Shown here in pieces: positions 1 through 64,000 of a stretch of DNA of 64,000 nt; the first letter of the stretch is position 1; the number at the start of each line of letters is the position of its first letter. This stretch comes from Octopus sinensis (Eukaryota). The notes under the pieces were generated by a model that was not told the origin of the DNA, did no database searches, and worked only from the letters and a program-made list of their open reading frames with translations. A program made the position numbers and the translations under genes. The stretch lies in NCBI RefSeq assembly GCF_006345805.1, contig NC_042997.1:161386001-161450000 (forward strand). The letters run 5' to 3'.

Positions 1-489
1 AGAACAGGTAAAAGGTACTATTTTATATATGAGGGATTAAAGATGTTTTCTTTTTTTATGTTAGCACTTCTGAAAATATTTTTTATTTGATGATATTACA
101 ATATCCTGAATATAGGTTTTCTTAAGGTTTTACAGAGGTCACTACCAGTTTACTTTTGTTGGGGAAGACCACCAAATAGTGAAAATATTTTTGAAAATTA
201 TTACATTCTTGTTGTTTAAGCCCCCACCAAATCAGCACCACACTTACAACAGATATTAAGGCATATCAGCTTTGATAATCATGTCTTTTCTTTCTTTCAT
301 TCTTTTCCCTAGGAATAGTAAACCCAGCACTTAGTTGTCCAACGTTTTTTCAAAATGTATTATGTGATTTGAGGGGGGGGGGGATATTTGGCTGCTATTT
401 CTGGTACACCAAGTGACTTTTTAAGGCTCCTTCACTATCTCACACCAATGTATATAGTAAATACTGATACATGATAATACTGACAAACC

Positions 490-739
490 TTGCCAGTGAT
501 ACAGAGAAGGCACTTGTGCCAGTGACACATAAAAGGCACTTGTGCCAGTGACACAAAAAAGGCACTTGTACCAGCGACACATAAAAGGCACCCACTACAC
601 TCTTGGAGTGGTTGGTGTTAGGAAGGGCATCCAACCATAGAAACCAAGCCAAACGAGACTGTCAAACCCATGCTAGCACAGAAAATAGATGCTAAGTGGT
701 GATGATGATGATAATGATGATGATGATGATGATGATGAT
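490..739 (+). mobile_element. Family B retroposon 3' end with an internal 26-bp tandem repeat (x3) and a (GAT)n tail
   Basis: Homologous to 42373..42663; AAGGCACTTGTGCCAGTGACACATAA repeats at about 507..590; the tail ends 11 bp from the exon donor at 750. Confidence 0.75.
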
Positions 740-750
740 AAAACTGTTAC

Positions 751-1249
751 CTTCTTTTGGCATGCCTACACTTGGTTTCCTTTCCATCACATAAACTTGG
801 CCTTCTTTTTCACGAGCAATTTGACGTTCATTTCGTATTTCTGAACTAGCAGATACCCATTCCACTTCTTTTTCCATTTGAACTATTTTGTCATGTTCAA
901 TATCGAGTTCAGAAAGACGCCTCTTAGTTCTTGCTTTTATTCTGATTTCTTCATCTTCCTCTGCTCCTATTTCATTTTCATTTTCTCCATTTTCACCTTG
1001 GGATTTTAGTTCAGTATACATCCTGGTACGCAAAGAATATTCAGATTCACTTCTTGGTTCAAATCGTTTATTCCAGTCAAAGCGTGTTTCTGAGTCTAAG
1101 AATTCACCATATTCTCTTGAATCAGGGTAAATTATTTTATTAGTTTCTGGATCAATTTCTGGTTTGAGAGAAGGAGCTGATGGTATAACAACTTCCATTT
1201 TTGTCAAACTTTCCAATCGAGCAGTTTTTACAGTGGCACTAGATTTTCT
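751..1249 (-). CDS. Post-kinase acidic/charged exon (RKSSATVKTARLESLTKMEVVIPSAPS...SVGMPKE)
   Basis: ctttcttcag/gtaaca, 499 nt, phase 0-1; matches ORF 692..1216; the gene continues beyond the window start. Confidence 0.88.
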
Positions 1250-2730
1250 CTGAAGAAAGCAAAAAATAAAAACATCAAGTATTTAAAGTTTTTCCATTTG
1301 AGAACTTATATTTTATAGATTACATATGTAAATATAAAAAAAATTGTTTGAAATAAATGCATGTTTTTCTGCTTTTAGAGGAATTGAAAGGAAATCTAGA
1401 TTGTAGGTTTTTTTGTTTTTTGTCTTTTTTAGATTTAAGACCTTATTTTTTTCACCAACACAAATACTTCAGTAAAGCAAACAATAAAAAAATTATTTTG
1501 TAATACATATAAATTGATTCTTTTTTTTTTTTATTAATTCAATAATAATAAGATTCCATCTTCAAATATCTATAAATATATGATATACTTATTTTCTAAG
1601 TATAAGAAAAATTGTTATGTGTTTTGTTTTTGAACCTCATAATCATTTCAGTAAGAAACAAAAGTGAATTTCTTAAGTGGTTTCTGTATTTCATTATTTC
1701 AGCATAATAATAGAACATTTTAAAAGCAATTCAAGAATAACAAGAATTCAATTACATTAAAAATAAAACCTCAGTCGGAAATAGTATATCTTGAAATAGC
1801 AAATGAAAACTAGAATCAGAAGAAATAAGTAGTGGCCTGTCAGCAAAAATCAGTTCCTAAATTTCACAAGTTTGAATAAGTTCATAAGCTGTGGAAAGAT
1901 ATTAATTCTATTGTATTTGCTCAAGACTTTTTTAGAGAAATTTTTTTTCTCTGTAGAACTTAGAATTCATGTCTCCTTTGCCATACAAACATATTTAAAT
2001 ATATAAAAATTTTTAACAATTACAAGAGAAAACTAACAAGAATAATATTATGTTCTTTGTATTATAAATCATTTGTTCAAAAATATCAGTAAAGATATGA
2101 TGTAATGTTAGGGCTCAACTTCTAAAGGATTCACAGGAGTGCCAGTGTAACATACAGCATATCTGGGTATTTTATAATTAATAGAACCCTCTCCTGATCT
2201 AACATAACTATTTTTGATTCGAGAAAAAGATAGAAAGTGAGAAAGAGAGAAATAAGAACATCCCTCCTTCCCCTGTACTGTATTGGTACTTTACTAACTG
2301 ACTGTAGAATAAGGATGAAAGGTAACATTGGTTTTTGCAGAATTTGAATCCAGAGTGCAGAGTGCTGAAACAAGTACCACAATGTAATTCATCTGACACA
2401 CTAATAATTCTGTTAACTCACTGCCAACACATCATTGCACAGGATTGTAATAATTACAAGCATAAAAACCTAAAACCAAGTGGTTAGTTGTGTACTGAAA
2501 GAGGAATGACATCATATGATATAGCAGGAATTCCAAAACTTTCAGTCATCTGCACAGTTGATGGTTGAAATCTTTGGAATTCAAGCAATATCATGTCATT
2601 ATACAATGCATGGTTGAAAAACAAAATACAGGCAATTCTAAGGGATATATCCAAGTTATGAAAGGATAATGCTTTTTTATCATAGCTCTTGATTAATGCT
2701 AATAATTGATATTTTGGGGGATTAAATGCT

Positions 2731-3136
2731 TACTCTCTCTTTTACTCTTTTACTTGCTTCAATCATTTGACTGTGGCCATGCTGAAGCACTGCCTTTAGT
2801 CAAGCAAATCGACCCCAGGATTTATTCTTTGTAAGCCTAGTACTTATTCTATTGGTCACTTTTGCTGAACCGCTAAGTTACAGGGACGTAAACACACCAA
2901 GTCATCAAGCGATGTTGTGGGGACAAACACAGAAACACAAACGCACATATATATATATATACATATACATATATCGATGGGCTTCTTTTAGTTTCCATCT
3001 ACCAAATCCACTCACAAGGCTTTGGTCAGCCTGAGGCTATAGTAGAAGACATTTGCCCAAGGTGCTATGCAGTGGACTGAACCTGGAGCCATGTGGTTGG
3101 TAAGCAAGCTACTTACCACACAGCCACTCCTGCGCC
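2731..3136 (-). mobile_element. tRNA-derived SINE, family A
   Basis: Homologous to 40225..40594 and 55270..55656; box A/B-like head, internal (TA)n, AAAAGAGT tail. Confidence 0.85.
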
Positions 3137-3181
3137 TATAGTGAATTTTTTTTTTGTTTTTGAATAGCAAAAGTAACTCAC

Positions 3182-3305
3182 CATAGCTAGATCTCTTTGA
3201 TGAAACATTTCCAGATTCTTTAATTCCAATTTATTACCTTCACCCTTTCTTTGAGCTAATTCAATCCAGGGATGACTCAGACATTCATCTATTTCTAAAC
3301 GAAAT
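3182..3305 (-). CDS. Kinase exon 6 and regulatory tail (FRLEIDECLSHPWIELAQEKGEGNKLELKNLEMFHQRDLAM)
   Basis: atttcag/gtgagt, 124 nt, phase 2-0; R...CLxHPWI subdomain XI. Confidence 0.92.
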
Positions 3306-3945
3306 CTGAAATTGAAAGAAGGAATATATTTTAGTTAAGAGGTCATAGAAAAATGTGTAGTGAGTAATAAATGTTGGGTTTATCAAGCTTATTGAAAAAC
3401 AGTATGAAAGATTCAGCAGGCTTTGTCACTCGAATCAACATAATATCAATCTCACTGAGAAATGATTAGAAAACTGTCAAATTCAGTCAAAGAAATGTCT
3501 GTATGGCATAAAGATGACTGCATTTTAGATATAAATACAAATGTTAATTCTGTTTATAGATGTGTGAGAGAAAACTATATATTTGTTAAATATATATTTG
3601 TTGCTGTCTCCAAATAACATGTATGAGAGAATTGTCTTTTAATGACCCTGATGCCAGGCGGAGCCTCAGGTTAGATTAAAGCAATCTCTGGAAAGAGTTA
3701 AGAATCAAAACCATTTGTAATGCAACAACAAGAAATTTTTTTTTAAATTCTATTGGCATAGTGGCATATAAAAATACAATAGACAGCTTGCATGGGTTGG
3801 ACAGGTCATTACATTCTGATTCAGTTCTTATTCTGAGTTACTGTCCTCTGAAGCAATTCAAAGGAGTACACCTTTCTTGTGTCTTCCATAAAACACAGCT
3901 TACTTCAAACAAAAGTAGTCACCAAATCATCACCAACTTGTTTTA

Positions 3946-4017
3946 TATTGTGTTTTATACTGAATATAGTAATTATTTTCTTATTGTGTTTTATATTGAA
4001 TATAGTAATTATTTTCT
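3946..4017. repeat. 36-bp tandem duplication (x2, one mismatch)
   Basis: TATTGTGTTTTATA(C/T)TGAATATAGTAATTATTTTCT occurs twice. Confidence 0.85.
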
Positions 4018-4317
4018 TTAATATCTAACTGTAATTCATTTTATGAATAAAAAATCTATTCATTCCAATCAGGGTTTAATATAAATATATATACATTACA
4101 GACATGTAGTAAGCAGTGTAGTATGTCAGTTAAATTTATTTATGTTGATATTGATGCAATATTTCATGATTAGAGTTAAGATGAGTCACATAATTGTATT
4201 ATTATACTAAAGTATTTCCAGCTAGGAAATACTTATGACATTATATAAATAAATTCAATATAAATTTTATATTTTCCTTTGTTCACATAAAATACATTCA
4301 ACATAGAAAATACTTAC

Positions 4318-4470
4318 AGTGGTTCCTTCTTGAGAAGACTGGTAATAAAATCTTTAGCTTCATCTGAAATATGTTTGAAAGCTTCCTCATCAAAATGCCA
4401 CTCACCATTCTCAATTTTATTGAGAGTCTCAGAGACAGATTCACAATGGAATGGTGAAATACCACTCAAT
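4318..4470 (-). CDS. Kinase exon 5 (LSGISPFHCESVSETLNKIENGEWHFDEEAFKHISDEAKDFITSLLKKEP)
   Basis: ttttccag/gtaagt, 153 nt, phase 2-2; LSGxSPF and ISxEAKDFI are typical of MLCK/twitchin/DAPK-type kinases. Confidence 0.95.
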
Positions 4471-4742
4471 CTGGAAAATATTGAGTATAATCGAATATAT
4501 AAATTATAAGTATAAGTACACAGTAACAGTTAAGATAATATACAAGGAATTATTTAGATTTTTAAGAAGCTTTTCTGTGTTTCTTTCTATCTACAATATC
4601 AATGACCATTCTCCTGTAGATTCATCCATATATATCTTTCACTATCCAACACACTTAACTTTATGATTAACTTTATTTTCCTTTTTTAGTAGAAGCTGTA
4701 GACAGAGTATATATGCATTCAAAATTCTATGTAAGAATACAC

Positions 4743-4814
<72 letters not shown>

Positions 4815-6037
4815 ATTTAGTCGCCTGATGATCAAAATTCTTAGGAAATTATTTGAATCTAACTGGAGCTCTCATTCACAACTCATGTGCATATTCATAA
4901 TCAATCACTAAAGAGTATATCCAAATTAGAATATTTTCAAATATACTGTAACGTGTAATTTTTAACTTAATATTATCTAGAGCCCCTACATATGCCTTTA
5001 AGGTTTACAGAGATATTTCAATTAAATTTGTTCATACATGTCTATATAAAACCATTAAAATTTCTCTGTTGTTGATGCTAACACTCCCAATTGTGAGAAA
5101 AGATATTGTACAACAAAACTTTACTTGCTATTTCTCATTGAGAAAAATTCAATAGATGCTTTATTCTTATTGCCATGCAATTTTACTATGATGATATGAA
5201 TATGAATTTATAATATAGTTTCATAAACTAAATATCATAACTACAAGTATTTGTTCCTTATTAAATATTTGTATTATAAATTGGTTTGTATTTTAATGCA
5301 ATAGGTTTCTAATTTACTGCTTTATCTAAAATTACCACTGAGATAAATTTATTAAGAAACCACTGGTATAAACAATCACAGGGATTTTGACAGAGTTCCA
5401 AAAATTCAGTTGCCATGAGTTGTGACGTATGTAATTTTTTACACTCTAACCCACCCATCACTGCCCCTGCCCTTAATTCGTATGGTAGAGAAAATATCGC
5501 TTTTACTTACAGCTAAATTGATGTGTTCACTTATTAGATGAAAAGAGAGTGTCAGCAGTGTTAGCCTTCATTCTCCATAGTAACTAAATACATTAAACTC
5601 TTCTATGAACTTTTACCAATTTCTTCAGGTTATCAATTTTACTCTGTATCTCAGTTTTTTCTTTTTCCATTATCATTTAGTGACTCAAAAAAAGAGCAAT
5701 GCTTGTGGTCCTTTATTTTTCCAAGGTTTTCAAACTAATAGGAGGAAGAGAAGAAATTTTCCTCAAACTGGAGTAGATCCCAAATAATAGCAACAAGTCA
5801 CCATAATCTGGTGGTGGTGTTAAACACGATAAAAATTATAACTGTCACCCAAGAACTCAGACTGCAAAGAGATAGAACAAATTTTGCAAAGCATTTCATC
5901 AAATGCTCTATGAATTCTGTAAAACCTTCACTCTGGGCTGGGACTTTATCTTAACGATGGAAAGAAATGTTGCAATTTTTTATTATGTAATATATGACAT
6001 GTAGAAAAAACAATCCTAATAATTATAAAATACTTAC

Positions 6038-6231
6038 AAAATGTAAGTCAGTACTCCTACACTCCATAAATCAGTTGATTCTGATATTACTTCACTGCAC
6101 ACAACTTCAGGAGATGCAAACTCAGGTGTTCCATAATTTAACTTTAGTGGTGCATTATGAATCTTTTTGGCAAATCCAAAATCGATAAGTTTGATTTTGT
6201 CTGTTTTTTCTTCGTAAATTATATTTCCTGG
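6038..6231 (-). CDS. Kinase exon 4 (PGNIIYEEKTDKIKLIDFGFAKK...YGTPEFASPEVV...TDLWSVGVLTYI)
   Basis: ttattatag/gtaagt, 194 nt, phase 0-2; DFG, GTPEF-SPE and DLWSVG motifs. Confidence 0.95.
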
Positions 6232-6995
6232 CTATAATAAAAGATTTGTACAATTAATTGCAATTAATTCGTGAATAAAAATTTTTAAGCTAACAGAATG
6301 GATGAAAACAGACCAACAAAGGATGCTACTAAAATAGTTGGAGATTTAAAAGTGTTGACATTTTGAATGATGGAACATTCTAGTTATAGAAGGCCCTGTA
6401 GGATCATTCACCTGATATTCAGGAAAATAATCTTTTGTTGTCATCGTTATTGCTGTTAATGATGATAATATCAATAATTATGACAATGACAGCTAAAATT
6501 ATTGCAATTATAACAACTTCACTGTGAGCAGTGACACTGGAGAGGGTGGCAATAATAATAACAATAGTGACAATAACAATTAAAATAATGATTATAATTA
6601 TATTTTTGAAAACAATAAAATAAAGTAAACACAACAATGTTTCTTTGTGTGGCAACAAGCAAATGAAGGGGCTCCAAGCAGATATTTAATCTGCTAGAAA
6701 AAGCAACCTAAACTCGCTTTGCATATATCCCAGCATGTTATAAAAAGGGAGAATGCATTAGATAACATGGTCTAAGATAACCTATGATTGAATATCATAT
6801 TGGATGGTCATGGCTGAATGTCATGAGAATAGATCTGTTCAATCTAATACATGGCCTGGGGTTACATCACATCAACAACAACAATGTCACCATATAAATT
6901 TAAGTTTGAAATGAAAAATATTTCAAAAACAATTTTTTTTTTATTTTGTAGAATTAACAGAAATATAATATTCTGACTAAATAACGACAAAATAC

Positions 6996-7134
6996 CTTAA
7001 TATCTAAATGAGCCACACCACGGATTCTTAATTCTTCAAGTGCTAACAATAGTTGTTGAATGTAGAATGCAGCATCAGTTTCAGTCCAATTGTATGTTGT
7101 AAGAATATGTTCAATCAGTTCTGTTCCATGAATT
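6996..7134 (-). CDS. Kinase exon 3 (IHGTELIEHILTTYNWTETDAAFYIQQLLLALEELRIRGVAHLDIK)
   Basis: aactag/gtattt, 139 nt, phase 2-0; HLDIK catalytic loop. Confidence 0.92.
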
Positions 7135-9837
7135 CTAGTTAAATGTTAAGGCAAATAAATCACTGATTCACCGATTATCTTCTATTTTGCAATTGAAGAA
7201 AACGGCTTTAAAATACAAGTATTTATTACTTTCTTATCAAGCCAGAGAGAGTTGCAATGGTTTAACTCAACTTGCTCGAAATACAAACCAAATCTCCCTC
7301 AAATTTGTACTAATGTTTCAAAAACAGTGAACATTGGATGATATCATCTTTGATATACAAGAAATCAGATTGGGCATGGCTAGAATGCTTTTTGATCACA
7401 GGTCTTCTCAATCAGAGCTAATTTATGATTAAAATAGCAGCTTTCATCATCATGAGGAGTTAGAATATAATATTGTATCCAGTTTTATTCATGTGCCCAG
7501 GAACAAGGAGTGCAAAAGGTGCAAGTGCACCCACTAAAATTTTTGTGGAGTGCAAAATCAAAATTTGTATCTCTACTTCCTTTTCACAGGTTTAGAAAAC
7601 AGTGAGTAATGTATGATCTGTAAAAATTATCTTGAATTAGGTTTCTTCTCAAAGAACAAAGAACATAAATCAATAAAAAAAACATTACCTTATTTGTAAA
7701 AGTTTTGGGGCCTGGGTTTGCACCCCCTAAGGAAATTTCATTCCTGAGCTAGTTGTTATGCTACAACTTAAGTACATTTCTCCATTTATTTAACCATGTT
7801 GACATGAAACTATAGTTTCACTCCTACTTAAGCAACGAAAGGTAATAAAATGTAGTTACTTGTGAAGCATCTCAATGGTTGTTTAGATAAGGACTTAGCC
7901 TCCTTTAAATAGTCCTAAATTTCTGTCCTAATACTAACGCTAAATATTGTATCATTCTGGCCCACTTACTATAAGCCAATGAAGGATCTTCCGTATACCT
8001 ACTTGAAATACATTTCAGTCATTTTAATAATGAAAGAACACATTAGGAGATACACTATGCTTGCAGGAAAAATGTGGTCACTATCTTGGCTAGAATGCTC
8101 TTTTGCTCAATCTGGGCTTCATCATCATCATTATGTATTGTATGTCTTCAGCACATTGATGATACTAAAATAAAAGTCTTCCTGATTATAATAATAATAA
8201 TCCTCTCTACTATAGATGTAAGGCTTGAAATTTTGAGGGAAGAGCAAGTCAATTGCATGAACCTCAGTCTTTCACTGGTACTTAATTTATCAACCTGAAA
8301 GGATGAAAGGCAAACCTCGGTGGAATTTGAACATAGAACATAGCGACAGACAAAATGCCACTAAGCGTGGATCTTCTAGCTACCTTGCTATTCTTGTCCA
8401 ACCAGCTCATGATATTGTCCATTCATTGCATTCTTTGCCTGATTCTTGATGAACAACCCTCAACTCTTCCTTCCATGAAGTTTTCCAGACCTCTGCTTCT
8501 TTGAATATGGTCATAATAGATGAAATTTTGTTTTATTACAATGTTCAGTTGTTGTTGTTCACATTTGTCTGATAGTCTTTATAAGAGACATGATATTCTC
8601 CTATATGCCCACATTTCAAATATTCTCTTCAAATTTGTTCAGAATCCATGTTTTCATAACCATAAATGCCTGCTGACCAAATGACATTTCACACTCCCCT
8701 TGTTTTTAACTTAGTTGGGAGACTTTGCCTGGTACAGATGTTATTAAGGATTTCCATGCATGTTCTTAGCATGGCTAGCTGTGTCCTAATTTCTTTCTCA
8801 CATGTGGCTTCATCAGATAGTTGAACTCCGAAATACTAGTACAAATCACCTGTCTGAATTCAACCTGTCACTGCTCTGTTTGATGATAACATTTACTTTG
8901 TCTTTTCCTACTACCATGATTTTTGCTTCCTTTTGGTTGAGATAAAGGCCATGTGTATTTGATGTCTTCTCAACTCTGTTTATTATTTCTTGTTGCCCAG
9001 CCTAACTCTTGGCAAGTATCATTTGCAAACTTTAGAAATATGTTAGGCCAGAGATGTCATCACAGGCTGTTGAGAGCTGCTACTGGTACCATGTAAACTA
9101 GTACTACTTGTTCATTATCAAGTGGTCAGAGACTAAACCAGCACCCCCACTTGAGTAGCTAGCTACTGTTGTGAGGAGGGTGTCAGGACAGCCAGCAGGA
9201 CTAAAAAATCTGGGCTTGCTTGCATCTAAGCAACAGCATCAAATGCAATTTCTCCATTTACCTAACAGAAATGCTAGTAGAAGTGGAACAGGGATGATTC
9301 AGTAGAAATGACAAATAGTGTAGTGTTCGAAAGGGAAAAATCATCTTCTTCCACATCAAGATTCTCTAAAACAATCTATAACTACTTTTTATGATGCGCT
9401 TTAAATAAATGAAATTTAAGAATAGCTCTACTAATAATACATAAAATTATTACTTTTAATTCTTTGTAACTCTCTGTGCATTTTTGTACAATGACTTTAA
9501 GTAGAACCATGTAAACTTATTTAAAAACACTGAATGACAAAGCAGTATTTTAGTTCATTCATTTAGGCTAAATTTCATTTATCTTTGATACTAGATAATA
9601 TTGAAAAAAGAATGAATATTTTTAAGAGCCTGTACATAAAATATAATTACCATTCCTTTTAGAAATACAAATAACAACAATTTGTAATAAGTCTCCATTC
9701 AGGAGTTCTGAATTAAGAAATACGAATTTAAAAGACGAAAAAGAGTTTTAAAGTGACAGAAAAACCAAATAAATAATGAAGAGCTATGAATCATTATCAA
9801 ATATTTTGTTTTGATGGAAACAAGATTTAAAGGATAC
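7135..9837 (-). other. U12-type (minor spliceosome) GT-AG intron
   Basis: 5' end GTATCCTTTAA; branch site TTTGCCTTAAC (reverse complement of 7145..7155) with the branch A about 12 nt from the TAG; no polypyrimidine tract. Confidence 0.85.
8367..9020 (-). mobile_element. RTE-clade LINE 3' remnant
   Basis: Reverse-strand decayed peptides including FEMWAYRRIS and LENFMEGRVEGCSSRIRQR...MDNIMSW, typical of the RTE C-terminus. Confidence 0.7.
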
Positions 9838-10041
9838 AATTCTGTAATCAATACATATGATTTCACTGTTTCATAGGCCTCATGGATTTTCATAATATGA
9901 GGATGATCTAGAACTCTAAGAGATTCAAGTTCTGTCTGGAAAAACTCCTTCTCTTTTGGGTCACTTAGCGTTAAGAATTTGCCAGCAAACTCCTTGCCAG
10001 TTGATTTCTCTATAACTCTTCGAATAATTCCATGCCGTCCT
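9838..10041 (-). CDS. Kinase exon 2 (GRHGIIRRVIEKSTGKEFAGKF...ELESLRVLDHPHIMKIHEAYE...LITEL)
   Basis: attttag acceptor, GTATCCTTT (U12-type) donor, 204 nt, phase 2-2; subdomains I-V. Confidence 0.92.
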
Positions 10042-12613
10042 CTAAAATAAATAGGAATAAAATTTAGTCATTTAAAATGGTGTAATAATAAATTTATATT
10101 TAGACAGACAGACAGATTGATATAAAGGTGCCACTTTCTATGAACGAAATAGAAGATCAAGTGCACAAAGAAAATGCAAATTGCACAAGCCCAGAGCCAA
10201 GTCCTTATCCTCAGTCCCAGCAGATTACCAGTGCCCAGCCTGCAACAGAGACTTTTGAGTATGCATTGGACTGATCAACCACAGTCAGACACACTATTCT
10301 CTGTCTCCCATTTAATGTCCTTGGTCATCTTCAACAATGACAGTTGAACTAATAATAATCTCTTTATATATAAATATATAAAGTTTTGTTTCAACATCAA
10401 AGAGTTTGAAAAGTCTTAAAATAAATGCAAAGCAATTATTGCTAAAAACACTTTGGAGTTTTGTAAACAGTTTTTCTACTGTTGTTCTTACATTTTGTCT
10501 TCTATGACAATATAAGCCAAACATTGACTATCTATGATTGTAAAGATTCATCATCAGAAATATCTAATATCCAGCTAGCTGCTGCAATTCTAATCTTCAC
10601 TGCAAGAAGTTTATATGACAAGATAACAATTTGATAATGCTTAACAAAACACAAAACTTCTCAATCAACATATGTGGCTTCCTACTTCAAGAAATTTATT
10701 TGCCACAGATGTTAGGATTAAACATCTCAAGTTGCTATTACTGGAAACCTAACATTATGGCCAAAATCTAAGATTATTTTACAAAGAGTAGGTTTTTTTT
10801 TCATGAGAAGCATAGAGTATTTCTATTCTAGACAATTTACCTTTAATTTGTCTTCTTTTATAAAGACAATATGGGAAACCTTTCATTTGGTACTATAGCT
10901 TGAGTTTATATATGTACACATATCCAGATTATGGTAACACAGATTTGCTCGATCAGGTCTGGTTTACAGTTTATTTATAACAAACAATAACAATTGTTTT
11001 TCTTTTTAAGTTGCTCAAAATGAATTTTTTAAAACCATCTTTTCTGTACTTTAACAAAATCTTTGAATGTCTGTCAAATTCTCTCAGATATATTTCAAAT
11101 ATTTGAACAATATTTTGAACAACATTGAACAATATTCGGCAACATTTGAATTCAGAATATAAAACTGGAAGAAATACCACTGAGCATTTTAGCAACCCTA
11201 ACAGAATGAAAGGCAAAGCTGAACTTAGCAGGATTCAAAATTAAAATAGACAGAGATATAACTAAAAACTGCATGATTTTTTAGTCAGTTACTCTACAGA
11301 CTCTGTTGAAATATCACCCTTGAATTTTTACCATACTATAAATAGTGTAAGTGATTACAGAGAAGGTTAATCTCTTCAATATCTCTCACTTAAATTCTTC
11401 TCATTCTGAAGTAAAATCTCAAGATCACATTACGAGTCAGCATATAATAAATAAGTTAAAATATGAGTTCCATTTGTCTTTCATTGCATATGATTTGTAA
11501 TATTATTATTATTATTGCAATAGATTAAATATTCAAATGTCTCAGATGATTTATTATTAATATAATTTTCCAGATTATTTAGACTTGATGCATTATAAAT
11601 AAAGAACTTTTGTTTAAGTCCAGACAAGGAATTGAGTACACAAGTTGAATTATCTATTAAATCTAGAAATAATGTTTAAATTGTAACTAAATATTATCAA
11701 AGTTGGTTTAAAATACTGGGTAACATAGTTATGAATTATAAATACCACTATTCAATATTTTACACTTCATTTTAAGAGAAATTATGTTCTCAAACAAAAA
11801 GAAAGCTCAGAGTTGTTTATTACAATGAAAATTCAGGTCTTGTCAAACAATATCATCTCCAATAACGTTTATTTCTCTACAAACAATAAATTACGCTATT
11901 TTCCAAAACTGCTTGTTATGCAAACTATCCTTCCAAGAAACCAAAGAATTCAACTTAAACCACTTCCATGGACAACAGATCAATGTTTGCTATTTTATCA
12001 GTTTAAAGCTTCCTCAGTCAAGAGGTAAAATCAAATAATATTGGTTCTCAGTTAAAATCATCAAAATCCTGATCTCATCATTGATAAAAAAAATTATGTA
12101 ATTTACCATAGGACAAAGAAGTAAATCAATTTAGCTAAAACAGTAATTTTGTCTTGTTTTAAAATAAATTTACAGGCTACCATTCCTTCAAAACACTTTA
12201 AACTCCACACAATCACCAATGTGAAGTATTTTTTAAAATAAACTAAATATGATCTTGCACTGAATTAATCTGATTATTGCTGCTGATTTGGCTAAGTGTT
12301 CGAAAGGTATTGTTGACTTAGTGAACCAAAGACAAATAAAAGTTTTGCCTTATTTATATAAGAGCAAAATAAGTATCAGTTTACTGTATAAAAAAATATT
12401 AGCAAAGAAGCTCAAAAGAGAACCTGTATGTAATTGTTTGACCATCTAGAAATAGCACCGAAATCTCTAAGATTGTCTTAAAAAAAGTAAAAGACATGTT
12501 GCATTGCATTGCATAAATTTAGGTACCTTAAAAAAGGGAGGTCGATCATAGCTGAAGCATCTTTGATCATATATCTGATAGTGTTTGAAATTGATGTTTT
12601 CTCTTGTAAATAC

Positions 12614-12646
<33 letters not shown>

Positions 12647-12823
12647 CCTTTCTACTATAGGCGTAAGGCTTGACATTTTTGGGGAAAGGCAAGTCAATTG
12701 CATCAACCTCAGTAAAAATGGATGCAATGCCACTAAAGCATTTTACCTGGTACAATATCAATTCTGCCAGCTTCTCATCTCAGTAATAATAATGATAACA
12801 ACAACAACAATAATAATAATAAT

Positions 12824-14165
12824 ATGGATATAAATATCTGGGGATTTTAGAATAAGACAAAATCAAGGAAAATGAAATGAAGGAAAGCTTTAGGTGAGAA
12901 TATCTCAGAAGAACCAAGTTAATTATGGTAAGTAGACTCAATGGAAAGAAAATCAGGGCAATGAACACATGGGCTGTTTTTTTAATGTGATACGGTACAT
13001 GTGTTGTTAGTTGGACAAAGAATGAGCTTGAGGAAACGGACAGGAAAACCAGAAAAAGGAAAAAGTGATGACAATTAACAAGGAGTTACGACCAAAAAGC
13101 AATATTGATAGACTGTATGTGTCTAGAAACAGGTATGGAAGAGGTCACATAGGATGCAAAATCTGTGTTGTCGATGAGAAGAACAGTCTGGGATGGCACA
13201 TCAAACAGCTGAATAAATCCTTGCTTGTCACTGTTAGAATTAACAATACATCAACCAAAAATGCAATGCACCCATAAAATTTTAAGAAACAAGATGAAGA
13301 AGAAAGTGTAAACCACTACATGGGCAGTACTTCAGAGAAATTGAAGGAAAAGACGAGATCAATACTTGGAGATGGCTAAGAAAATGTGATCTGATAGGAT
13401 GCACTGAGGCATTGATAAGCAGTGCTCAGGAACAAGCTCTGAGAACTAATTACACCAAGTTCCAATTAGGTAAGAATAACAAATCACCTCTTGTAGGATG
13501 TGTGGCAGCAGAAACGAAACAATCTCATATATTGTGAGTGAGTGTAGCAAGCTGGTCCAAAAGCATTACAAAAGGAAGCACAATAACGTGGCTTAGTTCG
13601 TCCACTAGAGGCTATGCGAAATGTATGACCTGAACATGGAAATGGTACAAACATGAACCAGAAGGAGTCACTGAGAACAAGCAACATAAGATACTGTGGG
13701 ATTTTACAATCCATTGTGACTCCCTAATCGAGGCTCAGGGACCAGATATTGTTGTGGTAGATAAAGGAAAAAAAAAAGGAAACCAAGATCATAGATATTG
13801 CAATACTTGGAGAAGTATACATAAGTAACAAGGAACTAGAGAAGATTGAAAAGTACAGACTACTAAAAGATGAAATTGTAAGAATATGGCTATGAGGAGA
13901 GTGTCTGTCATTCCAGTAGTTGTAGGAGCACTTGGAGCACTAACAACCACATTTGAGAAATATGTCGAAGAAATTGGAATTGACATGAGAACAGAACAAG
14001 CTAGGATTTTGAGATTGGTACTTAGATGTTGAATGCCTCCCACAACCAAATATCAAAGCTTATAATGTGCAGAAAGAGAACCTGTGAGACCTCTGATGGC
14101 AGGTTGATGTCCACTCTCACAGAATCTACCAGAACAAACAAGACCAAATGTTTTAAGTAAAACAA

Positions 14166-14167
<2 letters not shown>
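12824..14167 (+). mobile_element. 5'-truncated non-LTR retrotransposon with restriction-like endonuclease (R4/Dong-type), decayed, inserted in a (TAA)n tract
   Basis: Peptides YKYLGILE, DRLYVSR..GRG, CRMCGSRNETISYIVSEC (zinc knuckle, H mutated), KILWDF, PDIVVVDK, IIDIA, KELEKIEKY, VIPVVVGALG; TAA arrays on both sides. Confidence 0.85.

Positions 14168-14227
<60 letters not shown>
14166..14227. repeat. (TAA)n microsatellite at the 3' end of the R4/Dong-type element
   Basis: Direct observation. Confidence 0.95.
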
Positions 14228-14229
<2 letters not shown>

Positions 14230-14742
14230 GCCCTGATGCAGTACCAGGCAGTGGCTCTCATGGCTTCTGATCTTAACTGATTGGAAGTGTTATCATGTAC
14301 ATTGTTTTGTCTTGGTATAAAAGATGGGCTACAGCAAATATTCTGCTCAATACCACAGATTTGCTTGTCAGTTGTGGTTGATGATGTGTGCATCTCTGAT
14401 CATGAGCAGAAGTAGTGGGGGAGCATCATAGCCATGTGTTGAGAGGGATTTTTTGAGGTTTGAATAATTCACCCTTGGAAACATGGGTGTTTCGTTCATC
14501 ATCTTTAAACAAACCTTATTCAGGGACCTTTTGAGCAGGATGGGTTACTCGACCTGAAGAAAATTCTGAGCCCCACCTGCAAAGTCATGTGTTGTTTATC
14601 TTGATATGAGATCACCATGTCTCACACATATGGTGATGCATGTGCCTAGTGTACCCTTAAGACGTGTAGTCATGATGTGTATACTGGGCTTCATATATTT
14701 CACCCCAGTATCACTTTGATGGCATACACTGCTCTCTCACTC
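14228..14742. mobile_element. Non-coding interspersed-repeat-like block between two (TAA)n arrays
   Basis: GC-richer 515-bp block sharply bounded by TAA arrays; single copy in the window; class uncertain. Confidence 0.5.
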
Positions 14743-15059
14743 AATAATAATAATAATAATAATAATAATAGTAATAATAATAATAATAATTATTATTATA
14801 ATAATAATAATTATAATAATAATATCATTCCAAAATCATCACTATCTCTTTTCATTATTGTAAATTATATAGAAAGTAAACATTTAAGAATAATTTTATT
14901 CATATGACAATTTAGAAAATATGATATTGATATATTTTCAAAACAATTTATTTACATTAATACAGATTTGCAAAATAATCTGCATACAAATTTTAAGGAG
15001 GAAATATATGTAACTATAGCAACTAAAATGTTTATAATGATCATTATGTATTTATTTAC

Positions 15060-15141
15060 CTGCCAATTTCTTCAAGAATATAATAGTAGTTTTCAACTCG
15101 AGATTCACAGAATAGAATATAGCTGGGAACTGGTGTAGACT
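15060..15141 (-). CDS. Kinase exon 1 (STPVPSYILFCESRVENYYYILEEIGR)
   Basis: ttattacag/gtaaat, 82 nt, phase 1-2; leads into the Gly-rich loop. Confidence 0.88.
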
Positions 15142-15624
15142 CTGTAATAAGATATTAAATAAAATAATCTGTTTTAGTCATATCAGAAATAAATTTGCTT
15201 ACATAATTAATGTTATACATTAAATCTTCCTTTTAATATTAATATCATCAATGTTATCAGCATCATCAACATCATCGCCAGTACCAACACCATCACTACC
15301 ACATCATCATTATCTTCACCATAATTATCATCACAAATATCATCATCAATATCATCATCACCACTATCATCATTATCATCATGATTGTCATCATCACTAC
15401 TCCCATCAACACTGCTGCAACCACCCCTACCAAATGAGCTGAAATTTGGGATGATGGGTTTATCAACTCTAAAAAGATAAAATGTGAAGCTGACTTCAGA
15501 AGAACTTGAAATCGAAATGTAAAATAATAACTAATTACTGATATGTATTTTGTCATACATCTTACCAATTTAGTCAATGCATTTCACAACTGAACACATT
15601 ATACATTTGGGGGGCAATTTTTAA

Positions 15625-15845
15625 CCCTTTCGTTACCATCCCGGCTGAAACCGGCTCTTGCTCTGAGTGAAAATATCTTGTTTTTGTAAGTATTGAATAA
15701 AAATCTTCCACCAAACATTAGTCACAATTTATGTTCCTAACACTAGCTTAATGATAACTAAGTTATTTTACTAAATTCTTTGTTATATCTAAAATTGATT
15801 GAAAGAAACACAGAACATCACAAAATAAATACAGTAACAAAAGGG
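15625..15845. mobile_element. piggyBac-type MITE (221 bp)
   Basis: TTAA|CCCTTTCGTTAC...GTAACAAAAGGG|TTAA: TIRs plus TTAA target duplication. Confidence 0.85.
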
Positions 15846-16351
15846 TTAAATTTTATTTCTGAAATACAATTGCTTTGAATTTGCTTCAGAAAAAGGTCTA
15901 TGCTTGTGATGGTTAGTTGGGGTGGGGGATGCTAGGAATGTGGCCTGGGTGTCAAGGGGGTGGCACCCAAAAAAGTTTGGGAACCACCATTATAGACTAT
16001 GAAAGAGGGTTGTGGTAGTCCCGTATTATTACAAAACTGAAATGAATTTCAAATGGTATATTTATATCATGATAGCAGAATTGTAAAAGTAAAAACCGAA
16101 AATATTGAAATTTTTCCCTTAAGATAATCAGCTTCTGCAATGCATCCAACAATCTACTTTAGTAATACTCTTGTGTTTTTCTCCATCACAACATATGAAT
16201 GAGAAAGGAAGGGGTGATAGATGAATAAGGAAGGAAGGAGTGATGGCAAACTTGGTAGTTGGATGATGGAAATTCTACAGCGAAAAAAAATCAAACAGCA
16301 TTTCAACTCTGCATGAGTATATGTGTGTGTATGTAAAAGGGAGGTATGTGA

Positions 16352-16387
<36 letters not shown>

Positions 16388-18094
16388 TGGAAGTGGGATG
16401 GTGAACAGTCAACACTGAAAAGGAAAATCAAACAGCATTTCAACTCTGTGTGAGTATATGTGTGTATGTGTGTGCATGTACAAGGGAAGTATGTGAATGT
16501 TTGTTTCTGTGATTATTATGTAACTTATTTATATTCAAAATACTACAGTTTTTGATGGCATGGGGCCAGCTAATATATAATAATGGAAGCACAACTAATC
16601 TCCATTATTTTTTACTTGGTGTCAGTGGCTGGATGTCATTTCTTAATACAAGCTACTTTATAGAGTATACTCAATACTTTTTATTGTGGACCAGCAGGAG
16701 ATAGGGTGTCATGTTCTTGGCAAGACTATACAGTCCTCACTACTTTATATTGTCTTTGTTTATTTACCATCCACTTTACAGAATGTATTGGCAGCATTGT
16801 ATCAGTACATGGATACTAATGAGGCTGCCTCTCCCCACCCCCGCAAAACTAAAAACACAAATGTGACTGACAAAGTGAATAGAAGAGAGAGTGATGGCTA
16901 ACAAAGAGAAGAAAGTGAAAGTATGAGTATGAATATGAAGGGCCAAGCAAATTGAAAGAGTGAGAGACTGATAGAGAAGGGAGTAATTGAAATGAGAGAG
17001 TGAGAGCTATTTGTTCGTAGTTGGTAAGCAAATTGAATTGAAAAACAGTATGATGAGTAATATTAAGAAAGAACAAGTTATTGATAGCAATAGAGAGGGT
17101 AACTAGATGTCAGAGGAATGATATGAAGGAGAATGATGGCTAATAATAAAGAAGGATTACTAGCATCAATCAAATTTAAATGTAAATTATAAAAAAATTT
17201 TTTTTTTAGTTATGACTAAACAAAGATTGAAGAGAAAACAGTTCTTAGGACAGTTATACTAAGTCAAAGTGAAAGAAAGCGAACTCATATGCACTTTCAT
17301 ATCATAATACTAAGACGTTTACCTAGTCAGTCAAATTATTTTTGAAACACTGAATGTACACATCCAACAAATTAGTTTGTATTTACATATTATATTTGTA
17401 AATTTTGATTCTACTTTTAATGGTACTGTAGATTTGATTCTGAAATATCATCTTTATTACAACTGGACAGCAAACAATTTTGGTAAACAGTCTCTTTTGG
17501 TACACGTATACAAATAAAGTTAAACAGAAAGTGAAGTCATTGTGAGACTGAAACCAACTCTTGCAGATTCTTTTGACACCCACTTATTTCAAAAGAATGT
17601 ATTTTTTCTGTTAAAAATTTGAAACCATATTTATACAATCCATTAACTGTTGGCATTAAATGGCATTGTCAATGTTATGATTATTGTTTTCATTTATTTA
17701 TTTATTTATAGTTATCAATAATAAATGAGTTATTTGTATGTAGAGTTGTGTTGCCATGTCTTTCTCGAAAAATCTGCTAGTGTTTGTTTGTGTGTTGTGT
17801 TATTTTTAATTACTATTAGCTGTCATTCATTTCCACATTCAACTGACAATTTGTTTTAAACATTAGACTGGCTTAATTAATTTTCTAAAGCAACCATGGT
17901 CTGGCAATGTTCTTACATTTATATTATACCAACAGAAACACTGAATTCTTACAAATGCAGACTAAAGGCAGAAGCAAACACCCACATAAACTGACACTAT
18001 TGAAACCTTTACAGTTTTTACACCATTACACAGACACACAAACACACACACAGACACACACACACAAATATATTTCAATGTTGTCATGTTTTAA

Positions 18095-18136
<42 letters not shown>

Positions 18137-18194
18137 CGTATAAGCTTGCAGTCACTAATATTATCTTTTATGAGTAATAATGTTCTTTATATAT

Positions 18195-18245
<51 letters not shown>

Positions 18246-19302
18246 GCAGTGGGTACACCTTGGATGATGAGAGGAAAGACAAACAAGTTGAAGCAATTGA
18301 TCCATTGTCATACTGGTATTTATTTTATTAGCCTGATGGGGTAAAAGATGCGGTTCAAGCCCAGAAAGTGAAGCTTTCTGAACTAGATATCATAAGGTAT
18401 TTAATTTGACACATAACAGTATTTGCCACTTTTCCCACTCTTGACTATAATATAAACAAAGTTAATTGAAAGGCAACACAAACTGTACAGAAGTAATTCC
18501 TTTCATTTTCTTATTCTGTTCTTCTTACATAATGCCAACAAAACAACCTCTTTGCAGCTGCTCTAAAGGTTAGAAATAGCAGCATAATACCCTCCAATTA
18601 CACTGCATTTAAAAAATGAAACATATTAGATAATGTAGCTTCTCTTATGTACATAGATGAGATAGTCATTGCTGAAATACTTTTGACCATAGTTTTGCTT
18701 AAACAGGACTGACTGGGTAGAGAATAATGACATCATTTTCCTTACATAACAACATAACAATAAGATAAACTTTCTGGTATGAATCAGACATATAGATCAT
18801 TTAACAAAACTATTATTCATTGCTGGAAAAACTTTCTAGCAGAAATTAATGTCATTAAGTAGTCAAGGTGTATGTTTATTATTTCTCTGCTGTCAGAGAA
18901 GTTGTCATATGAAAGTCATGAATTGGTAGTTTCCTCTAGATTATTTATATTTCACAGAAACAACACTTCTCACACCTTAATAAGAACAAATCAAAGTACT
19001 GTCAATAAACAGTGACAAATAAGTCACTAAATAAGGTACGTATCTTGAAAAGACACTGGCCATAATTCTGTTGTGAATATAAAATATATGTCTCTAAAAA
19101 TGAAACATCAATCAAAATTTTTCTTTATCTAATCATAAACACAGGTATGTCTATGTGACTAAAAGGTTTATTGTTCAATCACAAGGCACCAAGTTCGATC
19201 AAACAATGTGGTTTTTTTGAGCAAGTGTCTGTCTTCTAATAGAACCTTAGATTGACCAGTACATAATATGCTCTGTGTGTGATTTTGCCAACAGAAACTG
19301 AT

Positions 19303-19462
19303 GCAGGCATGGCTATGTAGTTAAAAAGTTTGTTTTCCAGACACTCACAATGGTTTTCAGTCCCATTACATGACACATTGGGTAAATATCTTCTACTATA
19401 GCTCCAAGCCTATCAAAGGCTTGTGAGTAAGTTTGGCAGAAGAAACTAAAAGAATCCAGTCT

Positions 19463-19501
<39 letters not shown>

Positions 19502-19722
19502 ACGCGCGCACCTCATGTGACTGGTAAACAAGTGTCACCATCATACAAGTGGTGTTGTTCATTTCCAATTTTCCAGGGAATCATTTCCACTCATGAGAGA
19601 AAATACCTTGGAAACAAGTAAGTGTAGGTCTCAAGAAAGATATCTGGGTGTAGAAAATCTACCTCAAAAAGTTTCATCTGATCCATACAAGCATAGTAAT
19701 GTAGACATTAAAACAATGATGA
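19303..19722 (+). mobile_element. Older SINE with a family A head, internal (TG)n and a GAT-type tail
   Basis: Diverged match to the family A 5' half; 3' part matches 22470..22645. Confidence 0.6.
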
Positions 19723-19850
19723 AACTGTGTAAAAGAATGTCATATGTGGAATGTGTGTGGGTGTGTAAATCTCTGTTGATTCACCAGAAGCCATAGATTA
19801 AAGGGCTCAACACAAGCAGAGCATTCTTTAATACATTATAACTGAAAGGT

Positions 19851-20380
19851 TCCGTGTTGCGAATAGATGAGGACAGCTGTGTGAAAAAGTGTCACACCCT
19901 AGCAATTGAGAGAACCTATGGAAGAGGTAGACCAAGGAAGACCTGGGATGAGGTGGTGACGAACGACCTTTGAACATTGGGCCTCACTGAAGCAATGACT
20001 ATTGACCGAGACCTTTGGAGATGTGCTGTGCTTGAGAAGACCTAGCAAGCCAAGTGAGACCATAATTCATGGCCTATGTCAGTGGTGTATAACCAGCCCA
20101 CTTATGAGTACCCTTCATTCATTGGACAATAAACCTTTCTTGTGAAGACCTGTTGAGGCAAGTGAAATCAAAATCACTGAATTGTTCAATGGCAGTACCA
20201 CCTGATTGGCACTCATGCCAGTGGAACGTTAAAAGCACCACCCGAGCATGATCTTTGCCAGGGCCGCTGACTGGCTCCTATGCTGGTGTCGTGTAAAAAG
20301 CATCATCCGAGCATGATTGTTGCCAGCGTCACCTTACTGGCACATGTGCTGGTAGTACATGAAAAACAACATTCAAGCAT
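19851..20380 (+). mobile_element. RTE-type LINE 3' end with 3'UTR
   Basis: LRIDEDSCVKKCHTLAIERTYGRGRPRKTWDEVVTNDL*TLGLTEAMTIDRDLWRCAV. Confidence 0.75.
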
Positions 20381-20489
20381 CTAGTAAAAGACTAAGAATA
20401 ATATTAAAAAGAAAACACTAATTGTTTAATCTTTTTTGATAAGTAATGAAGACTTTTAGCACAGATGCATAAGCTGCTTACACACACAT

Positions 20490-20524
<35 letters not shown>

Positions 20525-21770
20525 ACACACACACACACATACATATATATATATATGCATGGGAAATGTGGTTGTAACATCACTTACAGAATTAAGCTGA
20601 ATAACTGTTAACAACTACATTATATTTGATGGGCTTCTCAGTTTCTATATACCAAAATACATTTCAAGACAATATAATTTTTTTTATTGCATAGTCAGTG
20701 GAGAAAGGACTCACTACTTTTTGTATGGCCTTTAAGACTGGTGGAGAAAGTTATCCTCAGATTAGAGGCTTCATCTAAATGCATGCAATGTGTGAACTCT
20801 GCCAAAGCACACAAAAGTTAAATAGTGGTGTTAAACCAATAGATGCAGTTCATCTACCACTCAAATATATTACTCGATGAATTGGACAATATTCACCTAC
20901 CTCATGTAATTAAAAAAATTATAATAAAATATATCAACTGCGAAAAAAATGAAATAAATCAACTTTTTCCTTTTTGGAGAATTATGTTAAATTATTCTAG
21001 TTCTCTCCAAATGAAGTCAGAGACACAGTAAGAGTTAATGTCCAGCTACTACAGAATCATCTGATTGGTCCCTGTATGAATACATAGGTTGCAGACAAAT
21101 CTTGAGATTGAGCCATGAAGAAAAGCACCTTGTGCATTTTGTAAAGTTGCTAGTATTACGAAGGGCATCAAGCCATATAAACTATGCAAAAGAAGACATT
21201 GGAGCATAATGCAGCCTTTGGTCCCAATGGATCCTGTCAAACTGACCAATCTATGCCAGCATAAAAGATGAGTGTTAAAAGATGATGAAATAGGATGCCA
21301 ATAATGACTAGAATTATAAAAAAAGCATACAAAATTAGGTTTCAGTAGAAAAGTCATGATGGATATTTAAGTATACATATGTTGGTAATTTTAAAATCTA
21401 TCAGTCAAGCAATCTTAATTACAGAATATCTTTTACAAGCTGAAATATAATTTTCAAATAAATATTTTTAGTTTTCTCTACAAAAGAATCAGCAAACTTG
21501 CATTTTAAATATGCCAGCAAGGAACATACTGCTTGACCATATAACATGCAGGAGATAACCAAGCCTCCTCCAAATTATATTCTAGCATTTAAAAGAGAGA
21601 AACAGTTAATGAAGTCCCAGACACTCCTAAAGAAAAAAAACAGGATGGTCATAACTGGAACACCTTTGATCATACTTCTGCTGGATCAGAGCTGGACTGG
21701 AACTCCAATAGTAGCAGCAATAACAACAAAACAACTAATTTAAACTTCTATTGTACTAAAAATAACTTAC

Positions 21771-22052
21771 CTGACACTTCTATCTCAGCCGTTGTAAATG
21801 TTTTTCCTCCTTCATTTTCAGCAAAGCATTCATAAATACCAGCATCATTGATGTTAGCATCATCAAAGACTAAACTCCATTGACAAGGTGACTCATACTG
21901 GACATGCACTCTAGATGTTTCTATCAGAGGTTGTCTGTTTTTACTCCAATATACGCATGGATATGGAATTCCATCAATGTGACAATTTAATGAACCACTG
22001 CTGCCACTTACCAAAAAGATGTCTTGGAGTGGTTTTATAATTGTTGGTGGTT
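21771..22052 (-). CDS. Ig I-set exon (PPTIIKPLQD...CHIDGIPYPCVYWSKN...DAGIYECFAENEGG...IEVS)
   Basis: tttattag/gtaagt, 282 nt, phase 1-1; canonical I-set motifs. Confidence 0.93.
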
Positions 22053-23309
22053 CTAATAAAAAGATAAAATTAACAAAACTAAGAATGAACAGAAACATTA
22101 ATGAAGAAATACATTTCTTATTAGGAAATATACTTTAGGAAATAATCATCAAATTTCTCTTTAACTAAATTTTTAATAAATGTAATTATTTATTTTGTAT
22201 CACAATTGGTGAACAATAGTATTGCTGGTCACAGGTTTCCAATGAGCTAATCACTGGTTCATTGTATGCCTGACAGTGTAACATGATATGTCTGCAATAT
22301 TGTGTATAAGAGCTATCACAGGAAACTTTGCTCATGCAATGCTTGTTTTTTGGTTTGCTAACTGATGCTTATATCTGTTGCCAATATATAATGCACATGT
22401 GTGTGTGTGTGGTGGGGTACCTCTCTGTCTTGAAATCATGTGTCAGATGTAAATGTGTGATGCCAACAGGCAGAGTCGTTCATCTCCAACCTCCCATGAA
22501 AACAAGTCTGGTCATGAGGAAATATCACTTTTCTTAGAAACAAGTGAATGTTGGCAACAGGAAGTGCATCCAGCCATAGAAAAATCTGTCTCGGAAAATT
22601 CTGTTTGACCCATGCAAGCATGGAAAAGGGAACATCAAAATGATGCCAACATATATATGATGGACTTCTGGACAGTTTCCATTAACCAAATCCTATTCAC
22701 ACTATATTGATCAACCCAAGGCTACAGTGACAGATATTGGCCCAAAGTGTTGCCCCATAGGACTGAACTCACAACATCATTGTTGTGAAACAAACTTCTT
22801 AAAACAGTTATTTTCATGATGCTTGTTAAATGCAGCTCAAAATAAAAGTAGAATTGACTTATAACTTTATTTCTATCATTTTATTTTATTTTAAAATAAA
22901 TCTTAACTATTTTCTAGTGTAGAAAACTTGTGGTAAATATTTGAAATATGCACATACCACTCTCTTTACATTTGTTTTATTTCATGCATGGAAATTCAAT
23001 ATAAAATTACAATAACAATGTGTGCTATAAAGTATACTATACAGTATTAAAAAATATTGTACATATATAACCTCTTTGATATTACTGTAAAATAAAGCAA
23101 AAGTAAAAATAGCAAACATGTTTTCAATGAACATTATTACTCTTCTATGAAGTGGTTAATACAATTTCAACATGCAATCTCAGTTTAAGTCATTTGTCAA
23201 ATAAGTACAACTCTGAAATTTCTGTAATGCAATTTCTGGTAAATGTAGTTTGGTATCACATTCAAAACTCAAGAAACAATATTAATAGTTTATGTATTAT
23301 TAGGTATAC

Positions 23310-23597
23310 CTGCTAAGTGTAGAGTAACTGTCTGGCAGGCAAAGCCTACTTCATTTTCAACATAGCACTTGTAATCGCCACAATCTTCCCATGACATGTT
23401 TGTAAATTCCAAAGTTACTGTTCCATCTATCTTGACAGAAGATGAATATCGATCACCATGTTCAATCTTGTTATCCTTAAAATACCAAGAAGCTTTAGGA
23501 GCTGGATATGATTGTATTTTCAACTCAATCTTTCCATTACTACATTCTGTTGCATACTGAGGGACTCCTTCTGGAGTAAGGAATTCTGGAGTTTGTG
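23310..23597 (-). CDS. Ig I-set exon (QTPEFLTPEG...SYPAPKASWYF...DCGDYKCYVENEVG...HLA)
   Basis: tttccag/gtatac, 288 nt, phase 1-1; PxPxxxW and DxGxYxCxxxN motifs. Confidence 0.92.
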
Positions 23598-23908
23598 CTG
23601 GAAATGTAAAACAATGACAATATAATAAGCAAATTTAGAAGTCAAGCTAAAAGCAGAAAAACCTAAGTAACTTTGAGTTAATAACTAATTTTACTATTAT
23701 ATCTTCAAGAAAATATCAGAAGTATATCATTGCATGGAAAGCAGAATTTATCATTTTTAAAACAAATATTTCAATTTTTTTTTTTTTTTTGCAACTTCGT
23801 TATATTGATGTACATTGTATTGCATTGAAACAAACATAGTTCCGATAAGCAATGAAAGAACATGGAAAATATATTTCACACTATGATTAGAAAAGTGTTA
23901 TTACTTAC

Positions 23909-24022
23909 GGGTTTTGAATTCCGAATCGAAAAAGGAACTAGCATCATCTGGAGAGAGTAGGTCTGGACTCATTAAAATGGAACTTTCAGTTGAAAGCTGC
24001 CTTTGCAGTTGTTTCAAATAAT
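23909..24022 (-). CDS. Linker exon (YLKQLQRQLSTESSILMSPDLLSPDDASSFFDSEFKT)
   Basis: ctctttttag/gtaagt, 114 nt, phase 1-1, open. Confidence 0.8.
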
Positions 24023-25299
24023 CTAAAAAGAGAGAAAATTTATTCAAGTCTTTTTAATACCATTCTGTCTTAGATGCCTCAACTAAAATGTTCATATTTA
24101 AAGAAAATCTTGATCAAAATCTCATAACATAAATGATAAGTGAAATTTCATGTTTAACACCAACATGAAATCTACCAACATATAAAGATACACATATTTT
24201 AGTAAATCTTTCAAAATATCTTACTTATGCTGGAAAATTAATTGTAGCACATAGTCTGTTTCTTAGAAACATAGTCACAAAAATACTATTCAATTGAGAC
24301 TCATTTTATGGATGTGTAATTTTTAGATCTAAAACTGCATCTGTATTTTAACTTGCTCTACTTTCCATGAATATGAAGAGGTCAATGCAAGTGAGATATA
24401 TCAACCATCCAGAGAGCAGAAGAATAGGCCTTCAATAAGGAAATAATATGTTAGACCATGTACTCCTAAACACCTTAGGAAGACTGTTGACTATGTCTAC
24501 TCAAGCCAGTTAATCTGGAGATAAACAGCAACAATTTCTATTTGGGATCTACAATACAAGTTCTGTTCTTTGATAATTTTTACCATATAGTTTGTATTTG
24601 ATAATATATTTTGCCATTGTCACCCTCATCATCATCACCATCATCATCATTTTACATCCACTTTCCAAGCTGGCACTGGTTGGACAGGCCAATATGACTT
24701 TCATTCAGTGTTGCTGTTCTCCTAGATAGGTCAAAGGACTATGTCTTGCTCTTATTCTGTTTTAACTATGAATTCTACAGCTGTATGACCTTCCTAACAC
24801 TAATCAGTTTACATAGTGTACTGAGTGCATTTTCTCATGATATCATAGAAGTGCCATGTCCTCAACAGGACAAGACTAAAAATTCTCTTCATCATATGAT
24901 GGCTCATTTTATTTGTTAACACAGTGGATGAAGTACTATATATTATATTGTAGCATTAACACCAATGAAGTTGTTATGTACCCAAGTGATAAAAGAGACC
25001 TTCATTCATTCAAGACATGAAGCCAACAGAAAACGTTGATCACAGAATATGGAGTAAAGTGAGATGGAGAACCTATAATTGCCCCTTTCTTCAGTATAAC
25101 AAAACCAATGAACATATGCACATTGCTCTCTCACTGCTGAATAAAGTTCTTTCTTATATTTCTTATATTTCAGTTTTAGTTTCTTGTTCACCAATTTTTG
25201 TTACATTGGTCTTGTTTATCCCACCATCTTATTTATTGTTGTTCACAGTTTCTCTTCTGTGACCTTTCAGAATCAACTTTTAATATCCATGATCTTATA

Positions 25300-26460
25300 A
25301 AGATAATAACGCCATGCAATTTTGTTTATTTTTGCTGTATTGTTGCTTGGTCTTCCACATTCTTATAAGCATAATATATATTCATGAGAATATCAAGCTG
25401 TTCTTAACATGCTTCTATTTTTCTCTGCTCTTCCAGAGACAAGCTCCAAGATGACTTCCAGAAAAAAAAACAGAAATAATTCCTCTTCAAAAGTAAACCA
25501 ATCAGGATTAAGAGCATAATTTCTCATCTTCATGTTGACCTTGACACCTCACTAACAGCATCAAATACAAAATGACATTACAACTTTGAATAGCAATTTA
25601 ATAAAATCACCTATAAAGTATCTCATGAAATATTGAGTTTGATGAAGAGGCATAAAACATTTCGCAATCAATTCAGCTAATCGAGATATGAAAAGCAGGT
25701 CATAATAAACAGACAAGAAGAAAATGAAAAAAACAAATTCAAGACAAAAATCATTGAAATCTATTAAAAAGAAAATAAAGAAAGGAAAATTCCGAATAAC
25801 TTCATTACAACAGAGTCACAGAAAACAGAAATAGAATGGTAGAAAGATTAGTGAGCTACCAAAAGCTAGGTTTCAATGACAGAAATATCAATGACCTTAC
25901 AAAAGATGATAACATGATTGAATCTCTAATGGCTACAAGTTCTAAAAATTACATTATATGAATGAGAACATACAATCAAGAGAAGTAAAGCCCCAGGACA
26001 ATATAACAAGAGAAGTTATGTTAAAGTTACTTACTAAACTCTTTATTGAATACTGCATGAAAACCAAAATCCTTAAAAGTTGGTAGGATATAATAAGCAC
26101 TTTATTGCACATAAAGGCAGATAGAAAAGGCTTATATAGCTAAAAGTCTTCTGTGCACCATATATAAAATATTCACAAAGCTCAATATAGAGTGTAAGAG
26201 ACAAGTATAGATGGGAATATGACACATATATAGAAGGACAGGTGTACAAAAAAGTGAGATACACTGAAAGTAAATAGAACTTGGGGAAAACAGGGACCAG
26301 GTGAGCCTTGGAACAAAATAATGAAGACTGATTTGAAGATGGTGCATCTCACAAAAGAGACGACAAAGACATCATCAACAATGGGGACACAGTGCAGGTG
26401 AAAATCAGTGCACCTGTGGAAGTGGATATCTCCTACCCATTGTACCATGCTTCCAGTGTA
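25300..26460 (+). mobile_element. Highly decayed LINE (RTE-like) fragments
   Basis: KAPG-like motif near 25987 and a GRP..W...K.DL-like 3' motif near 26290..26370; boundaries approximate. Confidence 0.4.
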
Positions 26461-28899
26461 TCTAGGGATATTACTGGACCTTTCTGACCCCCTCTTCTCA
26501 CTAACACATAACCTCCTCCCTCTCTCATTCTTATCATCCTACCTCTGTCTATATGAAATTTATGAAATATGAAAATCACATCAGATCTGCATGTACTGTG
26601 CACTCTTTACCATTCTCCTTTTATACTCCTTCACGACCCACCCATCCCCAGGGTCACTTGTTAATACCATTCATCATTCAGTCCAAGCATTTAACATCCT
26701 CTATTACTATCAATCAGCTTCTCATCCCTTCACTTCACTTAATCAGTTTCTATCTTCTTACTCCAATTACTCTGTTTCTACCATTTCACTTTTGTCCCTT
26801 TCACCTACCCTACTCATCATGGTTATTTCTCTGTCATTGCTCTTTTCTGCTAGTTCCCTAAGTCATGTAGCTCTAGATAAATAAACTTTATAGAATGGTG
26901 AAAGATTCTCTATTCTTGATTACCACTTGAAGGTCTACCCTGATGCCTCATCAACTATTTTATCTCTTTCTAGCTTCACCCTAATCACTCCCAGTTTCTC
27001 TTGTATTATGTGAGTGACTATGTAGATTCTCTACAGCAGGAAACTGGTTCTATTCAGGCTCTTTCTTTCATACTTTAACCTCTTATCTAGCAGCATGGTG
27101 CCACCTTCTTCTCTACTGTCGCCCCAGCCAGTTAAAGAGAATCATGGCCTAATGTTGCATAGCAATCTCACTAGTAGTGATGCTATGAATAAAAGCACCT
27201 GACACATGCTGTAAAGTGGTCAGCATTAGGAAGGGTATCCAGCAGCAAAAGTCATGCCAAAGTTAACATTGGAACATAATACAGTCTTGGGACCCATCAA
27301 ATCCTGTCAAACTGTCCTACACATGTCAACTTGGAACACAGGTGTTAAATGATGATGATGATGATGATGATGATGACGATGACGATGACGATAGTGACTT
27401 ATGTGTACATGTATGAGTATATGAGAGTGTGTGTGTGTATGCATGTATGTTTGTATGCATCCATATATGTGTGCATGTGTAGGGGTGCATGTATGTATGT
27501 GCATGGTTGTGTATGCATGTGTATGGAATATGAGCAAAATATATAGAAGATATAATCATATCAACACAATCCTTTACATTATCTCTAACACCATGACCAT
27601 CCTCATTATCACATTACTACCACCAACACTTCCACCACTACTACTACAACTATCACTGCCAACACAACCACTAATACCATTGCATTTACTAAAAATACAA
27701 ACTTTATTATAATCCTCCTTCAAATGCCAGAGTGTTCATCCTGGGTGGTATGAATATCCAGAAAAACCTTCCTCCATTTTAACGATTATTGTTTAATCCT
27801 TAGAACACAGATTTAACTACTTCCTTCCAGTATTTGAGAGCATCTAGCACAGATCACTATGCAATGATTTGATAGAGTTCTTAGAGTAACAGGTGAAATA
27901 CTTTGTAGTATGTATTCTGAGTTCAAGTCAAGTACTATATGTTAAACTTTGCCTTTCATCCTTTAAAGGCTGATAAATCAAGTACCAGGTTGAGGTGATG
28001 GATTTATAGAAACAGTAGAGCATCAGATGGGATGTCATGCAGCATTTATCCCACCTCTTTATATTCTGAGCTCAAAACCTGTTGCTATCTATTTAGGGGT
28101 AGACTTAATTTAATACTTGGTTTAACACTGCAGCTTGGCTCTTGGGTCCTATGGCAGAGCTCACTCTGTTGCCAGTGTTTAGACCAGGTATTCAGTTTAA
28201 GGATTCTTTTCCATCATCTCAGAGGCTCTTTGAATGGCAGTGGCCATGACCCTTCACTAAGATAAAAAGAAAATACTGAAATATACCAGTGTTGAGTTCT
28301 CTTAGATTCACTATGAAGTAGCATATGCTACAGCAACTTTTCTTTCTACTTATGCAGCATTATATAGTCATACAAATATCATTTCTTTGAAGCAACTTCT
28401 GCATGCATTGTGTTGTTTTCTTAGGTAATTTGCACACAGCTTGCCAGTGAGGTTTTAACTGCATATCCTTTCAGTTACAGTCAACTCTTTTTTTCTCAAT
28501 TAATTTTCTCTGTTTACCTCATAAAGCTTTCACTACTGCATAGTACCACATTCCTCTTATATGTGTCATCATGTGTCATATAACCTATCCAGTCAACAAA
28601 AAAAGGAATTCCTTTGGTACCAACATAGGCATCAATTCCTTTCATATCTATGTGCTAAACATACCACAGTACGATTTCTATATTTAACCAGTCAAACAAA
28701 CACAATGATAATAATAACAACAACAACAATAATAACAACAACAACAATGGCAATAACAGTAATAATCATAATAATAATAAAATGGGAAAATAAGCACTCC
28801 AGTGATGAAAGGAGAATTTTATAAGTAGAAATATACACTTCCCTCCCATATTTCACAATAATGAAATTTTATTGAAGAGCAGGCTTTTATTTTAGTTTT

Positions 28900-30560
28900 T
28901 CAAGTTTTATACTAAACATCAACTTTGAATTACTCACAAGAAGCTGTTGGTTATCTCTTCAAATGACAAAGGCAATACCATCTTTATTGCTTAATTACTT
29001 CTGCTCTATCAGTCCTTTGGTACGCTACTTAATTATTTAATCAGTGGACAAGTAATTATAGTATACAGCATAGTCTCCAGTTTTATCCTTTGCTGAAGCA
29101 TATTCAACAATGTAATTCCACATATAATGTCCATGGAGACATTACATTACTAAAGACTGAACTTCCATAAAATTTACCATTTATAAAGAAGTAAATGCCA
29201 CTTAATGAAGATCACTAAAACCCATGTAAACTTATCATCTAAAACTAATTTGATAGTAGCTTAATAATAGTAAGAAGCTATTGTATATAATTGTTTCAAG
29301 CATTTAGAGAACTCAAGCAAATTTAAGAAAGCCTAACTCCTTCAGGATTTTATCAATTTGATAAAATTAGATTAGATTTATCACAACATTTTTAGATCAA
29401 AGTCTAACCACAATTCCTTAATGAAGTTTCACATGAAATGAAAGGTTTCCTGAAAACATTGCTATTGAATTTGAAACTTTTCAACTTCAATGATAATAAC
29501 CTAATTGGGAACTCCTTGGATAATGCAGTTTATCCATCCACACCAGTTGACAGTTCATTACTCTCATATAAATGGTTTTGCCTGAAACATTAGTCTTATC
29601 TTCCTCCTAAGAACATAACATTTATTCTACAGTTTGAATTATTTATATTACTTTTATTTCTTACTGCTTGCCAATGCATAATATCACTTGTCCTTGGGTT
29701 CTACTGTTTTTACACTGTTATTTTATGTTTAGCTGCTTTATATGTATATTTTTATTTCCAAATTTTAGCCCAAAGAGATGAGGCAGGACCCATAACCTTC
29801 ACAGGTTATAGTTGATGATCAGCTTGAATGTCCACTGTGAAAAAGTTGCTAAGGAAACAGCTTCATTAGGTTGAAGTTTTAAAGATAAAATTATCAATGC
29901 AGTATTTGTGGAATGTGTCATGTTAGGAATGCCTCATAACTGAATGCCGAAATACTCCAGAGCTAAAAGCATGTGGATCAGAGAAAGCCAAATTGATACA
30001 TTATAATGAATTGTTTCCCGAGAAACTTCAAACTAAACAAAAATACTCAAAGCTCATAAAGAAATGTCTTTACAGAAGGCCAAGATTTCATGGAAATTAT
30101 CTCTCATTTGACTCCCATTAGGGACATATACATTATTTCCTGTTTGAATTATATTTCTTATGATTTGTATATGGCTAAGCTTCAAAATCTTGCCATTGCA
30201 CAAGTGTTCTAAATTGCAGAGTTTGTAATTATCATTTGCAGTATTCTTCTGTTGCAAAACACAAAATTCTTAAAATTATCTCTGAAATTATTGGCAAAAT
30301 ATTGTGATTATTGTCATTCATAATGGTTTTTCTATTTTATAGCAATAATATACAGATCACCAGTAGCAAGTGTTGCATATTAAAGAGTAATTTATGAGCA
30401 GGATGCGTTGTGTCCCACATTGGTTCTAAATCATAAGTATTTTGTATCCTTCATGTTGTTAATGTCTTTAGGAAAAAGGTTGAATGTAAGATATTGTTTT
30501 CTTCTTCCTACAATCCCCAAACTGACTTGCTAAAATTAGCAGTCAAATACAGTCACTGTT
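28900..30560 (-). mobile_element. Possible very old DNA-transposon (hAT-like) coding remnant
   Basis: Coding-like reverse strand with many stops (ORF 30054..30257; fragments such as EPMWDTTH and VLPLSFEEITNSF); weak support. Confidence 0.25.
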
Positions 30561-31915
30561 TCTCCTAGTACCTTAAAAATGAATGAATATAATGGATAAA
30601 ATAGTTTTGATTATAATATGACAAAAAGGGTGAGTCGGTCAGGGTTTGATTGCTTGTGAAATTATAAAAAATTGACAGATAAGAAAGTGAAGATATTGGT
30701 AAAATGGAAATACTGCACAGAATTATTAAGAACATAATGTTAATGAAGAGACAAAGAGAAATGTAAAATGTATAATTATATAGAAAGCTAAACAAAGTAG
30801 AAATTTTGGAAGGAAAATCTAGAAACTAAATATTTATTAACAATAAAGATGAAACATGCTTACACAAATACAGTTGATGAAAGCATCTATTACAAATGAA
30901 TAATCTGAAAAGAAGTAAACCACATCACATAAGGAATACAGTATATTTTCAAAGAGTGTAGGTAGATTTAATGATTGGTATGTAATTAATTAGAGTATTT
31001 ACTAAATGAATATATGTAGAAAGAGAGAGAGAAAGAGGGGAGGGAGAGAGAGATGTATATTTATTTACTCTGGCTCTAAAAGAAAGAAGCTGCTATTGTT
31101 GGAAATTCAATAGCTTTAGTAGAAATGGACAAATTATTACCAGTAACTAATAGTTACTATATTTTATGAACCAACAAGCTACATAAGCTGCTTATTAGCA
31201 GCCATGATTAGAATTAGAACTAAAGGTAATCATATGACAGAAGATATCTTTGTTGTTGAAGGTTTTTTAATACTGGGTATGAGATGTGATACATTAAGTA
31301 TTATTGGGGTATGTGTGTCCATAGTAACATAACACATTTGCCCATAACATAAGAGGTTGATGGATAAGAATTGCAAATATAAGAAGAGCCCTCCTGAAGG
31401 GTGGAATGAACAAAAGTGTTGGATATTGAGATTAGTTTCAGTATGGTCAACAAGGTAATGAAAGAAAAGATAAAGAAAGCTGCAGTTTATCATGGAAATT
31501 TACTAAAATGCTAAAAATATCTGTGAAATGTCTCCAATGACTGGTATTGTAAGCTACTAAATAAATATACACAGGAGAGAGAAAGTGAGAAAACTGAAAT
31601 GAAAATCTGTGGAGAGATAAAAATTACAGAGGCCTCATGGAGATAGTCCAAGTTTTGAAAGAAGCTGAGATCATAGAAATGTTATTGCATGACATGGTTC
31701 CCCTAGATAATATTTAGTTTGAGCTTATAGTAGGACAATGAAGAACAAATGTCTCTTTCAAGTGAAAGTTCTTTTCAAGTATATATTTCAGCTTTTAGAT
31801 TAGATTTACAGTGACCTTACATGTTATAAGAGACAACTTAAAGGGCTTGGCATCAAGAAAGCACCTGACTATAAAAAGTCCCATCCAACCCATTCCAGAA
31901 TGGAAAATCATCATC

Positions 31916-31965
<50 letters not shown>

Positions 31966-32802
31966 TATTTGCAGTCTGTCTTTCATGCTATCATGAGTTA
32001 GCAGGATCTGATAAACCAGAGGGCTACACTGAGCTCCAATGTCTGCTTTGGTGCTCACCACAGTATTCTAGCTCATTGGTAACTGTCCAACCGTCCAATC
32101 TAATACAAAAACAACGATGGTGATAATGATGAATTACAAATCCCAAATTAAGAACAATAGACTGCTTTAACAAACAATTATACTTTGCATTTATCTTCCT
32201 GAATTAATGATTTCATTTAGTTCTGTTTAAAGCCAGGTGTTTATTAATGACTCAGAATAGTTGTCTACTTTCTGCACAGGATTGGGGTTTAAAATTTAAT
32301 GTTGACAAATTTAGTGAGCTACTAATTGTTCCTCGAATCTCTGTTCTCTACCCTTTTCTATATGTATAAGTACTAAATGAAATAAGGGAGAATTTTCAAG
32401 TTTAAATGTTCATAGAAACATTTTATATGCTGATTAAATGTTTTTTACTGCAGAATTTAAAAAAAACTTCACAGAAAGTTAAAGGCATTGTGAAACAGTG
32501 TAATATCCAAAACCTAAATAAGAACACACATTTGCCACTTTTCTCTTCATCCATACATACTGACATGAATTCTCCTCCCAGGCTAACCACTAAGCTCCAT
32601 CCTCCCTTCTCTAAGCATCAGCACTCTGGATTACCCTTCTGTGCTTATTTTCCATACAGATGTCAACTAGTAACTGTTCAAAGTGAATATTAACTACATC
32701 AGTCTCACCAGACTCAGACATACAAAACAAATTAAGGGCTTGGTCCATTTTTCTTGATTAAAATCACAAACAAATACAAATAAAACTTATAAAATACTTT
32801 AC

Positions 32803-33102
32803 CAATTTCCCTGTGTAAAGTTGCTGGTAGTGAAGGATCACTGGTACCAAATTCATTGGCTGCTCTGACTCTGAACATATAATCTTGCTCAGAATTAAGG
32901 TCATTTAAAGTATGGGTGGTCTCTGTTATCCCTGAAGCAACAGAGTTCCACTGAAGTGCTGGTGGTTCACGTATTTCAATGACATATGTAATACAACAGT
33001 TTTTTGCATAAGATGGGACACGAGCAGGTTTCCAACTCAAGATAAGACTGCTTTCAGATTCTTCAGTAATTTTTGGACGACCCTTTGGAGCCCTAGGAGG
33101 AC
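32803..33102 (-). CDS. FN3 exon (PPRAPKGRPKITEESESSLILSWKPA...YMFRVRAANEFGTSDPSLPATLHREI)
   Basis: tatttaag/gtaaag, 300 nt, phase 1-1; FN3 consensus. Confidence 0.92.
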
Positions 33103-33556
33103 CTTAAATAAATGAAAAATATATATTAAATTTAGAAATTTTCAAAACATTAACATTAAATTATATAAAGTGAAGTTGTAGAAGTCTTAATTTTAATGAA
33201 ATTTCTAAAAAAAAGATAATTATAAAAACTGTTACTGAAAATATGATGAAAATAAAAAACAGTTTTGATTGGATAGCCATTCTAAAGTTAACAATTAATT
33301 TCATTGTCTTAATGAAATTAACAGATCTTAATTTAATAATGAAGAATAATAATGCTTTAAATCATATTACGTAAGTGCAATGCAGCCAGAAATTTATTCA
33401 ATTTTCATAATGAAAAATTTAAGAGAAGTATATTTTATGTACATATATATTGCAGCTTGTAAACAATAATATCATTGGTTATAGGTTTTTAGTTAGCTAG
33501 TAATTGGTTTACTAAATGTATGATAGCAAATGTAACAATGGAGTATTTGTAACTTA

Positions 33557-33991
33557 ATGTGGAACAAATACAGTAAGGGACTTTGTCAAAAAAAAAGAAC
33601 CAGTTATTTGGTTTTCTCACAAAGCTGCATTAAATCAAGAATTGAATTAAACGAAAGAGAAGCTAAATCTGTTATGGAGTATCTCGATAATTTAATCAAA
33701 GAAAATAATACTATCATGGCAAAATTAGTGGAAGAAAACCTTCTCAAGCGAGAAGAATTGGTGAAATCTTTGTACAAAGATGTTCAAGATACTTCACCTG
33801 CCGGAGATAATGGTGAAATGGCACAGAAGCGAAAACATACTCTTCAAGAAACTGTAGAAACTTTTTTTCCTGGCGAAGGTACTGTCGACCATGTCTTGAA
33901 AGTTGTAGCAGAGCGGGTACATAATCCTTTACCTTGTATTAAAGTAAATCCATTCTCGTGTCCAGCAGCAGTAGCAGAAGCGGATGAATGA
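33557..33991 (+). CDS. Unidentified coding-like ORF or terminal exon (144 aa; helical N-half LNEREAKSVMEYLDNLIKENNTIMAKLVEENLLKREELVKSL)
   Basis: Non-repetitive, protein-like composition, higher GC and CpG than the flanks; possible acceptor ttttctcacaaag at 33624; family not recognised. Confidence 0.4.
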   Translation: MWNKYSKGLCQKKRTSYLVFSQSCIKSRIELNEREAKSVMEYLDNLIKENNTIMAKLVEENLLKREELVKSLYKDVQDTSPAGDNGEMAQKRKHTLQETVETFFPGEGTVDHVLKVVAERVHNPLPCIKVNPFSCPAAVAEADE

Positions 33992-34460
33992 AACCTTCCT
34001 TCTCTTTCATCACACTGATTTCGCGTTTGATAATGTGCTTTGTGTTTGTTCCTTTTCAAATATGATTTGTGGAAACCAATCTTCCTTGGAGAAGCCTCAT
34101 GAGTGAATTTGTTCAAAATATTGTTGTGACGGTGCCATGTAAAAGAACTCACGCCAGTGTCACATAGAAGCACCTGGTACACTCTCCAAAATGGTTGGCA
34201 TTAAGAAGGGCATCCATCTGTAAAAACCAGACAAATGGAACCAGGGCACCCCTCCAGCTGGCCAATTCATGTGAAACTGTCCACCCGATGATATTTTCCT
34301 CAAACACTCTTTCTAATTCTCATATAACAAACACATAATCTCTTCCATCTCAGACTTACAGCAGATATTATAATATTAATCAGTCAGTTACTCTTTGCTG
34401 AAGGTCTATTAGTACAAGGCCACCCTTATTTCACTACCATCTTCTCATCTGTACTTACAG

Positions 34461-34633
34461 ATACTACCCGACAACGGAGAGAGAACGAAGTTGATGCCCG
34501 TGACTACCATTTTGTTGCATCTCAAGAGCAAATGGAGCGAGACATTCAAAACCATCTTTTCATTGAAGCTGGCCAGTACAATGACAATCTTTACGGAACT
34601 AGTGTTGCGTCAGTGAAGGAAGTTGCAGAAAAG
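34461..34633 (+). CDS. dlg1: Discs-large (DLG/MAGUK) guanylate-kinase-domain exon, isolated fragment ([57 protein letters not shown])
   Basis: ttacag/gtaggc, 173 nt, phase 1-0, open; recognisably the DLG GK motif [28 protein letters not shown]; absent from the ORF track. Confidence 0.85.
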
Positions 34634-35135
34634 GTAGGCGCCCACTCTCCACATTTATTTACACTTTTCCTTCTATGATGCGTATTTCTGCTCAACCCTA
34701 TTCTTCCCAACTGGATGTTTGCCGATATACCCCAGTTACCATATTTTATTATAAGATGGGTATGATTAAAATGTTGTGCCTATGTTTTTAAATTTAATAA
34801 GACCATGCTTAATCTTATGAAAATAGTCACTGTATAGACTCCTTCAAAGGTTTAGATCCATGAGTCAGATGACCAAAATATCTCCAGTCATTGTTGAACA
34901 GTGGACAGACCTTAGGACTACACATAACAAAAAGACTTGAGCTCTGTTGACTAAAAATCATAAACGTCTGATGTTTAGATTGGAGATACTACCTGTCTTT
35001 AATACTTGGGAAGATGGTTGAACAACTTGAAATTTAAGTATTAGTTACCTACACATACACATACACAAACACATCTTCAGCTTGATTAAAATGAAACTAT
35101 GTTTAATCTTCTGTTTTAAAATGTTCTTTGTTCAG

Positions 35136-35245
35136 GGCAAACACTGCATTTTGGACGTCAGTGGTAACGCAATCAAGCGGCTACAAGTAGCAGGATTATA
35201 TCCAATCGCAGTTTTCATCAAACCCAAATCCGTGGAATCTATAAT
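35136..35245 (+). CDS. dlg1: Next DLG GK exon ([36 protein letters not shown])
   Basis: tttgttcag/gtaagt, 110 nt, phase 0-2, in frame with 34461..34633; [17 protein letters not shown] is diagnostic of the DLG1-4 family. Confidence 0.85.
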
Positions 35246-35959
35246 GTAAGTTGAACTTCTTTTTTTTTTTTCCTTTGAGAATTAGAAGTCCTTCTTTGTG
35301 CATAGTAGGATAGGGCTCAAGCCAATATGATTGAGAAGTAAATTTTTTAACGTCATGTGCAAAATTATATAATTTTGTACGTTTTTTTTTTCTTGGTCTA
35401 TATTATCTTCTGTGTTTTTCATTTTAAAAGACAACAGAGTGTGGTATGAGGGGGATTTGGCTGTTAGTTGTATTGGCTTGAGTGATCATCTAAAGAATTC
35501 GTTGTTAGCTTCTTTAGTTATTATATTACCCCCAGTAGTGGCCTTGATACTTTATTACAATTTCATTCACATCTAGAAAATATTATAATTCATACACATC
35601 TAGAATATATTATAGAAATCATCCCCATACTAATTAGCACTTAATTTTATCAACCCTGGAAGGCTGAAATTAAAAGTTAACCTCATAGGGACTTGAATTC
35701 AGAACATGAAAGATTATATCTAAATGCTGCAAGGCATATAGTCCAACTGATTCTTCTGGTTACCCATCAGTGATATGCAGTGGTATTTTCTCATGGAAGT
35801 GAGTCAGAGATGTAGTTTTAATTTTCAGCTACTACAACTTATGGTTTAAAAATATTTGTTTTAATCATTTACACTTGGTATTTGAACATAAAAAAGATCA
35901 AAATTTCAAATAGGGTAAATAAAACTTTTACCAAACTTTCATTCAAATTTTAATGATTC

Positions 35960-36380
35960 AGTATTTAGACTACTCTTTAGCTTCATTTGACTATTATTAG
36001 GCTACATCTTAGTTACATTTTAGATAGATTTAGACTACATTTTGACAACACTTACATTCAGTCTGCACTTTGTCTATGTTGGACTATAATTTTGTAACAC
36101 TAGTTACACTTAAGTTTCTCTTAAGCTACATTTTGATTTCATTTTGGTAATATGGGTTCTAGTCTTTGGTTTTCACTTAAGCTACACTTAGACTACACTT
36201 GGTCAAACTCATGATACTCTTTGGCTATGCTTTGGGTGTATATAATTATAATTTGGTTACATTTGAATTACTCTTAAACTCATTTTTTTGGCAATATTTT
36301 GGCTACATGTAGCCTACTTTTTAGCTACACTTAAGCTTCTTTTATGTTACACTTAGGCTACACTTTTGTTACACTTAGTA
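35960..36380. repeat. Degenerate minisatellite with an ~11-bp unit (about GGCTACACTTA)
   Basis: Recurring gctacacttag / gactacattttg / gttacacttaa variants. Confidence 0.65.
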
Positions 36381-36412
36381 ACAACTAGAAGTTTTACAGT
36401 CAACAAAATGCA

Positions 36413-37659
36413 TCAGGTCATCCCATAAGTTCTGTTTGATTTTACCTTTTTTAAAATTGAATGAAATTTAATAGTATTTTAGAATGTCTAATGGAATCAA
36501 AAATTATTTTTATGCATTTGTGTACATTTAAACTAATTAAATATTATTTTACAGAATAATAGAATTAAAATTTCTTTGATTAAAACCCTTTCAAACATGG
36601 ATGTATCCAAAGAGCATTTGAGATACATAATGCTTTATGAGTACAAAAAAGGAAACTCTGCAGCCAAAGCGACTTGAAACATACACTTAGTTTATGGGAA
36701 AGAATGCTTGAATGAAAGAACTTTCAGAAGATGGCTTGCAAAATTCAGAAGTGGAGATTTCAGCCTTGAAGATGAAGATAGAACAGGATGTCCAGTTGAG
36801 TTTGATGATAAGCTCCTTGAGGCATTAATTGAAGAAAATCCTGCATTATCACTTGCAGAATTGGCAATAAAGCTTAGTTCAAACCATACAACTGTTCATT
36901 GTCATCTTCAACAACTTGGAAAGGTTCCTAAATTTGGAAAATTGATGCCTCATGAATTGTCTGAAAGTAACCACAAATCCTAAGTTCCCATCTGCTCTTC
37001 TCTCCATTCTCGCGAACTCACTTCACTCTTTTTGGAAAGACTTGTGACGAAAAATGAATTTTCTACCGAAATGTTAAACGTCGTAAACAGTGGTTTGGTA
37101 AAAGGGAAAAAGTTCAACCACAACCAAGAAGGGAACTTCATGGAAAAAGCTTCTTCTCTCTATCTGGTGGATTACAAAGGAGTAATTCACTTTGAATTGT
37201 TACCACCTAATGCAACTATCAATGCTCAAGTCTACACCTACAATTAGAGTGTTTGAACCATGATTTGAAGAAAAAAGACCCGCTTTAGTGAATTGAAAAT
37301 GAGGGATGTTTCATCAGGACAATGCGCAACCCCACACTGCAAAGATCACATCATAGAAGATCGAAGAGCTTGGTTGGGAAAAAATTCTTCATCCACCTTA
37401 TTCTCCAAACCTTGGTCCTTCAGACTATCAATTGTTTTGTATTGCAAGCCAGGAGGAGGTCAAAACTGACATTTCAGAGTTCTTTGCTTTGAAACCAAAA
37501 GAATTTTACATAGATGGGATTAAAAAACTTGTAAATAGATGGAAGGAAGTCATAGATAATCTGGGAAAGTACATTGATGATTAAATTTCAATTAAATATA
37601 ACATTTGATCACTTGCTTTCTTTATTCAGAATTCGGACAGAACTTATGGGATGACCTGA
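36413..37659 (+). mobile_element. Mariner element, family 1, near full length; transposase disrupted
   Basis: TIRs TCAGGTCATCCCATAAGTTCTG...CAGAACTTATGGGATGACCTGA followed by TA; transposase from ATG 36597 (MDVSKEHLRYIMLYEYKKG*, KFRSGDFSLEDEDRTGCP, PHELSE, HQDNAQPH) with stops and frameshifts. Confidence 0.95.
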
Positions 37660-37870
37660 TAATAAAACCTTGCTTCACAGAATCTTGAAAAATCTCTGTA
37701 AAAACGGTAACTTAAAAAATTTGATGTATATAAGATATAATCAGCATCTATCATCTGAAGCAAACTAGAAAACCAGACATTTCTCAAATTCACCAGAAAT
37801 CAGTATTTCACTTTACAAAATGTCATTGTCAAGTACAATAATAGGATATATTTCTTTTTGAAATACTTAC

Positions 37871-37960
37871 TGATCAAAACCATAGGATCATTAAATGTGA
37901 CAGATGGCAGAAGAAGCTTTTCAACTTTCTCTTCCTCCATTGATGTTGATGGAGTAGGTG
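37871..37960 (-). CDS. Linker exon (PTPSTSMEEEKVEKLLLPSVTFNDPMVLI)
   Basis: atattcag/gtaagt, 90 nt, phase 1-1, open; fits the alternating FN3/linker pattern. Confidence 0.75.
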
Positions 37961-38145
37961 CTGAATATTAAATAAAAATTATTGAACTTGTAATATTTAA
38001 ATAGTCAGGAATATATTTGAAATCATCAGGCACATATGACAGCATGAAGAATATAATAATAGTCAGATATCTATACACATACACTTCTTTTTTTATCAAA
38101 TTTTCAATTGTTAGCCACCTTCTTTTTTACACATCCACACACACA

Positions 38146-38158
38146 TAGATAGATAGAG

Positions 38159-38255
<97 letters not shown>
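38146..38255. repeat. (GATA)n microsatellite
   Basis: Direct observation. Confidence 0.95.
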
Positions 38256-38257
<2 letters not shown>

Positions 38258-39127
38258 TATCTTTTACAGTATTGTCAACTTCACATCCTATTTATCTTGA
38301 GTAGCATCTTGGTAATATTGGGCAAAAATCAACTTTCAATAATCTGTCTCCTAAATAATAATTATTTTTCATTCTGTTTTTAGTCTGCAATTTATTCTGG
38401 AGAATACTTATCAATTTTTCTGTATATGTGTAGTTTCTAATATTTCAAGTTCTTAACACTGACAACATTTTATATATATATAAAAAAAAAAAGATGACAT
38501 TTTGCAATGCCCATTAGTTTAGGAAAAAGTAAAAGAGAACAAAGACATTTTTTCTTGTTAATGGGTATTATTTTACAGTCCACTTTTCTCTCTTTTTCTG
38601 TTTTATCCAGTGTATTGTGCATGCACTTTTACAAGGGTAAGCTGAAAAGTTCATAGGCTGACTATGAAGGAGTGTTGCTAGAGCTGTGAAACCTTGCATG
38701 CATTAATCTTAACCCTTCTCATTAATAACTGTATTATTTCTTTCCAGATGAACTGACATCTACCTATTAAAAAAAGGCTGCTTCAAAAGTAACCAGAATC
38801 GACTTCTCTTGAAAATGGACGAAATTTGGCATTGTTGTGTTATCAAGTACCTGCAGAAAAACGGTTTAGCCTCTAATGACATTCATGCTGACATGGTTGC
38901 TACATTAGGGGATGAGTGCAAAATTGGACAGCTAAATTTAGCAGAAGGGAGAGTTTAGAAATTGACCCAAGGTCTGGACATTTTGCAACTGCCACCACCA
39001 AGGAAAACATTGATCATGCTCATCACATGGCAATGGATGACAGGCAATTGACTATAAATCAAATAGCCAATGCTATTAACATATCGCATGAGAGAGCTGA
39101 AGATATTCTGCACAATGAACTCGGCAT

Positions 39128-39507
39128 TTTTTTTCTTGTTTCAGTTATTAAACTGTGGCCATGCTGAGGCACTGCCTTCAAGAATTTTTAGTTTAATATA
39201 TCAACCCCAATACTTAAACTTTTAAAGTTTGGTACTTATTTTATCAATGTCTTTTGCCAAACAGCTAAATTGTAGGGACATAAACATGCCAGCTCTGGTT
39301 GTCAAGTGGTGATTAGGGGACAACATAGACAGAATCTCTCTCACACACACACACACACATCTATTTATACATAACAAGCTTCTTTCAGTTTCCATCTGCC
39401 AAATCCACTCACAAGGCTTTGGTTGGCCTGAGGCTATAGTAGAAGACACTAGCCCAAGGTGCCATGCAGTGGGACTGAACCTAGAACCATGTGGTTGGGA
39501 AGTAAGC
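39128..39507 (-). mobile_element. SINE family A, 5'-truncated, nested in mariner family 2
   Basis: Homologous to the other family A copies; splits the transposase after ILHNELG. Confidence 0.85.
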
Positions 39508-40224
39508 ATGATGAATTTTTCTGCTCAGTGAGTGCAATATCTTCTGACATCTGACCAAAAGCACACCAGGCTGATCACATCATGGAAAAATCTGACATTG
39601 TTTGAGGCAGATCCTGCTGGTTTCCTTGAATGTTTCCTAACCCAGGATAAGTGTTGGCTTCATCAATTTGAGCCAAATACAAAGAGACAATCCATGCAGT
39701 GGAAACACCCCTCCTCACCTGCTCCAAAGAAAGCCAAGGGTCATTTCATCAGCAGAGAAGGTGTTGACTTTGGCTTTTGGGGATGCAAAAGGCATTGTGT
39801 TTATTGGCTATCAAAGAAGAGTACTATGTCCACTTGCTGAGGCAGTTATAGGAGACTTTCAGATCAAATACCCAGGAAAACTGACAAAATGCTAATCAGG
39901 ACAATGCTGCAACACACAAGTCCTTAGTTTCAATGGCTACTGTGTGTGACTATGGCTTTGAACTGGTTGATCAGCCTCCCTATTCTCCTAATTTAGCCCC
40001 ATCTGACTATAGTTTGTTCCTCAATATGAATAAACACTTGGCTAGGAAGCAGTATCCCAATGATGATAACGTTATATCTCCAGGTGATGATTTTTTTTTG
40101 ATGAACAGAATGAAAGCTTCTTCGCCAATGATCTCCAAGCACTGCAACACCGATGGAAGAAGTATGTAGACCACAAGGGGGACTATGCAGAAAAATAAAC
40201 TCTACTTGGTCATATTTCATGAGA

Positions 40225-40594
40225 GGCGCAGAAGCGGCTGTGTGGTAGGTAGCTTGCTTACCAACCACATGGTCCCAGGTTCAGTACCACTGCATGGCAC
40301 CTTGGCAAGTGTCTTCTACTATAGCTTTGGGCTGACCAAAGCCTTGTGAGTGGATTTGGTAGATGGAAACTGGAAGAATCCCATCATATATGTGTGTGTG
40401 TCTGTTTGTCCCACCCAACATCACTTGACAACCGATGTTGGTGTGTTTACATCCCCGTAACTTAGCGGTTCGGTAAAAGAGACCGATAGAATAAGTACAA
40501 GGCTTACAAAGAATAAGTCCTGGGGTCGATTTGCTCAACTAAAGGTGGTGCTCCAGCATGGCAGCGGTCAAATAAATGAAACAGGTAAAAGAGT
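40225..40594 (+). mobile_element. SINE family A, nested near the right TIR of mariner family 2
   Basis: GGCGCAGAAGCGGCTGTGTGG...GGTTCAGTACC head; homologous to the other copies. Confidence 0.88.
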
Positions 40595-41015
40595 ATCTTG
40601 ATCAACCTAGGAACTTTTCAATCAGCCCTCATAGCTTCTGTTGCAATCTTGTTTTACTTGACTTTATTGATTGGCTTCTGCCTCCTCTTTCACCCTTTCC
40701 CAACAACTTGTAGTACAACCAAGCATTGTATATAATAAATTCATTACATATTATATATATCAAATTTATTCTAAATTTCACTTATATAGTACTAGTGAGT
40801 CCAAAGTCTATGATAGAAGACACTCGCTCAGAGTAACACAATACCATCCCTGTACCCATGTTATCATTTTATTTTAAACTATCTCTAATAAGTAAACTAC
40901 AGCTATCAAATATTATTGTTTATTTATAATCATTTTGCAATTTCTTATAAATCCATTTTTGTAATTTAAAATATACCTTGATATTGGTTAGTGCACATTA
41001 TTCCATAAGGAGCTT

Positions 41016-41232
41016 AGGGCTAGTTTCTTGTTTTTTTTCTGCCATATATATTTCTCGCTGGATGGGATGCCAGTCCATCACAGAATTACTCATTTTTACC
41101 AGCTGAGTGGACTGGAGCAGCATGAAATGAAGGGTTTTGCTCAAGAACACGACACATTGCTTAGTCCAGGTATCAAAATCACAATCTCATGATCTGGTGT
41201 CCAACACCCTAACCACTAAGCCACACATCTTC
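41016..41232 (-). mobile_element. SINE related to family D
   Basis: Reverse complement shares TGTGTTCTTGAGCAA...TCCACTCAGCTGG.AAAAATGAGTA with the 55786 copy. Confidence 0.7.
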
Positions 41233-42281
41233 ACTTAACTTGATATTTCATTGAATGTATCTTAGAATAGGAATGTATGTATCTTTAGAATAGGAACAGC
41301 TCATAAGAAGCAGCTAAAAGGGTGAATGAGAGAAATGGCATTCTAGTGTGAAGCACTGCCATAGAACAACCATCCAATCCATATCAGTATGGAAAAGCCA
41401 GTGTAAAACATAAACAATGAATGAATTAGATATATTTAGATCTCATTGCTACTGTGGTTTATCTCTGAGCCAGCCCTGACTGAGCAGATCTATGACCAAA
41501 ATCATACAGGTCATGACCATGCTCTCATTTTTGTATATATAAAACCAGTGTTGAATGTCATTCTTTTTTCAAGACAATAAGAAGTGTGTCATTTCATGGA
41601 CATTTGCTACTATTTCTAGCAGATTGGACGAATAGATAGTGGCTCCAGCCTGCATTTAGGTATCTAAATATAACTGTTTGTTTATGTTTGTAAACACATG
41701 CATGTATAGATATATAGGTGTGTGTTTAGGTGTATGTGTATGTGTATGTATGCATGAGTGTGTTCATGTAATGTGTATGCATATGTATATCAGTGTGTCT
41801 GTGTGTGTGTGTGTTTGAATGTATGTGTTTGTATGCTTGTGTCTAATTATTGGGCAGCCTGCCTTCAGTATTGTGAGTATAATCTACTTCCTAATACTGT
41901 ATTGCATTTGAAAGAAACACAACTCAACATGAATCACTTCACCTAACATTTCAAAATAAGTACAAGATCTTCCGGAAACATTCTTAAATTTCATGTCTGC
42001 CCGAAGATAGCAGAAAAGTATTATGTAGTTAACCTTTGTTGAAAAAGACAGTGGAATACAAGGTGAAATTGAAGATAGAGGTGATTAGATCATTTTGATT
42101 TAAAATACTTCATTTATTTTCAATACACAAACTGTCAAATGTAATTTCTATGGTCACAATTACTTTATATTTGTGGTAAGTGCTTTGTCAGTTGATTGTT
42201 GATTGTTATAAGAGTCTGTCTAAATGCTGCACTCACATTTTGATTTATGTTTGAATAATATATACATAAATGCATACATAC

Positions 42282-42312
<31 letters not shown>

Positions 42313-42331
42313 TATACATATATATGCACAC

Positions 42332-42372
<41 letters not shown>

Positions 42373-42376
<4 letters not shown>

Positions 42377-42663
42377 CCGTTTCGTGTCCGTTGCCAGCCT
42401 CGCCTGGCCCTCGTGCGGTGGCACATAAAAAGCACCATCCGTTCGTGGCCGTTTGCCAGCTCTGTCTGGCACCAGTGCGGGTGGCACGTAAAAAGCACCC
42501 ACTACACTCACGGAGTGGTTGGCGTTAGGAAGGGCATCCAGCCGTAGAAACACTGCCAGATTTGACTGGGCCTGATGAAGCCTTCTGGCTTCACAGACCC
42601 CAGTAGAACCGTCCAACCCATGCTAGCATGGAAAACGGACGCTAAATGATGATGATGATGATG
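42373..42663 (+). mobile_element. Retroposon 3' end with (GAT)n tail, family B, young CpG-rich copy
   Basis: AAAAGCACCCACTACACTC..GGAGTGGTTGGCGTTAGGAAGGGCATCCAGCCGTAGAAAC...CCCATGCTAGCATGGAAA + (GAT)n; homologues near 490, 21105, 27170, 31820, 34128 and, reversed, 24630 and 43990. Confidence 0.8.
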
Positions 42664-42776
42664 ATATATACATACATATATATATATACATATATACATA
42701 TATATATACATATGTATAAGTATGTATATGTAAATATATATCTTTCTATATATATACAAATATATATGTGTGTTTG

Positions 42777-42846
<70 letters not shown>

Positions 42847-43050
42847 GTACATACATATATATGTTATATGCAAACATACAAAATCAAAATGTGCTATATA
42901 CATATGTGCATATGAGTGTGTATTTGTGTGTATGCACATAGATACACATGATTATATTATATGTATGTATATATGTGTATGAGTGTGCTCATTACTGAAA
43001 GTAGATTATTCTGTTACATACATACATGAATGCATACATGCATACATACA

Positions 43051-43083
<33 letters not shown>

Positions 43084-43090
43084 GCATATC

Positions 43091-43968
43091 TTAAAGCTGA
43101 CTTTTTTGTATTCCATGACCTCAAGTTTCACATTTATGATCTTCAGACAAACATAAAATGTGGTGCCAAAATGTGGTGCCAAAATGTGGTGCCAAAAATC
43201 TGTTATTTGAAATATATGGGAAAAATTAAGACACTGGTGTACATTTTAATGGGATGCTAGGGAATAAGTGGAAGCAAAGAAATTGCAAAAGATGGCAACA
43301 TGAAAAAAAGAATCTAAATACATGAAACAGTTTAGATTATAAGAATAAATAATGAGAAGCACACACATGAATGCATGCACGTCATATACACACACCTCAT
43401 TATAATGATTGAAAATATTACACACACATATATCTATGCTTTATAAATATGTGTGCATGTATGTTTCTTGTTACGTTATATTTTACCTTCCAAACCATTC
43501 TTCTGTATATATATATATGTATGTGAGTGTGAGTGCGAATACTTGTGTCTTCTTGGCTGGATATAGCATGTTATAACAAGCAGTACTATTCTGCAAAGCA
43601 CGTCGGTCCATTGGTGAAATAGTAATTTGCTTGGAAATTTGAACTATTTGAACTTAAGTCCAAGTACATTTCACTTCTAATCCTTTGCAGGATCAATTAA
43701 AAATAAATACCAAGTATGTGCTTATGCCTGTTAACTTGGTAGTCTTGACCTTTTAGAATTTAAATACACCATATTCAACCATTCTTTCCTTATGCCACTT
43801 TTAGCGATTTTCCGTTATCAGTTTTACTTCAGTAGCCAATCAAAAGCCATCCTAGTGCCCTAGTTTTCCCATATTTTTGAGTAACAGATTTCTTGCACCA
43901 CATTTATGTTTTGTCAAGAACCAAAAATGTGAACTTTTAAGGTACAAAATACAAAAGCTCAGCATTAA
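43091..43968. mobile_element. TTAA-flanked non-autonomous element with long degenerate TIRs (about 130 bp; Kolobok-like)
   Basis: TTAAAGCTGACTTTTTTGTATT...ATGTGGTGC..ATCTGTTA..ATATGGGAAAA mirrored by TTTTCCCATAT..TAACAGAT..GCACCACAT...AATACAAAAGCTCAGCATTAA. Confidence 0.6.
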
Positions 43969-44218
43969 TATATAATATATACACTTTTCAATGCTTGCAC
44001 GGGTTGGACAAAGATCATTGAGACAGATTTTTTAAGGCAGATTTTCAACCACTGGATGCCCTTCCTGTCATTAACCCTCATCTATTTCCAAGCAAATTAC
44101 TATTTCACCAATGGACCGACGTGCTTTGCAGAATAGTACTGCTTGTTATAACATGCTATATCCAGCCAAGAAGACACAAGTATTCGCACTCACACTCACA
44201 TACATATATATATATACA
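43504..44218. repeat. Perfect 135-bp inverted repeat (43504..43638 / 44084..44218)
   Basis: Base-by-base reverse-complement match by eye. Confidence 0.92.
43642..43780 (+). repeat. Perfect 139-bp direct copy of 47321..47459
   Basis: AACTATTTGAACTTAAGTCC...CACCATATTCAACC is identical at both sites. Confidence 0.92.
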
Positions 44219-44219
44219 T

Positions 44220-44332
44220 ACATATATATACAAACACAGATACACAAACGCACACACACACACACACACACATACATGCATACATACATACATACATACA
44301 TACATACATACATACATACATACATACATACA

Positions 44333-44363
<31 letters not shown>

Positions 44364-44380
44364 GTATGCATGTATGTATG
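44220..44380. repeat. (CA)n/(CATA)n compound microsatellite, representative of many TA/CA/CT/CAT tracts in the introns
   Basis: Direct observation. Confidence 0.9.
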
Positions 44381-44904
44381 ATTATAATTAGGGCTCAGCA
44401 AAATTTGCTTCACTACATACCGAAATTTAGAAATAGCAGTTAAAATACTATTCTACTACCAATCAGAGTGAATTCTTTTTTTTTTTTTTTCTTCACCTGT
44501 GTGAGTTGTTGAGTATTGCTGTCTGGGAGATATCTTATGGTAGTAGAATATCTATGTATGTATAGATGTATGTACAAATGTATGTATAGATGTATGTACA
44601 AATGTATGTATAGATGTATGTACATAAATACATGTACACCATACATACACACAGACACACATACACTATTATATCTAGACATATGTCATCTGTATGCTTT
44701 TGTGTAATTTCTGTGCTTTGCCTATTTGCAGTGTTTGTGCATAAGCATGCATAAGTGTGTGTGTGTGTGTGTGTGTGTGTGCGGCTATGTATACATTTAG
44801 TTGTTTGTCTATGTATATGAGTAGAAAAAAAATCATCAAAAATATAATTAATTGCATTGAATATTTTTAAAACTGAAAATTAAATATTTATAACTTTTAC
44901 TTAC

Positions 44905-45207
44905 ACTGAGTGTTTCTAATTAAAGTTGCTGTCATAGTAGGCTCAGTTTCGCCAAATTCATTTTCAGCTTTAACACGGAAAGCATAACTTTGTTGAGGGT
45001 GGATATCTCTGACATGAAATTTATTTTCAGTTAAATCCGTTATGAGAGGATGCCAAGCTTTTGCCCATTGCTCTTTCACTTCAACTGTGTATTTTATCGG
45101 AGATAATTTTCCATAAGCTGGAGTTCTAGCACTAAACCATCGAAGTGTCAAAGAATTCTCGGTTACATCCTGAATCAAAGGCCGATCCAATGGAAGACGA
45201 GGTGGAA
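44905..45207 (-). CDS. FN3 exon (PPRLPLDRPLIQDVTENSLTLRWF...YAFRVKAENEFGETEPTMTATLIRNTQ)
   Basis: ttcttcag/gtaagt, 303 nt, phase 1-1; FN3 consensus. Confidence 0.92.
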
Positions 45208-46227
45208 CTGAAGAAAAAAGTAATTCAATACCTTTTACTTTAAAACATTCAGTTTCTTACCAGTACATCAGCAGTCAAATACAATTTTTTAATGGTCCCA
45301 AGTGTTTATTTTTTTAATTTGTGAAATATGCTTTGTCAAGTTGTTTATCATAACAGTAGTGCTTGTGTATTTAATTTAATATTCTTTGTGAACATTTGGA
45401 AAAGCCAAGTATATTTGTTTTGTTAACTCCAATGAAAACTTGTGAGATTATATACCAGCTATATGAATCCCTGAGTAGAGAACTTATCCAACAGCAAACA
45501 GGTAAGAACTGAGAGACAACTCAATGGAGGAGCACCTACCAAACTGGAATCTTACATGTATGTAGTGGGCTTACAGTGCTAAGAATACTTTCTCTCATGA
45601 GAATAGTGTAGAATATACACATGGAGGTAGCAAGCTTATTATATGCTAAGAATACTTCCTCTCACACGAGAATTGTATACAATATTCATAGTACACTAAA
45701 GTTAAAGGAAGAGAAAACTTAACAAGAATTAGTTAAGAGTTATTTCACTAGGGAAAAAAAAATCTGAATTGGAATTCTTTCAAATTTTTTGTTGCCAATA
45801 TTTGCTACAACTGTGCATTCTCAGAGAAAGAAATAGAGATATACATACATAAATTGTTAGAGTTAGTGTTTTTATGACTAGATTCTCTTGCTTGTATCAA
45901 CCACTCAACAGTTAATCCACTTAACTGTTATCAAAAACTTTTTTGGTTACAATGAGGTTGTGACTGTTCTAATACCAATTGTTGCTATTTTAATTTTACC
46001 TGCTGAATCCATCAGAAAAAAGCATGAGCATCAGAGTTCCCATTTCCCTAAGAACCTTAAAAGCTTTCTATTTCAAGAAAATGTTACTTGTATGTAACCA
46101 GCCTGAATTATATACAGTTTTTGCTGTCGTTTAACCCAGCTGTGACCTGATCGGGTAATAAGACCTAGACTAGACTAAAACAAGTAAATGATGCTTCAAC
46201 CTTGACATTCCATCTTTTATTTGACAC

Positions 46228-46278
<51 letters not shown>

Positions 46279-46289
46279 ATGTGTGTATA

Positions 46290-46620
46290 AAAGGTTAAAG
46301 ACACCCTTCAGTCATGGATGACCATAAGATTGCTCCCAGAAAGTTCCCCTCAAAGGCACAAATCCAAGCAGGGTTGTTTATATAAGACTAGCAGTTGCCC
46401 ATGCATTCCAGCCTCCCCTCTACATGCCACTGATGTTATCCAAGGGAAAGGCTGATACAGCTTGGCACCAGTGACATCGCACCTCATTTCTGCAACTGAG
46501 CAGACTGGAGCAATGAGAAATAAAATGTCTGGCTCAAGAATACAACACACAGCCAGGTCCAGGATTCAAACTCACAACTTCATGATGTTCAGCCTGATAC
46601 TCTAACCACTGACCCATGAC
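46290..46620 (-). mobile_element. tRNA-derived SINE with a family D-like head
   Basis: Reverse-strand CAGTGGTTAGAG...GAGTTTGAATCCTGG...TGTGTTGTATTCTTGAGC head. Confidence 0.65.
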
Positions 46621-47113
46621 TAGTGAATATGATTTGAGATTTGGCTGCTGTTTCTAACAGGTGGAGTAACAACATAAAGGCCTCCTCACTGGCCAAAGTT
46701 ACATCAAGTTAAGCTTACAGAACAGATAATCTAATCAATAGCTACAGACATAAAAAAATAAGTGATCATCGTTTCTGCTGGCTCACCACCTTAGTAATTG
46801 AATAATAATGAAGCAAAGTTTGTCTCTTAAGTTGACAGACACTTCTCATAAGCAGACTTTTTAAATAATTGTTTATAAATGTTTCAATATTCAGTAGTAG
46901 AAGAAAATTGCTTGATGCCAGAGTAATATTTTGTTAAAGCAATGTCATTTTGAAGAAAAATTCTTCCTGGAAAATAAATGCACATATCAATATCACTTTT
47001 TAATCTTTTAATCCTCGAAATTCAGTTTAAAGATTTTAATATAAGTAACATCAAATTATTTATTATTATACTTGTTGATTGAAAATAAGATAAGGGAAAT
47101 TTTTTTTCATTAC

Positions 47114-47197
47114 CTTTCTCACCATCAAAATTTATCCAATCTATCTCTTCTTCACCATTTTCGTTTGTCTCTGGGTGATCATAATCCTCAGAGAGCC
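47114..47197 (-). CDS. Linker exon (LSEDYDHPETNENGEEEIDWINFDGEK)
   Basis: tctttgtag/gtaatg, 84 nt, phase 1-1, open; not in the ORF track. Confidence 0.75.
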
Positions 47198-47427
47198 CTA
47201 CAAAGAATGTGTTAGAAAAGATGTCACATTTGAACTTAATAATACTGGATCAAAATGAAATTCAGGTATAAAGCAAAAATAATGAAATATCAAACAGAAA
47301 TCATTAAGTTTCATTGTTTCAACTATTTGAACTTAAGTCCAAGTACATTTCACTTCTAATCCTTTGCAGGATCAATTAAAAATAAATACCAAGTATGTGC
47401 TTATGCCTGTTAACTTGGTAGTCTTGA

Positions 47428-47645
47428 CCTTTTAGAATTTAAATACACCATATTCAACCTAAATATTCTATTTGCTTTATGTCCAGACTAACCAGATCTG
47501 GCTTCACACACCTACCCTACAATGTTATTCTAAAGATATACAATAATATCATTGAACTCTTGAAGCTTCAAGATAATGCATGATTAATTCAAAACAATGT
47601 AAATAATAAGAGTAACATTTGATGAGAAATATGAATGCTAAAGAG
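47428..47645. mobile_element. Degenerate piggyBac-type MITE
   Basis: TTGA|CCTTTTAGAATT...GAATGCTAAAGAG|TTAA imperfect TIRs. Confidence 0.55.
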
Positions 47646-49734
47646 TTAATTCCTCTCCTAATTTAACACCTCTGTCTTGTCTTTGCTTGCTTGTAGCACA
47701 ATTCATTCTTTTATTAACATTTATACCAGGTCATCATTTTTTGCCACTTGTTTTCAAAACCATCCTTACAGCCTTGATAATAAGGGCATGACAAAAACCC
47801 TTTCTCATCTGACTGAACCACAAAAATCAAAAATGCAATATATTTGACTTAGGATATAAGAAATTAGCATTGCATCAGAATAACTATATCATAACTATAA
47901 GGCAAGTTTCCTCAATCTTTTAGTCCCAAATGATATTGAGTTATAGCTATTATTATTCTGAAACATTGCATATTAATTTGAAGCTGTTGTCATAATTTAA
48001 CTTTAATGTATAATTTCATATTGCATTTCTTCCTGAGACACAGCACCAATATTTTTATGATAACAGCCAATTGAAACCAATATATTATAAAGAAAAGTGT
48101 CAGGCCATCACTAAGTGGGGAACATGTATACTATGTTCTCTATATATACTATGTTCTCTGTTGATATAATTGGTTTTGTTCCTTATTCTTTGTTACTGCT
48201 ACTTTTGATTTATTTGCTTTGAACAACAGTTTTTAGATGGTTGGTGTAGGTGGGAAATGATATATTGACACATCACAGTTGTCAGTGAGCAACTGTAAAA
48301 TGTCAGCATAAGAGGCTGTGTGCATGTTTTATGAAGTTTTGAGAAGGTAGCATAAGAGTTTAAAAAAAAGAGTAGCTATGAGAACAGAAATGCACCAAAA
48401 AGAGAATTATAATTGTTGTTGTCAGTTAGCTATTGATCTAGTAGACCTATGACAGAAGTGATTCCACTGTGACCAGTGCCCATCTCTTTTATATATCAAG
48501 GACTATGACCTTTTGTTCTTTTAACAATTTTTTTATCTTACAACAGGAAGATGTGGTGTGAAAAAGATCAGGCTGCCATTTCTAGCAAATTAAGCAACTG
48601 CTAAGAGGCTCACTGTTCTCGTTGTTGCTGTTTAGGCACTTATCAGCTCTGATCAAGTAAACTTCCTGCTTTTTTTAGTTTTTTTTAGATAGAATGTATT
48701 TAGGATCACAACATTCAGTATGTCCTATTTTAAGATGGTAGGGTGATGTTTCTTGCAGGCTGAGAAGGAATAAAGGTTCCCTGTTGTCAACAGAGGTAAC
48801 AGCTCTGTAAATGTAGCTCATAGTTTATTACACTATCATTATCACTCCTCCAGAACCAATTATGTAGTCTAACTAAAAGACACAATGATGTTTCCTCAAA
48901 GTTTTATACTTAATGTGTGAAAAATCTTGTACAATTTTTTTCGTGTAATTAATATGTATACATTGAATACTTACTTATGCATTGAATACTTATATTTTAA
49001 AATAATTTTAACATTGCCTATGTATCATGGTCAATAAAATTACTATGTTGGTATGAATCAGATTCTCAGAAGATCGATCACCAACATCAACAAAAGCCTT
49101 GTATTTGCACATAAATTGACTTCAAAGGAAGTATATTAAAGATATTTGCAAGCATTCTACTAAAGTAATTTCATCAAAAGTATTCTAGCTTTATAGATAT
49201 TAAGGAACTTTATCAAAAGAAAGCTTACTGAAAATTTATAAACATTTACTAAGACAAAGATTTCATAAGCTCCAAAAGTTTTCCTTTGATAAAATTCTTT
49301 AAAATATTTTAATATACTTCCTTTAAAAAATTTTTATGCATGAATAATAGATTTACTATTGAGTGAGGCTATTATGAGGTGGCTTTGTTCCTATTGCTAT
49401 ATAATCCAAGTCTGATTGCATTCTATTATTCAAAGCATTTACTTGAGATTATATTCTATACAATGAATTACTCTCTTTAATTTTTTTGTTCTATTAAATA
49501 AAGAAATCAATGAGTATCATTGTTACATTGTACAATGTCACAATAACATTCATAAATTCATATATATCATTAAATTTGCTAGAGATAATTAAATCAAAAC
49601 GTTTTCAATTACAAAGCTAGTTGCCAAGCTATTGAGATATTTGATGCGTAAATCTTGACATATAGCACAGTTTACGAAGGTTTGCAAAATATATCAGGCA
49701 AAACTTCACAAAATAACATATTTAATTAACTCAA

Positions 49735-51330
49735 TTAATTTTTCTCTCTTCTTTCTTTGATATTTACCCATTTTTTTTTGTAAACACTGTCAAGATTAAT
49801 TGAACTCCCATCCAAGTAACTCCTGATTCTCATTAACATATCCAAAGAACGTTCACCTAAACAATTTCTCAGCTTGTTTCTGAGTTGATTTATCAGATTA
49901 AAATCACAGTTTGCCAAGCTGCACTAAATGTATGAAAGATTCTCTCAATGTTCATCAACTTTGCAAGCTCACAAAATGGTTCATTTTTATGTACAAAGAC
50001 CACAATAGGAGCAAAGTTTGGAATCAATTTGGATTTAAGTAGTTCTTGCATGGAAAAGTTTTAATTTTTGAAATTATTTAACTGTTTATCACAAAATTTT
50101 CAGCTAGAAAACAATATTCTATGCATAAGGTATATATGCTTGTTCACTGCAAAATGTGAAGTTTCAATCTGTGGTTCAAGAGAAATAAAAAGCTGACCCT
50201 TCTTATAAGTCATCTTCTGTAAATCTTTCCTCTAAAGGAATGGAAAAATCATATATAAAAATCGATACGCTTATCTCTTCTGTTACATTTTCTTCATATT
50301 GTCAGCTTAGCAAAGTATCAAGTTACTGTTTTTTTATTTTATTTCAAGCAAAATAAAGTAAATAAACCACTGACAAGTCACTCTTTTGCCAAATTTTGCA
50401 CAGTGTAGCCAGTTCTTCAATGACATCACTTAAAAACACAAAAAGCTACTTTGTATGAGATGCTTATCAATTTAACCAGGTTTTAGTTGACCTATCTTCT
50501 TCAAGGTATGTGAATAGGGATTTAGTGTTCTGCACTTTTACTGTTGTTAACAATGCAAAGTGTCCAGAAAGCCACATGATTTCAGTAAGTGGTTTCTTTT
50601 CAATAACCTCTGCAATTTTTTTTAATATACATCTTCTAATTGTAGGTTTAAAAAATAAACATCATATAGATACTTCTCATCAATATTTCAATATTTTTTA
50701 TAAGCTTCTTTCTAAGCATCACAAATCCTCAGATATTCATGGTATTTCTGAATAAAATGCAAAATCTCTTGTTTTTCTGTCTTGCTTCATCACTCACCCT
50801 AACCTGACATTCCACCACATAAACTTCACCATTTTATGGAATACAAATTTCTTTACTTCAGGAAATTGTTTGATACCAGAAACAATAGAAGGTTCACACA
50901 CATGCAGGTAACCTATTCCTCAAAAAGAAAATGTTTTATCTGCAGAAAAATCTTTAAATTTGAATCTGAAATACAAGATGAGGCATTTTTTAGCAGTCAT
51001 GTTTATGCCTTTATTAACTCTTATAAAAGAGTTTAGGTGATTATTGGTTTGAAGACCAGAGGCCAAGCAGGACTTGTGAATATCTGAGGGGAACCCTTTC
51101 TAAAACAAGCAAAAAAATGAGGAATCATTCGAATCTTGAGAAGACAATCTTTTGGGGCCCCAAAAGCAATTATGTTTCACCTTAGAAAATTTCTCTTGGA
51201 GACTCTGGCTTTCATGAACTGCTAATGCAAAAAACTGTTGATGCTATTTCTTCAAACATGTCTTGCTGAAAAATACAGCTGATAGACTCCAGAAATGAAA
51301 ACACAATTTCTGCTTCTCCAGCTGCCTGAA
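49735..51330 (-). mobile_element. Decayed hAT-superfamily transposase remnant
   Basis: C-terminal FNLINQLRNKLRNCLGERSLDMLMRI resembles the hAT dimerisation domain; upstream sequence is broken; boundaries approximate. Confidence 0.6.
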
Positions 51331-52233
51331 ATAAATATTGCTATATATCTGTTAATGTATTGAACTGAGTTTTCATTTTAATAACTATAAAACCACTGTT
51401 GATAAGAACTTTGATCCTCTCAGGGTTTGATCATTTTGATCTAGCTCAAGTACAAATATAAGGTTAAGTTTTCAGACATATAGATATTCATGTATGGGTG
51501 TGTATATGTATATTTATGTGAAGTGCCATAAAATATAGCTTCCAACCTTGTATTTGTACAATGTAAATTTTAAGAATCATCACAATAACCTTTACTTTAT
51601 AAGACCAATATTGCCTTCAAATAAATTCATTATAAATTTATTAATCAATACAAAAGTCTTACAATATCATATGCCACTTTAGTGGAACCCAATGAACAGA
51701 ATGCAATAAATCGCACCTAAATTATTTTCTACTTTTTCCCAGTTCAATGAACTAAGTATCCAAAAGTCAAGTATGTCATATGAATTCACTGAGACCATAA
51801 ATGTTCCTTAATAGAATTTTGAAATTCTTTGAAAATCATCCCTTTTTTTCTCTTTTCTCCATTTTCTTCAGCATTTTCTTCTCACTACTCTTTTCTCTTT
51901 CATTGTTTCCACTCTTTGTTACTTAACTGAATGTCTAACTAACAGCTACAGCCAAGTTTGCTTTTAGAGTCACCTGATTGGAACAGATCGATAGACAGGT
52001 ATGTAAACTAGCTTCAGAAATGGCAATGACTTACATAGACTTGCCTTGAATAAATTATATATAGGAGTCTGTAGGTTTGCATTTCTTCTATATGTGTGTA
52101 CATACACTCAGTCACAAACATGTGTATGTAGATTGATATATGCACACACAAGCACATACACACACATGGTGAACTGCAGATTACTAGCTCCATCAAATGT
52201 TAATTGGAACACACAAAGATTTTGTTACTTTTC

Positions 52234-52297
<64 letters not shown>

Positions 52298-52807
52298 AGT
52301 GGCATTCTGATAAAATATTTGAGAAAAGTTATGTTAATATATCTTGTTTGTTGAAAATCCATATTTCTTGCAACTGAAGATAGTACTGTACTTAAATTTA
52401 TGTAATGCTTGCATTGTTCAATTAAATGATCATATTGCATTAATACTTCACATCTTGTTACTTATTTTGATTTTATATATATATATATATTATATATACA
52501 TATACGTATTTTAATTGAAACCATGTTATTGTTTTGGAACCCTTAAATGGTTGAGGATCTTTTGTGATTTCAGTTCTAGTTGAATAAATGCTGATTTCTG
52601 TCAGCATGGAACCATGGGTTCCAGGAAGCTGGCTTTGCATTAAGAAACATTGTTTATTCACTTACCCTTTACTGAGAACTCATTGCTGCAGTTCATTACT
52701 AACATGTGTGTGTGTGTGTGTGTGTGTGCACGTGCACATGTACTTGAACATATGTGTGTTTGAATTTTGCAAACATTTAAGTAACTAAATTTCAACAGTT
52801 GACTTAC

Positions 52808-53122
52808 CATTCGTTGCTGCCCTGTGTAAAGTAACAGGCAATGAAGCATCTCCTGCTCCAAATTCATTATGACATCGTACTCGAAAAGAATAATTCTGGT
52901 CTGGCAGGAGCTGACCAACTTGATTCCTTGTAGTAAGCAAATTGGAAATAAGGGTGACCCATTCTGACGAAGGAGGCGTTTTCATTTCTATGCTGTAACT
53001 AATTGGCTTTGTCATAGCAATTTCTGTAGTTGTTGGCACTGATGCTGGTTTCCACACTAACCATGCAACATCAGAGCCATCATCTGTTAACTCAGGTGGA
53101 TCAATAGGCATTCGAGGAGTAA
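52808..53122 (-). CDS. FN3 exon, copy B (identical protein to 54008..54322; tandem duplicate or assembly artefact)
   Basis: Same splice sites and translation as copy A, offset 1200 bp. Confidence 0.6.
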
Positions 53123-53473
53123 CTGCAATATAGGTTGAACCAAACAGAAATTAAATTACATTGTATTGACATTTATTCAACACATAAATATCAGATATTA
53201 ATGGAGATATATTGATGCAATTCACATAATATACTGACAGAAAAAATGGTGTGAAGAGAAGTAAATATATAAAAACAAGAAAAAAAAAGCTAAACATTAT
53301 TCAAGTCTTGCTTCTCTATAATGTGCATTATAATGAGGTTAGTGTTGTTAATTTTAGGTTTAACTTATTTTCTGTTGATTATCTCATATCACATTGTTAA
53401 TTATAGATTTCCAAAGGATTATTTTTTTCTGTTTTCTTACACAATTTACTGTCAAAATACATATGTGCATTTA

Positions 53474-53538
<65 letters not shown>

Positions 53539-53656
53539 CATACTCGCAATTGTGCATTTATGTATGTGTATATATATATATATATATATGTATAAAACTG
53601 CATACCTATAGACACATGTACATACACATATATAAACGTGTTTGTGTGTGTATGTA

Positions 53657-53699
<43 letters not shown>

Positions 53700-54007
53700 C
53701 ATATACGTATTTTAATTGAAACCATGTTATTGTTTTGGAACCCTTAAATGGTTGAGGATCTTTTGTGATTTCAGTTCTAGTTGAATAAATGCTGATTTCT
53801 GTCAGCATGGAACCATGGGTTCCAGGAAGCTGGCTTTGCATTAAGAAACATTGTTTATTCACTTACCCTTTACTGAGAACTCATTGCTGCAGTTCATTAC
53901 TAACATGTGTGTGTGTGTGTGTGTGTGTGCACGTGCACGTGTACTTGAACATATGTGTGTTTGAATTTTGCAAACATTAAGTAACTAAATTTCAACAGTT
54001 GACTTAC

Positions 54008-54322
54008 CATTCGTTGCTGCCCTGTGTAAAGTAACAGGCAATGAAGCATCTCCTGCTCCAAATTCATTATGACATCGTACTCGAAAAGAATAATTCTGGT
54101 CTGGCAGGAGCTGACCAACTTGATTCCTTGTAGTAAGCAAATTGGAAATAAGGGTGACCCATTCTGACGAAGGAGGCGTTTTCATTTCTATGCTGTAACT
54201 AATTGGCTTTGTCATAGCAATTTCTGTAGTTGTTGGCACTGATGCTGGTTTCCACACTAACCATGCAACATCAGAGCCATCATCTGTTAACTCAGGTGGA
54301 TCAATAGGCATTCGAGGAGTAA
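54008..54322 (-). CDS. FN3 exon, copy A (TPRMPIDPPELTDDGSDVAWLVWKPA...YSFRVRCHNEFGAGDASLPVTLHRAATN)
   Basis: ttgcag/gtaagt, 315 nt, phase 1-1; FN3 motifs LVWKP, YSIE, W, YSFRVRCHNEFG. Confidence 0.9.
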
Positions 54323-54673
54323 CTGCAATATAGGTTGAACCAAACAGAAATTAAATTACATTGTATTGACATTTATTCAACACATAAATATCAGATATTA
54401 ATGGAGATATATTGATGCAATTCACATAATATACTGACAGAAAAAATGGTGTGAAGAGAAGTAAATATATAAAAACAAGAAAAAAAAAGCTAAACATTAT
54501 TCAAGTCTTGCTTCTCTATAATGTGCATTATAATGAGGTTAGTGTTGTTAATTTTAGGTTTAACTTATTTTCTGTTGATTATCTCATATCACATTGTTAA
54601 TTATAGATTTCCAAAGGATTATTTTTTTCTGTTTTCTTACACAATTTACTGTCAAAATACATATGTGCATTTA

Positions 54674-54711
<38 letters not shown>

Positions 54712-54849
54712 CACACACACACACACACACATACTCGCAATTGTGCATTTATGTATGTGTATATATATATATATATATATATGTATAAAACTGCATACCT
54801 ATAGACACATGTACATACACATATATAAACGTGTTTGTGTGTGTATGTA

Positions 54850-54891
<42 letters not shown>

Positions 54892-54946
54892 ACCACATGC
54901 CTACATACAGATATATACACACACTATACATCAATGTATATACAAA

Positions 54947-54994
<48 letters not shown>

Positions 54995-55269
54995 CATGTG
55001 CATGTGTACATATGTATGAATGTGCATGTGCATGTACAGTAAGCTTCTGCACAGAGTCTGTCAACCAAATTCCTATCACAAAGCATTAGTCAACTCAAGG
55101 CTATGACAGAAGATTTACAGTAGGATTAAACCCCGAACTAAATCCATGCAAACCAAACTTCTAGAGAACCATGCCATCTTAACACCCATACCTTCATTTT
55201 CACAGAATATTATTGGTAAAGTTGCTAGAATATTATAAGTTCTTGAAAAAAAAACTATATATGTATATA

Positions 55270-55656
55270 GGGGCAGGAGTGGGTGTGGTAAGTAGATTGC
55301 TTACCAACCACATGGTTCCAGGTTCCATACCACTGCATGGTACCCTGGGCATGTGCCTTCTTCTATATCCTTGGGCCGACCAAAGCCTTGTGAGTGGATT
55401 TGGTAGACAGAAACTGAAAGAAGCCTGTCGTATATATGTATATATATATATGTATGTCTGTGTATATGTTTGTGTGTCTGTGTTTGTCCCCCCAGCATCA
55501 CTTGACAACCGATGGTGGTGTGTTTACGTCCCCCGTAACTTAGTGATTTGGCAAAAGAGACCGATGGAATAAGTACTAGGCTAACAAAGAATAAGTCCTG
55601 GGGTCATTTTGTTTGACTAAAGGTGGTGCTCCAGCATAGCCACAAGTAAAAGAGTA
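55270..55656 (+). mobile_element. SINE family A
   Basis: Full-length homology to 40225..40594. Confidence 0.88.
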
Positions 55657-55785
55657 TAAGAATATATCTGGACATCACACATCATATACAGACTGTTCTA
55701 GGAAACAACTCATCAACATTGTATTAACTGTTTCAATATATTTTTTATTTTGTGTTTTTTCATATTCTATATCTTTTTCGTGTAT

Positions 55786-56233
55786 GAAGGAGCATTACTT
55801 AGTGGTTAGAGTATTCAGCTCATGATCATATGGTCATGAATTCGATTCCCAGTGGCATGTTGTGTTCTTGAGCAAGACTCTTTATTTCACATTGCTCCCG
55901 TCCACTCAGCTGGCAAAAATGAGTAGTACCTGTATTTCAAGGGGCTGGCCTTGTCACACTCTGCATCACATTGAATCTCCCTAAGAAGTATGTGAAGAGG
56001 TACTCTTCGATCTTCTGTGATGTGATCTTTGCAGTGTGGGGTCGTGCATTAACCTGATGAAACATCACTCCTCTTTGATTCACTAAAGTTTGTCTTTTTT
56101 TCTTCAAAGCTTGGTTCAAACACTCTAATTGCAGGTGAAAAGTGCTCAGCCACTTACACGTTAATCTCACAAGCAAGCTATTCTGTTGATCGGATCAACA
56201 GGAACCCTCGTCATCCTAAGCAATGGAGTGCAA
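55786..56233 (+). mobile_element. tRNA-derived SINE, family D, carrying a mariner patch
   Basis: Box A TAGTGGTTAG and box B GAATTCGATTCCC; core TCCACTCAGCTGGCAAAAATGAGTA; possible GTGTAT TSD. Confidence 0.8.
56003..56137 (-). mobile_element. 135-bp internal fragment of mariner family 1, embedded in a SINE
   Basis: Aligns to 63788..63920 with some mismatches; no TIR. Confidence 0.85.
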
Positions 56234-56766
56234 GTGTATATTGTGTTTGTGTTTTTGTCATCGATTTCTGATGGAACATGTAATGGTTCACTTGAGCTTG
56301 TCCCCTTGCCTATGTTATGGAGCTTAATCAAATTACTCATAATATGTTTATTGCCGGTTTTCCCTGAGATGATTTAAGGCCAATACTACTGGTTAATGAA
56401 ACATTTATCAATTATACAGTATTCTTGCCACTTATAGCAATTGTTTTTGACTACTAGTAATTGGCAGTGACACCATTTTTGCTAAAGTTTCTTGTCAAAA
56501 TTTTGCTTTCAAATTGGTATCATGTTCAATTATTTTTTTCGTTTTGCAAAAGCTAAGAACAACTAAAAGCAGATATAGCAGATATGATACAGAAGAAGAT
56601 TTCATTACCATATATTTTCCAATAAATGATGGCATCATAAACTCAACCTATCTTACTTTCTCTCTCTCCTTCTCCTTCTCTCTCCCCTCCTTTCTCTCTA
56701 TCAACCCTTCTTTCTCTTTCCCTCTGTCTTTGTCTCCTTCTTACTCTCCCTCTCCCTCTCTCTCTG

Positions 56767-56833
<67 letters not shown>

Positions 56834-56917
56834 CTCTCTATTTCCCTCTCTTCTCTCTAAATATCTCTCTAAATCTCTCTCTTTTTCTCTCTCTCTCTTT
56901 TTCTCTTTCTCTGTTTA

Positions 56918-56963
<46 letters not shown>

Positions 56964-59733
56964 TCTCTTCATTAGGATTAAAATATCAGTGATTTAAAAA
57001 ACTAATTCAGCTAAATGTTACTTAACTATTAGTACTTTTAAATATATTCTGTTTAATTTCCCCAAAAGAAATCTATTCAAATATAATGTCATTCACAATT
57101 GTTCGATGAAATACCAGCTTGAAAGCTAGAAAGAATGATTCCAAAAAAGCTAAGGAAGTTATGCTATGTCTACAAAATAATAAGTATAAACAAACCAGAA
57201 TTCATAAACATTATAGATATAGATTATATCAAGATATATTTGCAATAAAGCTCAGTATATATTATTCTTTATTCTGTTCTTCAATAGCATTACATCTTCG
57301 ATAGTTTATTATTTTCCTCTTACATTTTGATTCCATGGTTTCTGAAATATTGCCAAATAAAAAGCAATTTTGCTCCATTTCTTCTTTCCTTGAATAATAA
57401 TATAGAACCAAAGATAAACAAGTATTCCTAATATACGTATGGAACTAGCGTTGAACAAAGTATTGTCATGTCTTTTCTAGCATATTCTGTTTTTATTATG
57501 TGAGTTTGTATGTTTGGCATATTCTAGTTTAGATTATGATATAAAACACCATAAAACATCATAAAACACAATCGCTACACAAGAAAATGTTAATGCAATT
57601 CACCCTTTAAACATGAACAACACTCAGCTAGAACTTTTGCAGTTATTCCAAATGCTGGGCTAGTCATCACTGAGGGACATTCCCAATGTAAGCACACATT
57701 CTATATAGAAAATTCAGCATCTCAAAGACTGGCTTTTTTTTCTTCTAAGTCAGAAAATACATCAGTATTTATTTGCCACTAACCTTCTAGAAAACAGGTG
57801 AGACCCACAATGGAACAATACTCGCACATTTAGATGGAACTGCTATCATACACACACACATACACATACACACACACACACATACACACACACAAACACA
57901 CACAAACACACACACACACAAACACACACAAACACACACACACACGTGCATGTGTGTGAGTTTGCACAAACACGCAAACATATGCAAAAGAAAGGTCACT
58001 TGATTAAAAAGGAAGTTATTTACAAATGCATTCCAGTCCTACAGGTTTCCAGTCTCCTCTCTCTGCCTTCTTTTCTACTGCCACCACTCTACTACTCCCA
58101 CCCCTAGCTTCTCAGTGCAGGCTAGTCTCTTGGCATTGTCATTCGGGCACTTCTGACTTATCTCTCTACTTCTTGTCATCTTTATTATTGCCCAGCACAT
58201 CAGCACACTGAGCAGACGATAACTAAAATAGCCTTCTATTTGTGACCACCTCGCCTGTTTTGTTTCTTCTTTTTTTCTTTTCATTTATCATGACATTATT
58301 CAATGGTTCTTTTTTTTGTAAACAGAAAAGCATTGTTAACTGAGGGAATTTGAGAGCTATTTCTTACAGGTTGAGCATCTGCAGAGAAGCTTCCTCACAG
58401 TGCTATAAAACTGTAAGGTTTAATTCCTTTCCAGTACTAACTTTAATATGAAAAACATCCATCAAAATATTGAATGAATATTGAAAAAGAATCTGTTTCC
58501 AGCAGACTTGGCACCATTTAAAATGGAATACTAATTTCATAATGAGCACTATTTAATTTTTGAGCACATTCAAAGCATATGTATCCTCACAACTTGTGTT
58601 TGAAGTGTTTGAAGTATTTGAGTATTTGTAATATCAGCAGAAACACACACACACATAATTATATCTCCTATTGAAAGTATTTGTTAATATACAATTTTAA
58701 TAAAAACAAAAAAATTAATTCATTCAAACCCATTTAAGTAGTGTTATTTAATTTTGAGCATAAATCTACTTAAAGAAATTTTTCTTAATATTGTTTCTCA
58801 ATTAGTGATTTTATAACTTTAAAAAATGTTCTCTGATCCTTTATGATAGTTTTTAACATATATACCCATATAATTATTACTTTGATATTAATTCTTATTC
58901 TGACCATCAACATGTAGATTATTGCCTTAAAGATACTCCCAGAAAGAGCCAATTTTTTTTCGGATACATATACCTACCTTGAAGAAAAAATGATTTTAGC
59001 TACAATAATCACAGTGTATGTTTAATAGCTTCTTTTTAGAAGGTATATATTAGCATGGGCTGGATATTTTTGTCAGTTAAGTATTTACTGCATATGGATT
59101 GTTTGAACATATGTTGGATATCCTTCTTAATTTCTGCTATTGTTTCTTAATCATACTCATTCTTCTTCTGAAAGATGTGACATGTATATTTCAGTTCAAT
59201 TAACTGAAATAATCTATGACTATAGACTCAATATAGAGGATAAATTCTGAAGATAATCTGTTATTTTAATCTCACAGATTCTAATTATTTGACTTGATTA
59301 CATATCCTTATATTTTCTTACATGAAATTAGTGCTGGAAAGATAGGAACAAATTCTGATCATGAGATATTTCATACAAATAGATTTCTTCTTGGAACAAA
59401 ATCTCTAATAATAGCCAATATAAATATTAGTTGGTTGGTTGATTTCTCCATTGGCAAGAAGTGGGCATAGAGTAAATAATAGATATATAGAGTTATTAAA
59501 AGGGGAGCAAGATCAGTGGTTTTATATTGTAATAAATAATGCACATTTCTTTCTATGAAATTTTACCAAGATATGTTTTTTACTGGAGTGGATCTCTATT
59601 ATGTTGATAAAGTTTAGATTGTAGGTAAGCTATATTTCCTGATATTAACCACAATGACAAAAGTGTACTTCCAAAGTTATCCATATATGACAGGTAATAA
59701 TAATCTAGTTCAATATGAAATAATCAAACTTAC

Positions 59734-59994
59734 CTTTACAAGTGAGCATGTCATAGTATGGCCTGTTGATAGCTGATAGATCTTCTTCAAAATTAATTGT
59801 TGTATTGTTAATTGTGGCTTGAGCCTCAAACAGGCTATCAAGGCTTTCTTCTGAAGCAAGCATGGTTCTGTAGCCTGAATAACTTACTTCACTCGTTGTA
59901 CTTTCAGGTGTTTCTCTGCAAATCAACTCTCGTCTTCTCTTTATGCCTTCAATGCCAACTAGTGCACATAGTTCTTCAAGAGGTGTTGAGTGAA
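59734..59994 (-). CDS. Exon 1 in window: linker (HSTPLEELCALVGIEGIKRRRELICRETPES...RPYYDMLTCK)
   Basis: tttgatttgtag acceptor, gtaagt donor, 261 nt, phase 1-1, open; overlaps ORF 59705..59926. No domain motif, so support comes from splice signals and phase. Confidence 0.75.
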
Positions 59995-62360
59995 CTACAA
60001 ATCAAAAAATAAACATTATTTAAACAAACCAATCAATCAAAATTCAAAATCTAGGATGGTCGAAAATGCATAGCAAGAGATGCAACCTCATTCTTTCATC
60101 TTTTCCTATCCAGTCTAGCATTTTACATCATTTTCTTCCCTGTCCATTTTTCAATTATGCTGAATCACCACCATTTGTGGTCTTCTGTTCCTCTTTCACT
60201 TGTTTTTCCATATATGGCCACAATCACTGCACAACTTCACTTAGAGAAGGGTACCTTGTTGTGTTGTTATGTGACCAAACTATTATATTTTCCTCTTTTT
60301 GCCCATTGATTAACTAGATGTAGAGATTTGATAATTGGCTAAGTAAACTTGCTTTCAGAGTTAAGCAGAAGAAAGATTTGTGTGAGAAATATTTGAAATT
60401 TAAATTAGAATTTGACAATTAGTATTATCAAGTTAATGCTAATTATACAATACTAAATAAACAAATGAGACATAGTCCTCTGATTCACCTTGAAGGGCAA
60501 TAAATCTAATTAAAAACCAGGTAGGGCCATGATGAGTCATCTAAACAATATTAGCATAGAAAACAGATGTAAAATAACAATGACAGCAATGATAATGAGA
60601 AGTTATTAGTTTTATCTTTGAAAAGTTAGCATCAAAGTGTTATTGGTACGAACTCTAGGCTCTAGCCTGGATAAGAGCAAGAACATATAAGCTTTCCCAC
60701 TCCAACACTTTTCCTCATGGAAAACCAATTTATTACATCTTTGAAGTGTTTCTATTCACTAACTAACTTATCAACTCATGCCAGCTCTAGTTTCCCTGGA
60801 TCCTACTTTCCACCTCACATATACTATGATATGTCTCTTCAAAAGATCTCTATTGAAATTTTGTAACTTAGGTATATGACATTAACACTCCAGTGAAGGT
60901 GGCCTATTTTGGAAACGTCTCTTCTCTTCAAAACTAATCTAAAGAGAACAGAGAGTGTTCACAATTCATTAAAAGAACCTGTCAAAAGGTGATGAGGCAG
61001 CCAATACATCATCACTTGACTTGGATAGAGATAGCAGCAAAATCTTCATCAAAATCAAACTCCACCATATTTAATAAGAAGGACAAATTGGTTAATGTAA
61101 TTTTAGATATACTATATTTTAAAAGAAAGTACAAGAAATTCTCAGGTGATCACTGCTGGAATAGTTTTGGCAATAGGTTTACTCAATCAAGACTACCTAG
61201 GGCTAAATAACCATAGCAACCTAATGTTGGTGGCATAATAAACAACATGTCTTTTTTTTTAATGGTAATAAGCTGCTTAATAAAAAATACATCTTGGAGT
61301 TAACTCTGAAAATCCTTAGATTAAACAGCTAATTTAAGAAAACACAGATGACAGATGAGATATTTCCTACCTGCATCATTTTTCTAGCTATAGCACTGAC
61401 TATTTCCTTTTAGTGGTGGATTATGACATAAATTTATTAATAATTTACTTCCCTAGCTAAAACATGAGTACCAGAAACCCATTCCAACATCAATGTTATC
61501 CACTCAGACTTGACATGAGAAATAACTTAATGGTCAGTAGAAACTATATAAAAGTCATTGTATAAACTATGATAAATAATGAACTACACTGTAAATAGTG
61601 AATAAATCAATTGCTAAGATTTTCAAAATAAACTGACATCAGACTTCATAAACACCAGCTTGGGAATCAGAAAAGAAACAGATGCACTGGCAGGACTCAA
61701 ACCTTGTGTCAGTTGATTATTGGTCATGTCACCAATTACACTACAGAACACCTACCAGCCTCCCCATTCTCTCTATTCTCTTCTCTCTTAATTTCAGCAA
61801 TAATCTTAGGTTCTTTACTAAAAAAAATTAATCTAATTTTGTAGAATTCTTCTTTCAACTTCTTAATCTAGATGGGTTTGTAAGTAACATCTTTGCAGGT
61901 AAATTAGCCTAACATTCTGCCTGTATAATTAGTTATACTGATATGCTAGAGAACCACCCATCACTAATGTCCAACCCAATTTCTCATAAAGAAAATAACT
62001 GGGTGATCAACAGAAACTACATCATATACACTCTATAAACTATGATGCTTCCCACACACACACAAACATACATATGCACATGCTTGCATACTTACACACG
62101 CAACACACATGCACACACACATTCACACGATAGTAACAACAACGATAACAAATTATCTGTAGGACTCTCCTAAGCCCAGTCTTCACAATATCACAAGCCC
62201 ATATCACCAATGTAAGAAAGCTTGTCGGATCATTTAAACACAACAAAGTAATTAGTCATAGTTTCTTAAATATCATTCCATAAGCCACATATTGTTGACA
62301 GCTAGTAAGTGTTATAACAATTATTGAATGATAGACTTAACCTGTTACCCCATTAATACC

Positions 62361-62588
62361 TATTTCTTTACTGCCCACAAGGGGCTACACACAGAGGGGA
62401 CAAACAAGGACAGACAAACAGATTAAGTCGATTATATCGACTCCAGTGCGTAACTGGTACTTAATTTATCGACCCTGAAAGGATGAAAGGCAAAGTCGAC
62501 CTCAGCAGAATTTGAACTCACAACATAACGGCAGACGAAATACCGCTGAGCATTTCGCCCGGCATGCTAACAATTCTGCCAGCTCACT
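62361..62588 (-). mobile_element. tRNA-derived SINE, family C, with an 11-bp target-site duplication
   Basis: TSD CCATTAATACC at 62350..62360 and 62589..62599; core GCCTTTCATCCTTTCAGGGTCGATAAATTAAGTACCAG; decayed relatives near 2270, 8200, 11180, 27900 and 35630. Confidence 0.88.
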
Positions 62589-63466
62589 CCATTAATACCA
62601 CCAACTGCCCCATAGTTACTTTTAGTGGAGTTTTCTTCATTGAAAGTACTTAGATTAGATTCTCACTCTGAAGCTAGTTATGTTCTTTATGAATTATAGT
62701 TATCTTATTCATCTCCCCAATTCTCTATCAGTCTTGGACACCCTGCAAATGTCATGAGGAATGTCATTCCTCTGCTGATTGAACGATAGAAGAAGAAAAA
62801 GGAAAATCCTATTATTCTATTTGCCTCAGTCAATCTAGCTGTTTGATTTACTAAAAGCCACTGACAACACAATGTTATAACAGCATATATTAATGTGAAA
62901 TCAAACTAGCCAATCCAAAATAGCATAGTTTGATAGATACTTAAACAAAATTAATTGATGATGTGTAAGGACACCATATTTTGTTATGCAGCCATGATAT
63001 ACAACAAAGTATATCAAACATTTTTATAAGTCAATATTGTGTTCTGTTGTGTTAGCAGGGCTATTACATCACTAGTTAAGGTTATCTCTTCAGATTTTCT
63101 ATAGAGATTATAGGCAGCACTATAACGAAATTAGTACCAGCTATAATTTCTATGGAAAATCTATAAAGATAATCATAACAAGTGAAAAATTAATTGAATA
63201 CTATAATAAAGATTACTTGTGAGGGAACAGTTTACCAGATAAGTATTGTATCTTATAAAAGATTTATAAACATCAATATTTTTATTTGTTAGAATAAACT
63301 CTTTAATAAAATATCCTAAGTAAATCTTGTTTTACAAGATGTTCATGTATCATAAACAGAGATGAGTCCTTCTGACGTTCAGTGAAGGCCCTTTAAAGGT
63401 AACTGAAAGTTATATGTACCAACAAAACTTCTCTAAACATTTTCAGGTTATAGCTGGTGTTAATTA

Positions 63467-64000
63467 TCAGGTCATCCCATAAGTTCTGTCCGAATTTTGA
63501 ATAAAGAAAGCAAGTGATCAAATGTTATATTTAATTGAAATTTAATCATCAATGTACTTTCCCTGATTATTTATTACTTCCTTCCATCTATTTACAAGCT
63601 TTTTAATCCCATCAATGTAAAACTCTTTTGGTTTCAAAGCGAAGAACTCTGAAATGTCAGTTTCGACCTCCTCCTGGTTTGCGAAAGTTATGTCCCCCAA
63701 ATGATTCTGTAAACTACGAAACAAATGGTAGTCTGAAGAAGCAAGGTTGGGAAAATAAGGTGGATGAGGTATTTTTTCCCAACCAAGCTCTTCGATCTTC
63801 TGTGATGTGATCTTTGCAGTGTGAGGTTGCGCATTGTCCTGATGAAACATCACTCCTTTTCGATTCACTAAGCGGGTCTTTTTTCTTCAAAGCTTGGTTC
63901 AAACACTCTAATTGTAGGTGTAGACTTGAGCATTGATTGTTGCATTAGGTGGTAACAATTCAAAGTGAATTACTCCTTAGCAATCCCACCAGATAGAGTT
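63467..64000 (-). mobile_element. Mariner element, family 1, second copy (3' part; runs off the window)
   Basis: TA followed by the same TIR at 63467; ORF 63542..63868 has HQDNAQPH...PPYFPNLASSDYHLF with D34D spacing. Confidence 0.95.

What the first reader, a model, noticed from the sequence alone, without database searches (positions are those of the whole stretch)
34461..35245. Two intact Discs-large GK-domain exons sitting antisense inside an intron of the muscle kinase gene
Seen: two + strand exons (173 and 110 nt) with clean AG/GT sites, compatible phase and no stops, encoding [18 protein letters not shown]...[31 protein letters not shown]...KPKSVESI. Established: this is the guanylate-kinase domain of DLG/PSD-95 MAGUKs, and the breakpoints fall where I recall them in vertebrate DLG genes. 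I could not find the flanking DLG exons (RPxIILGP...FGSCVP upstream; NKR..EEQA/IWVP downstream) anywhere in the window. Inference: this is a recent DNA-level partial duplication of dlg (the intron is retained, so not a retrocopy), a truly interleaved antisense gene with very long introns, or a misplaced contig. The exons retain many CpGs, which appears more than in the host exons and would fit recent arrival.
Basis: partly seen in the sequence, partly recalled or inferred. Interest (0 to 1): 0.75.

Follow-up and report, generated by a model that had tools for sequence, protein, structure and literature searches.

The report
Three-gene RNA patchwork inside an intron
The two Discs-large exons are one part of a young 1.7-kb insertion in an intron of a muscle kinase gene, made of pieces of three unrelated genes from three other chromosomes, one piece with its introns spliced out; it was likely written in a single event by a reverse transcriptase in a germ cell and is probably inert.

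Summary
The two exons are real DLG guanylate-kinase exons, antisense in a host intron. They are neither an interleaved gene nor a misassembly: an intact dlg lies on C19, and the window holds a 99.2% copy of 1,184 nt of it. That copy is the right-hand part of a 1,673-nt insertion with a 5-nt target duplication; two runs show the empty site, four show insert junctions. Every base maps to three donors: 233 nt of a C5 ORF (CCDC63/ODAD1-like by Atlas features, sense), 263 nt of a C2 mRNA (inverted, with two exact exon-exon joins across 84-kb and 157-kb introns), and unspliced dlg (sense). A 6-nt microhomology at the C2/dlg junction exists only in the spliced mRNA. There is no poly(A) or terminal repeat, and no retroelement was added. 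Best reading: a reverse-transcribed, multi-template insertion at a staggered break in the germ line (0.6); rival: end-joining capture of cDNA plus DNA pieces (0.3). The retained intron therefore does not prove DNA-level duplication. Multi-template insertions are known; earlier scan notes report small-RNA template-jump chimeras on other DNA of this genome. No sign of function.

The parts
33626..35298 (.). Whole insertion, 1,673 nt, absent from the empty-site allele
   Evidence: Single contigs of runs X5 and X6 join 33625 to 35299, five letters fit either side
33626..33630 (+). Left copy of the 5-nt target duplication TGCAT; its last 3 letters are also the first 3 of the C5 piece
33628..33860 (+). 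Piece 1: 233 nt from inside a single-exon 529-aa coiled-coil ORF on C5 (117805772-117805540), sense, 100% identical; ORF resembles CCDC63/ODAD1 by Atlas features (0.97), no Pfam hit
33861..34024 (-). Piece 2a: first 164 nt of exon B of an unidentified C2 gene (C2:82789559-82789396); blunt junction (no microhomology) to piece 1
34025..34119 (-). Piece 2b: whole 95-nt exon A of the C2 gene (C2:82946476-82946382), joined to exon B at exact GT/AG sites across a 156,822-nt intron; a 75-nt cassette exon is skipped
34120..34123 (-). Piece 2c: last 4 nt of exon Z of the C2 gene (donor GT at C2:83030224), joined to exon A across an 83,748-nt intron
34118..34123 (.). 6-nt microhomology ATATTG between spliced C2 mRNA (antisense) and dlg intron; only 2 nt against C2 genomic DNA
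   Evidence: chance of 6 or more about 0.002
34118..35301 (+). Piece 3: unspliced dlg fragment (intron part, exon, 502-nt intron, exon, 56 nt of intron), 99.24% to C19:33233810-33232633
34461..34633 (+). DLG GK exon copy 1 (173 nt); one G>A at a CpG (34524) changes Arg to Gln against the parent
35136..35245 (+). DLG GK exon copy 2 (110 nt), identical to the parent
35299..35303 (+). Right copy of the 5-nt target duplication TGCAT; its first 3 letters are also the last 3 of the dlg piece
33103..37870 (-). Host intron of an Ig/Fn3/kinase (twitchin/obscurin-type) gene, spliced out whole in the major contig of run X14

Best explanation
The dlg exons belong to a single young insertion of three gene pieces, one of them spliced, that was likely written by a reverse transcriptase at a staggered DNA break in a germ cell and is probably inert. 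Shown: insert limits, 5-nt target duplication, three donors with intact source loci, two exon-exon joins in the C2 piece, overlaps of 3, 0, 6 and 3 nt at the four junctions, no poly(A) and no added retroelement sequence. Inferred: the break left 5-nt 3' overhangs; the right end paired with 3 letters of unspliced dlg pre-mRNA and primed cDNA leftwards for 1,184 nt; that strand annealed through 6 letters to an oppositely running cDNA of the C2 mRNA (twin-priming-like joint); the C5 piece was added by an end-to-end jump without homology and closed on the left end through 3 letters. One of the pieces (C2 in a one-arm model, C5 in a two-arm model) must have been copied from an antisense DNA or cDNA strand. 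The enzyme is likely a non-LTR retrotransposon RT; its family is unknown.
For: Exact GT/AG exon joins across 156,822 and 83,748 nt, matched letter for letter by spliced contigs of run X9 and present in DNA-type run X3. The 6-nt overlap exists only after splicing; chance about 0.002. No second, intermediate copy of the C2 or C5 piece in the assembly. Empty site in X5 and X6 gives a 5-nt duplication; a blunt break would mimic that in about 0.008 of random trials. The outer overlaps lie where target-primed reverse transcription puts them: start of the duplication at the 3' end of the sense dlg piece, end of the duplication at the 5' end of the sense C5 piece (interpretation from my knowledge of TPRT). 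Contigs of all three donor transcripts occur in one library, X9. C5 resembles CCDC63/ODAD1, a family with a sperm role in mouse (PMC4632774, search listing only). L1 experiments give insertions from two transcripts, opposite orientation being attributed to annealing of two RT-extended ends (PMC11702581, passages); R2 RT jumps to RNA or single-stranded DNA ends (PMC4117753, passages).
Against: Only the C2 piece proves an RNA step: C5 is single-exon and the dlg piece keeps its introns, so both could be DNA. No A-to-G (editing-type) change marks any piece. No poly(A), no TTTT/A site, no retroelement sequence names an enzyme. The 3-nt outer overlaps are each expected by chance in about 7% of junctions. 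The order + / - / + cannot come from RNA templates alone in either priming model. The tissue of X9 is not on record, so 'germ cell' rests on heritability and an Atlas look-alike without a Pfam hit. No long read was available; three junctions are bridged with only 30 letters on one side.
Confidence: 0.6

Rival explanations
1. End-joining capture: free double-stranded pieces (a C2 cDNA plus DNA or cDNA pieces of C5 and dlg) were ligated or copied into a staggered break by NHEJ/polymerase-theta-type repair, in random orientation.
For: Overlaps of 3, 0, 6, 3 nt, mixed orientation and no poly(A) fit end joining. Yeast breaks capture two to four fragments of mixed origin (PMC11372161, passages); class 2 TSIPs are RNA-derived patches with NHEJ features (PMC5110952). 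The dlg piece keeps its introns.
Against: A clean 5-nt duplication without loss of target bases; both outer pieces are sense with overlaps in TPRT polarity; all three donors are transcribed genes seen in one library, whereas random DNA pieces of a 2.7-Gb genome would rarely be exonic (inference). It still needs a reverse transcriptase for the C2 piece.
Confidence: 0.3
2. The chimera was assembled first (RNA ligation, or an earlier insertion at a now lost or unassembled locus) and then copied here as one unit.
For: RNA ligation before retrotransposition is described for U6/L1 (cited in PMC11702581 and PMC13174262, passages).
Against: The C2 piece is antisense to its spliced form, which RNA ligation cannot give; no intermediate copy in the assembly; X5 and X6 contigs run from each donor exon on into its own flanks; at most two substitutions and one microsatellite indel are not seen in a donor allele.
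Confidence: 0.06
3. A DNA transposon or LTR element captured and carried the pieces (Pack-TIR, Helitron, LTR-mediated retroposition).
For: A mariner with 31-nt TIRs lies 1.1 kb away in the same intron; LTR-mediated retrocopies combine several parental genes through short overlaps (PMC5131818, passages).
Against: All 1,673 nt are accounted for by the three donors; the insert ends form no inverted repeat beyond the palindromic target letters; the flanks join directly in the empty allele; the mariner lies wholly outside the insert.
Confidence: 0.02
4. Assembly artefact (chimeric read or RNA-assisted fill).
For: Near-100% identity to three loci; X1 may be the source sample; the two window-only dlg substitutions appear in no contig.
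Against: The same junctions occur in X2 and X3 (another study) and the C2/dlg joint in X14 (a third study); contig depth over donor pieces is about twice the flank depth in X1 and X2 and equal to it in X5 and X6 (depth is only a rough guide).
Confidence: 0.01
5. A functional, interleaved antisense dlg gene with very long introns.
For: Both exons keep splice sites and frame.
Against: The parent on C19 has PDZ, SH3 and all GK exons around its own copy; spliced RNA contigs carry the parent allele and flanking exons; intactness is explained by youth.
Confidence: 0.01

Closest known systems
Templated sequence insertion polymorphisms, class 1 and class 2 (Onozawa and Aplan, PMC5110952; parts 1-3 of 4 read)
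   Same: Heritable insertion templated from distant loci, donors intact, spliced-cDNA and intronic templates, microhomology at junctions
   Different: Has a 5-nt duplication like class 1 but no poly(A), signal or TTTT/A site; has microhomology like class 2 but a duplication instead of a deletion; three donors in one insert
Complex L1-mediated insertions from two or more transcripts (PMC11702581, passages; PMC13174262, passages)
   Same: Several RNA templates in one target site; opposite orientation joined through microhomology; target duplication
   Different: Those keep poly(A), an L1 endonuclease site and mostly 12-18-nt duplications, and come from cultured human cells or contain L1 sequence; here none of these, and one piece is unspliced
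Tripartite chimeric retrogenes by double template jump (PMC2104539, abstract and outline)
   Same: Three transcript copies fused directly, flanked by a direct repeat
   Different: Those include LINE/SINE parts; here all three donors are host genes with coding exons, and the middle piece is inverted
LTR-mediated chimeric retrocopies (PMC5131818, passages)
   Same: Partial mRNA copies, several parental genes, overlaps of about 6 nt, no poly(A)
   Different: No LTR element flanks this insert
Multi-fragment capture at double-strand breaks in yeast (PMC11372161, passages)
   Same: Two to four pieces from different sources at one break
   Different: There the pieces are mtDNA, Ty cDNA or nuclear DNA; spliced mtDNA pieces were not seen

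Membership tests
DLG/PSD-95 MAGUK GK domain (sequence origin) | Sequence closest to DLG GK; parent gene with PDZ, SH3, GK exons | tested here: met
Functional overlapping dlg gene | Remaining exons collinear on C1 and transcript with the copy's alleles | tested here: not met
   Parent complete on C19; RNA contigs carry the parent letter at 34524 (contigs drop rare variants)
TSIP class 1 / L1-type processed insertion | Target-site duplication of 5 nt or more | tested here: met
   5 nt
TSIP class 1 / L1-type processed insertion | Non-templated poly(A) tail behind a poly(A) signal | tested here: not met
   Both ends are donor sequence up to the target
TSIP class 1 / L1-type processed insertion | TTTT/A target site | tested here: not met
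   Target context
TSIP class 2 | Microhomology or other NHEJ marks at junctions | tested here: met
   3, 0, 6, 3 nt
TSIP class 2 | No target-site duplication | tested here: not met
   5-nt duplication; chance mimicry about 0.008
TSIP (either class) | Polymorphic within one species | tested here: inconclusive
   Carriers X1, X2, X3, X14; empty X5, X6, whose flanks differ from the window by about 0.4% and 0.9% and whose organism labels overlap with a carrier's
Tripartite LINE template-jump chimera | Three transcript copies fused directly within a direct repeat | tested here: inconclusive
   Three donors and a repeat are shown; RNA origin is shown for one of three
Tripartite LINE template-jump chimera | LINE or SINE 3' part; all parts in one orientation | tested here: not met
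   No added retroelement part; middle piece inverted. The orientation rule is from PMC13174262
LTR-mediated retrocopy | Flanked by LTR retrotransposon sequence | tested here: not met
   Flanks join in the empty allele
Pack-TIR / Helitron capture | TIRs, or Helitron TC...CTRR ends without duplication (Helitron ends recalled, from no call) | tested here: not met
   Insert ends
RT-dependent insertion | Dependence on a named reverse transcriptase | not testable with these tools
   No enzyme sequence in the insert
CCDC63/ODAD1 (C5 donor) | PF21773 ODAD1_CC domain | tested here: inconclusive
   No Pfam hit at E 1; Atlas features 0.97 with 10 of 10 family-bearing hits agreeing, family on 23-63% of cluster members

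The most novel reading that the evidence does not exclude
This genome has a recurrent poly(A)-independent route by which a retroelement RT stitches abundant sperm-line mRNAs and nascent, intron-containing pre-mRNA from different chromosomes into heritable cassettes with intact exons and no retroelement sequence: RNA-level exon shuffling that is scored as DNA-level duplication by the usual 'intron retained' rule and missed by retrocopy screens.
Probability: 0.2. Interest if true: 0.75.

Novelty: new variant of a known kind. Interest (0 to 1): 0.45.

Why it matters
It is a base-resolved natural, inherited example, with an empty allele, of a multi-template insertion of the kind mostly described from human cell experiments and small-RNA/LINE chimeras. 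It shows that an intron-containing gene fragment can arrive in the same event as a spliced mRNA copy, so a retained intron is not proof of a DNA-only origin. It delivers splice-competent exons of three genes to a new place, the raw material of exon shuffling, and is a presence/absence marker between close lineages. As one locus with no sign of expression or function it does not change a field; it would if such inserts prove common.

Tried and rejected
Flanks 33104-33627 and 35302-36450 have no near-identical copy in the assembly (in one search only 40 of 524 candidates were scored); they are target DNA. CpG content as an age marker: rejected, inherited from the parent exons. Old high-copy repeat at about 34150-34290: inherited from the dlg intron, 70-89% to 43 other copies in the 40 fetched 10-kb stretches and the window, none with an RT-like motif within 700 nt upstream; the recurring 34215-35611 'joint' (22 letters a side) comes from this repeat and was dropped, as was one X3 row in table 5c. 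Identity of the C2 gene: no Pfam hit, Atlas scores 0.78 only. Exon Z was not in the 17 C2 stretches fetched and was found by pattern. No RNA holder is on record. X14 shows no contig of the C5 or C2 mRNA and X9 none of the host exon: lack of cover, not used as evidence. X9 holds intronic dlg contigs at depth 6.1 and 3.5: could be pre-mRNA or DNA, not counted. X8 shows neither insert junction nor empty-site joint; X9 is silent on carrier status. No editing-type A-to-G difference found. Exonisation of the insert: not seen; X14's main host contig skips it, and its depth-2.8 contig over the C2/dlg joint may be unspliced RNA or DNA. Literature searches listed no mollusc case of this build; the library lacks most subscription papers and no supplements were read, so tables of Onozawa 2015 or PMC11702581 may hold closer cases. 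No earlier scan note lies near this place.

Full report
Observation. Both match Pfam Guanylate_kin, and exon 1 is closest to Disks large chains in the PDB. The host is a minus-strand Ig/Fn3/kinase gene; an RNA-like contig of run X14 splices it from 37871 to 33102, so the block sits antisense in a 4,768-nt intron. The window is G000:C1:161386001-161450000 in a 2.72-Gb assembly; earlier scan notes call the genome octopus-type (not tested here).

The parent. A second, 99% copy lies on C19. Against 200 kb of C19 the shared block is 34118-35301, 1,184 nt, with three substitutions and one 6-nt microsatellite indel. The C19 locus has PDZ, SH3, the upstream GK exon and the two downstream exons in order. 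RNA contigs of X9 and X14 splice the two exons to each other and carry the parent's G at 34524; X14's loose ends continue into the neighbouring C19 exons. So dlg is complete on C19 and the window holds a fragment. The CpG argument falls: the parent exons are as CpG-rich.

The block is larger. Searching the 1 kb to the left found three more near-exact donors. 33628-33860 is 100% identical to part of a single-exon 529-aa ORF on C5, in sense; it has no Pfam hit, the Atlas places it with CCDC63/ODAD1-like clusters at 0.97, and it has no other copy beyond two 36-37-nt hits outside this piece. 33861-34119 matches two places on C2, 157 kb apart; on the minus strand these are exons with AG and GT ends, joined exactly. 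Run X9 holds the same spliced join, and its contig matches the window four letters further, to 34123. Those four letters are the end of a third exon, found 83,748 nt upstream with a GT donor. X9 also shows a 75-nt cassette exon between A and B that the insert lacks. The C2 piece is therefore a copy of one mRNA isoform with two splice junctions, and no other spliced copy exists in the assembly. It overlaps the start of the dlg piece by 6 nt; against C2 genomic DNA the overlap is 2 nt.

Real and young. Of 24 runs listed I laid 8. Four show insert junctions: X1 (possibly the source), X2 and X3 (one other study), X14 (a third study). Two, X5 and X6, have one contig joining 33625 to 35299, with five letters fitting either side: a 1,673-nt insert and a 5-nt duplication. 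Two, X8 and X9, are uninformative. Contig depth over the donor pieces is about double the flanks in X1 (94-107 against 52-54; C5/C2 joint 53) and X2 (88-90 against 43-48; joint 40), noisy in X3, and single in X5 and X6; this suggests X1 and X2 are homozygous, with the caveat that depth is not copy number. Two of the four substitutions against the assembly's donors are donor alleles seen in X5 (33868, 34786); the other two (34524, 34987) appear in no contig and may be new, rare or consensus errors. At 33713 the insert has the letter of its own lineage's C5 gene, not that of X5 and X6. X5 and X6 differ from the window's flanks by about 0.4% and 0.9% (counted from table 8), and the organism labels conflict, so 'polymorphic' versus 'fixed in one lineage' is open.

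Mechanism. The 233 + 263 + 1,184 nt of donors cover the insert entirely: no poly(A), no TIR, no added retroelement. Overlaps are 3 nt (target/C5), 0 (C5/C2), 6 (C2/dlg) and 3 (dlg/target). In 200,000 random junctions each, 6 or more occurred in 0.002 and 3 or more in about 0.07; an apparent 5-nt duplication from a blunt break in 0.008. The outer overlaps sit where target-primed reverse transcription would put them, with dlg as first template and C5 as last (inferred). The inverted middle piece joined by the longest overlap recalls twin priming and the annealing of two RT-extended ends described for L1 (PMC11702581 and PMC13174262, passages); the blunt joint recalls end-to-end jumping, which R2 RT performs on RNA or single-stranded DNA (PMC4117753, passages). 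Neither a one-arm nor a two-arm model works with sense RNA templates alone, and only the C2 piece proves an RNA step, so capture of free pieces by end joining remains a serious rival (PMC11372161, passages; PMC5110952). All three donor transcripts occur in one library (X9), and a heritable event must be germ-line or early embryonic; a sperm link rests on the Atlas look-alike and a search listing (PMC4632774). Earlier scan notes report template-jump chimeras of small RNAs elsewhere in this genome; I did not check them, and they are leads only.

Function. None seen. The main host contig of X14 skips the insert; spliced dlg contigs are parental. Intact exons reflect youth. The C2 piece lies on the host's strand and could in principle be exonised; no contig shows it.

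Comparison and verdict. It works like known multi-template insertions (TSIPs, complex L1 insertions, tripartite chimeras in PMC2104539, abstract; LTR-mediated chimeras in PMC5131818, passages) but fails a defining feature of each: no poly(A) or L1 site, a duplication where class 2 has none, no LINE, SINE or LTR part. Seven literature searches listed no mollusc case; coverage is partial and no supplements were read. Verdict: real, young, three-donor insertion with a proven spliced-RNA component; new variant of a known kind; interest 0.45.

Noticed in passing
window 52474-53699 and 53675-54890: Tandem 1.2-kb duplication (98.6%, 3 mismatches) that doubles a host Fn3 exon with identical translation (52785-53150, 53985-54350); recent exon duplication or assembly slip.
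   Followed up: partly
window 36412-37660: Decayed mariner (Mos1-type HTH) with 31-nt TIRs, 90% complementary, in the same host intron.
   Followed up: partly
G000:C5:117804287-117805876 (L024): Single-exon 529-aa CCDC63/ODAD1-like ORF with no Pfam hit; may itself be an old retrogene (untested).
   Followed up: partly
G000:C2:82789396-83030295 (L025, L026, L086, L087): Unidentified gene with tiny exons spread over at least 240 kb, a frame-preserving 75-nt cassette exon and an open frame without known relatives.
   Followed up: partly
window 33535, run X8: A contig of X8 has a 255+-letter loose end before 33535, suggesting a different insertion in that lineage 90 nt from this target.
   Followed up: no
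window 35960-36380: Degenerate 11-nt tandem repeats between the insert and the mariner; present in the empty allele's flank as far as laid.
   Followed up: no
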